DNA of 64,000 nucleotides from NCBI GenBank assembly GCA_024654025.1, contig JANLIR010000002.1, positions 168,959 to 232,958 on the forward strand. Direction: 5' to 3'. This DNA is from Candidatus Wolfebacteria bacterium (GTDB lineage Bacteria; Patescibacteriota; Minisyncoccia; UBA6257; UBA9933). The number at the start of each line of letters is the position of its first letter. The stretch's first letter is position 1. Positions 1-64,000 of this stretch are shown in pieces. The position numbers were made by a program, and so were the translations under genes. The notes beneath the pieces were generated by a model, which saw nothing but the letters and a program-made list of their open reading frames with translations, ran no database searches and had not been told where the DNA came from.

Positions 1-192
1 AAGCAGATTCAACCAAAGATAGTTATCCCTACTTTTTATAAGGTTCCCGGATTGAAAAGGAAAGCGGACGACATTAAAAAATTTTTGGAAGAAATAGACA
101 CCTCGAAAGTCGAAAAAACCGACAAGCTAGTCATAAAGAAAAAAGACATCGAGGAAATTAAGCCGACAAAAGTCGTTGTGCTGGCGATTTAA
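1..192 (+). CDS. 3' end of an unidentified CDS (partial, starts upstream of the window)
   Basis: Frame 1 is open from position 1 to TAA at 190-192 (…KVVVLAI*). No recognisable motif. Confidence 0.3.
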   Translation, partial: KQIQPKIVIPTFYKVPGLKRKADDIKKFLEEIDTSKVEKTDKLVIKKKDIEEIKPTKVVVLAI

Positions 193-218
193 CTAGTTAG
201 TATTATTTACGTAAGTAT

Positions 219-527
219 ATGCGTTGGTTAAGTAAAATAAGGCATTCGAATGAAGAAAAAAAGAAAAAAGTGATTATTTTCTTGAGCGCGGTTTCAATGG
301 TGGTTGTCATTTTTTTCTGGATTTGGTATATGAGTTCCTATATTAAAGAGGTGGGAACTTCTAAAACGGATGAAGCTCGCGAAACGCCGTTTTGGCCGGT
401 TTTTAAAAACGGCGCAACGGTTATCATTCAATCGATCAAATATAAATTTAGCGAATTAACTTCCGATTTGTATTCAAAAATACCAAAAATCGGCGGCGAA
501 AGAGTCATTAATATACAGAATCAATAG
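219..527 (+). CDS. Small hypothetical membrane protein
   Basis: 102-aa ORF with one hydrophobic helix ([21 protein letters not shown]), immediately upstream of gyrA. Confidence 0.3.
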
Positions 528-535
528 CGAAGCGT

Positions 536-3064
536 ATGAAAAAAAATAAATTACCGGAAAACAATCAAAGCAGCCCTCGCGTCGGCTCAGGAATCGAAAA
601 GCGAGAAATATCCGATGAACTTCAAGAGTCTTATCTTGATTACGCGATGTCGGTTATTGTTTCGCGCGCCTTGCCGGACGTCAGAGACGGCCTAAAGCCG
701 GTTCAGCGAAGAATTCTTTGGGCAATGTGGGAAAGCGGTCTTAGAGCGAGTGCCAAACATAGGAAATCCGCCTCAGTTATCGGAGACACATTAAAAAGCT
801 ATCATCCGCACGGCGATATTTCCGTGTACGACGCGTTGGTTAGGATGGCTCAGGATTTTTCTCTTCGCTACCCCTTAATTGACGGACAGGGTAATTTCGG
901 CAGCCAGGACGGAGATTCAGCAGCCGCTTATAGGTATACCGAGTGCCGTTTATCCAAAATAGCCGAAGAGCTTCTTGTTGATATAGAAAAGGATACGGTT
1001 AATTGGCTGGATAATTATGACGGCACAACCAAAGAGCCGGCGGTGCTTCCTTCCAAGCTCCCCCACCTTCTTTTGAACGGTTCTTCGGGTATCGCGGTGG
1101 GTATGGCGACCAGTATTCCTCCGCATAATCTTTCTGAAGTTATTGACGCCACTCTTCATTTAATTGATTCGCCCAAAGCCACAATCGAGGACTTGCTGAA
1201 ATTTATTCAAGGCCCTGATTTTCCGACTGGCGGTATTATTTACGATAAAAAATCCATAGCCGAAGCGTATTCTACGGGTCGAGGTTCTATACCGGTCAGG
1301 GCGGTGGCGGAAATCGAAGAAAGAAAAAAGGATAATTTCAATATAATAATCACCGAAATCCCCTATCAAGTTAACAAGTCCGAGCTTTTGATAAAAATGG
1401 CCGGCCTTGTTACCGATAAAAAAATTCAAGGCATAAAAGATCTGCGCGACGAAAGCGATCGCGACGGGTTAAGGATTGTCGTTGAGCTTAAAAACGACGT
1501 GCCCGCGCAAAAAATATTAAACCAGCTTTACAAGCACACCGACCTTCAAAAGAATTTTAATTTAAACACAATCGCGCTGGTCGGCGGGCTTCAGCCCCAG
1601 CTTCTTTCGCTGAAAGAATTTTTAGCCCAGTATATCGAACACAGAAAAGAAGTTGTTCGCCGAAGAGCTGAATTCGAGCTTCGCAAAGCCAAAGAGCGGG
1701 CGCATATTTTAGAGGGTCTTGCGAAAGCGCTTTCGGTTATCGATAAAGTCATCGAGACGATTAAAAAATCAAAAGACAAAGAAGAGGCGCGCAAAAATTT
1801 AGTTTCCCGTTTCAAGCTTACCGAAATTCAAGCCGAAGCGATTTTAGAAATGAAGCTCTCGACTTTGGCGGCGCTTGAAAGGCAGAAAATAGAAGACGAG
1901 CTCAAAGAAAAAAGAAAATTAATAAACGAACTGGAAATTCTTTTGAACAGCTCGCAGAAAATTTTAAAAGTCATAAAAGACGAACTTTCAGAAATCAAAA
2001 AAAATTACGGCGACGAAAGGCGCACTAAAATTGTCGCCGGCGGCCTCACGGAATTTAAAGAAGAAGATTTGATTACCGAAGAAGAAGTCGTTATCACTCT
2101 TTCTCAAAACGGATACATAAAAAGAGGAAGCCCCGATGTTTTTAGAAGCCAGCAAAGAGGAGGAAAGGGACTTATCGCTTCCGAAGTCGGCGAAGAAGAC
2201 GCATTGACGCATTTTATCGCGGCCAACAGCCACGACAATATTTTGTTTTTCACCGAACGCGGCCGGGTTTTCCAGACAAAAGTTTATGAAATCCCCTCAG
2301 CTTCCAGGCAAGCTAAAGGCAAAGTTATACAAAACTTTTTAGAAATTCCACCTGACGAAAAAGTCAGCGCCGTAGTCGCTTACGCGCCGACTAAAAATCA
2401 ACAACCGCCAACCCATAATTATTTAGTAATGGCCACTAAAAACGGAGTCATCAAAAAAACTCCGCTTCTGGAATTCGCCAATATCAGACGCACTGGAATT
2501 ATCGGCATCAATTTGCAAAAAGGAGATGTGCTTAATTGGGTTATGTCGTCTTCGGGTAAAGACGAAGTTTTAATAGTAACCGCCTTGGGACAGTCAATAA
2601 GATTTAAAGAAAGCCAATTGCGGTCTATGTCCCGAATTGCCACAGGCGTTAAGGCTATCAAGCTCAAAAAAGCCGCGCCCCGTAGCGAACAGGGTTCTGC
2701 TACTGGGGATGATTTTGTCGTTGGACTTGATATAATAAGCACAGAGTCGAAAGAAAAAATTTCTAAGCTAAAAGTTTTAATTGTTACGGAAAACGGTTTT
2801 TCTAAACAAACTTCGCTTGGCCAATACAAAGTTCAGAAGCGAAGCGGTAAGGGAATTAAAACCGCTAAGATTACTTCCAAAACCGGAAGAATTGTCAGCG
2901 CGCAAGTAATTTTCGAAGCGACAGAACTTTTGGCGATTTCTTCCAAAGGGCAGATTATTAAAACGCCTTTAAAAAAAATCAGAACCGCCGGTCGCGCCAC
3001 CTCCGGAGTAAAAATTATGACACTTAAAGGAGGCGACAAATTGGTAGGAGCGGTTACGCTGTAA
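536..3064 (+). CDS. gyrA: DNA gyrase subunit A
   Basis: 842 aa; N-terminal GyrA/topo IV A catalytic region ([34 protein letters not shown], active-site Tyr context [11 protein letters not shown]) plus a C-terminal beta-pinwheel repeat region. Confidence 0.9.
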
Positions 3065-3074
3065 AAATTAACTT

Positions 3075-4358
3075 ATGTATAATAATCGCCTAAAAATAGT
3101 TTTGTTCGGAGCCGGAGTTATTGCACTTATTTTAGTTGTTCTAAGTGTTTTTTGCGTAATTCCGATAACAAAAAATTGTTCAAAAACTTCCGTGTCCGGA
3201 AAATTAATTTTTTGGGGAGTTGACGATGTTTCCGCTTATCAAACCGTTATAGATAATTACAGCAAGTTTTATAATAGAAAAGTTCAAATTCAATACCAGC
3301 AAATCCCCGAAGCGGATTTTGAAAATACTTTTGTTCGGGCAGTGGCTAAAAATCAAGGGCCCGATATTTTAATGTTTCATAACTCCTGGCTTATAAAACA
3401 GGGCGATCTTTTAGCTCCGGCCACTGACGCGCAAATTTCTTTAGCAAATATTCGCCAGCTTTTCCCGCAGGTTGTTGAAAAAGATTTTACTTACCAAAGT
3501 AAGGTTTACGCGCTTCCTTTATATCTCGACACTCTCGCGCTTTTTTACAATAAAGATATTTTTAATGCTAACGCCGTTGTTTTTCCGCCGGCAAATTGGA
3601 GTGATTTTACGAATTTAGCAACGAGGCTTACGAAAAAACAAGCTAACGGCCAGATTTTACAATCCGGCGCGGCTATCGGCAGCTCTGATAAAAATATCGT
3701 AAACGCAACTGATGTTTTAAATACGTTAATGCTTCAATACGGTTCTTTAATAGTTGATCCATCTTTTATGCGAACTGATTTTAGCGGTAAAGCAACCAGC
3801 GCTTTTGATTTTTACACCGGCTTTGCCAAGCCAGCTAGCAGTAATTATGTTTGGAACCAAAATTTAGGAAACTCGTTTGATTTATTCAGCCAGGGGCAGG
3901 CGGCGATGATTTTCGGTTATGCTAACCAGATTTCATATCTCAAACAAAAAAATCCGCTTTTGAATTTCGAGGTGGCGTCTATGCCGCAGGCCGATCCTTC
4001 AAATCCTAAAAATTACGCCGCTTATTGGGGCTTGGCAGTTTCTTCTAAAAGCGCGAATTCCGAACTTGCCTGGAGTTTTATAAAATACCTGACAACTGAC
4101 CCGCAAAACTCTCTTACTTATCTTCAAGCGACAAAACGGCCGCCGGCTTTGAAAATTTTAATCAAACAATATCAGAATGATCCGGATTTAAATGTTTTTG
4201 CAAACCAAGCGCTTGCGGCAACTTCATGGTATCAGCCCGACTCTGACCAAACCAGCCAGATTTTTTCAAGCGCGGTCGAATCGGTTTTAAGCGGCCAGCT
4301 TACTTCTGGGCGCGCGCTGGAAAAAGCCGCTTCTCAAATAAATAATTTATTTAAATAA
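3075..4358 (+). CDS. Extracellular solute-binding protein (ABC-transporter family 1 SBP-like), orphan
   Basis: 427 aa with an N-terminal TM/signal anchor; sequence features resemble sugar-type substrate-binding proteins. No permease or ATPase genes adjacent. Confidence 0.5.
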   Translation: MYNNRLKIVLFGAGVIALILVVLSVFCVIPITKNCSKTSVSGKLIFWGVDDVSAYQTVIDNYSKFYNRKVQIQYQQIPEADFENTFVRAVAKNQGPDILMFHNSWLIKQGDLLAPATDAQISLANIRQLFPQVVEKDFTYQSKVYALPLYLDTLALFYNKDIFNANAVVFPPANWSDFTNLATRLTKKQANGQILQSGAAIGSSDKNIVNATDVLNTLMLQYGSLIVDPSFMRTDFSGKATSAFDFYTGFAKPASSNYVWNQNLGNSFDLFSQGQAAMIFGYANQISYLKQKNPLLNFEVASMPQADPSNPKNYAAYWGLAVSSKSANSELAWSFIKYLTTDPQNSLTYLQATKRPPALKILIKQYQNDPDLNVFANQALAATSWYQPDSDQTSQIFSSAVESVLSGQLTSGRALEKAASQINNLFK

Positions 4359-4363
4359 AATTT

Positions 4364-4702
4364 ATGAATATCGCATACGCTGCTCTAACTCCTTTAGTCC
4401 AATGCGGTCCCGGAACAGCCAAGCTCGAGTGCACTATTTGTGATCTATTTCAATTGGCTCAAAATATTTATAATTTTGTTATTGTTTTTGCGTTTGTTTT
4501 GGCTTTAGGAGCTTTGGTTTGGGCGGGGTTTAAAATAATGACTTCTGCCGGCGATCCGGGAAAATATAAAGACGCGGTTGGAAAAATCAGGACGATTTTA
4601 ATCGGCATAGCCATTCTGCTTTTAGCCGGGTTTGTGGTTGATTTAGTTTTGAAAGTCCTTGTCGGCGGCAGCTTGGGTCCGTGGAATAAATTGCCTTGCT
4701 AA
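4364..4702 (+). CDS. Type IV secretion pilin-like (TrbC/VirB2-like) small membrane protein, paralog 1
   Basis: 112 aa; two hydrophobic helices separated by a Gly/Asp/Lys-rich loop (…GFKIMTSAGDPGKYKDAVGKIRTILIGIAILLLAGF…), the pattern of CPR T4SS-pilin (PF18895-like) proteins. Confidence 0.4.
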   Translation: MNIAYAALTPLVQCGPGTAKLECTICDLFQLAQNIYNFVIVFAFVLALGALVWAGFKIMTSAGDPGKYKDAVGKIRTILIGIAILLLAGFVVDLVLKVLVGGSLGPWNKLPC

Positions 4703-4732
4703 AAAACCAAAAAAAATTTATTATAAATATTA

Positions 4733-5152
4733 ATGAAATCGCTTTTGTTTAAAATTTCTATAGTATCAGCGATAATTTTCGCGGTTTTTACCACGAGTAT
4801 TTTTGTAGAAAAAGTTTTGGCAGTGTCCGGTGGAGGGGTTAATACAGCGGCGCCGGGCGGCGGAGTTGATTCTGTTGGCGGCGGTAACGGACAGCTTTTT
4901 AATTATTTCGGATCCGGTTCGACTCTTGACAGTGTCCTTTCCAAAATAATCGATTATTTTATCGGTGTTTCGGTTTCAGTGGCTGTGATAATAGTTATCT
5001 ATGGAGCGTGGAAAATGATGACCGCGACAGGCGATCCTAAAAAATTCCAAGAAGGCCAAAAAACAGTTTTGTACGCCGCTATCGGGTTGTTGGTAATTTT
5101 ACTCGCAAGAGGGATTATCGGCGCGTTGTATGGGATAATACAAACGTTATAA
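4733..5152 (+). CDS. Type IV secretion pilin-like small membrane protein, paralog 2
   Basis: 139 aa; same architecture (…GAWKMMTATGDPKKFQEGQKTVLYAAIGLLVILLARG…) with a Gly-rich low-complexity insert (GGGVNTAAPGGGVDSVGGGNG). Confidence 0.4.
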   Translation: MKSLLFKISIVSAIIFAVFTTSIFVEKVLAVSGGGVNTAAPGGGVDSVGGGNGQLFNYFGSGSTLDSVLSKIIDYFIGVSVSVAVIIVIYGAWKMMTATGDPKKFQEGQKTVLYAAIGLLVILLARGIIGALYGIIQTL

Positions 5153-5192
5153 TAAATATAAAGAAAAAGGTCGAGAATGAGAAATCAAAAAA

Positions 5193-5558
5193 ATGAAAAA
5201 AGTTTTACAAAAAATTATTTATTCAGGAGCGATTTTATCGCTCGTATTGCCGGTATTTTCGTTTGCCGCGATATTTACTCCGCCAGGCCAGGGGCAACCT
5301 GGAAATATTCCTATAACCGGCCTCTCTAATGTGTATGACACGCTAGATACGGTAGCTAATTATTTGTTGGGATTATTAATTGCTTTGGCGGTTGTTTTCA
5401 TTGTTTGGGGAGCGTTTCAGTTTTTAACTTCCGGTGGAGATGAAGCAAAAACAAAAGCGGCAAGAAATCATATTCTCTGGGCTCTTGTAGCTGTCGCGGT
5501 TGGGTTACTTGCTAAAGGGCTAGTTGCCGCGATAAGAGGAATCGCCGGAAACTTATAA
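5193..5558 (+). CDS. Type IV secretion pilin-like small membrane protein, paralog 3
   Basis: 121 aa; signal peptide plus helix / loop (TSGGDEAKTKAARN) / helix. Followed by a hairpin terminator at 5582-5608. Confidence 0.4.
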   Translation: MKKVLQKIIYSGAILSLVLPVFSFAAIFTPPGQGQPGNIPITGLSNVYDTLDTVANYLLGLLIALAVVFIVWGAFQFLTSGGDEAKTKAARNHILWALVAVAVGLLAKGLVAAIRGIAGNL

Positions 5559-5581
5559 ATTTATTTTCAATGATTCAAAAA

Positions 5582-5608
5582 ATATCCCGAGTGTCGGGAT
5601 ATTTTTTT
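5582..5608 (+). terminator. Rho-independent terminator after the pilin-like triplet
   Basis: ATATCCCGA-GTG-TCGGGATAT hairpin followed by a T7 run. Confidence 0.6.
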
Positions 5609-5668
5609 ACTATTTTCATCCGTATTAATCCGTATGTATTTATAATTCGCACAAATCTGTTAGAAACA

Positions 5669-5716
5669 AAAAAATCCCCGCCTGCGGCCGAAGCCACAAG
5701 CGGGGTGTAAAAAACT
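5669..5716 (-). terminator. Rho-independent terminator (minus strand) after the GC-rich membrane-protein gene
   Basis: On the minus strand: CCCCGC…GCGGGG stem followed by ATTTTTTTG. Confidence 0.5.
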
Positions 5717-5728
5717 AGTTAGTTCACG

Positions 5729-6679
5729 TCAATAAATCTTCAGGAGACCCGGTTGTCCCATGGCCACTTTTATTGGGCCGAGCGGGTTTCCGTTAGTTTT
5801 CCATTTCCAAAAGCCAACCGGTCCCGCTTTCCGTGTTTCGCCGGAGCCCTCGCCAATTATGATCTGGTAAGAGTTTTGGGCGTCAATCGTTATGATTGTC
5901 CCAATGGGCGGGGTCCATGAAGTCACCGCAACGCTCCCGGCCGGAATAAAAACACCATTTCGTCCTTCTTCCGGCGTGACCACGATTTCTTTGAGAACCG
6001 GCGCACTGGGCGCAACCCCCGCTTCCGCGTTAGATGGTTTCATGGTGAGAGTCGTCACGATGCCATTGTCGATTCCCTTTGCTGAGTTCCTTGCGAGCTC
6101 GGCTGTGCGGGGAAGAAACAATGAAATGACGATTGTTATGAAAATCATCGATGCGACAAACGTTATTGCCCTTCCGTTGAAGATGGAAGTGCCTCCGAAA
6201 AGCCGAGTTCCGATAAAGATGATAAAGGCCAAGAGCAGCAGCAACGGGATCAGCTCGGGTCGTTTATCTATCGGAATGATGATAAGCATCAGGGCGAATG
6301 ATAACTCGGCGAATAATACGTGCAGCGTCAGTCGAACATACCGCTCTCCAAACCCCACTGCTGTTCTTCGCCAGATCGCGTCGATTATTAACGCAATCGG
6401 CGCGGCCAGTAAAGAAAGCAAGATCGTGAAGAACGCCCAAACAAGTCCCGCAACCGAAATCCACATCGAGAATCCGAAAATTCCCAGAAGCAGGATTGGT
6501 ATGGGCAGAAGCATCATTACGATTGCGAGCCGCGAAAGCCCGACCCGATATACTTCAAAATCGGTTCTGTTATCGCCCCCAACAAGGGCAATGACCTCGG
6601 CGGCGTCCGCCGCGCCGGTGATGATTGTGTCGAGAATGAGCCGCAGCGTTAAGAGTATTTCACGAAGTGTTTCACGCAT
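5729..6679 (-). CDS. Hypothetical multi-pass membrane protein with a C-terminal extracytoplasmic domain, in a GC-rich islet
   Basis: The tracked ORF is 5729..6784. The likely true start is the ATG at 6679 (MRETLREIL…), preceded by AAAGGAGG and overlapping the upstream stop (ATGCGTGA). About 5 TM helices, then a ~130-aa Gly/Pro/Thr-rich soluble tail. Local GC is roughly 55% against a ~38% background. Confidence 0.5.
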   Translation of the reverse strand: MRETLREILLTLRLILDTIITGAADAAEVIALVGGDNRTDFEVYRVGLSRLAIVMMLLPIPILLLGIFGFSMWISVAGLVWAFFTILLSLLAAPIALIIDAIWRRTAVGFGERYVRLTLHVLFAELSFALMLIIIPIDKRPELIPLLLLLAFIIFIGTRLFGGTSIFNGRAITFVASMIFITIVISLFLPRTAELARNSAKGIDNGIVTTLTMKPSNAEAGVAPSAPVLKEIVVTPEEGRNGVFIPAGSVAVTSWTPPIGTIITIDAQNSYQIIIGEGSGETRKAGPVGFWKWKTNGNPLGPIKVAMGQPGLLKIY

Positions 6680-7373
6680 GAGGAGCCTCCTTTCGATATT
6701 TGGCAGTCTTCCGGCCGCGTGCTGTGCGGCGGTTATTGAGCCATTCAGCCCAACGGTCGTTGAGGGGTTGAAGTTCTGAACCAATTACTCCAAATACTTC
6801 GTTGAGACGGATCCCAAACATTCTTAGCCACTGCATGACGATGTCGTGGTTGAGAAACTCGATTGCGCTGTCGAATTCTTGCGGAGGAAGTTCGCCGAGC
6901 CAGACGAAGAAGTTGATGGTATCTTCATCGGTCGTTTCCTTCCCTTCCTCGGATTCTTTAAGTATTAAAACCTTTCCGAGACAATCCACAAGAAGATTCT
7001 CTTCGCCAGGCCGGTAATTTCCTTCGTCAGAATAAAGCCGGGGCCGACAAAACTGCCGATCTTCCTGCCTCTTTCTGATGGTTTTTGCCGCGACTTTCTT
7101 CTTTTCATCTTCGGAAGATTCCATCTTCTGTAAAAAAACGAGAAGCTTGGCGCGGTAATGGTCACTCATCTTCGCCTGCACTTTTTTAGCCGTTTCTACG
7201 GCTGCCTTGCTCCCGACTTCGCGAATGACCTCGGCGGCAGCGGTTCTTGACCCCATCTTCATAAGCCCCCAGGCTTTTCTGAGGAGTTCAAAAACAGCAA
7301 TACCCCCTGCCGTTATCCCGAGTTCCTTTCCGACTTCGCCAGCGCTGAAATCAGCTTTCTTTTCCTCTGCCAT
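6672..7373 (-). CDS. Hypothetical protein (GC-rich islet), translationally coupled to the downstream membrane-protein gene
   Basis: 233 aa, Lys/Glu-rich, no recognisable motif. Shares the high GC of its neighbour. The antisense ORF 5892..6779 is a GC-driven shadow. Confidence 0.45.
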   Translation of the reverse strand: MAEEKKADFSAGEVGKELGITAGGIAVFELLRKAWGLMKMGSRTAAAEVIREVGSKAAVETAKKVQAKMSDHYRAKLLVFLQKMESSEDEKKKVAAKTIRKRQEDRQFCRPRLYSDEGNYRPGEENLLVDCLGKVLILKESEEGKETTDEDTINFFVWLGELPPQEFDSAIEFLNHDIVMQWLRMFGIRLNEVFGVIGSELQPLNDRWAEWLNNRRTARGRKTAKYRKEAPHA

Positions 7374-7564
7374 GGTCGGCGTCCTCCTTTCAGGATTTAG
7401 ATAGTTTCACTACGGGGTTGACGTAAACTATTTATAAGAGCAAATTTTGGAATAGTTGCCTACCCCAAAATACTTTGATATAATACAATAAAATTATTTA
7501 AAAGTCAACTAATGATTTTGTTAAAAAATAACAGCTAATAATGTATAATTTATTTGTTTAATAT

Positions 7565-7649
7565 GTCCTCGTGGCGGAAATGGAATACGCGCAGCGCTTA
7601 GGACGCTGTCCCGCAAGGGTTGTGGGTTCGACTCCCACCGAGGACACCA
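7565..7649 (+). tRNA. tRNA-Leu (anticodon TAG), class II with long variable arm; CCA encoded
   Basis: Acceptor GTCCTCG/CGAGGAC; anticodon arm CAGCG-CTTAGGA-CGCTG; variable stem CCC-GCAA-GGG; T-arm GTGGG-TTCGACT-CCCAC; ACCA at the 3' end. Preceded by a TATAAT -10 element at about 7543. Confidence 0.8.
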
Positions 7650-7650
7650 A

Positions 7651-7686
7651 ACTATAAATCCCTTCGAGACCGAAGGGATTTATAGT
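7651..7686 (+). terminator. Perfect 16-bp hairpin immediately 3' of tRNA-Leu
   Basis: ACTATAAATCCCTTCG-AGAC-CGAAGGGATTTATAGT. No clean U-tract, so it may be a processing or structure element. Confidence 0.45.
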
Positions 7687-7809
7687 TTATATATCACAAG
7701 GGAGGAGAAGGGTATTTAAAAAAGCAAACTGCTTTGCTTTTTTAAAACCCCGGCTCTGGAGGAGTAATTTTCCATGTTTATTTATGAACGAAAAATTACG
7801 GGGGAAGAG

Positions 7810-7827
7810 GACTCCCACCGAGGACAC
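7810..7827 (+). repeat. 18-bp direct repeat of the tRNA-Leu 3' end (candidate att-site remnant)
   Basis: GACTCCCACCGAGGACAC at 7810-7827 is identical to the last 18 nt of the tRNA body (7630-7647). It lies 4 bp from the stop of the tyrosine recombinase gene. Confidence 0.6.
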
Positions 7828-7831
7828 AAAA

Positions 7832-8827
7832 TTATCCCCTTCTTCTTCCGTGAAATGTTTTGTGTATTTCTTTGAGTTCTTTATTTGTTAAATGCGTGTA
7901 AATTTGGGTTGTGGAAATATTGCTATGGCCTAAAAGTTCTTGCACAGACCTTAAATCCGCTCCTCCGATTAATAAATCAGTGGCAAAGCTATGCCGGAGC
8001 AAATGCGGGTGGATTTTTTGCGGTATCCCCGCTTTTCGGCCGTAAAAATCTATCAAGCGCTGAATTGCGCGAGGAATAATTCTCCCGATAACTTTCGGAT
8101 TTGCTTGCCCTGAGCTCATCGAGTCTGAGACTCTCAGAGTCGAATGACTTGTCGAACGGGTTGCTTTAGTTAAGCTTACAAACAGCGCTTCTTCGGCATC
8201 GGTTCGTTTTCCTAAATAATTTTTTATAGCTTTCTTGGCGGATTCGGATAAAAACACCACTCTTATTTTCCCGCCCTTGCCCCGCACGGAAATTTCTCCC
8301 CTATTCAAATCAAAATACCGGCTCAAAGAACATAATTCTGAAACGCGAAGCCCGGTTGAAAACAAAACTTCCAAAATCGCTTTGTCGCGAAGTCCTTTTA
8401 AATCGTTTGTTTTGGGCGCTGCCATAAGCCGTTCCAAATCCGAGTATTCCATTATATTGATTTGCCGGTTTGGAATTCTAGGAAGCTCGATTTTTTCCGA
8501 AGCTAAAACCCTGTAGTCGTTTTTCGCCAAAAATTTCAAAAAGTTTCTAAGCGCTATTATGTAGTAGCTTTGGGTTGTGCGTTTAAAGTTTTCTCCATCT
8601 CTGGGATTATGAAGCCGCGCCAGATAGATCCGAAAATCTCTTACGTTGTCAGCGGTGATATCGCCCTCGGATTTTATTTTGGCGAAATCAAAAAACTTCG
8701 TTAAATAGTGCTCATAATTTTCCCGCGTGTCTTTAGTCCTGCCTTTTTCAATCTCAAGATAATCAAGATAGTTTTTGAGGAGTTTGTTTATGTCAGCCAT
8801 AGCTTCGCAACCTGTAACTTGTAACAA
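7832..8827 (-). CDS. Tyrosine site-specific recombinase (XerC/XerD / phage-integrase family)
   Basis: 331 aa. N-terminal SAM-like core-binding domain; catalytic motifs LFSTGLRVSEL, HPHLLRHSFATDLL, LGHSNISTTQIYTH (R…HxxR…Y). About 25-aa insertion relative to canonical XerD before the HxxR box. Confidence 0.85.
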   Translation of the reverse strand: MLQVTGCEAMADINKLLKNYLDYLEIEKGRTKDTRENYEHYLTKFFDFAKIKSEGDITADNVRDFRIYLARLHNPRDGENFKRTTQSYYIIALRNFLKFLAKNDYRVLASEKIELPRIPNRQINIMEYSDLERLMAAPKTNDLKGLRDKAILEVLFSTGLRVSELCSLSRYFDLNRGEISVRGKGGKIRVVFLSESAKKAIKNYLGKRTDAEEALFVSLTKATRSTSHSTLRVSDSMSSGQANPKVIGRIIPRAIQRLIDFYGRKAGIPQKIHPHLLRHSFATDLLIGGADLRSVQELLGHSNISTTQIYTHLTNKELKEIHKTFHGRRRG

Positions 8828-9006
8828 TTAACTTATAACAAATCAGTTTTAAATATTTCTCCCTCTAGTTACCAGTCACTGGTTACCAATCACTAGTTAG
8901 ATAATACCATTGTTCTGTCGTAAAATAAATGGTTTTATAACATGTCTTATTAAAGCAGAGCATTTTTATTGACAAATAAACATTAAAATGATACCCTTTA
9001 AAAATC

Positions 9007-9273
9007 ATGTTAACCAAAACTCAAAAGAAAAGTTTGATTAAAGAACATGCTATTAACGAAAAAGACAGCGGTTCTATGGAAGTCCAAGTTGCTTTTTTAA
9101 CTAAGCAAATAAGCGAGCTTACCGGCCATCTTAAAAAAAATCCCAAGGACCATTCTTCCAGAAGGGGGTTGCTTCAAATGGTTGGCAAGAGAAAAAGATT
9201 TCTTGATTATCTTTCAACCAAAAGAAAATCTTCTTACGACAAGATTGTTAAAAAACTCGGACTTAAAAAATAA
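9007..9273 (+). CDS. rpsO: 30S ribosomal protein S15
   Basis: 88 aa; EVQVAFLTKQISELTGHLKKNPKDHSSRRGLLQMVGKRKRFLDYL is the canonical S15 core. Confidence 0.9.
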   Translation: MLTKTQKKSLIKEHAINEKDSGSMEVQVAFLTKQISELTGHLKKNPKDHSSRRGLLQMVGKRKRFLDYLSTKRKSSYDKIVKKLGLKK

Positions 9274-9281
9274 AATTCGGC

Positions 9282-9797
9282 ATGAGAAATAAAAATCAAA
9301 GAGTAGGCATTTTTATAGATGTCCAAAATCTCTATCATTCCGCTAAGCATCTTTACGGCGGCAAGGTAAATTACAGGGAGCTTATAAAAACTCTTGTTGA
9401 CGGCCGTCAGCTAATCAGGGCTTTGGGCTATGTAGTTAAAAGCGAAACCTCCGATAAATCAGCGCCTACCGGCGAGGCGTCGTTTTTTGAGGCTTTGGAA
9501 AAAGCAGGCGTGGAACTAAGAATGAAAGATATCCAGGTTTTTCCGGGAGGCGTTAAAAAAGCCAACTGGGACGTGGGTATGGCTGTTGACGCTCTGAGAA
9601 TGTCCAGTTTTTTGGATGTCATAATTTTAGTTACTGGCGACGGCGATTTTGAACCGCTTGTTGAATATATCCAGTGGGGCATGGGCAGGATTGTTGAAGT
9701 TGCCGCTTTCAGTTATAATACTTCATCGAAATTAAAAGAAGCGGCCGATCTTTTTATTAATTTAGAAAAAAATCCCAGAATAATGATAAAAAAATAA
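9282..9797 (+). CDS. NYN-domain (LabA/PIN-like) predicted RNase, inserted between rpsO and pnp
   Basis: 171 aa; VGIFIDVQNLYHS…ILVTGDGDFEPLVEYIQ matches the NYN/LabA-like fold signature (Asp-rich catalytic positions). 1-nt spacing to pnp. Confidence 0.65.
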   Translation: MRNKNQRVGIFIDVQNLYHSAKHLYGGKVNYRELIKTLVDGRQLIRALGYVVKSETSDKSAPTGEASFFEALEKAGVELRMKDIQVFPGGVKKANWDVGMAVDALRMSSFLDVIILVTGDGDFEPLVEYIQWGMGRIVEVAAFSYNTSSKLKEAADLFINLEKNPRIMIKK

Positions 9798-9798
9798 A

Positions 9799-11910
9799 AT
9801 GCTTGAATCCAAAGAATTTTCAATTGATTTTCAAGGGAAACCCTTGAGCTTAAAAGTTTCCAAAATTGCCGAGCAAGCCAACTCGGCTGTTTTAGGCCAG
9901 TACGGCGATACCGTGGTTCTAGTAACCGCCACGATGGGCGAAAAAGACCGCGATACGGATTATTTTCCTTTGGTAGTTGATTACGAAGAAAAATTTTATG
10001 CCGCCGGAAAAATTATCGGCAGCCGGTTTATTCGGCGCGAAGGCCGGCCTTCGGAAGAAGCTATTCTTTCCGGAAGAATGATTGACCGGGCGCTTCGGCC
10101 CTTTTTTAATTCACGGATGAGAAGAGATGTTCAAATTGTAATCACTATCCTTTCTTACGACGAAGAAAACGATCCGGATTTTATTTCGCTTCTCTCCGCT
10201 TCAACCGCCTTGGCAATTTCCGATATTCCGTGGAATGGCCCTGTTGCCGGAGTAAGATTGGCAAAAATGAAAGGCGGAAATTTAATGATTAATCCGACCA
10301 AGACGGAAATTAGCGGCAGTGAATTTTTATTCGAATCTTTTGTCGCCGGAAATGAAAGTAAAATAAATATGATAGAACTGGCGGCAAACGAAGTTTCCGA
10401 AAAAGAAGTTATTAGTTCATTTGAAACAGCCCAGGAAGAAATAAAAAAATTGATAAAATTCCAAAAAGAAATTATTCCCAAAATCAGCAAACCAAAAGCC
10501 GAAGTGCTTCTTGTTGAGCCGGATCCGAATTTAAAGCATAAAGTTCAGGAATTTTTAAAAAATAAATTAGAAAACGCAGTTTATGTTTCCGATAAAGCCC
10601 AGCAGCGCCATATTTTGCGAAAGTTAAAAGAAGATTTGAAAGAGCATTTGGTTTCTGAGGGGCTAATTCCGGAAGGAATTGATGCTATTGTAGAGGAAGA
10701 AATCGACGCGCTTATCCATAAAAATATTTTGGAAAAAGATATGAGGCCGGACTCTCGAAAACTCGATGAGGTCAGAGCGCTTTTCGGCCAAGTCGGTTTA
10801 TTTAAACGGCTTCACGGTTCCGCCTTGTTTTTTAGGGGTAGTACTCAATCGTTGGCAGTTACAACTTTAGCCGCTCCCGGACAGGAGCAAATGATAGAAA
10901 CAATGGAAGTTTCAGGGAAACGCAGATTTATGCTCCATTACAATTTTCCGCCTTATTCGGTTGGAGAAATAGGCAGACTGGGCGGACCGGGACGCCGAGA
11001 AGTCGGCCACGGCGCTTTGGCGGAAAAAGCCATAAGGTCAATAATCCCCTCAAAAGAGGAATTCCCTTATACTATCCGTGTTGTTTCAGAGATTTTGTCT
11101 TCAAACGGGTCATCTTCTATGGCAACTGTCTGCTCGTCGGTATTATCGCTAATGGATGCAGGTGTTCCTATTAAAAAGCCGGTGGCAGGCATTGCTATGG
11201 GAATTATTATGGGACAAGCGACAAGCGACAAGCGACAAGATTACAAAGTGCTGACCGATATTCAAGGCCCGGAAGATCACTACGGCGATATGGATTGTAA
11301 AGTTGCAGGCACAACCGACGGAATTACCGCCATACAAATGGACGTGAAAATTGACGGCGTTACCACCGAAATTTTAAATGACGTGTTAGTTCAAGCCAAA
11401 AAAGCCCGCCTTGAGATTTTGGAAGTTATGAAATCCGTTATTGATAAGCCTAGGGAAAAACTTTCAGAGTTCGCGCCAATTATTTTGACAATCAACATTA
11501 GTCCGGAAAGAATCGGCGAAGTTATCGGCCCGGGCGGAAAAATGATTAATATGATAATTAAAGACACCGGCGTTACGACAATAGATATCGAACAAACCGG
11601 AAAAGTTTTTGTTTCCGCCACTACTCCCGAACAAGCCCAAGCGGCGATTGGGTTCATCCAATCCTTAACAAAAGAATTCGAGGTCGGCGAAATTATTGAA
11701 GGCAAGATTATCAAACTTTTGGAATTTGGAGCCATTGTCGATTTGGGAGGCGGCAATGACGGAATGATTCACATTTCAGAAGTAAAAAGCGGATTTGTAA
11801 AAGATATTAATGAAGTTCTTAAATTGGGCGATGTTGTGAGGGCAAAAATTATAAAAGTTGAAAACGGAAAAATCGGACTTTCGATAAAAGCCTTGGCGGA
11901 ACAAAAATAG
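9799..11910 (+). CDS. pnp: Polynucleotide phosphorylase
   Basis: 703 aa. Two RNase PH domains, a KH domain (GEVIGPGGKMINMI) and a C-terminal S1 domain (GEIIEGKIIKLLEFGAIVDL). Confidence 0.9.
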   Translation: MLESKEFSIDFQGKPLSLKVSKIAEQANSAVLGQYGDTVVLVTATMGEKDRDTDYFPLVVDYEEKFYAAGKIIGSRFIRREGRPSEEAILSGRMIDRALRPFFNSRMRRDVQIVITILSYDEENDPDFISLLSASTALAISDIPWNGPVAGVRLAKMKGGNLMINPTKTEISGSEFLFESFVAGNESKINMIELAANEVSEKEVISSFETAQEEIKKLIKFQKEIIPKISKPKAEVLLVEPDPNLKHKVQEFLKNKLENAVYVSDKAQQRHILRKLKEDLKEHLVSEGLIPEGIDAIVEEEIDALIHKNILEKDMRPDSRKLDEVRALFGQVGLFKRLHGSALFFRGSTQSLAVTTLAAPGQEQMIETMEVSGKRRFMLHYNFPPYSVGEIGRLGGPGRREVGHGALAEKAIRSIIPSKEEFPYTIRVVSEILSSNGSSSMATVCSSVLSLMDAGVPIKKPVAGIAMGIIMGQATSDKRQDYKVLTDIQGPEDHYGDMDCKVAGTTDGITAIQMDVKIDGVTTEILNDVLVQAKKARLEILEVMKSVIDKPREKLSEFAPIILTINISPERIGEVIGPGGKMINMIIKDTGVTTIDIEQTGKVFVSATTPEQAQAAIGFIQSLTKEFEVGEIIEGKIIKLLEFGAIVDLGGGNDGMIHISEVKSGFVKDINEVLKLGDVVRAKIIKVENGKIGLSIKALAEQK

Positions 11911-11915
11911 AAAAC

Positions 11916-11944
11916 AAAAAACTCGCCACTAGGCGAGTTTTTTA
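11916..11944. terminator. Bidirectional terminator between pnp and rpsT
   Basis: AAAAAACTCGCC-ACTA-GGCGAGTTTTTT. Confidence 0.6.
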
Positions 11945-12183
11945 GTTAAGCGAGACTTAAGCCGAGCCGCCTTATTTTTTGCTATTATCTTCACTTTCGC
12001 GGCCTTGTCTAATTTTTTATAAACGGTTTTTAGCTGCTCTCTTGCTTTTTCTTTGTCTTTGGCTTCAAGGAGATTTTTGTATTCCTTGAGAACTTTTCTT
12101 AAATCAATTTTTCTTTTCGCGTTTATTTTTCTTTTCCGCTCGCTTTGTCTTAAAGCTTTTTTTGCTGATTTTGTTCTTGGCAT
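11929..12183 (-). CDS. rpsT: 30S ribosomal protein S20
   Basis: 84 aa, very basic; AKKALRQSERKRKINAKRK… is typical of S20. Confidence 0.85.
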   Translation of the reverse strand: MPRTKSAKKALRQSERKRKINAKRKIDLRKVLKEYKNLLEAKDKEKAREQLKTVYKKLDKAAKVKIIAKNKAARLKSRLTKKLA

Positions 12184-12338
12184 ATGAATTAAAATTTGTT
12201 TACGTTCGTTATCTTATTATATAAGAGATTAATTGTCAACGCGTCTTTTACCAAAACTTGTGCGGGGTAAAAGAAGGATAAAAAATGGCCAGAGCAAGGC
12301 TCCGGCCAACGGGCGTATTTCTTCTCGGCGTTTTAGGT

Positions 12339-12905
12339 TTATTGTCCGAATTCATCGGATATATAAACCGACATTTCTTGAAATGCTTTATCATACAAGT
12401 TACTGTTCGGGGCGGTGTCGTTTAGGATTTGTACGCACTGATTAAATGTCAGGTGAATATCGCGGCAAATTTTATTCTCCACTTCCTTCTTGACGCATCT
12501 GACCTTTTCACGGAATTCATAACATACATTCAATAATTTAAACAGCGTGTATAGTTTATCAAAGTCATCCCCCGCCTTTTCTTTCATTTTGGAAATTATT
12601 TTATCGCGGCTTTTGCAGGCGGAAATGGTTGATTCATCTCGCGGAGTAAGGTCAAAAAGCGTTTTCCAGTGCCAAAAATCCGAAGCGCGTTTTTCCATTA
12701 AGTCCCAAATAAGCAGTTTACGACCGAAATAAATATTTGCTCGGTAAATTTTGACCAATTGATCAAACTCAAGCGCGGCGATAAAATCTTGGGAGATAAT
12801 TTTTGTGTTGTGGAGCAGTGAAACCGCCAGTCCGAAGTCAAGTCCTTTAAAAGCCAATATTTCGATCGTGTCTTTCAGTTCTTGCGCCCTTTGGTTCTGG
12901 TCCAT
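12339..12905 (-). CDS. Hypothetical protein
   Basis: 188 aa, soluble, no recognisable motif; lies between rpsT and ruvA. Confidence 0.4.
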   Translation of the reverse strand: MDQNQRAQELKDTIEILAFKGLDFGLAVSLLHNTKIISQDFIAALEFDQLVKIYRANIYFGRKLLIWDLMEKRASDFWHWKTLFDLTPRDESTISACKSRDKIISKMKEKAGDDFDKLYTLFKLLNVCYEFREKVRCVKKEVENKICRDIHLTFNQCVQILNDTAPNSNLYDKAFQEMSVYISDEFGQ

Positions 12906-13049
12906 GATTCACCCCCATAGGATTTCGCCATTTTTGGCGTGAAGAGTGTGCCGATTTAAATAAAAACTGATTACAAACTAAGTTAAAAACGCATTGCTGT
13001 CAATTTCCTTCCCTTTATACTTTTTGCTTTCTACTTTATACTATCCATA

Positions 13050-13628
13050 ATGATTTACTCTCTCTCTGGAAAGCTCACCGTAAAAACCAAACTTTTTATC
13101 ATTATTGAAACAAGTGGAATCGGCTTTAAAGTTTTTGTTTCGCGGCGGACAATTAATAAGCTTCCGAAAATAAATTCGAAAGCGAAAATTTTTTGCCATA
13201 CTTACGTCAAACAAGACGGAATCGAGCTTTACGGATTTTACGATAAAACCGAAATGGACGTTTTTGAAATGTTAACTTCAATTAGCGGCGTTGGTCCGAA
13301 AATGGCTTTAAAAATTTTATCGGTCATAAAACCGGAAGAATTAATGTCGGCCGTAAATAAAAACCGCGCCGATCTTCTTACAAAAATTTCCGGAGTCGGC
13401 AAAAAAACAGCCGAGCGGATAATTTTGGAATTAAAAGACAAAATAGCCGTTAAAGAAAGCGAAGAAATTATTTCTATGCTGGAAATCGATATTGACATTT
13501 CCGAAGCGCTCAAAAGAATGGGTTATAGGCAAAACGAAGTGAAGGAAGCCGTAAAAGCTATTTCTTCAAAAAGCGAAAAACCGGAAGAAAGAATAAGGGA
13601 AGCATTGAAATTTTTAAATAAAAGATAG
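13050..13628 (+). CDS. ruvA: Holliday junction DNA helicase RuvA
   Basis: 192 aa. N-terminal OB domain plus two HhH motifs (ISGVGPKMALKIL, ISGVGKKTAERIILELKDK) and a C-terminal domain III. Confidence 0.85.
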   Translation: MIYSLSGKLTVKTKLFIIIETSGIGFKVFVSRRTINKLPKINSKAKIFCHTYVKQDGIELYGFYDKTEMDVFEMLTSISGVGPKMALKILSVIKPEELMSAVNKNRADLLTKISGVGKKTAERIILELKDKIAVKESEEIISMLEIDIDISEALKRMGYRQNEVKEAVKAISSKSEKPEERIREALKFLNKR

Positions 13629-13790
13629 TTAAATTTATTCCCAATCAAATATATTCCCGCTACCGTTCAACCGCCCAGCGAGCGATTTCACTGGCGCCGC
13701 TTCTTCGCTCGGTCGCCACAGGCGACCACCGTGCCCGCTCAGTCGCGGAGCCGCGCTGTGAATATATTTGTTTGAGAATATCAAATAAAA

Positions 13791-15152
13791 ATGAATTTAG
13801 AAAAAATTTTAAATTTAGGAAGGAAAGTTATTCCAAAGCCTGTTTTTGAATTTTTTCAGCCAGCCTACCATTGGATGCTGGCTTTTTTAGGCGCTTTTCT
13901 TTACGGCTCTCCGTCAAAAAATATGATAATTATCGGAGTTACGGGCACAAAAGGCAAAACTACCACTTGCGATCTTATTGCTCAAATTTTAAATTCGTTC
14001 GGCTATAAAACCGCGCTTGTTACCACTGCCTTGGTGCGCATAGGAGACGAGGAGTGGAAAAACGAGCATAAACAAACAATGCTTGGCCGGTTTAAGCTCC
14101 AGAAATTTTTAAGCCAAGCCGACGAGTTAAAATGCCGGTACGCTGTTGTGGAGACATCTTCAGAAGGTATTTTGCAATACAGGCACCGGTTTATAGATTA
14201 TGATGTGGCGGTTTTTACCAATCTATTCCCTGAACACATAGAACGCCACGGCGGTTTTGAAAATTATAGAAACGCTAAAGTAAAATTATTCGAAAAACTG
14301 GCAAAAAAAGACAACGGAATAGGAATTTATAATTTAGATGATTCGGATGTTAATTATTTTTTGGAGCCCGGAATAAAAACAAAAATAGGATATACAATAA
14401 ATAACCAACGACCAACAACTATTAATCAAGAACTCATGGAATCTTTGCAGAAAATTATCGAAGTTAAAAATATTGAACAGGGACTAGACGGATCGAAATT
14501 TTCAATTAATGGCGAGAGATTCAAAACTCCCCTGATAGGAGAATTTAATGTGTACAATGCGGTAGCCGCTATTACTGTTGCGATATCCCAAGGTGTTCCG
14601 CTTAATAAAATAAAACCTATTATTAGCAGAGCAAAACAAACTCCCGGCAGATTGGAAAAAGTAGAAAACGAAAAAGGATTCACGGTCATTATTGATTACG
14701 CGCATGAACCGTTTAGTTTGGAATCGGTTTACAAAGCAGCCGCAAGTTACAAAGCGAAACCTAAAAGTTCTATGTTGTGCCTTTTGGGAGCCCAAGGCGG
14801 CGGACGAGACAGATGGAAGAGGCCGAAAATGGGAAGTATCGCCGCTCAATATTGCGATAAGATAATTTTAACAAATGAAGATCCTTACGACGAAAATCCA
14901 AATCAAATTTTAGACGATATCGAGGAAGGCGTTCGAGCTGGATTTCGCAACAATCCAAAAAAATTCGCAACCGTAAATAAAATTATAGATAGAAAAGAAG
15001 CAATCCAAAAAGCTGTTTCTCTTGCGAAAAAAGGCGATGTTGTGGTTTTAACCGGTAAAGGCGGAGAAACATTTATGTGTATTGAGAATAATAAAAAAAA
15101 TCTCTGGGATGAAAAAACGGTTGTTGAAGAGGTATTGAATAGTTTCTCATAA
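13791..15152 (+). CDS. Mur ligase family protein (MurE-like UDP-N-acetylmuramoyl-tripeptide synthetase)
   Basis: 453 aa. P-loop GVTGTKGKTTT, Mur-ligase middle-domain motifs (VVETSSEG, LFPEHIERHGGFENYRNAKVKLF) and C-terminal domain (LCLLGAQGGGRDRWKRPKMG). MurE vs MurF is not resolvable by eye. Confidence 0.7.
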   Translation: MNLEKILNLGRKVIPKPVFEFFQPAYHWMLAFLGAFLYGSPSKNMIIIGVTGTKGKTTTCDLIAQILNSFGYKTALVTTALVRIGDEEWKNEHKQTMLGRFKLQKFLSQADELKCRYAVVETSSEGILQYRHRFIDYDVAVFTNLFPEHIERHGGFENYRNAKVKLFEKLAKKDNGIGIYNLDDSDVNYFLEPGIKTKIGYTINNQRPTTINQELMESLQKIIEVKNIEQGLDGSKFSINGERFKTPLIGEFNVYNAVAAITVAISQGVPLNKIKPIISRAKQTPGRLEKVENEKGFTVIIDYAHEPFSLESVYKAAASYKAKPKSSMLCLLGAQGGGRDRWKRPKMGSIAAQYCDKIILTNEDPYDENPNQILDDIEEGVRAGFRNNPKKFATVNKIIDRKEAIQKAVSLAKKGDVVVLTGKGGETFMCIENNKKNLWDEKTVVEEVLNSFS

Positions 15153-15217
15153 TGGTGTAGCTTTTTAAAAGTTTATTTGTCAGAAAAAAATCATATTACA
15201 TAGAGGAGGGGGTAGCG

Positions 15218-15718
15218 ATGGATAAGCAGATCTACTATGGGTTGCTGTCTCTTATTCCTATTTCGGGCATTGTTCTAGTTACTGTCACTGCAATTTTATT
15301 GATTGTAAAGTTGAGGGCGGTTAAGGGGCAAACGATAATAGTGCTTTTTATAATTGGAGTTGCTCTATGCGAGCTTCGGCCGCAAGAATTAAAAAACGTC
15401 ACGATTTTTTCTGAGTTGCCAGACAATCGTTATCAAATTGCCGGTCAAGTGCCAACAGTTAATTATGCGATAATTAGCTACAAGGGAAGAAATGGAATCG
15501 ATGTGGTAATGGTTAAGGATGTTCCGGGCGATTTAAAATTAGGCACGATTTTTGTCATTAAAAATGGGCAGGTGGAAATAGAGTGGCAACCGGAAGACCA
15601 ACAAGAGGAACAACAAAAAAAAGAACAAAAAGAAGAGACAGAGGAATATAGATTCGGTCCGTATGATTTTCGTATCAGGGCGGCCTCCAAAGATAAGGAG
15701 GCTGCTTTTTTTGCGTAA
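15218..15718 (+). CDS. Hypothetical membrane protein with acidic C-terminal tail
   Basis: 166 aa; strong RBS (GAGGAGGGGG); two TM helices, then a Gln/Glu-rich tail. Hairpin terminator at 15722-15745 (GGTCCCT-TATGC-AGGGACC). Confidence 0.4.
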   Translation: MDKQIYYGLLSLIPISGIVLVTVTAILLIVKLRAVKGQTIIVLFIIGVALCELRPQELKNVTIFSELPDNRYQIAGQVPTVNYAIISYKGRNGIDVVMVKDVPGDLKLGTIFVIKNGQVEIEWQPEDQQEEQQKKEQKEETEEYRFGPYDFRIRAASKDKEAAFFA

Positions 15719-15729
15719 AAAAAGGTCCC

Positions 15730-16017
15730 TTATGCAGGGACCACCTCAACTCCTTTCTTTTCCGGGGGGTTTCTCCGAAAATATTCTTTGGCCTTGTCGC
15801 AGGCCGCGGCAAAAGCGGCCGGCGCGACAACGTAGTTGTGAGTGTCACGCGTGTGCGCGCCCGGCTTAAATCTCTCATTAAGACCGCCGGCTGTTACGAT
15901 ACGACGACCGAAGCGTGTCTTGTGACGGAAAGGTATAACAACCCCCTCTGTCCAGACCTGAACGATGTTTGGGTTGCCAAGCTTCTTTCCTGTTTCGAAA
16001 ACCCAGACATTCAGCAA
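15730..16017 (-). CDS. Small hypothetical protein in a GC-rich islet (TTG start)
   Basis: 95 aa; start TTG preceded by AGGAGG at a 6-nt spacing. Local GC is about 52%. No recognisable motif. Confidence 0.35.
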   Translation of the reverse strand: MLNVWVFETGKKLGNPNIVQVWTEGVVIPFRHKTRFGRRIVTAGGLNERFKPGAHTRDTHNYVVAPAAFAAACDKAKEYFRRNPPEKKGVEVVPA

Positions 16018-16031
16018 GTTGCGCCTCCTTC

Positions 16032-16214
16032 CTAATAGTGAAAGGTCAGGATCGACTTCATGAAAGCGGGATACCGAGAAGTCAGGATCACCATCATGAA
16101 GGCGAACACGGTCATGATCAGCATCCCTCTGAATATCGGCTGGAAAAACCTGCGAGTGAAGTGGTCATTCCGCTTCCTTTTGCTGTTGTGCTTCTGGTTC
16201 GTATAAATAAACAT
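16032..16214 (-). CDS. Possible small hydrophobic protein in the GC-rich islet (very tentative)
   Basis: Internal ATG (MFIYTNQ…) preceded by GGGGGGTG. The tracked ORF 16032..16229 uses a TTG start. It could also be non-coding. Confidence 0.2.
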   Translation of the reverse strand: MFIYTNQKHNSKRKRNDHFTRRFFQPIFRGMLIMTVFAFMMVILTSRYPAFMKSILTFHY

Positions 16215-16303
16215 TTTCACCCCCCACAAAGATTTTTTACGATCTGGCTAAATAGTAGCATATTTTTTAAAGTTTGTAAAGAGGGGTAAAATAGCCCGTC
16301 TAT

Positions 16304-16687
16304 TCAGAGATTTATATTCTTGTAATGAGAAATGATGGGGTTATTAGTGTTGTTTAGGGTTATAGCAATTAAATCAATTCGCCACCCCATTTCCTTATTT
16401 ATTAAGCCTTGATTAGCGCCTGAATATAAAGAGGCGGTTCTGGCTACTTTTTTAAGCTTAGAAGCAGTTAATTGATCCTCGGGTTTTAGGTTGAAATTGG
16501 TAGATTGTTGGAGGGTTTTGACTTCTATAAAAACAAGAGTTTTGTCGTGGTCTTTAGCTATGATATCTATCTCTCCCCACGGCTTCCTATAATTCCGCTC
16601 AATAATCCGGTATCTATTGTTGATTAAGCACTCGCAAGCCAAATCTTCGCCTAATTGCCCAGTTTTTTGTTTATCTGTTGAATCCAT
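16304..16687 (-). CDS. YraN-family (UPF0102) predicted endonuclease
   Basis: 127 aa; GEDLACECLINNRYRIIERNYRKPWGEIDIIAKD…LVFIEVKT matches the YraN/UPF0102 signature. Confidence 0.7.
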   Translation of the reverse strand: MDSTDKQKTGQLGEDLACECLINNRYRIIERNYRKPWGEIDIIAKDHDKTLVFIEVKTLQQSTNFNLKPEDQLTASKLKKVARTASLYSGANQGLINKEMGWRIDLIAITLNNTNNPIISHYKNINL

Positions 16688-16767
16688 CCAGTATTTTTGT
16701 TAGTATTTTATAAATGTTGCTCGGGTAAACATTATTTAAATTGTACCACGTGTAATACGATAAACAA

Positions 16768-17199
16768 ATGCAAACAAAAAAAATTACAGCAGAATATATT
16801 AGGGGCTTTATTGAGGGCGTGGGAACTTTTACTTTCACAACCTCGTCACGGGGTTTCAATAAAAAGGTTAAAATACCAACTTTTCAATTAAGAATGAATA
16901 TTCGAGATAAACGGTTAATTGAATTGATTAAAGGACATCTCGGACTTAAAAATAGGGTTTATATGTATCATTATCCGGGAACTGATGGCGCAAAACGAGG
17001 GCCACAAGCGATGTTAATAGTCCGAGAAATAGGTAATCTGAAAAATATAATCATCCCTTTCTTTTACGATAAGCTGGTTGGGTATAAAGCAGCCCAATTT
17101 AATAAGTGGCTTGAAAGAATAGGTAAAGACTCGGAAGTGCCAGAGGGATTTAAGATTCTATACCGTCTTCATAAATCCGGTTGGTTTTCAAAGAAATAG
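16768..17199 (+). CDS. LAGLIDADG-family homing endonuclease (single-motif, free-standing)
   Basis: 143 aa; YIRGFIEGVGTF is a LAGLIDADG-type motif (cf. LAGFIDGEGSF). The size fits homodimeric I-CreI-like enzymes. Confidence 0.6.
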   Translation: MQTKKITAEYIRGFIEGVGTFTFTTSSRGFNKKVKIPTFQLRMNIRDKRLIELIKGHLGLKNRVYMYHYPGTDGAKRGPQAMLIVREIGNLKNIIIPFFYDKLVGYKAAQFNKWLERIGKDSEVPEGFKILYRLHKSGWFSKK

Positions 17200-17483
17200 C
17201 ATTAAAATGGTTTAGTAGGTAAAAATACTAATTCGGCAATGGTCATTGCCGAATTAAAATAGGGGTTTTGCCGAATTAAAATGTTGGGAATGTTTTACAA
17301 CCAACACTTTGAATCAAATTTTAAGGGTCTAAAGTGTCAAAAATGTTTATCAAGTTTTGATAAACAATCTTTTACGACAGATTAGCTTAAAATTGGGCTA
17401 AAAAGTGTTTATCAAGTTTTGGCAAACATTTTCGGAAAGTTTAGTAAATAGTTCGGCAATCCGTTATTTGATGGATTGCCGAA

Positions 17484-18137
17484 CTAATAGGACGCGAAAA
17501 TACCCTTTGCCCACCCCCGGATTTTTAAAGATAGCCCAACATTACAGATGTAGATTTCAAAAGTTCCATAAGGAAGGCCCTCTTTTTTGGATTTTGTGGC
17601 TCTTTTTACTGAGAGTTTGAAAAACTGCTTTAAAGGGATGCCGGAAATTTCCGACCAGTATTTTTCTGTTCCCCGATGATCAAGGTGGGGATAGATATAA
17701 ATATGCCCCCGGAATTTCTGTTCCGGAACCTCACAAACATCCCTAAAAAAGGCCATCATTAACCTAACTATATTCGGGTCGCTGTTTGAGAACCGGACAA
17801 GGCCTTTTTGGGTTTTCCCACACCCTGCCCAATACAAAACCGAGCCAATTAGCCAAAGCTCACTTCTAGTTATTTTCTTTACCTGCTTTTGCGCTTGGTC
17901 GATAAGGTTTTCTCGTGTAGCTGTTTCCCGAGCCAGTCTGGTTGCGCGTCTTTTTTCCACTACCGAAAGCTTTACGGCGCGCTTTGATAGCGTTTTCTCC
18001 TGGTCTTTAGTTAGCGCGATGTTGCGGACCCATAAGCTCGCGCTACTTTTTGAAACGTTTAAGTTTTTCGCGATCTCGTTCAGAGAGTAACCATAAGCTC
18101 GGAGTTCTCGCGCTTTTTGTTTTTCAGCCTGCTTCAT
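17484..18137 (-). CDS. HTH plus LAGLIDADG-like domain protein (possible degenerate homing endonuclease / maturase-like)
   Basis: 217 aa. N-terminal sigma70-region-4-like HTH (LRAYGYSLNEIAKNLNVSKSSASLWVRNI). C-terminal segment SELWLIGSVLYWAGCGKTQ…VRLMMAFFRDV resembles a LAGLIDADG helix lacking the acidic residues. Confidence 0.35.
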   Translation of the reverse strand: MKQAEKQKARELRAYGYSLNEIAKNLNVSKSSASLWVRNIALTKDQEKTLSKRAVKLSVVEKRRATRLARETATRENLIDQAQKQVKKITRSELWLIGSVLYWAGCGKTQKGLVRFSNSDPNIVRLMMAFFRDVCEVPEQKFRGHIYIYPHLDHRGTEKYWSEISGIPLKQFFKLSVKRATKSKKEGLPYGTFEIYICNVGLSLKIRGWAKGIFASY

Positions 18138-18220
18138 AATCGAACTGATGAAGATATTTACTATGCTGAATATAGCATACAGGTTCGATTATTACAATAA
18201 AAAGAAGTTTGATTTCTGTG

Positions 18221-18290
18221 CGCGTTGAGGGGATTGAACCCCCGACCTGTCGCCTAAGGCGACCGTTCTAACCAACTGCTCCGACGCTTC
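18221..18290 (-). other. tRNA-like sequence, apparently degenerate (pseudo-tRNA)
   Basis: Minus strand: D-arm-like GAGCAGTTGGTTAGAAC, arm GTCGC-CTTAG-GCGAC with only a 5-nt loop, good T-arm GGGGG-TTCAATC-CCCTC. The 3' strand AACGCGC has no complementary 5' acceptor strand. Preceded by the hairpin CTCCGAC-CGAAGC-GTCGGAG. Confidence 0.3.
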
Positions 18291-18339
18291 GGTCGGAGCC
18301 CCGACTTCGTATTAGCGAACGTCGGAGAGCTAAAAATTG

Positions 18340-18568
18340 TGGACGCGCCCCGACTCGAACGGGGGACCTTCTCGGTGTCCCGCACAAAGTGGGTGCTATA
18401 GGATTCGAACCTATGACCTTCGCAGTGTAAATGCGACGCTCTAACCAACTGAGCTAAGCACCCACTTTAAGCGGGATTGCGATTTGTTTTTAAAAATTTT
18501 ATATCAAATTAAATTTTTAGACAAATCGGGAATAAACGAGACGCTCTAACCAACTGAGCTACGCGTCC
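18340..18568 (-). other. Interrupted tRNA-Val-like gene (outer halves) hosting a complete tRNA-Val in its anticodon-loop region
   Basis: 5' part (plus coords ~18535-18568): GGACGCG-TA-GCTC-AGTTGGTTAG-AGC-G-TCTCG-TTT… 3' part (18340-18384): …ACAC-CGAGA-AGGTC-CCCCG-TTCGAGT-CGGGG-CGCGTCC-A. Acceptor GGACGCG/CGCGTCC and anticodon stem TCTCG/CGAGA pair perfectly across a ~155-nt insert. Confidence 0.5.
18390..18463 (-). tRNA. tRNA-Val (anticodon TAC)
   Basis: GGGTGCT-TA-GCTC-AGTTGGTTAG-AGC-G-TCGCA-TTTACAC-TGCGA-AGGTC-ATAGG-TTCGAAT-CCTAT-AGCACCC-A. Flanked by imperfect inverted repeats CCCGCTTAAAGT / ACTTTGTGCGGG (18464-18475, 18379-18390). Confidence 0.8.
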
Positions 18569-18569
18569 A

Positions 18570-19184
18570 CTATTTGATTTTATCGTCTCCATTGCTATTC
18601 TCTTTGCTTAACGCATTAAAGACTTTTTTCAGAGCGTATTCAAAAAATATAACTCCTATTATTAAAAGCGTCAAAAACAGGGCGGCTCGTTTTAAATCGT
18701 GTTTAAGAATATCGGTTTGGTGCGCAAAAAGGTATCCAAGAGAAATTAATAAAGTTGTCCAGACAGCTGCGGCGGTTGCGCTGTATTTCAAAAGTTTTTT
18801 AAGCGAAATTTTTGAATAGCCGGCGCAGACTAAAACTACTCTGTTTAAATTCCACGCGAACTTGGAAATAAAAATCCAAAAACCGCTTCTTTTTTCCAGT
18901 TTCCGCAAAATCGGCGCGGTGTTTTCGGTTGTAAAAAATAAAAATTTTTTCCGTCCGCTTTCAACCAATCTTTTACCCAAGCTCCAATAAAAAAGATCGC
19001 ACAAGATAACCCCGATAAAAGCCGTTATTAGCGAAGGGAAAAAACCGACAGCTCCGCTTCTTACCAATACTCCGGTCAGTACCAGAATAATTTCTCCCTC
19101 TATGAACATTCCTATAAATATGGCCAAGTACGCGAGTATTCGGTGAACTTCGGAGAGATTTAAAAACAAGGATTCAATATGCAT
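18570..19184 (-). CDS. DedA-family (VTT/SNARE-associated domain) membrane protein
   Basis: 204 aa; multiple TM helices and conserved DedA segments (FIGMFIEGEIILVLTGVLV…GFWIFISKFAWNLNRVVLVCAGYSKISLKKLLKY). Its stop abuts the 5' end of the interrupted tRNA. Confidence 0.75.
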   Translation of the reverse strand: MHIESLFLNLSEVHRILAYLAIFIGMFIEGEIILVLTGVLVRSGAVGFFPSLITAFIGVILCDLFYWSLGKRLVESGRKKFLFFTTENTAPILRKLEKRSGFWIFISKFAWNLNRVVLVCAGYSKISLKKLLKYSATAAAVWTTLLISLGYLFAHQTDILKHDLKRAALFLTLLIIGVIFFEYALKKVFNALSKENSNGDDKIK

Positions 19185-19206
19185 CTCCTTATTATAGCAA
19201 AAAAAG

Positions 19207-19278
19207 TGCGAGTGGCAGGGATCGAACCTGCGACGGCCGTCTTATAAGGGCGGTGCTCTACCACTGAGCTACACTCGC
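19207..19278 (-). tRNA. tRNA with anticodon TAT (reads AUA; Ile-type)
   Basis: GCGAGTG-TA-GCTC-AGTGGTA-GAGC-A-CCGCC-CTTATAA-GACGG-CCGTC-GCAGG-TTCGATC-CCTGC-CACTCGC-A. One C·A mismatch in the anticodon stem. Anticodon UAU, not the usual bacterial CAU-lysidine. Confidence 0.55.
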
Positions 19279-19394
19279 AAATTATTTCATAACCAGCTGC
19301 CTGTCCGCCGCAGTCCGCCTATTGGCGGACGAAGGAGGAAGCTACACGCGCAAAGATAGCAATAAATATAGCAAAAACTTTTGTATAGTCAAAG

Positions 19395-20333
19395 CTACTT
19401 CAAAGTCGTAATCGGCCTGCTTTGGACAATATAAAATTTATTTTTTTCAAAAGCCCATTCAATGTCCTGCGGTTTTTTATAATGATTTTCTATATTTTGG
19501 CATATTTGTGCCAACTGTAAAATATATTTGTCGGCCAGTTTTTGTTTTTCTTGCTTGGCTTTCGGCACGATAGTTTCTTTAACTCCGCTTCCGTCTCGCA
19601 CAACCATCATTTCCTGCTTTGAAATGTTTGAGTCCAAAATATTTCTGTTTGTTTTGTGAATTACGTAAGTGTCAGGAGTGATTTTGCCCCCGACAATCGC
19701 TTCGCCCAATCCATACCCGGCCTCAATTACCATCTGGTCATAATCTTCGGTTACTGGGTGTACCGTAAAACAGATTCCGGAAATTTCCGATTGAATCATT
19801 TTCTGCACCACAACTGCCACTAAAACTTTTTGCTTATGAAGTTTTTTTTCAAACCGATAAAAAATCGCGCGTGGAGTAAATAGCGATGCCCAGCATTTTT
19901 TAACATTTTCCAAAAGATTTCCCTTTGAAGTATTTAAATAACTTTCCAATTCTCCGGCCCAGGAAGCGGTAGAAGAGTCCTCGGCTGTGGCTGAACTACG
20001 TACTGCCACATATTTTGTTTTCAGCTTGGCGAATTCAGTTAAAATTTCTTTGGCGATATCTTTGGGAAATTTAGCGTTTAAAATTAAGCTCCTGATTTCT
20101 TCAGAGACCTTTTCAATGGAGTTTATATCTTTGACTTTTACTTTGTGGAGCTGGGCTTCTATCTCAACGTCAATATCGGTTTCTTCCAAAAACCTATCAA
20201 AAGCCCCAGCCAAAACCACAAATCCGGGCGGCACCGGAATTCCGGATTTTATCATTTCGCCAAGCGAAGCTCCCTTGCCTCCGGCAATAGCAGCGTCTTT
20301 TTTTGAAAGTTTGTTAATTTTTTTAATAAACAT
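19395..20333 (-). CDS. PEP-utilising enzyme N-terminal ATP/nucleotide-binding domain protein (PPDK_N-like; PEP synthase / rifampin-phosphotransferase ATP-grasp module), stand-alone
   Basis: 312 aa. GGKGASLGEM and VAVRSSATAEDSSTASWAGELESYLN match the PEP synthase / PPDK N-terminal domain. No swivel or PEP-binding domain in the same ORF. Confidence 0.75.
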   Translation of the reverse strand: MFIKKINKLSKKDAAIAGGKGASLGEMIKSGIPVPPGFVVLAGAFDRFLEETDIDVEIEAQLHKVKVKDINSIEKVSEEIRSLILNAKFPKDIAKEILTEFAKLKTKYVAVRSSATAEDSSTASWAGELESYLNTSKGNLLENVKKCWASLFTPRAIFYRFEKKLHKQKVLVAVVVQKMIQSEISGICFTVHPVTEDYDQMVIEAGYGLGEAIVGGKITPDTYVIHKTNRNILDSNISKQEMMVVRDGSGVKETIVPKAKQEKQKLADKYILQLAQICQNIENHYKKPQDIEWAFEKNKFYIVQSRPITTLK

Positions 20334-20366
20334 AATCTACATTTTAACAGCCCAAACCGCTTATAT

Positions 20367-21965
20367 CTACCTTCCCAAATGCAAAACTTTTCTATGATGA
20401 GGATTTGATGTTTTTTGGGCTTGAACCGGAATTATCTTAAAATTATTTTTTGATTTTTTTATCACCGTCACCTTCCCGGAATTTGCGTCAACCTCAACCA
20501 GGTCGCCGTCTTTTAATGATTTTGTAGCTGTCTTTGCTCCGATAATGCATGGTGTTTTAAGTTCTCGAGCCACAATCGCCGCATGGCACAATAAACCTCC
20601 CTCATCGGTGACAACGGCGGAAGCTTTTTTTATTAAAGGCACAAAATCCGGCGTTGTCATAGAAGTAACTAAAACGTCTCCCTCTTCAAATTTTCCTTTT
20701 TCTGACCTTGGGTCAAAAATAATTTTAGCTTTTCCTTTGACCCTTCCTTTATATGCAGTAAACCCTTTTAGTATTTGATTTTTTGAGGTTTCTATCTTCT
20801 CGTGCCAGTCTTCTTTTTTGACGCCGGTCCATACTTTAATCGCGTTTCCGACTTGTTTTATGGTGGCTCCTTTTAATATTCTTTCTCTGACTATTTTTTT
20901 TGGATTATTTTTTCCCAAAAGACCCTCAATAATTTCTTTTTTGGAAAGAAGCCAAAAATCGTCCGCTTCTTCCAATTTCAATCTGTCTATAATTTCAAGG
21001 TAAAAATCCCAGCAGTGCACGAAGTAGTTATAATAATTTTCTTCATCGCAGTTGCGGTAGCCCATCATTTTTCTGAGCCAGAAAATATGTTTTGTTATTT
21101 TGGAATGTTTTTTTAGTTCGGATAAAATTTTCCCCACTATTTTTCGGCTCTTTTCTTCTTCATTATTTATTTTTCTTATTTCGGCTTCGGCATCGGTTTT
21201 TAAGTGTTTCAAAAACCGTTTGTCAATGTCCCCAAGCTTGTAATAATTGCCGTCGTGTTTAAAACTGCATCCGCCGAATTTATACCAATGGCCGAAAATA
21301 ATTTTTTTAATCTTTTTGTCCCGCCAGTTTTTTGAAGTCCTGTATATTTTTTGTATCTTAATTAATTTTTTCAAAAAATTCAGCCGCTCGGTCTTAACCA
21401 TTGAATTTATGCCCACAGATGAAAGAGTTTGCAGAATTTTTCCAACATCTTTTATTTTCAGCTCAGAAGAAAATTTGTCCAATTCTTTTTTGACTAGGCG
21501 GGGAAGAAGATTAACCAAGTCGTAGACGACGTAATAGCCGGCCAGCGCCCGGCGGTGATAATAACCGTGCTTTTCCAATATTTTTACCAGATCGCCGTTT
21601 GTCCTGCTTTTGTAAAAACCGGCACCTTTGGTAAATATTTGATCGGTTATTTTTTTAAAATCCGCGTAAGATTTGAAAAAATATTTTTCCAGCCTGCTGA
21701 AATAATTTTTATCTTTCAGTAAATCGCCGGCGACTCCTTCCAGAAATTCGTCTTCAATTTTACTGTCCCAATAAATAAAAAATTCCCTGGGATTGCCCGA
21801 TCTGGTAGAAACGTATTTAACCCAATTGCCGTAATTTCTTTTATAAGGATCTCCTTTCCAATTTAAAATAGTTACTTTTAAAGTTTCTTCTTCAGAAAGA
21901 ATATCCAGTACTCTGACCATTTTTTCAATGTTATCCGGATTGGAAAAGGGTTTATACCTGCTCAT
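20367..21965 (-). CDS. Uncharacterised ~420-aa domain fused to a C-terminal PEP-utilising-enzyme mobile (phospho-histidine swivel) domain
   Basis: 532 aa. The C-terminal ~100 aa (…VTDEGGLLCHAAIVARELKTPCIIGAKTATKSLKDGDLVEVDANSGKV) is a canonical PEP-utilisers swivel domain with the catalytic His. The N-terminal part is Lys/Tyr-rich with no recognisable motif. Start overlaps the upstream gene by 4 nt. Confidence 0.7.
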   Translation of the reverse strand: MSRYKPFSNPDNIEKMVRVLDILSEEETLKVTILNWKGDPYKRNYGNWVKYVSTRSGNPREFFIYWDSKIEDEFLEGVAGDLLKDKNYFSRLEKYFFKSYADFKKITDQIFTKGAGFYKSRTNGDLVKILEKHGYYHRRALAGYYVVYDLVNLLPRLVKKELDKFSSELKIKDVGKILQTLSSVGINSMVKTERLNFLKKLIKIQKIYRTSKNWRDKKIKKIIFGHWYKFGGCSFKHDGNYYKLGDIDKRFLKHLKTDAEAEIRKINNEEEKSRKIVGKILSELKKHSKITKHIFWLRKMMGYRNCDEENYYNYFVHCWDFYLEIIDRLKLEEADDFWLLSKKEIIEGLLGKNNPKKIVRERILKGATIKQVGNAIKVWTGVKKEDWHEKIETSKNQILKGFTAYKGRVKGKAKIIFDPRSEKGKFEEGDVLVTSMTTPDFVPLIKKASAVVTDEGGLLCHAAIVARELKTPCIIGAKTATKSLKDGDLVEVDANSGKVTVIKKSKNNFKIIPVQAQKTSNPHHRKVLHLGR

Positions 21966-22285
21966 TTCAAAATTTTTACGATTCCTTTGTTTAAGTCCAT
22001 TTCAACCCTGTCGCCGTCTTTTAAAATTTTCGTGGCGTTTTTCGTACCCACAATACAAGGAATGCCGAATTCCCGAGCTATAATTGCAGGATGAGAGGTG
22101 ATTCCTCCTCTATCTGTGATTATGGCAGCCGCTTTTATGATAATTGCCGCGAAAGAAGGATTGGTTAATTCCGCAACTAAAATTTCCCCTTCTTTAAAAT
22201 TTTTAAAATCCTTGGGATTTTTAATGATTTTTACTCTGCCCTTGGCTTTCCCTTTGTTTGCAACGATCCCTTTTATTTCTTTCAT
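21962..22285 (-). CDS. Stand-alone PEP-utilising-enzyme mobile (phospho-histidine swivel) domain protein
   Basis: 107 aa; …ITDRGGITSHPAIIAREFGIPCIVGTKNATKILKDGDRVEMDLNKGIV. Overlaps both neighbours by 4 nt (translational coupling). Confidence 0.75.
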   Translation of the reverse strand: MKEIKGIVANKGKAKGRVKIIKNPKDFKNFKEGEILVAELTNPSFAAIIIKAAAIITDRGGITSHPAIIAREFGIPCIVGTKNATKILKDGDRVEMDLNKGIVKILK

Positions 22286-23346
22286 AAATTGTAAATTTTT
22301 TTCAAGTATGCCACCCCTACGTATTTCTCATACTCCTTTTTATTTTTCGGATAGGACATTTTTATAAAACCTGTTTTTAAGCGCTTATCTTTTATTTTTT
22401 TAACCATTTCTTTATCCGGACGCCAATTTAAGCCAGCCAAATTAAATAATCCCCTTAATTCATAAGCTTGCTGTTCTAAAAATTTCAATTTTGTTTTTTC
22501 AAAATTATATCCCTTTGCCTCAAGATAAATTTCTCCGGTTTTCTCCGCTATTTGCCGGATTAATTTTTCAATTTTAAGGCCAGTCGCTGGTTTTCCGTTC
22601 AACAAAACCAAATATTTAAACAATTTTTTGGCATAGTCCTTATCCGCTAAAATATGAGTAGTTACAAAACGCATTTTGAGTCTTGTGTCTTTGTATAAAA
22701 CCAAAATCATTATTTTTTTAAATTTAAAATTTTTTAATTTAGGCCACAGCTCTTTAGGAAACAAATCAAGGTAATTCTTTATAAGCAGAGAATGATTTTT
22801 ATATTTGTAAGGACCTTCGTTAAAATAACCATATTCGGTTGAATAATCGTTGTAAAGCGCGTGGTTATACATCGCTAAAATACCGCTTAATTTAGATATA
22901 TTTGCCTTTTCTTTTTCGCCGGCAACTTTCAATTTTAGGATAATTCTGCTGATTTCTTCTTTTGTTCTTAAAACACAACTTTTTTCATTAAATAGATTTT
23001 TATCTTTGCTTATCCAAAGCATGTACTTTATGAAAAAGTCAAAAATAGTTTTTGCTTTTTCTTTGTCATAATTAAAATAAGCGCCCATATTCACAAGCGT
23101 ATAAAATATATATTTTATGGAGCCATAATTAGAAAGGTTCGCTAAAATTTTCTTTTGGGATATTTTTTTGCTTTCAATTATCTTAATGGCGGAATAAATT
23201 TTATCCATCCAAAGTTTGAAATATAAAGGATAAAATTTAAAGGCATTGAATGGCAGATGAGATGCCGGGTCGTGATCGCCGAAAGTAAAATCCTTTACGG
23301 CATCAGAATAATCCCGTATCCATTTATTTGGATTCCAATTATTCAT
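22282..23346 (-). CDS. Uncharacterised protein (possible substrate-binding partner of the adjacent swivel domain)
   Basis: 354 aa, Lys/Tyr/Asn-rich, no recognisable motif. Same operon position relative to a swivel domain as the N-terminal part of the 532-aa protein. Confidence 0.45.
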   Translation of the reverse strand: MNNWNPNKWIRDYSDAVKDFTFGDHDPASHLPFNAFKFYPLYFKLWMDKIYSAIKIIESKKISQKKILANLSNYGSIKYIFYTLVNMGAYFNYDKEKAKTIFDFFIKYMLWISKDKNLFNEKSCVLRTKEEISRIILKLKVAGEKEKANISKLSGILAMYNHALYNDYSTEYGYFNEGPYKYKNHSLLIKNYLDLFPKELWPKLKNFKFKKIMILVLYKDTRLKMRFVTTHILADKDYAKKLFKYLVLLNGKPATGLKIEKLIRQIAEKTGEIYLEAKGYNFEKTKLKFLEQQAYELRGLFNLAGLNWRPDKEMVKKIKDKRLKTGFIKMSYPKNKKEYEKYVGVAYLKKIYNL

Positions 23347-24196
23347 TTTGTTCTTCTATTTTTACCTCAAATTCTTTTCCGCGCCATACAATTTTTATTT
23401 GATCTCCGCCGATTGTTATGGTCGCGCCTTCCGTGGTGTCTGTAAGCTTTTCATCAGAAATTTCCTTAAAACTTTTAGGAGAAACTTCTCCCGTGATCAG
23501 TTTCAAAATAGCCGCGTCTAAATCCCAGCGGTGGGAAACAGCGCCAATGACCACAGGCCTTTCAGGGAAATATTTTTTTGCAAATTCATGAAGCCTGTCT
23601 AATCCAAATAAGTACTCTTCCGCTACGGTTTCCGGATTTGGACCCTCTGATCCTTCTATGTTTTCTCCTTTGGTATGAGACCATTCTTCAAAAGCTCCTT
23701 CTTCGTTATCGCCATATTTTTTGTCCAAATAATCGTAATATTCAAAATTGTCTTTTTTAGCGTCCCAACGGCGGTCAAATGAAAGTTCTTTAACAAAAAG
23801 AGGAAAATCAACCACTATTTTTTTGTTTTTATTTTCGTCGCTCTCAACTATTTCAATGATTTTTTTAATTGCGGATGAAATTGATCCGGTTTTTCCTGCT
23901 TGGTTTAAAATTTCCTCTTTGATTAAAACCAACACGGTTTCATCGTTTTCATACAACGTTTTCAATCCTTCGCCTGCCGCAATGGCCGTTGATTTGGTTC
24001 TTGCGAGCTCTGTGGCCCCTCCAATATAAATTAAAGCTCTATCAGGAGCGTTATCTATAATTTCTTTTATTTCCCTAGCTTTTTGTTCCTTGGCTTTTTC
24101 AACGCCTTTTTCGCTAAGCCCGGGATGAGTTTGCGATTCCGGGTTTTTCTCATCCGGCTTATCCGAATGTCTTAAAATAAAAAACTTCTTTTCCAT
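23339..24196 (-). CDS. Histidine-phosphatase-superfamily (PGAM/SixA-like) protein, tentative
   Basis: 285 aa. N-terminal FILRHSDKPDE… (RH[G/S] motif) and a later GAVSHRWDLDAAI (second catalytic His). Acidic inserts. 8-nt overlap with the downstream gene. Confidence 0.45.
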   Translation of the reverse strand: MEKKFFILRHSDKPDEKNPESQTHPGLSEKGVEKAKEQKAREIKEIIDNAPDRALIYIGGATELARTKSTAIAAGEGLKTLYENDETVLVLIKEEILNQAGKTGSISSAIKKIIEIVESDENKNKKIVVDFPLFVKELSFDRRWDAKKDNFEYYDYLDKKYGDNEEGAFEEWSHTKGENIEGSEGPNPETVAEEYLFGLDRLHEFAKKYFPERPVVIGAVSHRWDLDAAILKLITGEVSPKSFKEISDEKLTDTTEGATITIGGDQIKIVWRGKEFEVKIEEQNE

Positions 24197-24228
24197 TGAT
24201 AAAATTATACAGAAATCCGGCGGTTAAT

Positions 24229-24257
24229 AAAACAGGTCGCCTGAGGCGACCTGTTTG
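24229..24257 (-). terminator. Terminator downstream of ftsH
   Basis: AAACAGGTCGCC-TGAG-GCGACCTGTTT, a perfect 11-bp stem flanked by A/T runs. Confidence 0.6.
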
Positions 24258-24266
24258 GCTGGCAGA

Positions 24267-26153
24267 TTAAATCGTCAAAGGTTTTAATCTAAATCCTTTT
24301 ATTAGCTTATCAAATTCTTCTCTTTCTATGGTTTCTTCAGACATTAGTTTTTTGGCAATAGCTTCCAAAACGTTTTTTCGCGAAGTGATTATTTTTTTGG
24401 CAGCCGTATAAGCGTGTTCAATAAATTTTTTTACTTCTTCGTCTATTTGCGTGGCCACTTTTTCCGAATAATTTTTTTCAGTGGCAATTTCTCTGCCCAA
24501 GAAAATCAACTCCTGCGTTTTGCCAAAAGTAATAGGCCCCAATTTTTCGCTCATTCCGAATTTTGTGACCAAACGTCTGGCTAATTCTGAAGCCATCTGC
24601 AAATCATTAGAAGCTCCGGTGGAAACATCTTTAAACATTATTTCTTCAGCTGAAAATCCGCCCATCATCACTGCTAAGTCGCTGATAAATTGCGTTTTTG
24701 TTTTTAAATGGACGTCTTCAGTAGGAAGTTTTAAAGTATATCCGCCTGCGTGTCCCCGCGCGACAACGGAAACTTTGTGCACTGGATCAGTGTTTTTTAA
24801 ACTCGCGGCGATTAAAGCGTGGCCTGCTTCGTGATAAGCGGTTATCTCTTTTTCTTTTTGGCTTAATACCCGGCTCCGTCTTTCGGGACCGAGCAGAACT
24901 TTTTCAATTGATTCGTAAAGGGCGTTTTGGGTGATTTCCTTTTCGCCTTTTCGGGCTGTTAAAATTGCGGCTTCGTTCAACATATTTTCTAAATCAGCGC
25001 CGGAAAATCCGGGCGTTCTGACGGCTATTTGTCTTAACACAACGGTTGGCGAAAGCGGTTTGCTCCGGCTGTGAATTTTCAAAATCGCTTCTCTGTCGTT
25101 AATGTCGGGCAGATCAAGAATAACTCTTCTATCAAATCTGCCTGGCCTAAGAAGCGCGGAATCCAAAACATCGGGTCTATTTGTGGCTGCCAAAACAATA
25201 ACATTCGTTTCGTTGTCAAAGCCGTCCATTTCAACCAAAATTTGGTTTAGAGTCTGTTCTCTTTCATCGTGGCCGCCGCCTAGTCCAGCGCCTCTTTCGC
25301 GGCCCACCGCGTCTATCTCATCTATAAATAATATTGCCGGAGATGCTCTTTTGGCTGTGGCAAAGGCGTCCCGAGTTCTTGAGGCTCCCACGCCTACAAA
25401 CATTTCCACAAATTCCGAAGCGGAAATATGGAAAAATGGCACTTCGGCCTCGCCCGCAACCGCCCGCGCCAGCAAGGTTTTGCCTGTTCCGGGCGAGCCT
25501 AGAAGCAAAACGCCTTTTGGAATTTTTGCCCCTATTTCAAGGTATTTTTTTGGATTTTTAAGAAAATCAACAACTTCCATCAATTCTTGTTTGGCTTCTT
25601 TTAGGCCAGCTACGTCGGAAAAGGTAATTTTATTTTTAAAAGACGAAAAAAGTTTGATATTCGCGCGGCCGAAAGTAAAGGCTTGATTCATTCCAGTTTT
25701 GGCCTGCCGGAATGTCATCCAAAAAAATGCTCCTATTAATATAATAGGAAGAAGAATAGGAATTAAAATACCAAGCCAGTATTTCCAGCCTGATTGTTCT
25801 TGGATTTCTAAAGAAACTTTTTGAAGCGCTACTGGGTCAACTCCGTAATTTTTTAGGGTTTCGCTTAATCCGGATTCGGCTTCTTTTTTGGAAACCGCTT
25901 TTTGGTTGTTTTTGAGGTCAATATTCAGGTCATTCCCCAGCACGGCGATTTTGGAAACCTCGCCGCTGTTAATTTTGGTTGCCAATTGGTCCAGAGAAAG
26001 CGTCTGGGTTTTTTCCTGGCCGGTATAAAAAGCTGAAAATAAGAACGCCAGTGCCAAAAGCGAAAAAATTATTCCTAAGATGTTTTTTGTGAGAAGTTTC
26101 ATAAGTGTAAAATTAAAACAAAAGTAAAGTATATTAAGAATATTATCATACAC
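24267..26153 (-). CDS. ftsH: ATP-dependent zinc metalloprotease FtsH
   Basis: 628 aa. N-terminal TM anchor, AAA module (GVLLLGSPGTGKTLLARAVAGEA, Walker B IDEIDAV, SRH), HEAGHA zinc motif. Confidence 0.9.
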   Translation of the reverse strand: MYDNILNILYFCFNFTLMKLLTKNILGIIFSLLALAFLFSAFYTGQEKTQTLSLDQLATKINSGEVSKIAVLGNDLNIDLKNNQKAVSKKEAESGLSETLKNYGVDPVALQKVSLEIQEQSGWKYWLGILIPILLPIILIGAFFWMTFRQAKTGMNQAFTFGRANIKLFSSFKNKITFSDVAGLKEAKQELMEVVDFLKNPKKYLEIGAKIPKGVLLLGSPGTGKTLLARAVAGEAEVPFFHISASEFVEMFVGVGASRTRDAFATAKRASPAILFIDEIDAVGRERGAGLGGGHDEREQTLNQILVEMDGFDNETNVIVLAATNRPDVLDSALLRPGRFDRRVILDLPDINDREAILKIHSRSKPLSPTVVLRQIAVRTPGFSGADLENMLNEAAILTARKGEKEITQNALYESIEKVLLGPERRSRVLSQKEKEITAYHEAGHALIAASLKNTDPVHKVSVVARGHAGGYTLKLPTEDVHLKTKTQFISDLAVMMGGFSAEEIMFKDVSTGASNDLQMASELARRLVTKFGMSEKLGPITFGKTQELIFLGREIATEKNYSEKVATQIDEEVKKFIEHAYTAAKKIITSRKNVLEAIAKKLMSEETIEREEFDKLIKGFRLKPLTI

Positions 26154-26251
26154 TCCCCAAGATTAAAATCAAATTAAAGATATTTTTTATAAAAACAGGG
26201 GAGTCGCTTACGCGGCTCCCCGTCTCCGTTCGGCCGAAAGGAGATTCAGGT

Positions 26252-26506
26252 TCAGGTTACAGAAGGCTTTTTAAGGGGAGGCCTTACTTCGTCCACGACC
26301 TGGGCAAAGGCGGACGAGATCTGATGTTCCTCGGCGCCCACGCGAAAAATGAAGAAATCCCCCAAAGCATTTCTTTTTATCGCGTGAGCACCCACCTCTT
26401 TACCAGCGAACGCTCCCATGTAAATATTTTTCTTGACCCTGGGATTGTTGCTGATACGAATTCTGATTGTGCTCCCTCCCGTGAGTAATGCAATCGCTCT
26501 CTCCAT
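26252..26506 (-). CDS. Small hypothetical protein in a GC-rich islet
   Basis: The tracked ORF is 26252..26617. The internal ATG at 26506 (MERAIALL…) is preceded by GGGAGG. About 48% GC; hairpins at 26190-26245. No recognisable motif. Confidence 0.3.
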   Translation of the reverse strand: MERAIALLTGGSTIRIRISNNPRVKKNIYMGAFAGKEVGAHAIKRNALGDFFIFRVGAEEHQISSAFAQVVDEVRPPLKKPSVT

Positions 26507-26660
26507 GCCCAGATTCCTCCCTGATTTCCTGATTTGGGTTCGTTGCGAATTTCGCCGAAAATCTCTAGCTATTTTACCGCTGTCACCTCCTTTCGATAAG
26601 ATAAGTGCAGATTTCATTATGCCAGAAATTAAATAAAAAGCAACCCCCTAAGGAAAATGA

Positions 26661-27524
26661 TTACGGGATTTTAAAAATTTTTATATTTTCTCCGTTTGCC
26701 TCAATTTTTATCAACCCGTCTTTATCGGTTCTGAAAATTTTAGATTCAACAGAGGCAAGCCGGTTTAAAATTTCTTTTGTCGGATGGCCGTAAGAATTTT
26801 TCCCCACCTCTATTATTGAGATTTTTGGATCAACAGCTTTTAAAAATTCTTCACTGGTTGAAAATTTCGATCCGTGATGGCCGACTTTTAAAATATCAAC
26901 GCTAAGATCGTATTTTCCAAGTAAGTGATTTTCGGTTTTAAAACCGATATCGCCGGTAAAAAGAATTTTAACCATCCGGCTTTCTAAAATTGAAACCAGC
27001 GCCGTTTCGTTTAATGTTTTAGTTGTTTTGGGCAAATTATTTTTTTCCGGCCAGATGAAATTCATGCGGTTGTTCAAATATTTTATTTTGTCTCCGGCCG
27101 ACAAGACAATTATCGGAACATTATTATTTTTTAAAATTTTCAAAAGTTCTGGCCAAGTATTTCCTCTGCCGTTCAGGCCGTTGAAAATAAACGCGCCTAT
27201 CCGGTATCTTTTAGCGACGTCAATTAAGCCGGTGAAATGATCGGCTTCGGCATGGGACAAAATAATCAGATCAATATAGTGATCGGTTGATGGTAAAGAT
27301 TTTGAAAGTTCCGTTAATATTTTTGAGTTCGGTCCGCCGTCCATCAAAATTTTTACATTGCCCGGAAGCACAACCAATTCGCTGTCGCCCTGGCCGACAT
27401 TTAAAAAATACGCTTGAAGATTTTTATGTCCGCCGTCAAATATTATCGAGTTCCAGATAAAAAAGTCAAAAATTATTAAAGCAGAGATGAAAATTTTTAT
27501 CTTGAAGTTCATATTGAAGTTCAT
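26661..27524 (-). CDS. ComEC C-terminal metallo-beta-lactamase-fold domain, encoded as a separate ORF
   Basis: 287 aa. MBL motifs (…LNVGQGDSELV…, ILSHAEADHFTG, GDIGF, VGHHGS). The first 8 codons (MNFNMNFK) come from a 12-nt tandem duplication (27501-27524). 4-nt overlap with the membrane part. Confidence 0.7.
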   Translation of the reverse strand: MNFNMNFKIKIFISALIIFDFFIWNSIIFDGGHKNLQAYFLNVGQGDSELVVLPGNVKILMDGGPNSKILTELSKSLPSTDHYIDLIILSHAEADHFTGLIDVAKRYRIGAFIFNGLNGRGNTWPELLKILKNNNVPIIVLSAGDKIKYLNNRMNFIWPEKNNLPKTTKTLNETALVSILESRMVKILFTGDIGFKTENHLLGKYDLSVDILKVGHHGSKFSTSEEFLKAVDPKISIIEVGKNSYGHPTKEILNRLASVESKIFRTDKDGLIKIEANGENIKIFKIP

Positions 27525-28987
27525 ATTGCGAAATTATGCCGAGGTTGATTAAGCCGGCGCTGAACTTTTCTTTTAATATAGACGACGAATAAAATTAAAA
27601 GAGTGTAATAAATGATTATTCCTAGCGCGCCAAAAGAGATTTTTAAAGGCACTGCGATTTTCCCAAAAAAATTTATTATTGCCAGTTCGTAATACAAAAA
27701 TAAATGAAGGAACCAGCCTAAAATTTGCGACAGAGAATAAGAAAAAAACCCGATAAATCCGGTAAAAAATCCGACGCCCATCGTAAAAGGAATAAGCCAT
27801 AATATTAAAACATTCGCCAATATCGAAAGAAGAGAAAATTTTCCAAAAGAAGAAATAAGAATTGGCAAAACCGCCAGCTGGGCCGAAGCGGTTGATATTA
27901 AAATTTCTTTCCACTGGGCAATTTCTTTTCCCAGTTTCAAAAAATCTTTAATCGCCGGAGAAAGATAAGCAATTCCCATTAAAGCCAAAAAAGAAAGTTG
28001 GAACCCAATATCAAAAGCCAAAATTTTCGGGTTTTGTAAAATCATCAAAAAAGCGGAAACGCTCATCGCGTTTCGAAACGAATAAATCCGGCCGATTTGT
28101 TTTCCTAAAAGCGCAACCGAACCCATAATCGCGGCTCTCGCGACCGAAGCTTCGGCGCCGGTCATCAGCACAAACCCCAAAATAATTATCAGCGTCATTG
28201 CAAAAGCGATGTTTTTTCTAAAATAGAACGCGAATAAAAAAGCGGCCGTGGAAACTATAACGGTTATGTTGTATCCCGAAAGCGCCACAATGTGCGTTGT
28301 CCCGGAATTACTCATCGCATCTTTTAAATTTTTGGAAAATTCCGACCGTTCTCCTAATGTTAGTCCCGAAGCCAAAGCCGCTTCTTCTTGAGGTAAAATT
28401 TTTTGGAGCGCTAAAACAAATTTTTCTTTAAATGAAAACAAGACGGATTTTATTTTCGATCCTTGGTTCGTCTTTATTAAACTCGTTTTCGGATAAACGG
28501 AAACAGCCGATATTTCGTTTTTAGCCAAATAGTTCGCGTAAGAGCCCTCCGGTTTTTTAATTATTCCTTCGAAATTTAATTTATCGCCATAATTGAACTC
28601 AGGATAGGGTTTTAAAGTTATTAAAATTTTTCCTTTATAGGGCGCTTGCAGGGCAACCGCAATTTTTTGGCTCGCCCCTCTTTGCGGATAGTCGCTGACA
28701 ATGCCTAAAAAACTTATTTTCTTGTCAAAGGGAGCGAAAAAACCTTTTTGCATTTGGAAATTTACCCAAAAATAATACAAAGCTCCGGCAACGATAATCA
28801 AAGAAAGAAACGAAAGTTTTTTGAAATCAATTTTCGGTTTTAGATGAAAATAATGAAGCGTCAAAATTAAAGCCGCCAACAAAGCGGTTATAAGAATAAT
28901 TATTAAAAATTTTAAATTCAAACTGGCAAGTAAAACTCCAACGAGAAAAAAGAATATGGAATAAAAAGCGATGTCGTGGATTCTCAT
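27521..28987 (-). CDS. comEC: ComEC/Rec2 DNA-uptake channel, membrane (DUF4131 plus competence) portion
   Basis: 488 aa polytopic. Competence-domain signature …SNSGTTHIVALSGYNITVIV…. Confidence 0.8.
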   Translation of the reverse strand: MRIHDIAFYSIFFFLVGVLLASLNLKFLIIILITALLAALILTLHYFHLKPKIDFKKLSFLSLIIVAGALYYFWVNFQMQKGFFAPFDKKISFLGIVSDYPQRGASQKIAVALQAPYKGKILITLKPYPEFNYGDKLNFEGIIKKPEGSYANYLAKNEISAVSVYPKTSLIKTNQGSKIKSVLFSFKEKFVLALQKILPQEEAALASGLTLGERSEFSKNLKDAMSNSGTTHIVALSGYNITVIVSTAAFLFAFYFRKNIAFAMTLIIILGFVLMTGAEASVARAAIMGSVALLGKQIGRIYSFRNAMSVSAFLMILQNPKILAFDIGFQLSFLALMGIAYLSPAIKDFLKLGKEIAQWKEILISTASAQLAVLPILISSFGKFSLLSILANVLILWLIPFTMGVGFFTGFIGFFSYSLSQILGWFLHLFLYYELAIINFFGKIAVPLKISFGALGIIIYYTLLILFVVYIKRKVQRRLNQPRHNFAI

Positions 28988-29505
28988 TAAAATTCAATAC
29001 CGGCACGAGCTGATTTTTTGTTTTTTTGGAAAGGATGTTTTATTTCTTTCATTTCCGTTACAAGGTCCGCGATCCTGATTAAGGATTTAGGCGCGTTTCT
29101 GCCAGTCAGTATAAGATCTGTTTTTTCCGGAAGGAATTTAATAATTTTTAAAACAGCAGAAGCTTTAAGGAGTTTTAAATCAACCGCGTTATTTATCTCG
29201 TCCAAAATTATTAAATCGTATTTTTTTGAAGCGATTGATTTTTTCGCCAGTTGCAAGCCCTCCTGGGCCGATGCTCGGTGTTTTTTAAAAGGGAGCTTGT
29301 CGCCGAGGATTTTAACGAATCCTTTGCCGGTTTTAATTATCCGGAGATTTTTTATTTTTTTGGCGAATTTATCTTCGCCGGAAATCCAAGGCCCTTTTAT
29401 AAATTGTATTACTAAAACTTTTTTCCCCTGTCCCAATGCCCGAATTGCTTGGCCCAAAGCGGCGGTAGTTTTTCCTTTTCCGTTTCCCGTAAAGACAATA
29501 ATCAT
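28987..29505 (-). CDS. Cob(I)alamin/corrinoid adenosyltransferase (CobA/CobO/BtuR family)
   Basis: 172 aa. MIIVFTGNGKGKTTAALGQAIRALGQGKKVLVIQFIKG is the diagnostic P-loop region of this family. Confidence 0.7.
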   Translation of the reverse strand: MIIVFTGNGKGKTTAALGQAIRALGQGKKVLVIQFIKGPWISGEDKFAKKIKNLRIIKTGKGFVKILGDKLPFKKHRASAQEGLQLAKKSIASKKYDLIILDEINNAVDLKLLKASAVLKIIKFLPEKTDLILTGRNAPKSLIRIADLVTEMKEIKHPFQKNKKSARAGIEF

Positions 29506-29803
29506 ATATATTGTATTTAATCATAAAATTAAGGCTCTATCTACGCCTATTGCCCCGCACTAAAACAGAAATATTAACTCTTGTTTTGAGAAAAGCTAAG
29601 TATTAAGGATGAAATTTTATATAGAAAATTGGGTCTATTTTTTAAAACGTAGTACGAGTTATTTCATTTAATTTCTGTTTAGTGACGGGACTGCGCCCAC
29701 CCCACTTTTAAAGCACCCAAAAAGTAGGGATGGGCTTGCATTCTTTTGTTTTTTCATTTAGACTATTTTTCGTGCCTAAGTGCACTTTTTTATTAATAAT
29801 AAA

Positions 29804-30562
29804 ATGGATACTGAAGTAAAAAATTCAAAAACAGAAGAAATTGCCGAAGAAATAGCCGAAACTTCGCCGGAGGGCGTTGATTTTGAGGTGCTTAAAGAAA
29901 TGGCTGAAGCCGGAATTATGTACGGCCATAAAAAAACCCGAACCGTGCCGAAGTTCAAGCAGTATATATTTATGACTCGAAACGGCATTGAAATTATTGA
30001 TTTGGCCAAGACAGCTAAAGCCATAGAAAAAGCCGCCGAGTTTCTAAACGAGCAAATTAAAAACAAAAAAACCGTTCTTTTGGTAGCTACTCAACCAGCC
30101 GCGTGGGAAGCTGTCCAGTCGATGGCTAAAAAATTCAGTTTGCCGATGATAAAAAATAAGTGGATTGGCGGGCTAATCACCAATTTCAAAGTTATTTACT
30201 CGCGATTGGAATATTATAGGAAAATCGGCCAGGGCATGGAAAAAGGCGAATACGAAAAATATACCAAAAAAGAAAGAACGGTAATAAATAAGAACGCTGA
30301 AAGAATGGGTAGAATGTTTGAAGGTTTAGAACGATTGGAAAATACGCCAGATGCTTTGTTTATTATAGACACTTCTCTTAAAAACCATATGACGGCCGTA
30401 AAAGAGGCAAGAATAAAAGAACTTCCGATTGTTGCCATTATCGACAGCGACGATAACCCCGAGCTTATTGATTATCCCATCCCGGCCAACGATCATTCAA
30501 AAAACAGTATTGAATGGATTATAAATCGGATTATAATGAAAGTCAGCGAAGAAAATTCGTAA
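29804..30562 (+). CDS. rpsB: 30S ribosomal protein S2
   Basis: Conserved S2 core (GIMYGHKKTRTVPKFKQYIFMTRNGIEIIDLAKT…). Start chosen at MDTEVK (29804); the tracked ORF begins at 29780. Confidence 0.9.
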   Translation: MDTEVKNSKTEEIAEEIAETSPEGVDFEVLKEMAEAGIMYGHKKTRTVPKFKQYIFMTRNGIEIIDLAKTAKAIEKAAEFLNEQIKNKKTVLLVATQPAAWEAVQSMAKKFSLPMIKNKWIGGLITNFKVIYSRLEYYRKIGQGMEKGEYEKYTKKERTVINKNAERMGRMFEGLERLENTPDALFIIDTSLKNHMTAVKEARIKELPIVAIIDSDDNPELIDYPIPANDHSKNSIEWIINRIIMKVSEENS

Positions 30563-30563
30563 A

Positions 30564-31004
30564 ATGGTTAATTCAATCCAACAATTAAGAGACATCACCG
30601 GCGCGGGAGTGATGGAGTGCAAACGCGCTTTAGAAGAGGCCGACAACGATTTGGAAAAAGCCAAGGCCATAATTTTTGAAAAAGGATTGGTCAAGGCGGA
30701 CAAAAAAAGCGAGCGTTCAACCGGTTCCGGAATTTTGGAAACTTACGTTCACAACGGAAGAGTCGCGGTTCTTTTGAAGCTTTTGTGCGAAACCGACTTT
30801 GTTGCCAGAAATGATTTGTTTAAAGAATTAGCGCACCAAATTGCCATGCATATAGCCGCGATGAACCCTGAAAACATAGACGAGTTGCTTAAACAGAATT
30901 TTATAATGAACGAAGAAATTACCGTGGAAGATCTTATCAAACAAAGCATCGCCAAACTTGGCGAAAATATGAAACTTGAAAAATTCTGCCGCTACGAATT
31001 ATAG
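30564..31004 (+). CDS. tsf: Elongation factor Ts (short form)
   Basis: 146 aa. N-terminal UBA-like IQQLRDITGAGVMECKRALEEADNDLEKA plus core. 1 nt after the rpsB stop. Confidence 0.8.
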   Translation: MVNSIQQLRDITGAGVMECKRALEEADNDLEKAKAIIFEKGLVKADKKSERSTGSGILETYVHNGRVAVLLKLLCETDFVARNDLFKELAHQIAMHIAAMNPENIDELLKQNFIMNEEITVEDLIKQSIAKLGENMKLEKFCRYEL

Positions 31005-31028
31005 TTCTCATATTGTATAATTAAAATT

Positions 31029-31478
31029 GTGAATATGACTATTAGTTTTGTTTTCGAAATCATATTGATGGCGAGCTTGGGGGCCATGATTTATCTTGTG
31101 GCTCGGGCTGTGCCGCGCGTAAACGACACGGTTTTGGACGAAGGTTCGATAAATAAAGGACTTGGAGAAAGATTCGGTAAATTTATCGATTCTCTTCCTA
31201 TAGAAAAAGCGGACCTGACAATCAGCCGCATTTTGGAGAGGGCGTTAAGAAATTTGAAATTATTGGTAATGAGAGTTGATAACAAGTTAAGCCAGCATTT
31301 GACGAAATTTAAGGCCAAGATTATGAATGGCGAACAAAACGGCAAAAAGCCCACGCTGTTTTCAGTTTCAAACGAGGATAAAGAAAATGGAAATAATTCT
31401 GATATTTCTCCAGCCGAAGAATTATTGAAAGAAACTTCTGATCTTGAAAAAAATAAAAAAGAAGCGGAGGATATATAA
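31029..31478 (+). CDS. Hypothetical membrane-anchored protein
   Basis: 149 aa. N-terminal TM helix, charged C-terminal part; no motif. Confidence 0.35.
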   Translation: MNMTISFVFEIILMASLGAMIYLVARAVPRVNDTVLDEGSINKGLGERFGKFIDSLPIEKADLTISRILERALRNLKLLVMRVDNKLSQHLTKFKAKIMNGEQNGKKPTLFSVSNEDKENGNNSDISPAEELLKETSDLEKNKKEAEDI

Positions 31479-31483
31479 AACTT

Positions 31484-31567
31484 GCGCAGGTGGCGGAGTG
31501 GTCAATCGCAACAGACTGTAAATCTGTCGCCCTTGTGGCTACGGGGGTTCGAATCCCTCCCTGCGCA
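31484..31567 (+). tRNA. tRNA-Tyr (anticodon GTA), class II
   Basis: Acceptor GCGCAGG/CCTGCGC; anticodon arm ACAGA-CTGTAAA-TCTGT; long variable arm; T-loop TTCGAAT. Confidence 0.8.
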
Positions 31568-31579
31568 CACTTTTTTGTC

Positions 31580-31760
31580 GCCGAAGTAGCTCAGTGGCAG
31601 AGCAACTGTTTTGCGTCAGCCCCGTTAGATATGCCGGGATAGCTCAGTGGTAGAGCAACTGTTTTGTAAACAGTAGGTCGTCGGTTCGAATCCGACTCTC
31701 GGCTCTCTCGGTGTATCTAACGGGGTAAATAGGTCGCGAGTTCGAATCTCGCCTTCGGCT
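31580..31760 (+). other. Interrupted tRNA-Thr-like gene (outer halves) hosting a complete tRNA-Thr(TGT)
   Basis: 5' part GCCGAAG-TA-GCTC-AGTGGCA-GAGC-A-ACTGT-TTTG… (31580-31614), nearly identical to the 5' half of the inner tRNA. 3' part …TAAAT-AGGTC-GCGAG-TTCGAAT-CTCGC-CTTCGGC-T (31726-31760). Acceptor GCCGAAG/CTTCGGC pairs perfectly across the insert; the 3' anticodon-stem strand is missing (ACAGT absent). Confidence 0.45.
31633..31704 (+). tRNA. tRNA-Thr (anticodon TGT)
   Basis: GCCGGGA-TA-GCTC-AGTGGTA-GAGC-A-ACTGT-TTTGTAA-ACAGT-AGGTC-GTCGG-TTCGAAT-CCGAC-TCTCGGC-T. Flanked by a perfect 12-bp inverted repeat CCCCGTTAGATA (31620-31631) / TATCTAACGGGG (31714-31725). Confidence 0.8.
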
Positions 31761-31770
31761 CTAGACAAAA

Positions 31771-31842
31771 GCCAGAGTAGTTCAGTGGTAGAACGCTTTC
31801 TTGGTAAGAAAGAGGTCGGGAGTCCGATTCTCCCCTCTGGCT
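31771..31842 (+). tRNA. tRNA-Thr (anticodon GGT)
   Basis: GCCAGAG-TA-GTTC-AGTGGTA-GAAC-G-CTTTC-TTGGTAA-GAAAG-AGGTC-GGGAG-TCCGATT-CTCCC-CTCTGGC-T. Unusual T-loop (TCCGATT, C at position 55). Confidence 0.75.
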
Positions 31843-31960
31843 CAAAATTAACTTTTAACAAGCAATTCGTAACCAGTAACGGATATTTTTATAAAAACTT
31901 GAAAAGTTACGGATTCTGCGTTATAAGTTAATAGTTACAAGTTACTAGTTAATAATTATT

Positions 31961-32131
31961 ATGGCTAAAACAAAAGCAAAAACCCAGTTAATTCGGCTAC
32001 GCTGTCAAATCTGCAAGAGGATTAATTATTACAGCAAGAAAAACAAAGGGTCAGCTGAAAAAAAAATTGAGTTAAAAAAATATTGCAAGTGGTGCCAAAA
32101 ATCCATAGTTCATAAAGAAGCCAAAAAATAA
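31961..32131 (+). CDS. rpmG: 50S ribosomal protein L33
   Basis: 56-aa ORF below the track's size cutoff: MAKTKAKTQLIRLRCQICKRINYYSKKNKGSAEKKIELKKYCKWCQKSIVHKEAKK, with the L33 Cys4 zinc ribbon. Promoter TTGAAA-17-TATAAG upstream. Confidence 0.8.
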   Translation: MAKTKAKTQLIRLRCQICKRINYYSKKNKGSAEKKIELKKYCKWCQKSIVHKEAKK

Positions 32132-32141
32132 TTTTGGCTTT

Positions 32142-32212
32142 GGGAGCTTAGTTAAGTGGCATAATAGTTGTCTCCAAAACAACGGTCGGGGGTTCGATTC
32201 CCTCAGCTCCCG
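32142..32212 (+). tRNA. tRNA-Trp (anticodon CCA)
   Basis: Acceptor GGGAGCT/AGCTCCC; anticodon arm GTTGT-CTCCAAA-ACAAC; T-arm GGGGG-TTCGATT-CCCTC. Confidence 0.75.
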
Positions 32213-32570
32213 CGAAATATTCGATAAAAATCTCGTATTTTGTCAATTGATAGCCCACCCTTTTTTTGCTATACTTCCGACGGAGCTCTGGTAGTGATTC
32301 TCGGATCAAATTATTTGCGAGGGGAGGATAAAAGTGCTTTAACTTCATTGTTAGGGTTGAATCCGCCCACCTGGCACTAGCCGGGATAATCCAACACCAG
32401 GGCTCCTTTTGCGCTTACGCTAACACGATACTAATATACTAATTTTACTAATGATACGAATTGGATACGAATTCGTATTTATTAGTATCATTCGAATGCA
32501 TTCGTCCTTCGACTTACTCAGGACGACCCTGAGTCGGTCGAATGGGTCGTATATTGGTATCACAATCACA

Positions 32571-33815
32571 ATGAGGCGTTTCTATTTTGATTACGCTGCT
32601 ACTACTCCGATTGACCCAGAGGTTTTAAAAGAAATAAATTCTAATTTAAGGAATAATTTTGGCAATCCCGGATCGCTCAATTTTTTCGGGCAAGCCGCAA
32701 TGGCAATGGTTGATAAATCGCGCGAAAAAATCGCCAACGCAATCAACGCTGATTTTCGGGAAATAATTTTTACCGGATCCGCGACGGAGGCAAACAATCT
32801 CGCACTCAGAGGAATACTAAAAAACGCCCGCCTGCGCCAAGGCTTCGGCGGGCAGGTAAAAACTAAAAGCAAAAAACCGAGAATAATTGTTTCAGCTATT
32901 GAACACGAATCTATTTTAGAAACTGCTAGAGATTTATCCGCCAGAGGCGGATCCGCCTTTGGCGGAGAAAAAGAAGGCGTGGAAATTATTTATTTGCCGG
33001 TTGATAAAAACGGCGTTGTGGATTTAAAGAAGTTAGAGAACGCATTGAACGAAAGAACGATTTTGGTTTCAATAATGTACGCGAACAACGAAACCGGAGT
33101 CATACAACCAATAGCAGAAATCGCCGAAATTATAAAAAAATTCAAAGAAAAAAAATACCCTAAACCCTACACCCTAAACCCTACACCCTATTTTCACACC
33201 GACGCTGTCCAGGCGTTCCAATTTCTGGATTGCAATATTAAAAACTTAGGGGTAGATTTAATGACTTTATCGGCTCATAAAATTTACGGACCAAAAGGAA
33301 TTGGCGCGTTATACGTACGCAACTCACAACTCACAACCTACAACTTACAACCAATAATTACTGGAGGAAAACAAGAATTTGGATTAAGATCCGGCACTGA
33401 AAACGTTGCCATGATAGCTGGTTTCGCCAAAGCAATTGAATTGGCAAATGAGAAACGGGAAAAAGAGAAAAAAAGAATTTTTTTGCTGGCGCAATATTTT
33501 TTTAAAGAAATAAAAAAGATTGTTCCGAGCGCCCAACTAAACGCAGGGAAGGCCAAGCGGCTGCCTAATATTTTAAATATCGCTTTCTCGGGTTATGACG
33601 CGGAGAGTTTGCTGATAAAATTTGACCTTAACGGCACTGCTGTTTCCCGAGGCTCGGCGTGTATGGCGCGTTCGTCTCAGTCGTCTTATGTATTAAAAGA
33701 AATGGGACTAAGTGAAAGCGAGCAGCGCTCCAGTTTGCGGTTTAGCTTCGGCAGATTTACAACAAAAGAAGAAATGTCTAAAGCCTTGAAAATTATAAAA
33801 AAAACATTAAAATAG
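32571..33815 (+). CDS. Cysteine desulfurase (IscS/NifS family)
   Basis: Class V aminotransferase fold: SATEANNLALRG, HTDAVQAF, SAHKIYGPKGIGALYV, GLRSGTEN, AVSRGSAC (catalytic Cys). Start chosen at 32571 (MRRFYFDY); the tracked ORF starts at 32451. Contains two in-frame simple-repeat inserts. Confidence 0.85.
   Translation: MRRFYFDYAATTPIDPEVLKEINSNLRNNFGNPGSLNFFGQAAMAMVDKSREKIANAINADFREIIFTGSATEANNLALRGILKNARLRQGFGGQVKTKSKKPRIIVSAIEHESILETARDLSARGGSAFGGEKEGVEIIYLPVDKNGVVDLKKLENALNERTILVSIMYANNETGVIQPIAEIAEIIKKFKEKKYPKPYTLNPTPYFHTDAVQAFQFLDCNIKNLGVDLMTLSAHKIYGPKGIGALYVRNSQLTTYNLQPIITGGKQEFGLRSGTENVAMIAGFAKAIELANEKREKEKKRIFLLAQYFFKEIKKIVPSAQLNAGKAKRLPNILNIAFSGYDAESLLIKFDLNGTAVSRGSACMARSSQSSYVLKEMGLSESEQRSSLRFSFGRFTTKEEMSKALKIIKKTLK
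33157..33190 (+). repeat. In-frame 14-nt tandem repeat (ACCCTAAACCCTAC x 2.4) inside the cysteine desulfurase gene
   Basis: Encodes KPYTLNPTPY; contains the telomere-like heptamer CCCTAAA. Confidence 0.8.
33321..33352 (+). repeat. In-frame heptanucleotide repeat (AACTCAC/AACCTAC/AACTTAC x 4.5) inside the cysteine desulfurase gene
   Basis: Encodes NSQLTTYNLQP immediately before the conserved GG…GLRSGTEN box. Confidence 0.8.
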
Positions 33816-33978
33816 ACCAAAATAATTCACTATAAGTTTGAAGGTTTTACCAAATGGAAAAGAACTCTCTTTTGAGATAACATTAGAAGAGAGGCCAAAC
33901 AATTAATAAGTAAATTAAAAAACTGGAGAATTGAAAGCTTCAAGTATTTCAGTCTTTTAGTATTTTAGTTTTTATAAT

Positions 33979-36651
33979 ATGGATCAATTTCATAGATTTA
34001 CAATTAAAGCTCAGGAAGCGCTTCAGAGAGCGCAGGACTTGGCTGTCCGGGAAAACCACGGCGAACTTAAAGCAATCCACCTGCTCGCTTCGTTAATCGA
34101 AGACGAGCAATCTTTGGTAAAACCCGTAATTTTGAAATCAGGAATAAATCTCGAAGCTTTGACTAACGAAGTTAGCGAAGAAATAAAAAAACAGCCTAAA
34201 ATTTTATCGCGCGGCGGAGTGGGCCAGCTTTATTTATCCCAAGAATTAATGATTATTTTGGACAAGGCCGCTAAAATCGCCCAGCAGCAAAGAGACGAAT
34301 TTGTTTCTTGCGAGCACATGCTTTTGGGAATTTTAGATTTTGAAGGATCAAGCGCGGGAAAAATTTTATCCAAATTTGGCCTCCAGCGCGACACTGCTTT
34401 AAGAATTTTAGCGCAGCTTAGGGGGTCAATGAGAATAACCGACGAAACCCCAGAAACAAAATTCCAGGTTTTAGAAAAATATGCCATTAATCTTACCGAA
34501 TCTGCGCGCCAGGGAAAACTTGATCCGGTTATCGGCCGCGAGGAAGAACTAAAGAGGCTCATCCAGGTTCTTAGCCGGAGAACAAAAAATAATCCTGTTT
34601 TAATAGGAGAATCGGGCGTCGGAAAAACTGCCATTGTCGAAGGATTGGCGCAAAGAATCATTGCCGGAGACGTTCCCGAGCCTCTAAAAGGCAAGGAAAT
34701 TATAATGCTTGATCTCGGATCTCTTATAGCCGGCACGAAATTCAGAGGCGAGTTTGAAGACCGATTAAAAGCCTTTATTAAAGAAGTTCAAAACTCAGCA
34801 GGAAAAATTATTCTTTTTATTGATGAAATTCACATGATTGTGGGAGCCGGTTCAGCGGAAGGCGCGGTTGATGCTTCTAATTTATTAAAACCGGCTCTGT
34901 CTCGGGGAGAGCTTCACGCAATCGGCGCGACAACCACTACCGAATACCGACGCTATATTGAAAAAGACGCGGCGCTCGAAAGAAGATTCCAGCCCATCAT
35001 TGTTGAAGAGCCTTCAATTGACGACAGCATTTCCATATTAAGAGGGCTCAAAGAAAAATACGAAGTTCATCACGGCATTAGAATCAGCGACGAAGCAATT
35101 ATTGCCGCCGTTAATTTGTCGGCGCGTTATATTACCGACAGATTTTTACCCGATAAAGCGGTTGATTTAATAGACGAGGCTGGTTCGGCAAGGAGGCTCG
35201 AAACCGAAAGCTTGCCGGGAGAAATCGATAAAATCAGGCACGAAATTTTACGCTTGGAAATAGAAAAATCCGCCCTTCAAACAGAGAGCGCGAGCAAATC
35301 AAAAGACCGTTTGAAAGAAATAGAAAAAGAACTCAGCGCCTTAAAAGAAAAAAACGACGAATTGTCGGCAAAGTGGCACGCTGAAAAAATAACTTTCGAA
35401 GAATTCCATAATCTTAGAAAGCGCATAGAAACTTTAAAGCGCGAAGCGGAAATGGCCGAGCGGGAAGGCAATTTGGAAAAAGTCGCTAAAATTCTTTACG
35501 GCGAATTGCCTCAAGCGGAAAAAGAAGAGAAAATTTTTGAAAAGAAATTTATGGTCGCTGAAAGAAAAACAGACATTAAAAACAAAAAGGGCAAGGATAA
35601 ATTTATAAAAGAAGCGGTTGACGAAGAAGATATTGCCCGCGTTGTTTCCAACTGGACAGGAATTCCTGTTTCAAAAATGCTTGAAAGCGAAGCGCAAAAA
35701 TTAAGCCGCATTGAAGAAGTTTTATCCAAAAGAGTTGTCGGTCAGGAGCAGGCTATAAAAGCTGTGGCCAATGCTTTGAGGCGCGCCAGAACCGGATTAA
35801 CCGAAGAACAGCGGCCTTTGGGGAGCTTTATGTTTTTGGGTCCGACAGGAGTCGGAAAAACAGAATTAGTAAGGGCGCTTTCGGAATTTATGTTTAACGA
35901 CGAAAAATCGCTTGTAAGAGTGGACATGTCCGAATATATGGAAAGGCATTCTGTTTCTCGGTTGATTGGTTCTCCTCCGGGCTATGTCGGTTATGAAGAG
36001 GGTGGCCGTTTAACCGATTCTATCCGGCACAAGCCGTACAGCTTGATTTTATTTGATGAAATCGAGAAGGCTCATCCCGATGTTTTTAATATCCTTTTGC
36101 AAATTTTTGATGACGGCCGATTGACCGACGGCAAGGGGAAAACCGTTAATTTCAAAAATAGCATAATAATTTTGACTTCAAATGTCGGCAGCGAATATTT
36201 CCAGGAAATTTCCCGCCTCGGTTTTGAGGTTCCGGGCAAAAAAGTGCAATCGGAGGCTAGTGAAAAAGCCGAACTTTTCAAGGAAAAGGTATTGGAAAAA
36301 CTTAAAGAAAATTTCCGACCGGAATTTTTGAACCGCTTAGACGAAATCGTCGTTTTTAATTCTCTGGGCTCGCAAGAGATTGAAAAAATAGTGGAAATTC
36401 AGCTTGAACAGGTCAGAAAAAGGCTGGCGAAAAGAAATCTTAATATCGTAATAGATGAGTCGGTTAAAAAATACATAACCCAAGAAGGATTTGATCCGGA
36501 TTTCGGCGCAAGGCCGATAAAAAGAATGATTCAAAAAGCAATTTTGGATCAATTGGCGGACCAGCTTATAAAAGGAAAATTCGAGAATGTTAAAAAAATT
36601 AAAATCAGCTTCAAAAACTCTCATCTTTCCATTGTTCCCGCCCGCGGTTAA
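33979..36651 (+). CDS. clpB: Chaperone ClpB
   Basis: 890 aa. N domain, AAA-1 ([18 protein letters not shown]), long coiled-coil middle domain (ClpB-specific), AAA-2 ([17 protein letters not shown]), C-terminal D2-small domain. Confidence 0.9.
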
Positions 36652-37342
36652 AGCCGCGGTATTCGGAGCGCTGCTTTTTTGGATAAGCGCTCAAAGGAGT
36701 TTTTTAATCCTCCTTCTTTTTTTAGCAGCTGCTTTTTATTTTTATTTCCGCAAACTTTTGGAGTGGCGGAAGTTTTTTTATGCGTTTCTGGTTTTGATTT
36801 TCTATTCTTTAATCGTAATTAATTTTTTTAACAATCAGTTTTTTTCTGTCGTTTCTTCGATTTTTTTCGCCGCGCTTTTTTTTATGATTTTGGGAATAAA
36901 AAATTTCGTTTTTATAGACAGAGAAACAATTTTTAATTTTTTGTACTGGATTCTTTATTTTGTCGCTTCAATTGTTTTTTTTGCCAGCGACAAAACGGGC
37001 ACTCTCAATCTTTTGGGTTATTCTATTTTAACTTTTTTTGTTTTTTATATTTTATCCAAGGAGTCTCTTGATTTTCTTTATTCCGAAATATCTGTCAAAA
37101 AAAGGCGGCTGTTGGCCTTTGGCGTTTCTTTTATAACCATTCAAGCGGCCCACATAATCCGCTGGTTGCCTCTCGGATTTTTAAATTCCGCCGTAATGGC
37201 GGCTCTTCTTATTATTGTATTGGAGGATTTAATATCTTATCATTTAAAAGGAGCCCTCAACCGCCAGATAATCATAAAAAATGCTGTTGTTTTACTGGTT
37301 ATGGTGTTTTTAATTTTTTTGGCGGTTAGATTTCAAATCTAA
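36587..37342 (+). CDS. Hypothetical polytopic membrane protein (start uncertain)
   Basis: 251 aa, extremely Phe/Leu/Ile-rich, 6-7 TM segments. The tracked start overlaps the clpB 3' end by 65 nt, so the real start may be downstream. Confidence 0.35.
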
Positions 37343-37350
37343 CTTATTGC

Positions 37351-38127
37351 ATGGCTAAAGTTTTTGCCGTTTGTAATCAAAAAGGCGGGGTAGCTAAGAC
37401 AACTACTAGCGTCAATTTATCAGCTTATTTGTCGCTCATGGGGAAAAAGGTTTTGCTTATTGATTTTGATCCTCAAGCGAACGCCACCGCCAGCTTAGGC
37501 CACTTGGCCAAAGAAGACCAAGCCGGAATTTATCACGGCATTTTAGGTTACTCTTCGCCGGAAGAAATAATTCTTCCGACCGCGCTTTTTAACCATCATC
37601 TAATCCCTGCTAGCCAAGGATTAGCAGGCGCCCTTATTGAGCTGGTTGACCAGCCGGAAAGGGAATCATTTTTAAGAAAATTTATAAACAGAATCCGCCA
37701 TTTGTATGATTATATATTTGTCGATCTTCCACCGTCCTTGAGTTTGCTTACCTTAAACGGCCTGGTTGCTTCTGATGAGGTTTTAATCCCCATTCAGTGC
37801 GAGTACTTGAGTTTGGAAGGGCTTGGCCAGCTTTTGGAAACAGTCAATATGATAAACAGGAATTTAGGCAAAAATATAAAAATTGCCGGCGCTGTTTTAA
37901 CAATGTACGACAAAAATAGGGAATTGAATCGTGAGGTTGCGCAAAATATCAGAACTTATTTTCCCCACACTGTTTTCAAAAGCGAGATACCTCGCTGTGA
38001 TGCTTTGGCTGAGGCGCCGAGTTTCGGCAGGCCTGTTGTTTTATATGACCCTAAAGCCGCCGGCGCTCAAGCTTACGAAAAATTAGCAAGGGAAATTATT
38101 GAATTGGAGAAAGGAATAATCGAATAA
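37351..38127 (+). CDS. parA: Chromosome partitioning ATPase ParA/Soj
   Basis: 258 aa. Deviant Walker A (KGGVAKTTT), IDFDPQANAT, IDLPPS. Confidence 0.85.
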   Translation: MAKVFAVCNQKGGVAKTTTSVNLSAYLSLMGKKVLLIDFDPQANATASLGHLAKEDQAGIYHGILGYSSPEEIILPTALFNHHLIPASQGLAGALIELVDQPERESFLRKFINRIRHLYDYIFVDLPPSLSLLTLNGLVASDEVLIPIQCEYLSLEGLGQLLETVNMINRNLGKNIKIAGAVLTMYDKNRELNREVAQNIRTYFPHTVFKSEIPRCDALAEAPSFGRPVVLYDPKAAGAQAYEKLAREIIELEKGIIE

Positions 38128-38131
38128 ATAT

Positions 38132-39208
38132 ATGTTAGGCAAAGGTTTAGAATCTTTAATACCAAAAAAATCTCAAAACGACGATTCGTCGAGTGGTTCT
38201 TTTGATGATCAGAAAACAGATTCTCCGGTTGGCGGAGGTGTTGGGTTTAAAATAGAAAACAAAATAAAAGATATTTCCTTTAGCGAAAAAGAAGAAGAAA
38301 GAAAAGAACTTTTTCAAAAATCGCAAGAAAAAGATCAAGAACAAATTGTAAAACCAGGCAAACACCACCAGGAAGCGATTTTTCATATAGAAACCGAAAA
38401 AATAAAATCTAATCCGCACCAACCGCGAAAACATTTTGACGAGGAATCGTTAAAAGAATTAGCGGATTCAATCCGTGAATTCGGAATTATCCAGCCGCTT
38501 ATAGTTTCTAAAATTGAAAAAGAAACCGATTTTGGCACAGAGGTTGAGTATCAGCTCATTGCCGGAGAACGTCGTTTGATGGCTGCTAAACTTGTGGGCC
38601 TTGAAAGAGTGCCAGTTGTTATAAGAAGATTTTCTCAAAAAGCCGAAGGGCTTGAAGTGGCAATTGTGGAAAATCTTCAGCGAGCTGACCTTAATTCTAT
38701 TGAGGTGGCGCGCGCTTACGCTAAACTTCAAGACGAATTCGGTTTGACTCAAAGAGAAGTCGCCGCTCGAATGGGAAAGAGCCGTGAAACAATCGCCAAC
38801 ACATTACGACTTTTAAATTTGCCAAGCGAAATTCAAGACGCTTTGGCGGATAATAAAATAAACGAAAGCCAGGCGAGGATGCTTTTGGTGGTTGATGATC
38901 ATATAGCGCAGAAAAAACTTTTTGAGGAACTTTTGAACAAGGGTTTAACAGTTCGAGAACTTCGCTCTCGCATTAGGCGTGCCAAGCCGAATTCAGAAAG
39001 CCAAAAAGAAGAAGCCGGCGGTTTTCAAGACGAAGAAACTCACCAGCTTGAAGAAAGATTGGAACAAACGCTCGGCACGCGGGTGAAAATAGACAAGAAA
39101 AATACGTCAGCTGGCGGAGGCGGAAAAATTGTTATATCTTTTTATTCTCCGGAAGAGCTTTATGGTATCGTAAAAAAACTTAATCCGACAGATGAAAATT
39201 TCCAATGA
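38132..39208 (+). CDS. parB: Chromosome partitioning protein ParB/Spo0J
   Basis: 358 aa. ParB box GERRLMAAKLVGLERVPVVIRR, HTH region. About 90-aa low-complexity N-terminal extension. Confidence 0.85.
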   Translation: MLGKGLESLIPKKSQNDDSSSGSFDDQKTDSPVGGGVGFKIENKIKDISFSEKEEERKELFQKSQEKDQEQIVKPGKHHQEAIFHIETEKIKSNPHQPRKHFDEESLKELADSIREFGIIQPLIVSKIEKETDFGTEVEYQLIAGERRLMAAKLVGLERVPVVIRRFSQKAEGLEVAIVENLQRADLNSIEVARAYAKLQDEFGLTQREVAARMGKSRETIANTLRLLNLPSEIQDALADNKINESQARMLLVVDDHIAQKKLFEELLNKGLTVRELRSRIRRAKPNSESQKEEAGGFQDEETHQLEERLEQTLGTRVKIDKKNTSAGGGGKIVISFYSPEELYGIVKKLNPTDENFQ

Positions 39209-40925
39209 ACATATTTCTAAAATTCTTCGAGAGATAGCGGTGTATTTGGAAATGCAAAATGTTCCATTTAAGCCGCGCGCGTACGAAAAAACCGCCATCG
39301 CGGTTGCCGACCTTTCCGAAGATTTGCACGCCCTTTATGAGAAGGGCGGCATTAAAGCTATCGAAGAAATCGAGGGTGTAGGCGTTTCCATTGCCGAGAA
39401 AATTGAAGAAATAATAAAAACCGGATATTTAAAATATTACGACCAGCTGAAGAAAAAAACTCCGGTTGACGTGAGTTCTTTAATGTCAGTTGAGGGTCTT
39501 GGGCCCAAAAAAATCAAAAAACTTTACCAAGAGTTGAAAATTACAAATGTTGAGGAATTGGAAAGATCGGCAAGAGCCGGAAAAATCAGAAGTTTGGAGG
39601 GATTTGGCGAAAAAACCGAGGAAAATATTTTAAAAAGTTTGGAATTTTTACGGCAAGCAGGCGGCAGATTTATTCTGGGCTATATAATGCCCGATATCAG
39701 GAAAATCGAAAGCGATTTAAAAAAATTAAAAGAAGTTAAAAAAATCATTGTTGCCGGTTCAGTCCGCCGCAGAAAAGAAACAATAGGTGATGTTGATATT
39801 TTGATTGTTTCTAGCAAGCCCGCTCCGGTTATGGATTTCTTTGTGAATATGCCAAATGTCGCCAGAGTCGTGACTCACGGAAGCACTAAGTCGGCCGTAA
39901 AACTGAAAAACGGGCTTGATGTTGATGTCTGTGTTGTAGCGGAGAAATCCTACGGCGCGGCTTTAAATTATTTTACCGGCTCTAAATACCACAACATCGC
40001 TTTACGGGAAATCGCGATCAAGTATGGGTTTAATCTAAATGAATACGGGTTGTTTAAAGGTAAGAAAACAATTACTGGGAAAACCGAAGAAGAGATTTAT
40101 AAAAAATTAGGGCTTGATTATATTGAGCCGGAAATGCGTGAAAACGAAGGGGAAATTGAGCTCTCTAGCGAACATAAACTTCCTAAATTGATTGGCTATA
40201 ATGATTTGCAAGGGGATTTGCAGATTCAAACTAATTGGACTGACGGTTCAAACACAATAGAAGAATACGCAGAAGTTGCGATTAAAAAAGGATTGAAATA
40301 TATCGTTATAACTGATCATACAAAAAGGTTGGCAATGACTGGCGGACTTGACGAGAAAAAACTTTTAAAGCAAATCGCTGAAATAGGAAAAATTAATGAA
40401 AAGTTATCAGCTAAGGGCTACAAGTTTAAAATTCTTGCCGGCAGCGAGGTGGATATTTTGAAAGACGGAACTTTAGATTTAAAAGATGAGGCTTTAAAAA
40501 AACTTGATGTTTGCGGGACCGCAATCCATTCTTATTTTAATTTACCAAAAGAAGAACAGACAAAAAGAATAATTCGCGCCATGGAAAATCCGCACGTTGA
40601 TATAATTTTTCATCCCACCGGAAGAATTATTAATCGTCGACCAGCTTATGAGGTCGATATTGACGAGATAATTAAAGCCGCCAAAAGAACCAACACGGTT
40701 TTAGAAATTGACGCATTTCCGGACAGATTGGATTTGAAAGACGACTATATTAGAAAATGTGTGTTTGCCGGAGTGAAATTAGCCATTGATAGCGACGCGC
40801 ACTTGGTCAGCCATATGGATTTTCTGGAATTCGGCATAGCCCAAGCTCGCCGCGGCTGGGCCACTAAAGACGATATTATAAACACAAGGCCGGTAGAAGC
40901 AATGCTTAAATTATTAAAGAAATAA
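39192..40925 (+). CDS. Family X DNA polymerase with C-terminal PHP domain (PolX)
   Basis: 577 aa. HhH lyase domain, pol-beta palm (GSVRRRKETIGDVDILI) and C-terminal PHP domain (DHTKRLAMTGG…AIDSDAH). Confidence 0.8.
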   Translation: MKISNEHISKILREIAVYLEMQNVPFKPRAYEKTAIAVADLSEDLHALYEKGGIKAIEEIEGVGVSIAEKIEEIIKTGYLKYYDQLKKKTPVDVSSLMSVEGLGPKKIKKLYQELKITNVEELERSARAGKIRSLEGFGEKTEENILKSLEFLRQAGGRFILGYIMPDIRKIESDLKKLKEVKKIIVAGSVRRRKETIGDVDILIVSSKPAPVMDFFVNMPNVARVVTHGSTKSAVKLKNGLDVDVCVVAEKSYGAALNYFTGSKYHNIALREIAIKYGFNLNEYGLFKGKKTITGKTEEEIYKKLGLDYIEPEMRENEGEIELSSEHKLPKLIGYNDLQGDLQIQTNWTDGSNTIEEYAEVAIKKGLKYIVITDHTKRLAMTGGLDEKKLLKQIAEIGKINEKLSAKGYKFKILAGSEVDILKDGTLDLKDEALKKLDVCGTAIHSYFNLPKEEQTKRIIRAMENPHVDIIFHPTGRIINRRPAYEVDIDEIIKAAKRTNTVLEIDAFPDRLDLKDDYIRKCVFAGVKLAIDSDAHLVSHMDFLEFGIAQARRGWATKDDIINTRPVEAMLKLLKK

Positions 40926-41005
40926 ACGCGTGCTTGCCCCGCACCAAAACAAGTGTTGGTGCGGGGGCCATTGGAGAAAATGCTAAAAATGTTAAAATAA
41001 AAAAC

Positions 41006-41509
41006 ATGAGAGAAATTTCAGCCGGGATTATTATTTATAGAATAACGGCCCAAGGGCCGAAATTTTTGCTTCTTTACCACGGCAATAATTATTGGAATTT
41101 TCCCAAGGGGAAATTAGAAGTGGCGGAAAGAAGTTTCCAAGCGGCTTTAAGAGAAATAAAAGAAGAAACCGGATTAGTAAGGGGCGATCTCAATTTTAGT
41201 GATTATTTTAAAACCAAAGAGAACTTTTATTTTTACAGAAAAATTGGAGAAAAGAAAATGAAGGTTTTTAAAAATATCACTTTTTATCTTGCCGAGACCC
41301 AAAAAAAACAAATAAAAATTTCCGAAAAAAAAGAGGGCGAACCGCACGAAGGATTTGCGTGGGTTACCTTTCCGGAAGCGATGAAAGTTTTAACAAAAAA
41401 CAAAGACAGCCGGAGAATTTTAACGCAAGCGTATAATTTTTTAAGAAAAAGTAAATCTTCACACGCGCCATCTGATAGAATTGACACCGGTAAGCCCAAA
41501 ATGGTATAA
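41006..41509 (+). CDS. NUDIX hydrolase
   Basis: Nudix box GKLEVAERSFQAALREIKEETGL. Start set at the internal ATG 41006; the tracked 40934 start runs through a GC hairpin at 40933-40968. Confidence 0.7.
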   Translation: MREISAGIIIYRITAQGPKFLLLYHGNNYWNFPKGKLEVAERSFQAALREIKEETGLVRGDLNFSDYFKTKENFYFYRKIGEKKMKVFKNITFYLAETQKKQIKISEKKEGEPHEGFAWVTFPEAMKVLTKNKDSRRILTQAYNFLRKSKSSHAPSDRIDTGKPKMV

Positions 41510-41601
41510 AAGTTTTAGAACTTAAACTTTTTTATATATACGAATAAGATAAAGGCAGTATGCCGCGAACCTTTAATTAACCGATCTTAAGGAGGTGACC
41601 G

Positions 41602-41784
41602 ATGAAAGCAGAACAGATTTCTCGTGTAAACGGAATGCTTCGCCGGCATCGAAAAGTCGTGTGCGTGCTTTGCGGGCAAACTCCGAGAGGCGAAGTCGTA
41701 AAGCGTAAGAAGAAGGACGAGGGAACGTGTTTCCCGGCGCAATGCGGGAAGGTTTTATACTCTCCGGTGCTTCCGCTCCAGTAA
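41602..41784 (+). CDS. Small zinc-ribbon protein (GC-rich islet)
   Basis: 60 aa with C-x2-C…C-x4-C (CVLCGQ…CFPAQCG). Strong SD AAGGAGGTG at 6-nt spacing. GC about 55%. Followed by a strong bidirectional terminator. Confidence 0.4.
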   Translation: MKAEQISRVNGMLRRHRKVVCVLCGQTPRGEVVKRKKKDEGTCFPAQCGKVLYSPVLPLQ

Positions 41785-41813
41785 CTTTAGAACGGACAAG
41801 CGAAACGCTATTT

Positions 41814-41868
41814 AAAAAGGCCACCCCCGAAAGAGGGTGGCCACAGTTTATTTTATTTTTTTCACAAT
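41814..41868. terminator. Bidirectional rho-independent terminator (small zinc-ribbon gene / rplT)
   Basis: AAAAAGGCCACCC-CCGAAAGA-GGGTGGCC followed by TTTATTTTATTTTT. Confidence 0.65.
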
Positions 41869-42192
41869 CTTTTCAAAAACTTTTGGTTCGTTTTGCGCTA
41901 AGTCAGCCAAGATTTTTCTGTCTATCAATATATTAGCTTTTTTGAGTCCGGCAATAAGCTTGCTGTAAGTTAAGCCGTGGGTTCTTGAGGCGGCGTTTAT
42001 CTGGGTTAGCCACAGGGACCGGTAGTCTCTTTTCTTTTCTTTTCTTCCTCGAAAAGCGTGCGTCCAAGCATGAAGCAAGGCTTCTTTGGCTGCCCGCTCT
42101 TTTGATTTTCTGCCCCATTTAAAACCCTTGGTGTATTTGAGCAGTTTTTCTCTTTTCTTATGCGCTGTTTTCCCTCGTTTTACTCGGGTCAT
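41848..42192 (-). CDS. rplT: 50S ribosomal protein L20
   Basis: 114 aa; RVKRGKTAHKKREKLLKYTKGF…YRSLWLTQINAASR is canonical L20. Confidence 0.9.
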   Translation of the reverse strand: MTRVKRGKTAHKKREKLLKYTKGFKWGRKSKERAAKEALLHAWTHAFRGRKEKKRDYRSLWLTQINAASRTHGLTYSKLIAGLKKANILIDRKILADLAQNEPKVFEKIVKKIK

Positions 42193-42206
42193 ATTTTATT
42201 TGGTTT

Positions 42207-42371
42207 TTATCTGGCTTGCATTATTTTTTCACCGTAAACCGACCGCATGCCCTTTCTTCTTTTTCTCTGGGTAGTGCTCTTCTTAGCTCGAAAATGCCCT
42301 TGGCCCATGGCTCTGCGCAGTATTTTTCCCGTTCCGGTTATTTTTATTCTGCTTGTAAAACTTTTTTTCAT
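42207..42371 (-). CDS. rpmI: 50S ribosomal protein L35
   Basis: 54-aa ORF not in the track (MKKSFTSRIKITGTGKILRRAMGQGHFRAKKSTTQRKRRKGMRSVYGEKIMQAR). ATGA overlap with the infC stop. Confidence 0.75.
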   Translation of the reverse strand: MKKSFTSRIKITGTGKILRRAMGQGHFRAKKSTTQRKRRKGMRSVYGEKIMQAR

Positions 42372-42874
42372 TTTTTTGTGATTTGTACGGATAATCCTCG
42401 TCCTCCGATTTTCGGGTCAGAAGTTTTTTTGTGTTCAATCGTTATTAATTTCAAAAAAACATCTAATTTTTTATACGCCAAATCTTTAAACATTTTTTCC
42501 CTGCCCCTCATAACAACCGTCACGTCAACCTTATTGTCTTTTTCTAAAAAGTCGTTTGCTCGTCTCGCCTTGACGTTCATATCGTTTATCGCTTCTTTCA
42601 TGCTGATTTTAACTTGTTTTAATTCTCCGATTTTCTGGGCAGCGTATTGTTTTTTCAACTCTTTTTCTTTCTGGTAGCGGAATTTGTCATAGCTCATTAT
42701 TCTGGCAACCGGCGGCTTGGCGGTTGGCGCGATTTCTATCAAATCAAAACCTCTTTCTAGAGACAATTTTAATGCCACGCTTGTCGGCATTAGTCCCAAG
42801 TTTTCGCCTTTTTCATCAATGACTCTTAATTCAGGCGCTGTTATTTGATTGTTTATTCTTGTCTGTATATTAAT
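42368..42874 (-). CDS. infC: Translation initiation factor IF-3
   Basis: IF3 N- and C-domains (…ITAPELRVIDEKGENLGLM…). The tracked ORF extends to 42922 and would overlap the tmRNA 3' end. The true start is probably a non-AUG (AUU/AUA) codon near 42874, so the 5' end is approximate. Confidence 0.75.
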   Translation of the reverse strand: MNIQTRINNQITAPELRVIDEKGENLGLMPTSVALKLSLERGFDLIEIAPTAKPPVARIMSYDKFRYQKEKELKKQYAAQKIGELKQVKISMKEAINDMNVKARRANDFLEKDNKVDVTVVMRGREKMFKDLAYKKLDVFLKLITIEHKKTSDPKIGGRGLSVQITKK

Positions 42875-42890
42875 TTTTTGTTTTTTATAG

Positions 42891-43204
42891 TGGAAGCGGA
42901 GGGATTGAACCCTCGTCCGCAAATTTTTTTAAAAAAAATCTACAAGCTTAGTTCGTGAGAACAATTTTGCTCCTTATTCTCGTTTCGGATATCGGAGCGT
43001 TTCTCCGAAACAATCCCAATTTATTACACCAGCTAATCCCTTATTGGGAGTCAGAGGCTGATGGCTTAAGCTTTAACCGATTGGTTTAGGCGAAAGCGAA
43101 TGCCGGTTTATTGGCAATTATTTGTTGGTTCGTTGATTAGCGAGGTGACGCGCCATCCTCGGCCTGCATTTTTTTAAGAACAATCTGCGTCGAAACTTAC
43201 ACTC
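42891..43204 (-). ncRNA. ssrA: tmRNA (SsrA)
   Basis: 5' end GGGAGTGTAAGTTTCGACGCAG…; tag reading frame GCC AAT AAA CCG GCA TTC GCT TTC GCC TAA = ANKPAFAFA*; 3' tRNA-like end GCGGACGAGGGTTCAATCCCTCCGCTTCC-A. Acceptor 5' GGGAGTG pairs with 3' CGCTTCC (two G·U). Adjacent to smpB. Confidence 0.8.
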
Positions 43205-43649
43205 CCTTGAATTTAGCCGTTCTCATTTCTTTTTCTACGTCTCTTTTCTTGATCACTTCTCTTTTGTCAGATTTCTTCCGGATTCGCCCAAGACCGAATT
43301 CTATTTTAATCCGGCCCGAAGCGTTTTTAGTATAAACTTTTAAAGGCACCAAAGTCAAGCCTTTTTCATGAGTTTTGCCTATCAGAGTATTGATTTCCGC
43401 GCGTTTCAAAAGCAGCCGTCGAGTTCGTTTAGAATCATAATTTTCCGGCATGTTTTTGGGCTGGTAAGGAGGAACATCGGCGTTAATCAGCCAAGCTTGG
43501 TTTTCTTTTGTTACGACGTATGACCCGGACAAATTAATTCTGCCGCTTTTTATTGATTTTACTTCAAATCCGAGCAGTTCAATGCCGGCCTCGTATTTAT
43601 CGAGGATATCATAATCGAAATATGCGCGTTTATTTTCGGCTAAAGCCAT
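43197..43649 (-). CDS. smpB: SsrA-binding protein SmpB
   Basis: 150 aa; NKRAYFDYDILDKYEAGIELLGFEVKS…RTRRLLLKRAE is canonical SmpB. Confidence 0.9.
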   Translation of the reverse strand: MALAENKRAYFDYDILDKYEAGIELLGFEVKSIKSGRINLSGSYVVTKENQAWLINADVPPYQPKNMPENYDSKRTRRLLLKRAEINTLIGKTHEKGLTLVPLKVYTKNASGRIKIEFGLGRIRKKSDKREVIKKRDVEKEMRTAKFKGV

Positions 43650-43738
43650 GAGTTTAGTATAAAGTATTAGGCGGTAAGTATAAAGAAAATAAAAAAACAG
43701 GGAGCATTTCTGCTCCCCTTTGGAGAAACCGGCTTACT

Positions 43739-43978
43739 TTAATAAGGTGGTTTGGCTGAAGCTTTCCTTCCGTTTGTAACCACGTCTTCCCATTTGGCAT
43801 CAGTTTCCATGATCGCTTCGACCAGTTTGTTGCGACTCATCTCGGTCGGGAACGGCCACGGTTTGCGGTAGTGTTTGCGCCACCTTTTTTTGGCCTTGTC
43901 CTTTTCCGGCCCTTCCGACATAAGAAGTTCAATCGTCATTGCCTCGTCATATTGCTTGGGAGTCAGTTTCGGTCGCAT
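43739..43978 (-). CDS. Small hypothetical protein (moderately GC-enriched, strong SD)
   Basis: 79 aa, basic, no motif. RBS AAAGGAGG. GC about 50%. Confidence 0.35.
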   Translation of the reverse strand: MRPKLTPKQYDEAMTIELLMSEGPEKDKAKKRWRKHYRKPWPFPTEMSRNKLVEAIMETDAKWEDVVTNGRKASAKPPY

Positions 43979-44099
43979 TTGAGCGCCTCCTTTCGGAAAC
44001 TTTTGGAAATTGTAATATGTAGCTGTTATAACTATTTAAGACAATGCGGGTTGTGTCAAGGCTTTAAATTCGTCTCATTTTGCTTTAAACTGATTTTTA

Positions 44100-45722
44100 A
44101 TGATAAAAGAAAGAATCAAGAAAATTATCAAAGACGCTGTTGGAGAGGAAGCCGAGATTTTTGTACCGGAAAATGAAAAATTCGGACATTACTCGACTAA
44201 TGTTGCTTTGAGATTGGCAAAAGAAAAAAGCAAAAAACCGATGGCGATTGCGGAGGACATAAAAGATAAAATATTATCCTTCGATAAACTCAGGACCTTC
44301 GGTAAAATCGAAATTGCTTCGCCAGGATTTATCAATTTTTGGATTTCAGAAAAAACTTTACAAAACGAATTAAAAGAAATTTTAAAAAAGAAAAATTCTT
44401 ATGGTAAAGCGTCAAGTGTCAAGCGTAAAATGGGAAGCATTCAAGTAGAGTTTATTTCCGCCAATCCGACCGGACCTTTAACAATCGGAAACGGAAGAGG
44501 CGGGTTTTTTGGAGATGTTTTGGCGAATATTTTGAAATTTTCCGGAAATAAAATTATCAAAGAGTATTATGTTAACGACGCTAAAAACAGCACGCAAATA
44601 AGGGAATTGGGTAAAACCGGGCTTGGTCTGGGGGAAACTTATTTAACTCCCGGATTAAAAAAAATAATCAAAAAATTAAAGTCGAAGATTAGTAATGTAA
44701 TCCTTCGTTGCGCTCAGGATGCTCCGCAAAGCGTCGCAGGCGAAGTCGGCTATTTGTTGGCAGGCGAAATAAATAAACAAAACAAGAAATTTGTTGAGAA
44801 AGTTTTAAAAATCAAATTCGACAAATGGTTTTCCGAAGAATCTTTGTATAAAAGCGGAGCGGTAAAAAAACTTTTAAGCGATTTGAAGAAGAAAAATTTA
44901 GTTTATGAAAAAGAAGGCGCCTCGTGGTTTAAAGCAAAACAATTTGGCGACACCGAGGACCGCGTGCTTATAAGAAGTTCGGGCGAGCCGACTTATATTG
45001 TGCCTGACCTTGCTTATCACGCGGATAAATTTAAAAAAAGAAAATTTTCTAAAGCCATTGATGTTTGGGGAGCGGATCATCATGGCTATATTCCTCGGCT
45101 CAAAGCCGGATTAAAATCGCTTGGAATTTCCGAAGACCGGTTGAAGATTGTTATTGCTCAGATGGTTCGGCTTGTTAAAAATGGCCAGGAATACAAAATG
45201 TCCAAAAGAAAAGGAGATTACGTGACAATGGAGGATTTAATAAAAGAAGTTGGGCTCGACGCGGCAAGATTTTTCTTTTTAATGAGCGCGCCGGACACTC
45301 ATATGAATTTTGACCTTGATCTGGCAAAAGAGCGTTCAATGAAAAATCCAGTTTATTACGCGCAGTACGCGGCAGTTAGGGCGAACAGTATTCTGCAAAA
45401 AAATAAAAAACTTAAAAACTTAAAAACTAAAAGCAACCCAAATTTAAATTTATTAAGTACGAAAGAGGATGTAAATTTAATGAAAATACTGGCGAGATTT
45501 CCGGAAATTGTCGAAGAAGCGGCCCAAAATTACAACCCGCAAATTTTAGTCAGATATTCAATTGACCTGGCAAGGCAATTTCACAATTTTTACGAGAAAG
45601 AACATGTCATAGGCGAGCGGGCGGATTTGATGTCGGCGCGATTAGAACTTATAAAAGCCACCAAAATAATTTTTGAAATTTTGTTCAAGCTTTTGGGGAT
45701 TAGCTATTCAAGAAAGATGTAA
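44100..45722 (+). CDS. argS: Arginine--tRNA ligase
   Basis: 540 aa. Class I core (SANPTGPLTIGNGRGG), KMSKRKG (KMSK) motif, C-terminal DALR anticodon-binding domain. Confidence 0.85.
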   Translation: MIKERIKKIIKDAVGEEAEIFVPENEKFGHYSTNVALRLAKEKSKKPMAIAEDIKDKILSFDKLRTFGKIEIASPGFINFWISEKTLQNELKEILKKKNSYGKASSVKRKMGSIQVEFISANPTGPLTIGNGRGGFFGDVLANILKFSGNKIIKEYYVNDAKNSTQIRELGKTGLGLGETYLTPGLKKIIKKLKSKISNVILRCAQDAPQSVAGEVGYLLAGEINKQNKKFVEKVLKIKFDKWFSEESLYKSGAVKKLLSDLKKKNLVYEKEGASWFKAKQFGDTEDRVLIRSSGEPTYIVPDLAYHADKFKKRKFSKAIDVWGADHHGYIPRLKAGLKSLGISEDRLKIVIAQMVRLVKNGQEYKMSKRKGDYVTMEDLIKEVGLDAARFFFLMSAPDTHMNFDLDLAKERSMKNPVYYAQYAAVRANSILQKNKKLKNLKTKSNPNLNLLSTKEDVNLMKILARFPEIVEEAAQNYNPQILVRYSIDLARQFHNFYEKEHVIGERADLMSARLELIKATKIIFEILFKLLGISYSRKM

Positions 45723-45814
45723 TATTAACATTTTAAGTTTCTCCCTAGTCTTCGGACACTATGTCTTGTTTTTATTGTTTGAGATTTTTTAAGTTTTAGT
45801 TTATATAATTATGT

Positions 45815-46654
45815 ATGCAAGCTATCAACGGGAAAGAAATTGCCCAAAAAATAATAGAAAATTTAAAAAATAAGCCAAAACCGGAAAAAATTTTGGCGGT
45901 AATTAAAGTTGGCGAAAACCCGGCATCAGAAAGTTTTATAAAGCAAAAAGAAAAAGTCGCCAAAGAATTGAAGGTGGATTTTCGGCTTTACGATCTTAAT
46001 GAGAATATCTCGCAAGATGATTTGAGAAAAGAAGTTGTTAAACTCGCTAATTTAAAAAAAGTAGGCGGAATAATTATTCAACTTCCTTTGCCAAAGCACA
46101 TAAATAATCAATACGTTTTAAACGTGATTCCGCGCGAAAAAGACATTGATGTTTTGGGCGAGCGATCTTTGGGCGCATTTTACGCCGGCCGTAATCCGGT
46201 TTTGCCGCCTTCAGTTGCCACAGTTGAAGAATTGTTGCGAGCTACAAGCTACAAGTTGCAAGTTGTAAAAGTTGCCGTTGTCGGTCTTGGCCAATTAGTG
46301 GGCAAACCAATTGCGGTGTGGCTGATAAAAAAATGTAAAGAACTTTATTTATTGGACCAAGGAAGCGACTTGGGAATATTAAAACAGGCGGATTTAGTGA
46401 TTTTAGGGGTTGGTAAAGCGGAAATTATAAGGCCGGATATGTTAAAGGAAAGCGCTTCAGTTATAGATTTCGGTTATGAAAGAAGCGAAGGACAAACAGG
46501 CGCTATTTCGGGAGATTTTGACGCCTCAGCGTTATTGGCTAGTGGCTATTCATTAATGACTGGGTTTTATACCCGTACTCCCGGCGGTACCGGTCCTGTG
46601 CTGGTGGCGAAAATTTTCGAAAACTTTTATACTTTGAACAATGAAAATGAATAG
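45815..46654 (+). CDS. folD: Bifunctional methylenetetrahydrofolate dehydrogenase/cyclohydrolase
   Basis: 279 aa; GIIIQLPLPKHIN, VVGLGQLVGKPIAVWL, PGGTGPVLVAKIFEN. Confidence 0.85.
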   Translation: MQAINGKEIAQKIIENLKNKPKPEKILAVIKVGENPASESFIKQKEKVAKELKVDFRLYDLNENISQDDLRKEVVKLANLKKVGGIIIQLPLPKHINNQYVLNVIPREKDIDVLGERSLGAFYAGRNPVLPPSVATVEELLRATSYKLQVVKVAVVGLGQLVGKPIAVWLIKKCKELYLLDQGSDLGILKQADLVILGVGKAEIIRPDMLKESASVIDFGYERSEGQTGAISGDFDASALLASGYSLMTGFYTRTPGGTGPVLVAKIFENFYTLNNENE

Positions 46655-47558
46655 GAAGGTGGTGGTTATTTTTATATTGCTAGTGGTAGTAATAGTCGCG
46701 GTTTTTTCGTTGAGGTTCCAGCGAACATTTTTTGTTTTCTCCAGCGGCAACGGAAATAAGGACGCTAGCGAGGGCATTAATTTTTTAGTTCTCGGAAAAA
46801 CCGGCAAAGTAATCGGCTGGAACTTCGCGCCCGATTTGGCTGATTCGATTTTTTTGGTCAATTATGTCCCAAAAATCGGGGTGGTCAATTTGATATCATT
46901 GCCGCGAGATCTTTACGTCAATATTGGCAATGAGCAATTCAAATTGAATGAAATTATCAAGAGAAACAAGATAAATGAATTCTTAAAAGGCAATTTAGTT
47001 GAAATGACAGGAATAAAAACTGACCGCTATGTCGTAATCGACGTTGATTTTGTAAAACAGGTTGTCGATGATTTGGGCGGTATTGAAGTGAATTTGCCGT
47101 CGCCCGCGATTGATTGGGCGAGCGGATATACAATGCCGACCGGCAACCGCCATTTGACCGGAGAAGACGTTGTTTGGCTGGTCAGAAACCGGTATTCTTC
47201 CGAGGGTGATTTTTTCAGGGAGAAAAACCAGCACGCTGTCATAAAATCAATTTTCGAAAAATATAAAAATTTAGGATATTTTGAAAAAGCCAAATTCGTT
47301 TTTAAAGCATTGCCCTTGCTCGCTCAGCTTGAGGGCAATATAAACGTGCAGGAATTTTTAACACCGGCATTTAATGTGAGCAATTTAAGATTCAACGATA
47401 TTGTTTTTGATTTTTCCACGGAGATTCTTCAAAGTTCCGGAGTGGTCGTGCCTGTCGGGACATCAAGCACTTCAACCGCGTATATATTGGTTCCTCGAGC
47501 CGGGCAAAACAATTACAGCGAATTAAAAGATTTCATCCAAAGCAAAATAGAGCGCTAA
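46641..47558 (+). CDS. LytR/CpsA/Psr (LCP) family cell-envelope protein
   Basis: 305 aa. N-terminal TM anchor and LCP core (DSIFLVNYVP…LISLPRDLYV…). Confidence 0.7.
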   Translation: MKMNRKVVVIFILLVVVIVAVFSLRFQRTFFVFSSGNGNKDASEGINFLVLGKTGKVIGWNFAPDLADSIFLVNYVPKIGVVNLISLPRDLYVNIGNEQFKLNEIIKRNKINEFLKGNLVEMTGIKTDRYVVIDVDFVKQVVDDLGGIEVNLPSPAIDWASGYTMPTGNRHLTGEDVVWLVRNRYSSEGDFFREKNQHAVIKSIFEKYKNLGYFEKAKFVFKALPLLAQLEGNINVQEFLTPAFNVSNLRFNDIVFDFSTEILQSSGVVVPVGTSSTSTAYILVPRAGQNNYSELKDFIQSKIER

Positions 47559-47587
47559 AACAGGGTTTAGGGTATAGCCACTAGGGT

Positions 47588-48130
47588 TTAGTGGAAAATT
47601 TCTCGGGAAGCTTTTTCAAAAACAGAACTTATTTTTTTCAGGTCTTCGTTGGAAATTTTTCTAAGTACGAGGTCTCCGGCTTTTTTCCTGCCTCTTAATT
47701 TAACAAGTAATCCTGTTTTTGTACCGTTTATTCCTATTCTTAACCGCCAGAATTTTTGAGTCTTTAACGCATGAATAATAGATTCTACTCCTTTGTGTCC
47801 CGCGCTTGACCGATTAAATTGTAATTTGTATTTTCCCAGTTCAATATCTGCGTCATCGTGGATTATTAAAATTTGTTCCGGTCTAATAGCGCTTTTTTGG
47901 GAAAAATATTTAATCGCCTCCGAAACCGCTTTGCCGGACTCGTTCATAAAAACCGATGATTTAATAATAACAACTTCGCCTTCTTTGAAGTATTCGAAAT
48001 TTTTACTTCTTTTCCATTGGACTCCCGTTTTATTGTTTAGAAAATCGGCAAATAAAAAACCAACATTGTGAAAAGTTTTTTCGTATTCTTTGTCGGGATT
48101 TCCCAATCCGATTGTTAATTTGACATTCAT
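47588..48130 (-). CDS. pth: Peptidyl-tRNA hydrolase
   Basis: 180 aa; LTIGLGNPDKEYEKTFHNVGF…LIIHDDADIELGKYKLQFNRSSAGHKG. Confidence 0.85.
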   Translation of the reverse strand: MNVKLTIGLGNPDKEYEKTFHNVGFLFADFLNNKTGVQWKRSKNFEYFKEGEVVIIKSSVFMNESGKAVSEAIKYFSQKSAIRPEQILIIHDDADIELGKYKLQFNRSSAGHKGVESIIHALKTQKFWRLRIGINGTKTGLLVKLRGRKKAGDLVLRKISNEDLKKISSVFEKASREIFH

Positions 48131-48189
48131 ATCTCCTAATATTAGAATGTAAGCGACATTTTTTCAATTTACCCCTATTTTTAAAAAAC

Positions 48190-48738
48190 ATGAAATCATT
48201 CCTCCTCGCCTTAAAAGAAATATTGGAAATTGTTTTAATCGCTGTTTTGGCGGTCGGTGGAGTTCGGTATTTCCTTATCCAGCCATTTTTAGTCAATGGC
48301 TCCAGCATGGAACCTAATTTTGAAAGCGGAGATTATATTCTCATAAATGAAATATCATACCGTTTTCGCGAGCCTCAAAGAGGCGAAGTTATTGTTTTTC
48401 ATTATCCTAATAACGAAAAGACATATTTCATAAAAAGAGTAATAGGTCTTCCCCAGGAGCGCGTAGTTATTAAAAACGGTGAAGTAAAGATATTTAACAG
48501 CTCTAACGCCAAAGGGTTTGTTATTAAAGAAAGTTACCTGCCATCGATAGAAAAAACTAGCGGTGATATAGACAAGACTCTAGGAAGTGATGAGTATTTT
48601 GTTATGGGAGATAACAGAGGCTTTAGTTTTGATTCCCGACAATGGGGCACTCTTAAAAAAGGCGAAATAGTCGGTATTGCGTGGTTAAGATTATGGCCGC
48701 TTGATAAGGCCAAAGCTTTTGAAAGTCCGGCTTATTAA
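48190..48738 (+). CDS. lepB: Signal peptidase I
   Basis: 182 aa. Catalytic Ser box VNGSSMEPNF and Lys box (GDNRGFSFDSRQWG). Confidence 0.8.
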   Translation: MKSFLLALKEILEIVLIAVLAVGGVRYFLIQPFLVNGSSMEPNFESGDYILINEISYRFREPQRGEVIVFHYPNNEKTYFIKRVIGLPQERVVIKNGEVKIFNSSNAKGFVIKESYLPSIEKTSGDIDKTLGSDEYFVMGDNRGFSFDSRQWGTLKKGEIVGIAWLRLWPLDKAKAFESPAY

Positions 48739-48742
48739 ATAA

Positions 48743-50074
48743 ATGTCAAAAACTTCCAAAAAAGAAAACAAAAAAGAAAAAAGGGTGAAAAAGGTCAGAC
48801 AACTTCCCCAATCTCCAAAAGGAATGCACGATATATTGCCTGAGGACCAGCCTCTTTGGGAAAGAATCAGAAACAAAGCAAGAAGCATTGCCGGTCTTTA
48901 TAGTTTTTCTCGAATCGACACCCACATCGTGGAGAAAGCCGAAATTTTTGAGCGCGGCGTTGGCCAAGAATCGGAGATTGTCCAAAAGCAAATGTTTTAT
49001 ATAAAAACCCCTGCCCGCTCGGCAGGCGGGAAAGACGACGATAAGCTGGCTTTGCAGCCCGAAGGCACCGCTTCGGTAATGAGATCATATTTTGAAAACG
49101 GTTTAAGTCGCATGGGTCAGCCTGTCAAGCTTTATTACGAAGCGCCAATGTTCCGTTACGAACAGCCGCAGCAAGCGAGGTTTAGGCAGTTTTACCAATT
49201 TGGGATAGAAATTTTAGGCGGCGAGAGCGAACCGGCTTATGACGCTCAAGCCATGCTTATTCCTTATAAAATATTGGAAAGTTTAAAAGTAAAAAATATC
49301 ACCATTAAAATAAATAGCATCGGTTGCCATAATTGCCGCGGCAATTTTTTGAAAAAACTCCAGCAGTATTATAAAAGACATCAAAAAGATACTTGCAAAG
49401 ATTGCGAAAAAAGAATCAGCTCTAATCCGATGCGCCTCTTGGATTGTAAAAACGAAAAATGCCAGCCCATTAAAGCCGGAGCGCCGGTAATTTTGGATTT
49501 TTTATGCAGCCAGTGCAAAGCGCATTTTAAAAAAGTTATGGAATTCGCCGATGAATTAAAATTGCCTTATGTAATCGACCATCTTTTGGTTCGAGGCCTT
49601 GATTATTACAACCGCACGGTGTTCGAAATTTTCAGTGAAAAAGCTCCGTTCGCTTTGGTAGCCGGAGGAAGATACGATTATTTGTCGGAAATGCTCGGGC
49701 AAGGGAGAATCGCCGCTGTGGGAAGCAGTATTGGTTTAAACAGGGTTGCGGGAGTTTTAAAAGAGGAGGTGAAAGGGGTTTTAAGGAGCCAGCCGAAAGT
49801 TTTTTTGATTCATCTTGGCGATGCGGCAAAAAAGAAAGGCCTTAGTTTAATCCAAAAACTAGTAGAAGAAGGGATAAGTATCGGAGAGTCTTTCGGCAGG
49901 GAATCATTAAAGTCCCAGCTTCGGATGGCTGACAAGGAAAAAGCGCTTTTAGCGTTAATTATCGGGCAAAAAGAAGTTTTTGAAGAAAGCGTGATTGTCC
50001 GCGATATGACTAGCGGCGTTCAGGAAACGATTCCTTTAACCAAAATTATCGAGGACATTAAAAAGAGAACATAA
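48743..50074 (+). CDS. hisS: Histidine--tRNA ligase
   Basis: 443 aa. Class II motifs (KGMHDILP, FRYEQPQQARFRQFYQFGIE, GGRYD) and C-terminal anticodon-binding domain. Basic low-complexity N-terminus. Confidence 0.85.
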   Translation: MSKTSKKENKKEKRVKKVRQLPQSPKGMHDILPEDQPLWERIRNKARSIAGLYSFSRIDTHIVEKAEIFERGVGQESEIVQKQMFYIKTPARSAGGKDDDKLALQPEGTASVMRSYFENGLSRMGQPVKLYYEAPMFRYEQPQQARFRQFYQFGIEILGGESEPAYDAQAMLIPYKILESLKVKNITIKINSIGCHNCRGNFLKKLQQYYKRHQKDTCKDCEKRISSNPMRLLDCKNEKCQPIKAGAPVILDFLCSQCKAHFKKVMEFADELKLPYVIDHLLVRGLDYYNRTVFEIFSEKAPFALVAGGRYDYLSEMLGQGRIAAVGSSIGLNRVAGVLKEEVKGVLRSQPKVFLIHLGDAAKKKGLSLIQKLVEEGISIGESFGRESLKSQLRMADKEKALLALIIGQKEVFEESVIVRDMTSGVQETIPLTKIIEDIKKRT

Positions 50075-50078
50075 GTTT

Positions 50079-50489
50079 ATGGAGTGCGTTTTTTGCAAAA
50101 TAATCAATAAGGAGATAGGGTCGGAGATTGTTTATGAGGATGAAAATGCAGTTGGTGTTTTGGATATTCATCCTCGTTCGCCCGGCCACGTTATGGCGCT
50201 TCCAAAATTTCACTCCGAAAATATTTTGGATTTGCCCGATGGGGAAATAGCGGGAGTTTTTTTGGCTGTTAAAAAAATAACGGGTATTTTGAAAAAAACT
50301 TTTAACCCTGACGGATTTACCATAGGCATTAATCACGGCAAAGCCAGCGGACAGGCAGTTGATCATCTTCATATTCATATAATGCCTAGATGGCATGGCG
50401 ACGGAGGTGGTTCTATTCATAACGTAGTTAATAATCCTACGGAAAATTCTTTAGGAGAAATCGCCAGTAAAATACGAAAAAATAGTTGA
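50079..50489 (+). CDS. HIT-family (histidine triad) hydrolase
   Basis: 136 aa; CVFCKIINKE…HLHIHIMPR histidine triad. Confidence 0.8.
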   Translation: MECVFCKIINKEIGSEIVYEDENAVGVLDIHPRSPGHVMALPKFHSENILDLPDGEIAGVFLAVKKITGILKKTFNPDGFTIGINHGKASGQAVDHLHIHIMPRWHGDGGGSIHNVVNNPTENSLGEIASKIRKNS

Positions 50490-50573
50490 TTGATTTTTTG
50501 TTTGACATAATTTTTTTTATCTGCTAATTTTATCATCATTAACTAATTAATTATAAGCTATCGGCTATCCACT

Positions 50574-50789
50574 ATGGCTATTTCAGTAAAAAGAAGAGAA
50601 GGGGAATCGGCAAGCTCGTTTTTGTACCGGTTCACCAAAAAAATGCAGCAAAGCGGAGTTTTGCGCGAAGCCAAAAAAAGAAGGTTTACGCATAGAAATA
50701 TAAATAAAAACAAAAGGAAGGCCTCGGCTTTGTATAAGTCCCAAAAAATGAAGGAAGTTTTGGCCGCGAAAAAACTGGGGAAGTTTTAG
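50574..50789 (+). CDS. rpsU: 30S ribosomal protein S21
   Basis: 71 aa, very basic; …RFTKKMQQSGVLREAKKRRFTHRNI… is S21-like. Confidence 0.75.
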   Translation: MAISVKRREGESASSFLYRFTKKMQQSGVLREAKKRRFTHRNINKNKRKASALYKSQKMKEVLAAKKLGKF

Positions 50790-50919
50790 TAGTATCGCGA
50801 AGCCCTTGGGCGAAGCTTATATCGCGCCGAAGGCGCATTTATCAATAAATATCGACAAGGATACTTATAGATATATGTGGATATTTGCTCGCTAACACTC
50901 GCGATATTAATTTTGAATT

Positions 50920-51378
50920 ATGCTTCTCAACAAATTAAACGAGGATTTAAAAATAGCGCTCAAAGGAAGGGATAGTTTCAAAACCGGTGTAATTCGGATG
51001 GTTTTGGCTTCGGTTAAAAACAAGGAAATAGAAAAAAGAGGTAAGGGTCAGGAGCCAGTCTTGGCCGAAGAAGAACTGGTCGATTTGTTGATGAAAGAAG
51101 CGAAAAAAAGAAAAGAATCCGCCGATATTTATAAACAAGGAAATAGAAATGATCTGGCGCAAAAAGAAGAAGAAGAATTTGAATTTATTAAAAATTATTT
51201 GCCCGAGCAGCTAGGCGAGGAAGAAATAGAAAAAATTGTTAAAGTTGCTATAGAAAAAACCAACGCCAAAGAAATTAAAGACATAGGGCGCGTTATGGCC
51301 GAAGCCATGAAAGAATTAAAAGGCAAAGCCCAGCCGGGCGCAGTTAGCGAAATAATTAAAAAACTGCTAACCAATTAA
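50920..51378 (+). CDS. GatB/YqeY-domain protein
   Basis: 152 aa; LNEDLKIALKGRDSFKTGVIRMVLASVKNKEIE…NYLPEQL pattern of the YqeY family. Confidence 0.7.
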   Translation: MLLNKLNEDLKIALKGRDSFKTGVIRMVLASVKNKEIEKRGKGQEPVLAEEELVDLLMKEAKKRKESADIYKQGNRNDLAQKEEEEFEFIKNYLPEQLGEEEIEKIVKVAIEKTNAKEIKDIGRVMAEAMKELKGKAQPGAVSEIIKKLLTN

Positions 51379-51392
51379 TTTTTAAAACCTTA

Positions 51393-51851
51393 TTGGCTAG
51401 TGGCTATTCACAAATGACTATTTTTATAGGCGCGGATCATCGGGGGTTTAAAATAAAGGAGGCGTTGAAGCCGTATTTGAAAGAATTGGGGCTTGAAGTT
51501 GTTGATTTAGGAAACGACCATTTTGATGAAAATGATGATTATCCGGATTTTGCTAACGCGGTGGCGGGAAAAGTTTCTAAAAATCCCGAAACCGACAAAG
51601 GAATTTTAATTTGCGGTTCGGGAATCGGAATGAGCATCGCGGCAAATAAATTCGAAAACGTTCGCGCCGCCCAAGCAGATAAAATTGAAGAAGCGATATT
51701 GTCAAGAAAAGATAATGACGCTAATGTTTTGTCTCTTTCGGGGAACTCTCTTTCGGAGCAAGAGATAAAAGAAATAGTGAGGGCTTGGCTTGAAACCCCG
51801 TTTTCTAAAGAAGAAAGGCATGAAAGAAGAATAAAAAAAATAATCCCTTAA
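51393..51851 (+). CDS. rpiB: Ribose-5-phosphate isomerase B
   Basis: 152 aa; IFIGADHRGFKIKE…GILICGSGIGMSIAANK. Confidence 0.8.
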   Translation: MASGYSQMTIFIGADHRGFKIKEALKPYLKELGLEVVDLGNDHFDENDDYPDFANAVAGKVSKNPETDKGILICGSGIGMSIAANKFENVRAAQADKIEEAILSRKDNDANVLSLSGNSLSEQEIKEIVRAWLETPFSKEERHERRIKKIIP

Positions 51852-51858
51852 ACTGGGA

Positions 51859-52869
51859 TTATTTTTTTAGTCCGGTTGCTTTTTTTACCTCCTCTAGTTT
51901 TTTGTTCGCAATCGCCTCCGCTTTTTTATTTCCAACTGCCATTAATTTTTCTATTTTCCTGATATTTTTGGAAAGCAGATTTTTCTTTTTCTGAAATACC
52001 ATAAAATAATCGATTATCACGTTTGATAAATCTTTTTTAAATTGGCCGTAAGATTTATTTTCGTATTTTTTTTCAATTTTCTTCATCGGCAAACCGCTCA
52101 AGTTTTTGTAAATTCTGAGCAGATTGGAAATCGCCGGTTTTGATTCGGGCAGGTATTTTATTTCTTTTCCGGAATCGGTCACAGCCCGTTTTATTTTCTC
52201 CGTCATAATCTGCGGCGAGTCGTCTAAAAATAAACATCCTTCGGGCATTGATTTGGACATTTTTTTATTTGGGTTGTCCAAGCTCATTATTTTCGGTGTC
52301 TCGGTTAAAAGCGGTTTTGGTTCAATAAAGACCTTGCCGCCTGCCCGCCCGTCTGGCGGGAATTTTTTATTGAATTTTCGCGCCAATGTTCTCGTTAATT
52401 CCAAGTGCTGGAGTTGGTCTTCGCCAACAGGAACAAATTCGGCGTCGTAAAGCAAAATATCAGAGGCCATTAAAACCGGATAATCAAATAACCCGACATT
52501 TATATTTTCTCGCTGGTGTTCGGATTTATCTTTGAACTGCGTCATTCTTTTTAATTCTCCAAACGGCGTAACGGTGTTTAAAATCCAGGCGGTTTCGCTG
52601 TGAGCCGGTATTTTCGACTGGATAAAGATTGTCGATTTTTCGGCGTTTAGTCCCGCTGAAAGATAATCAAGAACCAAATTCAAAACTTGCCCCGGTTTTT
52701 CTTTCGGGTCGTAACTTTCGGTTATAGAATGAAGGTCGGCAACAAAAAAGTAGCATTTGTATCGGCCTGAATTTTGCAGGTCAACAAAATTTTTTAAAGC
52801 CCCTAAATAATTTCCTATGTGAAGTTTCCCTGTCGGCTGGATTCCTGAAATTAAAATCGGTTTGGACAT
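51859..52869 (-). CDS. trpS: Tryptophan--tRNA ligase
   Basis: 336 aa. Class I HIGH-like (GIQPTGKLHIGNYLGA) and KMSKS motifs. Confidence 0.85.
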   Translation of the reverse strand: MSKPILISGIQPTGKLHIGNYLGALKNFVDLQNSGRYKCYFFVADLHSITESYDPKEKPGQVLNLVLDYLSAGLNAEKSTIFIQSKIPAHSETAWILNTVTPFGELKRMTQFKDKSEHQRENINVGLFDYPVLMASDILLYDAEFVPVGEDQLQHLELTRTLARKFNKKFPPDGRAGGKVFIEPKPLLTETPKIMSLDNPNKKMSKSMPEGCLFLDDSPQIMTEKIKRAVTDSGKEIKYLPESKPAISNLLRIYKNLSGLPMKKIEKKYENKSYGQFKKDLSNVIIDYFMVFQKKKNLLSKNIRKIEKLMAVGNKKAEAIANKKLEEVKKATGLKK

Positions 52870-52873
52870 AAGT

Positions 52874-54706
52874 TTAAACCTCTATTACTACAGGCAGCAC
52901 CATCGGCCGCCTTTTTGTTTTATTATACAAAAATTGGCCGATTTGATCACGTATCAATGATTTTAAATAATCCGACTCAATTGCTTGGCGTTTTGGCATT
53001 CTGGTAACGATGCCTTTTATTTTATTTCTAAGTTCTTCTATCAGTTCTTTATTTTCATTGAGATAAATAAATCCTCGCGATATAATGTCCGGATTTTTCA
53101 AAAACCTCCCGCTTTTTCGGTCCAATGTGGCGATAATCACAACCATGCCTTCTTGGGCCAGAAGCCGCCGGTCGCGCATAACTATTTCTCCGACATCGCC
53201 GACACCTAATCCGTCAACCATTATGTAAAATGCCGGCACGGCTTCCTCTGTTGCTTTTGCGTGGTTTTTTGTAAATTTCACGATTTGGCCGTTGTCCACG
53301 AGCAGAGTGTTTTCTTTTGGCAAGCCGACTTCCTGCGCCAACTCAGCATTGATGGATCGCATAAAATAATTGCCATGGATCGGCAAATAATAATTCGGTT
53401 TTACCAGTTTGATGATTTGTTTTAATTCATCGCCGGTTGCGTGTCCCGAAGCATGGAGGTCTACAATTTTCGAATGGTAAACTTTGGCGCCTTGCCTGGT
53501 TAAATTATCTTTAAGCGATTGGACTTGTCGCTCGTTTCCCGGAATAACCGAAGAAGAAAAAATAACCGTGTCTCCAGGCTTAATTTGCAATTGACGGTGC
53601 TCTCCCGTAACAACTTTCATTAAGCTGGCGCTTGGTTCTCCTTGGGCGCCGGTGGATAATACCAAAATTTTATCGTCTTTATATTTATGCAATTCATCCA
53701 AGGAGAGAAGAGTCCCTTTTTTAATTTTTATATATCCAAGATTTTGGGATATCTGAATATTTGTTTTCATTGATAGGCCGGAAATAAAAACTTTACGGTC
53801 GTATTTCTCGGCTATTTTTATTATTTCAGCTAAGCGGGTGAGCATTGACGCGAATGTCCCGATAATTAACCGTCCTTTTGTTTTTTTAAAAATATCTTCT
53901 ATATTTTTTTCCACCAATTTTTCAGACGCTGATAATCCCGGCACTTCGGCGTTGGTGCTTTCTAAAAATAAAGTGTGGATTCCTTTTTGGGAAACCCATT
54001 TAAACTCATCAAGTCCAAGGGTATTTCCTTTTTCGTCGTAATCAAATTTAACGTCCGTGCAGTAAACAAAATTTCCAACAGGGGTTTTTATTAAGGCGCT
54101 TACGATGTCGGGAATGCTATGGATAATCCCGAAAAATTCTATTTCAATATTGTCGGATATTTTAATTATGTCGTGGTTTTTAATTACTTCAAAATAAAGC
54201 TTCGGCGAATTAGAAAAATCTTCCTGGCGTTTTAAAATTATCGCTTTTGTCAGAGCGGTCGTGTAAATAACGGGGTTGCCTAATTTTTCCATTATGTAAG
54301 GGATAGCGCCGATATGGTCATAGTGGGCATGAGTGATTATGAGAGCTTTAATTTTACGTTTATTGATTTCCAGATATTCCACGTTTGGGATTATATAATC
54401 AATGCCAGGCGTGTCTTCTTCCGGAAACTGCAGTCCCGCGTCAATAATAACAATCTCATTTTTATATTCAAAAAAGCTCATATTGCGGCCGATTTCTTCA
54501 AGACCGCCGAGCGCGGCAAATCGCACCGTATTTTCCTTTTCCGCCTCATCCTCTTTTTTATTGGGCATCTCGATAAAGTCTTCCGGGTCGTCAACAATTT
54601 TACGTTTCATGGGTTGAAACCTTTGTTTTATTGTTCCGCGGCTGTTTTCCTGCCTGTTTAGCGGAGTTCTTATATCGGATGGTTTGTTTGTTCTTTTTCT
54701 GATCAT
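52874..54706 (-). CDS. rnj: Ribonuclease J (beta-CASP metallo-beta-lactamase RNase)
   Basis: 610 aa; ITHAHYDHIGAIPY (HxHxDH), beta-CASP and C-terminal domain. Basic N-terminal extension. Confidence 0.85.
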   Translation of the reverse strand: MIRKRTNKPSDIRTPLNRQENSRGTIKQRFQPMKRKIVDDPEDFIEMPNKKEDEAEKENTVRFAALGGLEEIGRNMSFFEYKNEIVIIDAGLQFPEEDTPGIDYIIPNVEYLEINKRKIKALIITHAHYDHIGAIPYIMEKLGNPVIYTTALTKAIILKRQEDFSNSPKLYFEVIKNHDIIKISDNIEIEFFGIIHSIPDIVSALIKTPVGNFVYCTDVKFDYDEKGNTLGLDEFKWVSQKGIHTLFLESTNAEVPGLSASEKLVEKNIEDIFKKTKGRLIIGTFASMLTRLAEIIKIAEKYDRKVFISGLSMKTNIQISQNLGYIKIKKGTLLSLDELHKYKDDKILVLSTGAQGEPSASLMKVVTGEHRQLQIKPGDTVIFSSSVIPGNERQVQSLKDNLTRQGAKVYHSKIVDLHASGHATGDELKQIIKLVKPNYYLPIHGNYFMRSINAELAQEVGLPKENTLLVDNGQIVKFTKNHAKATEEAVPAFYIMVDGLGVGDVGEIVMRDRRLLAQEGMVVIIATLDRKSGRFLKNPDIISRGFIYLNENKELIEELRNKIKGIVTRMPKRQAIESDYLKSLIRDQIGQFLYNKTKRRPMVLPVVIEV

Positions 54707-54787
54707 TTTGTTATTACAACTTCGATTATTTTTTGGGTTAATTCTCGAAATTGATGATTAATTAATATTTTTTTACTTTCATTTATG

Positions 54788-54871
54788 TGGGCGAGAGAGG
54801 ATTTGAACCTCCACAACCTTACGGTTACATGGCCCTGAACCATGCGCGTCTGCCGATTCCGCCACTCGCCC
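54788..54871 (-). tRNA. tRNA-Leu (anticodon CAG), class II
   Basis: Acceptor GGGCGAG/CTCGCCC; anticodon arm CATGG-TTCAGGG-CCATG; long variable arm; T-loop TTCAAAT. Confidence 0.8.
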
Positions 54872-54949
54872 AAATTTACAAAAGGTGCGGGGTGAACCGT
54901 ATGCGGTTGCCAGTTTCACTACCTGCCTTTTTGTTGTTTGCTGGTGGCG

Positions 54950-55876
54950 CTATCTAAATAAGTTTTTTGGGTTAAAAAACTGAATATGTTTCTCCGGATA
55001 TCTTAAAAATTCAAATTTTTTTGGGTTTTTTATAAAAGCTTGATACAACGGCGTTTTGAAAATCTTTTTTGGCTTAACGATTTTAAAGTTAATCTGGTTT
55101 TTATAATTAGGATTTTTTTCTAATAGGAACGATGCTGATTTATGCGGATTTAACTGATTTATACGGATATTTTTCTTAATTTTTTTGTTATTGGTTATAA
55201 GTTGTCGGTTATTAGTTATATAGTAGGCGGCTCCGCGGTGTTTTTTAAAAAAACTATAATCCGATTTAAAATTTGTCGCCTGGATATTGGATAATACCAG
55301 CGGCTCGCTCCCAATATTTATGCTGACATGGCCGAATCCCGGAGGCACAATAACCTTTTCTCCTGTCCCGGCTTTTATTAAATAAATTCTAGCGTTTTTT
55401 CCAAAATGACCTACAGAATGATTTATTTGAGGACTTATTTCTTGAAAAAGAAAAAGCGCTTTTCCTTTTATAACTTCGTATATTTCCGGGTAGGTTGTTT
55501 TTGTTTGCGGTTTATTCGGGTGAGCGTGGCCGATTGTTTTTACGAATTCTTCGCCTAAAAATCCAGGATTGATAACGGTTATGTCGTAGGTCGCGTTGTT
55601 CTTTTTAAAAACCAAACCATCCTTTTTTAATTTGACGCTTCGATACATCAAATAAAGGTTTTTTATTTTGGTTTTGCTAGCGGGATCTTTTAAAAACCTT
55701 TTTGCTTCGCCCAAAGTCCTTTTTTGGACGGGCAATGAGGAGGCGTCTTTTGACAATAACAACTTACCATCTTTTATTGATATTGGCAAGCCCCGTAACT
55801 TAAAAACACCGGTCTTTTTATGACGCGCATTTGAGAGCTTAATATTATTTTTGAAATTGAGTTTACTTTTTGCCAT
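54950..55876 (-). CDS. Cupin-type (archaeal-like) glucose-6-phosphate isomerase, tentative
   Basis: 308 aa. Motifs TIGHAHP … EIYEVIKG … PPGFGHVSIN match the cupin PGI signature (TxGHxH / PPGxxHrxxN). Confidence 0.55.
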   Translation of the reverse strand: MAKSKLNFKNNIKLSNARHKKTGVFKLRGLPISIKDGKLLLSKDASSLPVQKRTLGEAKRFLKDPASKTKIKNLYLMYRSVKLKKDGLVFKKNNATYDITVINPGFLGEEFVKTIGHAHPNKPQTKTTYPEIYEVIKGKALFLFQEISPQINHSVGHFGKNARIYLIKAGTGEKVIVPPGFGHVSINIGSEPLVLSNIQATNFKSDYSFFKKHRGAAYYITNNRQLITNNKKIKKNIRINQLNPHKSASFLLEKNPNYKNQINFKIVKPKKIFKTPLYQAFIKNPKKFEFLRYPEKHIQFFNPKNLFR

Positions 55877-56002
55877 ATATAGTAATATTTAAAAAGCAGC
55901 TATGCGCGTTTTGTGTTTTTAAGTTACGGGGCAAGCCGCTCGCCGCGGATAAATTTTCAATTTTTAATTTTACAACTTTCATTGAATTTTTAATTGGGAA
56001 AT

Positions 56003-57661
56003 TTATTTAAACACTCTTTCTGTTTTGACATACCAGTCTTTGATATTTTCTAATCGGCTGCTTGGTAAGGGGAGTATTTTTTCTTCAAATCCGTTTAAGG
56101 ATTTGCTTTGGATATAAATGTAAGGAGGTGAGAAAAGGAAAATAACCGGCTGGTCATTTTTTATCAGCGACTGCGCTTGCAGCATTTTTTCTCTCCGAGC
56201 GTCGGCGTTAAAGTCGGCTCTTATGGAATTAATCAGAAAATCGACGTCTTTATTTTCATAAAGCGACAAATTAAGGCCGGGATGGAATTTTTGGCTTGAA
56301 TGCCAAAAAGAAAATAAATCAGGATTTTTGCCGTAGATGTTTCCGAATAAAATCATTTCGTAGTCTCTTGGCTTTATAATATCGGGGAAAATTTCGTCAC
56401 TCGGCTTTATATCAAGATTTATTTTCACCCCAATTTTTTGCCAATCCTCCTGAATTATTTTCGCGGAGTCGGTTAAAAAGGGGATTTCTGGGGTAGTCAG
56501 CGAAAATTCAAGACGGGCGTTTTTCTCGCTGTTTTGCCTTATGCCGTCGGATGAAACTTGCCATCCACTTGCCTCCAATAAGTTTTTTGCTCTATCGGGC
56601 GAAAACTCGTTTTGTTGTTTGAAAAAATTTTCGCTGTAACCGCTAATTCCCGGCACGAGCGGTCCGATTAAAGGAATAGCCATTCCTTTAAAAACATCTT
56701 TTATGATTCTCTCCCGGTCAGTCGCTAAATCGAGGGCTTTGCGCACGTTTATGTCGCTCAAAATAGGATTAACGCTTTGGTTGAAAAAAATTCCGTAATA
56801 ACGGGGCATGTTTATAGCCTCAATTTTATGGGGAATAGTTATCTTGTCCAAATTGTTGTAGGAAACGGCTCCGAGGCCGCTGATTAAACCGCCGTTAAAA
56901 GCGTTAAGCGCGTCTTTTTCGCTGGTATAAAATTTAAAAGTGAATTTATTTAAATACGGTTTTTGGTTGAAATAAGTTTCATTTCTCACGAGTTCATAAT
57001 CAGTGATAAATCCATCCCGCCGTTTTTTTAAATCGGAAAATTTAAAAGGGCCGCTGCCCACAGGAGCGATTAAATTGTAATCGGAGAGGCGGATATTGGA
57101 AAACGGGATGTCGCCAAAAATGTGTTTGGGTATTGGCCGGAGATTTATTAATGTGTTTTCAAAAAAGACATAAGGCGCGCTTAAAATTAATTTTATTTCT
57201 CTGGAACTGACCCTTTCTGTTTTTACTCCCTGCCAGTCGGGAAATAATGAGGAATTGGCGTCCTGGTCCTGAATGGCTTTGATTGTAAAAATAATGTCGT
57301 CGGAGGTTATGGGACTGCCATCTTGCCAATTAATATCGCCTTTTATTCTTAATTTCCAAACCTTGCCGTTGTTCTCAATGCCTATATCGCCATCTTTTAA
57401 ATCGTTGATACTCGCGAAGGTTAGCTCAATAATATCCGAATCAACCTCGTTTGCGGCAATAACCGGATTTATAAAAACCGGCTGGCCGACCTTGCCTTCG
57501 GTGTATCCGCCGCCCGCCACCGGTCGAAGAACCGTGGCGGCTCTTACGAAATTAGCGCTTAAATAAATTCCCGCGATTACAAAAAGCGCCAATGAGCTAA
57601 AAAAGGCCATGCGTTCTTTTTTTGAAAAAGCGTTTAAGATTTGGCGGATTTTAAAATTCAA
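56003..57661 (-). CDS. ABC transporter substrate-binding protein, family 5 (peptide/nickel type)
   Basis: 552 aa. Signal anchor plus SBP_bac_5-like length and composition. No adjacent permease genes. Confidence 0.65.
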   Translation of the reverse strand: MNFKIRQILNAFSKKERMAFFSSLALFVIAGIYLSANFVRAATVLRPVAGGGYTEGKVGQPVFINPVIAANEVDSDIIELTFASINDLKDGDIGIENNGKVWKLRIKGDINWQDGSPITSDDIIFTIKAIQDQDANSSLFPDWQGVKTERVSSREIKLILSAPYVFFENTLINLRPIPKHIFGDIPFSNIRLSDYNLIAPVGSGPFKFSDLKKRRDGFITDYELVRNETYFNQKPYLNKFTFKFYTSEKDALNAFNGGLISGLGAVSYNNLDKITIPHKIEAINMPRYYGIFFNQSVNPILSDINVRKALDLATDRERIIKDVFKGMAIPLIGPLVPGISGYSENFFKQQNEFSPDRAKNLLEASGWQVSSDGIRQNSEKNARLEFSLTTPEIPFLTDSAKIIQEDWQKIGVKINLDIKPSDEIFPDIIKPRDYEMILFGNIYGKNPDLFSFWHSSQKFHPGLNLSLYENKDVDFLINSIRADFNADARREKMLQAQSLIKNDQPVIFLFSPPYIYIQSKSLNGFEEKILPLPSSRLENIKDWYVKTERVFK

Positions 57662-57664
57662 GGT

Positions 57665-57874
57665 TTAAAATAAGTTGATTAAAGACAAGGCGGCGAAAAT
57701 AACCGTTAAAACTACGGTGGCTATAAAAATTATTTTTTCGAATCCCCGTCGGGTTTGGTAATAAGAGCTTTCGCTTCCCCCAAAAACTCCCGAAAGGCCA
57801 GAAGATCTTTCCTGAAGTAAAATCAAAATAATCAATATTATCGAAATTATTATTTGAGCAATGGAAAACAACAT
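57665..57874 (-). CDS. secG: Preprotein translocase subunit SecG
   Basis: 69 aa. Two TM helices with Gly-rich linker (LLQERSSGLSGVFGGSESSYY). Confidence 0.6.
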   Translation of the reverse strand: MLFSIAQIIISIILIILILLQERSSGLSGVFGGSESSYYQTRRGFEKIIFIATVVLTVIFAALSLINLF

Positions 57875-58014
57875 GATTTAATTACAAATCCTAAATTCTA
57901 AGCACTAAACTCTAAACAAATTCAAATCACCAAAATCCAAAATTCAAAACGTTTAGAATTTAAAACATTTGAATTTTGATATTGTTTAGGATTTAGATAT
58001 TAGGATTTAGAGTT

Positions 58015-58380
58015 TTATTCCTTGTAAAGCCGTTTTGCGGAAAAATGAACTAAAAGATTGATAACGCTTATTAGTATCGTAGCATAAAGAAGCGGCGTTA
58101 GTCCAGATATTGTAATGTCAGTTGAAAAATAGTCAAGGATGTAGAGAGTAAGCGTGTTAACAATAATAATCCCCAATCCAAGAGTTATAAAGATTATCGG
58201 CGTAAAAATCAATTTTAAAATCGGTCTGATAAACATATTTATCAAAGTGAATATCAGTGTCGCGCTGGCAAGTCCATAAAGGCTGGCGCTGATACTGAAT
58301 CCGGAAATAAAATATTTAGCCGCCAAAAGCGCCAACACATTGGAAAAAAAGGAAAATATAAATTTTGAGATAATCCGCAT
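58015..58380 (-). CDS. Small 4-TM membrane protein (phage-holin-4 / YqaE-like, tentative)
   Basis: 121 aa with four TM segments; the architecture resembles the PF04020 family. Confidence 0.35.
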   Translation of the reverse strand: MRIISKFIFSFFSNVLALLAAKYFISGFSISASLYGLASATLIFTLINMFIRPILKLIFTPIIFITLGLGIIIVNTLTLYILDYFSTDITISGLTPLLYATILISVINLLVHFSAKRLYKE

Positions 58381-58508
58381 TTTATTATTTTATCACATTA
58401 TCCCGGGTGTGGAAAAACCATATTTTGAATGGCGGGGGTTTATGCTATAATTATTTAAAGTGAAAAAGGTCGAAATTCTTAGTTAAAATGAATAACGATT
58501 AAATTTTT

Positions 58509-59192
58509 ATGTGGATTCAGAGTTTGACCGAAGCGACTGTGAGCTCGCTCAGAACTTCTTGGGGTCAGGTTTATAATTTTGTGCCGGCTTTAATAGGCGC
58601 GCTTGTGATATTGGTAATTGGCTTAATCGTCGCGGCTGTTTTGGGTTCTCTAGTCGAAAGGCTTTTCAGGTCCATTAAACTCGACGAATTGCTTAGAAAG
58701 CTTGGCCTAGCAACTTATGTAGAAAGAGCCGGCCTTCGAATGGATTCCGGAAAGTTCTTCGGCGAGATTGTTTATTGGTTCTTTGTAATTGTTGTTGTTT
58801 TGGCGATTTCCAATATTTTGGGGCTCCAAGTATTTTCAGCTTTCTTAACTCAGGTCCTTTTGTATTTGCCTAACATCGTTGTCGCTGCTTTGATTATGTT
58901 GGCCACTTTAGCTGTAGCCAAGTTTTTAAAGGCAGCTGTAAAGGCGTCGGCTCTTAGCGCCAGATTTCATGCGGCGAAATTCTTGGGAACCTTTGTTTGG
59001 TGGGTTGTCGCGATTTTCGGTTTTGTCACCGCTTTGTCCCAATTGGGAATAAACATCTTTATTTTCCAGGTTTTGATTTATGGTTTTGTCGCCATGTTTG
59101 CAATTGCCGGCGGCGTTGCTTTTGGCTTGGGAGGCAAAGATTACGCTTCGCACCTTGTCGATAGATTTAAGCAAGAAACAGAAGGAAGATAA
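58509..59192 (+). CDS. Membrane protein with conserved TM-helix repeats (MscS-N-terminal-like)
   Basis: 227 aa with repeated amphipathic TM helices. Hairpin terminator at 59237-59262. Confidence 0.35.
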   Translation: MWIQSLTEATVSSLRTSWGQVYNFVPALIGALVILVIGLIVAAVLGSLVERLFRSIKLDELLRKLGLATYVERAGLRMDSGKFFGEIVYWFFVIVVVLAISNILGLQVFSAFLTQVLLYLPNIVVAALIMLATLAVAKFLKAAVKASALSARFHAAKFLGTFVWWVVAIFGFVTALSQLGINIFIFQVLIYGFVAMFAIAGGVAFGLGGKDYASHLVDRFKQETEGR

Positions 59193-59312
59193 ATATTGGC
59201 GATTAGTGATTAGCCACTAGTAGGGATAAAATAACAAAAGGCGCCTGTTCGGCGCCTTTTTAGTTTGAGGTGAATAATTGAATTTAGTTTCAGTAGTGTT
59301 AAAATAACGAGG

Positions 59313-61427
59313 ATGGCTAATAAAAAAAATAAGAAGAATAAAAAAAACGCAAAATCTTTATCAAACGAGGAGTCGGAAAACGGAGAAAAACAATTTAGGC
59401 TTCACCCGGATACTAAAAAAAGCGTGTTTGCCATAGGTTTTTTGGCATTAGCGCTTATTTTAATTTTAGCGAGATTCGGAAACGCCGGCCCGGTCGGCGA
59501 TTACGCGTATAATTTTTTTAACTGGCTTTTTGGCGTGGGTTATTTTCTTCTGCCGCTCATTTTTATAATAATGGCAGTTGTTTTTTTGACTTCAGAAAGG
59601 AGAAGAATTTTCGGAGTTACTTTTGTTGGCGCTATTGTTTTTGTTTTGTCGAGTTTGGGGCTGATAGATATTTTTTATTCCGATAAAGCCGGAATTTTTG
59701 GCTGGGTAGTCGGCTCTATTGAGTCGTTGTTTGGCCGGGTTGCTTCGATAATTGTTGTTATCGCGATGATAGTCGCGTCATTTTTAATAACTTTGAATTT
59801 GCCTATAAAGATAAGAAGAAAGCCCAAAGAGTCTATTTTAGAATCAGAAGTTAGCTGGCAAGAGGAAAACGGGGAAACTAAACGGCCAGATGAAAAAAGA
59901 GAAGAAGATATTCAAGGGGAAGAAACAGAAGAAATAGAACCGAAAGTGGAAGTAAAAGAAAGGTTTACTTTGCCTTTTTCTAGGCCTGCCAAAATCCAAA
60001 CCAGCCGGGCGCCCGCTAATTACGTTTTCCCGCCCCTGGATTTATTAAAGTCTTCTGTTGAAAAACCAACCCCCGGCGATCTTCGCGCTAACGCAAATAT
60101 TATTAAAAGAACTTTGGACAGCTTTGGCATTCCGGTGGAAATGGGGGAAATAAATGTCGGCCCCAAGGTAACGCGTTACACGTTAAAGCCTGCCGAAGGC
60201 GTGAAGCTTGCCCGGATAACCGCTTTGTCTTCCGATTTGTCTATGGCTTTAGCCGCGCATCCTATAAGAATAGAAGCGCCGATCCCTGGAAAATCATTGG
60301 TTGGCATTGAGGTTCCCAATAAAGCCGCTTCAATTGTCCGATTGGGGAGTTTGATGGCGTATCCGGAGTTTTCCGCAGCCGGGTCTCTGGGTTTCGCGCT
60401 CGGCCGAGACGTCACTGGCGAGCCGATTTTTGCCAGCCTAGAAAAAATGCCTCATATGCTTGTTGCCGGTTCAACCGGAAGCGGCAAAAGCGTTTCCATT
60501 CACTCGCTTTTAATATCCCTTTTATACAAAAATTCTCCTGATAATCTAAAAATGATTTTAATCGACCCCAAACGTGTTGAACTCACGGCTTATTCGGGAA
60601 TTCCGCATTTGATAGCTCCCGTGGTGACCGAATCTAAAAAATCTTTAGGTGTTTTCAAATGGGCGCTCAGAGAAATGGATGGCCGCTATGAAATACTGGA
60701 AAGCGCCGGTTCGCGCGATATTAAAAGTTATAATAAAAAAAATCCAGATAGCCCTCTGCCTTTCATTATTATAGTAATTGACGAGTTAGCCGATTTAATG
60801 AGCACATACGGACGGGAAGTTGAAGGCTCTGTTGTCCGGTTGGCGCAAATGGCGAGAGCCACGGGTATTCATTTAATTCTAGCTACCCAGAGGCCGTCAG
60901 TAGAAGTTATTACCGGACTCATAAAAGCTAATATTACGACTCGAGTCGCTTTGCAAGTTGCCAGCCAAATAGATTCCAGGACGATTTTGGACAGTTCCGG
61001 CGCTGAAAAGCTTTTAGGCGGCGGCGACATGCTTTATATTACCAGCGATCTTTCCAAGCCAAGAAGAATTCAAGGCGCCTATGTTTCCGAGGAAGAAATA
61101 AATAAAGTTACTCAGTTTATAAGAGAAAACAACGGCGATTATGTTTATGAAAACGCGCCTACTTTTGAGAATGGTTTGCCGTCAGGCGCGATGACGGCTG
61201 ATAGTTTATTTGATGGATTTGAAAACGACAACGACGATGAATTGCTTGAGGAAGCGATAGCCGTTGTAACGGAGGCTCAAAAAGCGTCAGCGTCCTTACT
61301 TCAAAGACGTTTGAAAGTAGGTTATGCTAGAGCTGCCCGGCTTTTGGATATAATGGAAGCTAAAGGCATTATCGGCCCGGGCGATGGAGCAAAACCTCGG
61401 GAAGTTTATGTAAAAAGAGAAATTTAA
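59313..61427 (+). CDS. ftsK: DNA translocase FtsK/SpoIIIE
   Basis: 704 aa. N-terminal TM domain, linker, motor domain with Walker A (GSTGSGKS) and a C-terminal gamma wHTH domain. Confidence 0.85.
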   Translation: MANKKNKKNKKNAKSLSNEESENGEKQFRLHPDTKKSVFAIGFLALALILILARFGNAGPVGDYAYNFFNWLFGVGYFLLPLIFIIMAVVFLTSERRRIFGVTFVGAIVFVLSSLGLIDIFYSDKAGIFGWVVGSIESLFGRVASIIVVIAMIVASFLITLNLPIKIRRKPKESILESEVSWQEENGETKRPDEKREEDIQGEETEEIEPKVEVKERFTLPFSRPAKIQTSRAPANYVFPPLDLLKSSVEKPTPGDLRANANIIKRTLDSFGIPVEMGEINVGPKVTRYTLKPAEGVKLARITALSSDLSMALAAHPIRIEAPIPGKSLVGIEVPNKAASIVRLGSLMAYPEFSAAGSLGFALGRDVTGEPIFASLEKMPHMLVAGSTGSGKSVSIHSLLISLLYKNSPDNLKMILIDPKRVELTAYSGIPHLIAPVVTESKKSLGVFKWALREMDGRYEILESAGSRDIKSYNKKNPDSPLPFIIIVIDELADLMSTYGREVEGSVVRLAQMARATGIHLILATQRPSVEVITGLIKANITTRVALQVASQIDSRTILDSSGAEKLLGGGDMLYITSDLSKPRRIQGAYVSEEEINKVTQFIRENNGDYVYENAPTFENGLPSGAMTADSLFDGFENDNDDELLEEAIAVVTEAQKASASLLQRRLKVGYARAARLLDIMEAKGIIGPGDGAKPREVYVKREI

Positions 61428-61438
61428 TTACGTTTGAA

Positions 61439-62092
61439 ATGGAACAAAGCGTTTTTCCTAAAAGTTTTAAAGAGGAAGTTGAGGAAGCCATGGCGTTGAA
61501 AGGTATGAATGTGCTGAAATTGTCAGAAGCCACAAATATTCCAGAACACTATCTTACGGCGCTTGTCAGCCACCAGTCAAAGAATCTTCCGCCGCCGCCT
61601 TATACAAGAGGATATATTTTAAAGATGGCGGAGGTTTTGAATTTGGACGGCGGTTCTTTGTGGCAGTCATATAGCAAAACTTTAATTTCTAAAACCTCCG
61701 GCAGCGAAGATATTTTACCGTTTAATAGATTTGCCTTAAAGCCGGTAAGCAAAGCGAAAATAGCAGTTGGAATAGTGGTGCTATTTGCTATAATTTATTT
61801 TGGGTGGCGAGCGGGCGGATTTTTTGGAACGCCGGCGATAGAAATAACTAATCCGGCAACTGATAATTTTATTATAAAAGATCCGATTATAAATTTAACC
61901 GGGAAAATAAATCCGCAGGACAAGCTGACAATAAACGGCGAAGAAGTAACTACTGACGGAAAGGGATATTTTGAAAAATATTGGGATTTTCATTTTGGTC
62001 CGGATAACATAACCGCGAAATTGGAATTTAAAGTTAAAAGATTATTAGGCAAAGAAGTCGTAGTTGATAGGCAAATAATTTTTCGGCCGTAA
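61439..62092 (+). CDS. RodZ-like HTH-domain membrane protein
   Basis: 217 aa. N-terminal HTH_25-like region (PPPPYTRGYILKMAEVL), single TM helix, C-terminal beta domain. Confidence 0.5.
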   Translation: MEQSVFPKSFKEEVEEAMALKGMNVLKLSEATNIPEHYLTALVSHQSKNLPPPPYTRGYILKMAEVLNLDGGSLWQSYSKTLISKTSGSEDILPFNRFALKPVSKAKIAVGIVVLFAIIYFGWRAGGFFGTPAIEITNPATDNFIIKDPIINLTGKINPQDKLTINGEEVTTDGKGYFEKYWDFHFGPDNITAKLEFKVKRLLGKEVVVDRQIIFRP

Positions 62093-62234
62093 ACCCCGCA
62101 CCTTTTATGGATATATTTTTTTCGAAGCGGCAAAATGGGGTAAAATTTAATCACTTAAAAATAAATATTTGGAAATTTGAATGCTATAATGCTAAGTAAG
62201 CTTCGCAATCCATAAAAGGTGCGGGGTAAATAAT

Positions 62235-63257
62235 ATGACAAAAAAAGAAGACAAAAAAACTGCCGTCAGTTCGAAAGACATAGACGAACTTTTGGAATCT
62301 CTTCAGGGTAAATTTGGCGAAGGGGCGATAATGAAACTCGGAGACGCCAAAAAAGTAAATGTTTCGGTTGTGCCGACAGGCTCGTTTTCGCTGGACTTGG
62401 CTTTGGGCGTAGGCGGTTTTCCCAGAGGAAGAATCGTGGAGATTTTCGGGCCGGAATCATCGGGCAAAACCACGTTGGCTTTGCATGCCGTAGCTGAAGC
62501 GCAGAAAAAAGGAGGCAGAGCGGCTTTTATTGACGCCGAACACGCAATGGATCCTGACTACGCCAAACGTTTGGGAGTAAAAATAAACGACCTTTTAATA
62601 TCACAGCCAGACAGCGGAGAAGAAGCGCTTAATATTTTGGAAAATTTGGTGCGTTCGGGGATTATAGATATTGTCGTTATTGATTCGGTTGCGGCGCTTA
62701 CGCCTAAAGCGGAGATAGAAGGGGAAATGGAACAGCAGTCAATCGGCCTTCAAGCGCGGCTGATGTCCAAAGCGCTTCGAAAAGTCACGGCTTTGGCGCA
62801 CAATACCAACACTTTGATAATTTTTATAAACCAGCTTCGGGAAAAAATCGGAATTATGTTTGGCAATCCCGAAACAACCCCCGGCGGACGGGCTCTAAAA
62901 TTTTACGCTTCGGTTAGAATTGATATCAGGCGTATCGCCCAGATAAAAAAAGGCGATGAAGCTGTGGGAAACCGCGTTACCGCTAAAGTGGTAAAAAATA
63001 AAGTTGCCGCGCCGTTTAAAAAGGCGGAATTTGATATTTTATTCGGCCAAGGGATTTCTTACGAGGGCGATGTTTTGACCGCCGCAATCAAATACAGTGC
63101 GATTACAAAATCCGGAAATACTTATATATTTGACGGAGAAAAATTAGGTGTTGGGTTTGACGCCTCCCGTGAAAAACTCAAAGAAGACAAAAAACTTGTG
63201 GAAGAAATTAAAAAGAAAATTTTAGCATTAATTTCTTCTCAAAACGCCGCCAAATAA
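62235..63257 (+). CDS. recA: Recombinase RecA
   Basis: 340 aa. Walker [11 protein letters not shown]1/L2 loops, [33 protein letters not shown]. Confidence 0.95.
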
Positions 63258-63290
63258 TTTTTAACAACTGTAATTGCGGTTTTGAAATTT

Positions 63291-64000
63291 ATGCGTTTCA
63301 TCGCGGATTTTCATATTCACTCCAAATACTCCCGAGCGACCAGTAAGGATATGATTTTGGAAGAGCTTGACCGCTGGGCTGATGACAAAGGGATTTTGGT
63401 TATGGGAACCGGAGATTTTACGCACCCGGTGTGGATTAATGAAATTAAAACCAAGCTTGAATCTGCGGAGCACGGGCTTTATAAACTTAAAAAAGAACTA
63501 AAACTTCCCACTATAAAAGGAACCTTCAGCGACACGCGTTTTATTTTAACCGCGGAAATTTCCGGAATTTACAGCCGCGGAGGGAAAACAAGAAGGATTC
63601 ATAACATACTTTTTTCTCCAAGCATTGAAGTCGTAGAGAACATCAACAGCGCTCTCTCGGCAATCGGAAATTTAAAATCCGATGGCAGGCCAATTTTGGG
63701 CTTAGACAGTGAAAAGCTGGCGGAAATTGTTTTTGGCATAGATGAAAACGTTGTTATTATTCCGGCGCATGCCTGGACCCCGTGGTTTTCAATATTTGGG
63801 TCAATGTCCGGGTTTGATTCTATAGAAGAATGTTTTGGCAAATACGCGGATAAAATTTTCGCAATTGAAACCGGGCTCTCAAGCGACCCGGCAATGAATT
63901 GGCGGTTGTCCAAGCTCGATAAAATTGCTTTGATTTCCAATTCAGACTCGCATTCTTTGCAAAAAATTGGCAGGGAAGCGAATGTATTAGATACGGAATT
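63291..64000 (+). CDS. PHP-domain metal-dependent phosphoesterase-like protein (5' part; continues beyond the window)
   Basis: Frame is open from ATG 63291 to the window end. MRFIADFHIHSKYSRATS… (DxHxHS PHP signature) …IIPAHAWTPWFSIFG. Confidence 0.55.
   Translation, partial: MRFIADFHIHSKYSRATSKDMILEELDRWADDKGILVMGTGDFTHPVWINEIKTKLESAEHGLYKLKKELKLPTIKGTFSDTRFILTAEISGIYSRGGKTRRIHNILFSPSIEVVENINSALSAIGNLKSDGRPILGLDSEKLAEIVFGIDENVVIIPAHAWTPWFSIFGSMSGFDSIEECFGKYADKIFAIETGLSSDPAMNWRLSKLDKIALISNSDSHSLQKIGREANVLDTE

Follow-up and report, generated by a model that had tools for sequence, protein, structure and literature searches.

A tRNA-Thr(UGU) gene of a Wolfebacteria genome (here type B) has been overwritten by a protein-less cassette of 117 nt that carries a same-identity tRNA from a different lineage (type C). 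The site occupies positions 31580-31760 (+) of a 64,000-nt stretch of DNA that was analysed as a whole and that we call the window. The cassette is one of a family, common in Wolfebacteria and Paceibacteria-type Patescibacteria, that overwrites same-identity tRNA genes again and again, leaving ‘Russian dolls’ of one tRNA gene inside another. In full-text searches of the literature, neither nested tRNA genes nor cassettes that carry a tRNA were described, and overwriting by a hairpin-framed tRNA is apparently an undescribed, recurrent route of gene replacement.

The tRNA-Thr nest

The outer type B gene is split after anticodon nucleotide 35, in the anticodon loop. Between its parts lie, in order, a linker, an arm, the complete type C tRNA (72 of the 117 nt), a 9-nt remnant of a 3′ acceptor strand, and the arm that complements the first. 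Loci fetched for comparison carry L numbers. The features of the nest are as follows.

31425-31454, +, promoter-like site upstream of tRNA-Tyr (consensus match only)
31580-31613, +, 5′ part of the outer type B tRNA-Thr(UGU) pseudogene, GCCGAAGTAGCTCAGTGGCAGAGCAACTGTTTTG: 5′ acceptor strand, D arm, 5′ anticodon-stem strand, and loop as far as G35
31614-31619, +, linker CGTCAG, whose final G closes the helix as a G.U pair with the T of TAAA
31620-31632, +, 5′ arm of the cassette helix: the 12-mer CCCCGTTAGATA (31620-31631) and a T that pairs with G
31633-31704/5, +, inner type C tRNA-Thr(UGU), anticodon TGT (ARAGORN; Rfam RF00005 tRNA, 75.8 bits)
31705-31713, +, trailer CTCTCGGTG, a relic or duplicate of the 3′ acceptor strand
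31714-31725, +, 3′ arm of the cassette helix, TATCTAACGGGG, complement of CCCCGTTAGATA
31726-31760, +, 3′ part of the outer type B gene: TAAA, T, variable loop AGGTC, T arm, acceptor strand CTTCGGC, discriminator T

An earlier note on this DNA, written from its letters, had described a tRNA-Thr(TGT) nested in a tRNA-Thr-like gene and flanked by a perfect 12-bp inverted repeat, and every element of that description was found in its place. The outer 5′ part, which the note called nearly identical to the inner 5′ half, matches it at 88% identity, and GCCGAAG and CTTCGGC, the two acceptor strands of the outer gene, can pair as it had read them. Each outer half is identical at 32/32 nt to the intact tRNA-Thr of locus L002. 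The 3′ part reads TAAAT AGGTC GCGAG TTCGAAT CTCGC CTTCGGC T and ends at 31760. At its junction the three 3′ anticodon-stem nucleotides CAG are absent (TAAAT stands where TAAACAGT is expected), so the outer gene is unable to make a tRNA.

The inner gene is a canonical tRNA with no encoded CCA. Its acceptor and T stems differ from those of the outer gene by compensated changes, which places the two genes in different lineages. A type C gene with an identical 5′ arm is also present in L001, the closest relative; a metagenome scan found no exact copy of the type C tRNA. At this locus no other Thr(UGU) gene is intact, and type C is presumably the working one. A consensus search returned no promoter-like site inside the insert, and the sole such site on the + strand ahead of the tRNA cluster is that at 31425-31454, from which the inner tRNA is therefore probably transcribed by read-through.

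The arm 12-mer is confined to these two places in 64 kb, where 0.16 matches are expected, and two matches arose in 0/100 shuffles. A repeat tool extends the pairing beyond the arms to 24 nt at 83% complementarity. In the minimum-free-energy fold the trailer can pair with the 5′ acceptor strand of the cargo, giving a hairpin of ∼21 bp on this 24-nt inverted repeat; sister cassettes have CATCGGC, CCTCGGC or CTTCGGC at the trailer position. The fold of the full 181 nt has z = -6.1 relative to shuffles. The linker is related to the CGCCAG, CTCG and (CGNAG)n linkers of sister cassettes. Two independent Hainich groundwater assemblies (L081, L082) carry the same arrangement with one SNP, which lies outside it.

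Several other identities were tried for this segment and rejected. Searches with cmscan, both at the gathering score and at E<=1, returned tRNAs and a sub-threshold YrlA match as the only known RNA families. The latter (bacterial Y RNA, RF02553) reached 33.9 bits where the gathering score is 69, extends from the trailer over the outer 3′ half into the next tRNA, and is explained by its likeness to tRNA. For group I introns, cmscan at E<=1 over 31400-31900 gave no RF00028, with tRNA and weak chance matches as its entire output. The outer gene, with CAG absent, was not called by ARAGORN when introns were allowed, and reading of the junctions for a bulge-helix-bulge (BHB) intron or split tRNA found a continuous helix with no 3-nt bulge pair spaced 4 bp apart. 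ARAGORN also makes a spurious tRNA-SeC call at the nest. An exact-protein look-up of the DedA-like neighbour gave no match.

Empty sites and serial replacement

The earlier note had proposed looking for the uninterrupted state in relatives, and it is found at both nests of the window. At L253 an intact type B gene, with a 5′ part identical to that in the window, stands between tRNA-Tyr and tRNA-Thr(GGU) with the same spacer; L253 is thus an empty site. A step further back, L003 has an intact type A gene, which in L002 is interrupted by a cassette with type B as its cargo. The order across relatives is thus A split by a B cassette (L002) and B split by a C cassette (window). At L280 one cassette is nested three times, with identical junctions in every layer, and three layers are also present in L220 and L063. 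The locus accordingly has a filled (window) and an empty (L253) allele, and the exact junctions are repeated within different outer genes and within the self-nested L280. The outer halves of relatives are decayed, truncated or invaded by GC hairpins, and L001 has lost its outer 3′ half entirely.

The second nest of the window involves tRNA-Val, and candidate endonuclease genes lie near it.

16768-17199, +, free-standing single-domain LAGLIDADG endonuclease gene (Pfam LAGLIDADG_1, E 8e-9), conserved in relatives
17484-18137, -, ORF with an N-terminal helix-turn-helix (HTH) and a C-terminal LAGLIDADG-fold domain, candidate tRNA-gene homing endonuclease, adjoining the Val nest
18339-18568, -, outer tRNA-Val(UAC), intact after removal of a 155-nt insert at 35/36 (ARAGORN with introns)
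18389-18463, -, inner tRNA-Val(UAC), on the helix TCCCGCTTAAAGT / ACTTTGTGCGGGA

The arms of the Val cassette differ from those of the Thr cassette. Removing the insert restores an intact tRNA in the Val case, not in the Thr case. In loci L288-L294 the place of this Val nest is taken by one uninterrupted tRNA-Val.

The earlier note had argued that a real mechanism inserts a tRNA copy, borne on a hairpin, into a homologous resident tRNA gene at its anticodon loop, be it gene replacement or a mobile hairpin with a tRNA on it; the empty sites, the recurrence, the nesting and the conserved stem all support it. The pattern it had named as speaking against this, simple tandem duplicates with no conserved stem, did not hold.

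A family of hairpin-framed cassettes

Scanning metagenomes yielded at least 29 further cassettes of like architecture. A gapless helix of at least 10 bp frames 29 of 82 metagenomic tRNA-Thr(UGU) matches, equal to 19 of 65 distinct contexts, and only 1 of 936 phage tRNAs. In many of 80 genome loci an intact tRNA lies between orphan halves of a tRNA of its own identity. The cargos seen in many genomes are tRNA-Thr(UGU), Thr(GGU), Trp, Pro and Val, and cassettes sit inside one another's cargo. Phage tRNA clusters also hold nested tRNA genes, these without helices; in one of them, L092, an Asn cargo lies inside a Lys gene that is intact after exact removal of the insert.

The junction TAAAT/AGGT, with 3 nt missing, is common to L255, L224, L216, L287, L248, L220 and L280. 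Counted by cassette, it occurs in at least 8 others of the subfamily, within different outer genes. The gap in the 3′ anticodon-stem strand, from which the earlier note concluded that the outer gene may be a decayed copy, is therefore a copied junction and not private decay of the copy in the window. A second junction type, TAAA/GTY, has 6 nt missing. Both types recur beside outer T stems and outer anticodon stems that vary, one outer anticodon-stem strand is missing in every Thr(UGU) subfamily, and the outer flanks at the junction vary among loci (ACGGT, ACTGT, ACGCT, ATGGT). That the junction TAAA[CAG]T is common to the whole subfamily argues that the insert was copied, not transposed.

The arms vary in sequence yet stay complementary. 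Since 12- and 13-nt arms fall out of register in a MAFFT alignment of whole cassettes, covariation was counted on the outer 10 bp only: 7 of these 10 pairs have changed on both sides with all cells paired, a result reached by 0/500 shuffles. Helix position 6 occurs as GC, CG, AU and UA, and the closing G.U pair is invariant in 12/12 in-register cassettes. The homologous arm CCCCGTTAGACTT (L255/L284) differs from the window arm by compensatory changes. Watson-Crick pairs make up 416 of 445 helix pairs. Mismatches of the G.U and A.C kinds number 9 and 4 under unbiased scoring, a difference that is not significant, and these counts do not show whether the helix matters at the RNA or the DNA level. 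The covariation could stem from hairpin-templated correction of DNA quasi-palindromes and not from selection.

Across different cargos the arms share the consensus (T/C)CCC-N-CAC(C)-TTTT. Solo GC hairpins with this consensus lie at 40937-40966 of the window and are scattered through pseudo-halves.

Endonuclease genes at tRNA clusters

The HTH and LAGLIDADG-fold family of the ORF at 17484-18137 is found beside tRNA clusters in 20 of the fetched loci; its occurrences next to the clusters include that in the window and two in L001. In relatives, nests of tRNA-Tyr and tRNA-Trp contain GIY-YIG ORFs, and Tyr nests contain LAGLIDADG_3 ORFs as well. No endonuclease ORF lies in or beside the tRNA-Thr cassette (31000-32200), none of ∼45 Thr(UGU) cassettes contains an ORF, and a profile made from inserts of the Tyr and Trp nests detected no GIY-YIG gene in the window. 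Among metagenome loci the HTH and LAGLIDADG family shows no clear enrichment at nested over non-nested ones. The local endonucleases are candidate cutters of tRNA genes.

Mechanism

We think it rather probable that the element is a ‘disrupt-and-replace’ tRNA cassette with no ORF, and that gene conversion resembling homing is how it spreads. Judging from the anatomy, homology-directed repair or gene conversion would place a copy of the cassette in an intact target gene, in the style of intron homing, with the two halves of the broken outer tRNA serving as homology arms. Copying of this kind would account for four observations: that cargo identity always equals target identity, that the exact junction of a subfamily, small deletion included, is carried into unrelated outer genes, that a cassette can enter its own cargo, and that no transposase is needed. 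Selection would act as a filter, in that a tRNA gene of a tiny genome may be disrupted only when the insert brings along a tRNA of like identity. More tentatively, the trigger is probably a double-strand break where near-palindromic DNA codes for the anticodon arm, and the enzyme that cuts there, acting in trans, would probably come from one of the LAGLIDADG or GIY-YIG homing-endonuclease genes crowded into the tRNA clusters. The helix may insulate the folding of the cargo and its processing by RNase P and RNase Z from the near-identical outer halves in a read-through transcript, or it may loop the insert out as a DNA hairpin while it is copied.

Besides the missing endonuclease ORFs and the lack of clear enrichment at nested loci, two features speak against this reading. 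The cargo keeps the anticodon-arm sequence of its target and so confers no immunity against a nuclease that recognises this arm, which leaves the classical logic of a homing drive incomplete. The outer flanks adjacent to the junction differ among loci, so that co-conversion tracts would have to be very short.

It is also possible, though we would not put it as high as an even chance, that protein-less hairpin-framed tRNA genes form an unrecognised class of selfish element, a natural ‘disrupt-and-rescue’ drive that propagates as a copy placed in the anticodon arm of the resident gene of the same identity, kills that gene and thereby becomes indispensable. In such a drive the cargo remains a target, so nested layers build up.

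Alternative explanations

Could the cassette instead be a non-autonomous hairpin transposon? Its arms would then be terminal inverted repeats, and an enzyme from another locus would recognise them as a DNA hairpin; it would insert at the tip of hairpin-forming DNA, for instance the anticodon arm, and insertions would survive only where the cargo is the tRNA that was destroyed. We consider this unlikely. MITEs and REP/RAYT palindromic elements are small, ORF-free and hairpin-forming. So is the cassette, which has terminal inverted repeats like a MITE (the perfect 12-bp arms), GC-rich stems, and an arm consensus common to different cargos; in one subfamily a GTAG/CAG head precedes the GC-rich stem, possibly in the manner of REP elements (sister subfamily 2 reads GCGTAG/CCCC, the window CGTCAG/CCCC). 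Near-pure Watson-Crick helices are what DNA palindromes predict, the solo GC hairpins of the window and of pseudo-halves are in keeping with a transposon, and the Asn cargo inside a Lys gene at L092 would be one chosen by selection, not homology. Unlike these elements, however, the cassette has no target-site duplication (TTTTG/CGTCAG ... GGGG/TAAAT, with 3 target nt missing instead), carries functional cargo, is restricted to same-identity tRNA genes and has its junction deletions copied, the same small target deletion accompanying independent insertions where cut-and-paste predicts none. No IS200/RAYT-like ORF was found among 5,724 ORFs of the window and loci by a crude HUH/Y motif search of low sensitivity, no autonomous partner was seen, and the arm 12-mer of the window recurs nowhere else in the 64 kb. 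The copied junctions thus favour homology-directed copying over a cut-and-paste mobile hairpin.

Both tRNAs would be made if the insert were a new kind of intron, whose inner tRNA is excised by RNase P and RNase Z, with cuts leaving 3′-OH and 5′-phosphate, after which an RNA ligase joins the outer halves held by the helix. The cassette helix does keep these halves together, the outer genes of the Val nest and of L092 are intact after exact removal of the insert, and position 35/36 is where group I introns occur in Patescibacteria (PMC13011429). An outer anticodon-stem strand is missing here and in every Thr(UGU) subfamily, however, the outer halves of relatives are broken down or, at L001, incomplete, inspection reveals no clear BHB motif, and group I introns gave no match; we give the intron reading very little credence. 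Still less probable is an ordinary local rearrangement, a tandem duplication with deletions or a replication slippage that involves no mobility and has a chance helix. The 88% identity of the outer and inner 5′ halves and the recombination-prone nature of tRNA clusters agree with it, but existing comparisons already contradict it: the inner and outer genes belong to different lineages, the outer halves form one gene that is intact at L253, the framed architecture with covarying arms occurs in dozens of unrelated loci, and the 12-mer pair is unexpected by chance. The window comes from a metagenome-assembled genome, in which repeated tRNA sequence might have misjoined reads. We regard such an assembly chimera as negligibly probable, since two independent ENA assemblies carry the same arrangement and the family is present in NCBI, JGI and ENA assemblies from many studies.

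Comparison with known systems

Integrative elements at tRNA genes measure kilobases, encode a tyrosine recombinase, restore only the 3′ part of the gene and leave one direct repeat. The cassette shares with them the logic of disrupting and restoring a tRNA gene and of leaving tRNA fragments behind, but it is a complete gene of ∼75 nt between both old halves and has no recombinase. Neither a recombinase gene nor a direct repeat of a tRNA 3′ end is present at the tRNA-Thr locus. A pattern of the integrase type does occur elsewhere in the window, at tRNA-Leu(UAG):

7565-7649, the tRNA; 7810-7827, an 18-nt repeat; 7832-8827, an ORF

In synthetic cleave-and-rescue gene drives an essential gene is destroyed, the element brings a rescue copy, and the element cannot be lost. 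By analogy only, the cassette likewise destroys an essential gene and supplies its rescue, whereas it is natural, has no nuclease in cis and does not recode the rescue copy.

Free-standing homing endonucleases of the T4 SegB type reside in phage tRNA clusters, where break repair copies the endonuclease gene with neighbouring tRNA sequence (PMC2330249, PMC13096335). A tRNA gene region is the target here too, and the Tyr and Trp nests of relatives contain GIY-YIG and LAGLIDADG ORFs; the Thr cassette, in contrast, is ORF-free, sits within its target gene and not between genes, supplies an entire substitute gene and has a covarying helix as its frame. Nakagawa et al. 2026 (PMC13011429) described group I introns in the tRNA genes of Patescibacteria, at position 35/36. 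With these the cassette has in common the phylum, a place in the anticodon loop and a tRNA gene hidden from standard annotation; it differs in having no ribozyme and exons that cannot be rejoined, function being restored by replacement and not by splicing. In archaea, interrupted, split and permuted tRNA genes are rebuilt into tRNAs by way of the BHB motif and the splicing endonuclease (PMC4090602, PMC4390854). The cassette resembles split tRNAs in its break in or near the anticodon loop and in a helix joining the halves, and departs from them in having no evident BHB, an outer gene that cannot be rebuilt and an insert that is itself a tRNA gene.

Implications

tRNA genes are usually taken as stable, vertically inherited core genes, and here they behave as replaceable cargo: a single locus records three successive tRNA-Thr genes, A, B and C, across related genomes. 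The cassette illustrates how an element can invade an essential single-copy gene with no splicing by bringing a spare. The outer halves and nested genes that result mislead tRNA finders, and horizontal transfer may have supplied tRNA sequences in these lineages, which touches their use in phylogeny. The many LAGLIDADG and GIY-YIG genes found in ultra-small bacteria may have a link to the turnover of tRNA genes, and the nested tRNAs of phage clusters indicate that the phenomenon may reach beyond Patescibacteria. If the selfish-element reading is true, Patescibacteria tRNA genes would be horizontally replaceable modules, and part of the odd tRNA sets and ‘missing’ tRNAs of these genomes would be explained.

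Structure of the Thr nest

The Thr nest comprises a complete tRNA-Thr(UGU) gene, carried on a cassette, between the two parts of a split tRNA-Thr(UGU) gene (window 31580-31760, plus strand). All features listed here lie on the plus strand.

31580-31613, plus: outer 5′ part GCCGAAGTAGCTCAGTGGCAGAGCAACTGTTTTG
31614-31619, plus: linker CGTCAG
31620-31631, plus: 5′ arm CCCCGTTAGATA, then T
31633-31704, plus: inner complete tRNA-Thr(TGT), ARAGORN and Rfam (75.8 bits)
31705-31713, plus: trailer CTCTCGGTG
31714-31725, plus: 3′ arm TATCTAACGGGG
ending at 31760, plus: outer 3′ part TAAAT AGGTC GCGAG TTCGAAT CTCGC CTTCGGC T

Only the inner gene is recognised by ARAGORN and Rfam; the outer one escapes both. 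The arm 12-mer has only two sites within the window (0.16 expected). Since the trailer is also able to pair with the cargo tRNA's 5′ acceptor strand, the inverted repeat grows to 24 nt at 83% in the repeat tool. The fold of the 181-nt nest has z = -6.1. The identical arrangement occurs in two independent Hainich groundwater assemblies; the nest is no assembly artefact, and the sequence, the arm count and these assemblies bear out the earlier note's description of a tRNA-Thr(TGT) embedded in a tRNA-Thr-like gene with a 12-bp inverted repeat. The ARAGORN intron search also returned a spurious tRNA-SeC(TCA) at window 31580-31843, joining the 5′ half of the outer gene to the 3′ end of tRNA-Thr(GGU).

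Upstream lie rpsB, a short EF-Ts gene and a 149-aa ORF, and the gene order is tRNA-Tyr, Thr nest, tRNA-Thr(GGU), rpmG, tRNA-Trp. A promoter-like site precedes tRNA-Tyr; none was found inside the Thr insert.

Empty sites and serial replacement

Three lineages of tRNA-Thr(UGU) (types A, B and C) are involved. Type B, the outer gene of the window, is intact in comparison locus L002, each window half matching 32/32. At the same locus of metagenomic contig L253, type B is uninterrupted; its neighbours are tRNA-Tyr on one side and, on the other, the same tRNA-Thr(GGU), and the spacer is nearly identical. Against this contig, CGTCAG...ACGGGG is an addition after G35 in the window, and CAG of the 3′ anticodon-stem strand is a loss. 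By sequence comparison, L253 is the empty site of the Thr cassette and the outer halves come from a real gene, later interrupted.

Type A (GCCACCT...AGGTGGC), the commonest tRNA-Thr(UGU) of the clade, is intact in L003. In L002 it is interrupted by a cassette with type B as cargo (arms TCCCCCACCATTT / AAATGGTGGGGGA), and type B in turn is interrupted in the window, by a cassette with type C as cargo. Locus L001, with an EF-Ts 96% identical to that of the window, shares type C and the 5′ arm with it; there the outer B is more degraded and tRNA-Thr(GGU) is nested too.

At window 18339-18568 (minus strand), tRNA-Val(UAC) is intact on removal of a 155-nt insert at 35/36 (after anticodon nucleotide 35), which carries an inner tRNA-Val(UAC) on the helix TCCCGCTTAAAGT / ACTTTGTGCGGGA. 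Relatives L288-L294 (including the genome of L001) have a single, unbroken tRNA-Val with the same neighbouring genes, so that the uninterrupted state for which the earlier note proposed a comparison of relatives was found for both Thr and Val. The Val insert also holds an AT-rich hairpin, CGATTTGT...ACAAATCG, recurring in cassettes of L063.

Extent of the family and its junctions

Eighty species-level genome loci were fetched by EF-Ts and searched for orphan tRNA halves, giving nests for Thr(UGU), Thr(GGU), Trp, Pro and Tyr. In leader/trailer duplex energy the nested tRNAs (-22 to -42 kcal/mol) are the extreme among 183 tRNAs (median -11.3). Intact Thr(UGU) genes of the B/C kind numbered 85 in one metagenome scan, 82 of them with enough flank; a strict gapless criterion finds the helix in 29 of these 82 (19 of 65 distinct contexts), and inspection by eye finds it in about 45, against only 1 of 936 phage tRNAs in the control.

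Thr(UGU) cassette sub-families (^ marks segment boundaries)
Sub-family 1: GAG^TCCCGCACCTTTT [tRNA] CATCGGC AAAAGGTGCGGGA^TAAA...; outer nt 25-35 absent
Sub-family 2: ...TTTTG^(CGNAG)2-3 CCCCNCAC(C)TTTT [tRNA] CNTCGGC AAAAGTGNGGGG^TAAA^GTY...; 6 outer nt absent
Sub-family 3 (the window's): ...TTTTG^CGYCAG or CTCG^(C/T)CCCG... [tRNA] ...ACGGGG^TAAAT^AGGT; 3 nt absent

Each junction is repeated beside differing outer T stems and differing outer anticodon stems. The earlier note had taken TAAAT as a sign that the outer gene may be a decayed copy; since the missing CAG is common to the sub-family and every junction recurs in varied outer contexts, the apparent decay is a family junction. An arm homologous to the window's occurs in L255/L284, altered by compensatory changes (GACTT/AAGTC vs GATAT/.TATC). 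In L280 one identical cassette is nested three times with the same junctions at every layer, and three layers also occur in L220 and L063.

A further cassette family (L218, L273, L279) is inserted ahead of the anticodon stem, after nt 24/25 and not at 35/36, with arms TCCCGATTTC.../...GAAATCGGGA or ...CTCTTTGT/ACAAAGAGGGAA. Phage clusters from IMG/VR (L092, L086/L155, L103, L109/L118, L127, L134/L189; at least 120 stretches scanned) hold nested tRNA genes without the flanking helix, such as a tRNA-Asn(GUU) directly in the anticodon loop of an apparently intact tRNA-Lys(UUU) (L092, about 6116-6330). In tRNA-Thr(GGU) of L020 (9864-10121), L022 (7068-7334), L024 (6503-6778) and L055 (9010-9267), inserts of 185-205 nt lack an inner tRNA; they probably represent the divergent group I introns of PMC13011429.

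Covariation of the helix

Among 26 distinct Thr(UGU) cassettes the arm sequences vary yet pair, position 6 being GC, CG, AU or UA. Twelve in-register cassettes, with arms chosen for pairing, were compared over their outer 10 bp: 100% of cells are paired and 7 of 10 pairs have changed on both sides; none of 500 shuffles matches this covariation, slid registers fall to 32-50% paired, and all twelve share the closing G.U pair. The same pattern as selection on the helix could arise from hairpin-templated correction of DNA palindromes. Cassette helices are 93% Watson-Crick, and internal G.U and A.C mismatches (9 vs 4, not significant) do not separate an RNA from a DNA role.

Endonuclease genes

In relatives (L071, L080, L036, L030, L257), the Tyr and Trp nests hold a short GIY-YIG ORF (Pfam E 1e-14 to 1e-16) and, after it, the inner tRNA on a leader/trailer helix. 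LAGLIDADG_3 ORFs lie inside other Tyr nests, and the window has a LAGLIDADG_1 gene at 16768-17199. No endonuclease gene was found at its Thr locus, and no Thr cassette carries an ORF. In the Tyr nests of L071 (6269-6770), L080 (6023-6470), L036 (5813-6193) and L257, a GC hairpin, e.g. CCCGACCGCAGTCGGG, wholly replaces the outer anticodon arm, and the variable arm holds the insert of GIY-YIG ORF and helix-borne inner tRNA-Tyr, flanked in L071 by a 41-nt direct repeat.

Other hairpins and tRNA genes in the window

Degenerate tRNA pieces with invading GC hairpins lie at 18218-18335 and 19290-19352 (both minus strand). Upstream of tRNA-Ile(UAU), GCGCGTGTAGCT[hairpin]CAGCTGGTTA resembles the 5′ half of the tRNA-Ile(UAU) intact in L292, and ...AGTTGGTTAGAACGGTCGCCTTAGGCGACAGGTCGGGGGTTCAATCCCCTCAACGCGCA, downstream of the Val nest, ends like its 3′ end; these pieces may be an older layer, 1.1 kb wide. 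The tRNA-Ile(UAU) itself (19206-19278, minus strand), with an anticodon unusual in bacteria, is conserved in L288-L294. Two tandem GC hairpins, ATCCGCCAGAGGCGGAT and TCCGCCTTTGGCGGA (32936-32966), inside a cysteine-desulfurase-like ORF (32451-33815), are of the kind that litters the tRNA pseudo-halves. The hairpin CCCCGCACCAA / TTGGTGCGGGG (40937-40966), directly behind the stop codon of ORF 39192-40925, shares the arm consensus of the cassette helices; it could be either an empty frame or a hairpin common in the genome at large. An exact 18-nt copy of the 3′ end of tRNA-Leu(UAG) (7565-7649) lies 160 nt on (7810-7827), before a tyrosine-recombinase-like ORF (7832-8827), the classical signature of an element integrated at a tRNA gene.

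Mechanism and alternatives

Insertion is polymorphic among the loci, and resident genes are replaced, repeatedly, by genes from another lineage; the junctions are copied and the arms covary. Copied junctions and self-nesting are predicted by homology-directed copying with the outer halves as homology arms, and not by cut-and-paste insertion; a hairpin transposon mobilised in trans is an unlikely source of the cassettes. Much less credible is a true 'tRNA-as-intron', which the missing outer stem strand excludes at the Thr locus. Local rearrangement is more improbable still, and an artefact, given the two assemblies, is the least probable of all.

Under homology-directed copying, cassettes would spread by homing-like gene conversion or recombination, set off when endonucleases acting in trans break tRNA genes. 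Homology and selection on single-copy essential tRNA genes would impose the match in identity, and the helix may insulate the folding and processing of the cargo, or act in DNA loop-out. The weak points of this mechanism are that the cargo is not immune, that it would require very short co-conversion tracts and that no nuclease is tied to the Thr cassettes.

The closest known systems are free-standing homing endonucleases of phage tRNA clusters (SegB), Patescibacteria tRNA group I introns at 35/36 (PMC13011429), integrase islands restoring tRNA 3′ ends, MITE and REP elements and archaeal split tRNAs; each has defining features that fail here. Nested tRNA genes and tRNA-bearing cassettes are undescribed in the full-text literature searched, whose journal coverage is partial, so that an earlier description is possible. 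The Thr cassette is a real, recurrent and apparently previously undescribed element, with well-supported structure and evolutionary behaviour, and nests of this kind create an annotation hazard, as in the false tRNA-SeC(TCA) call.
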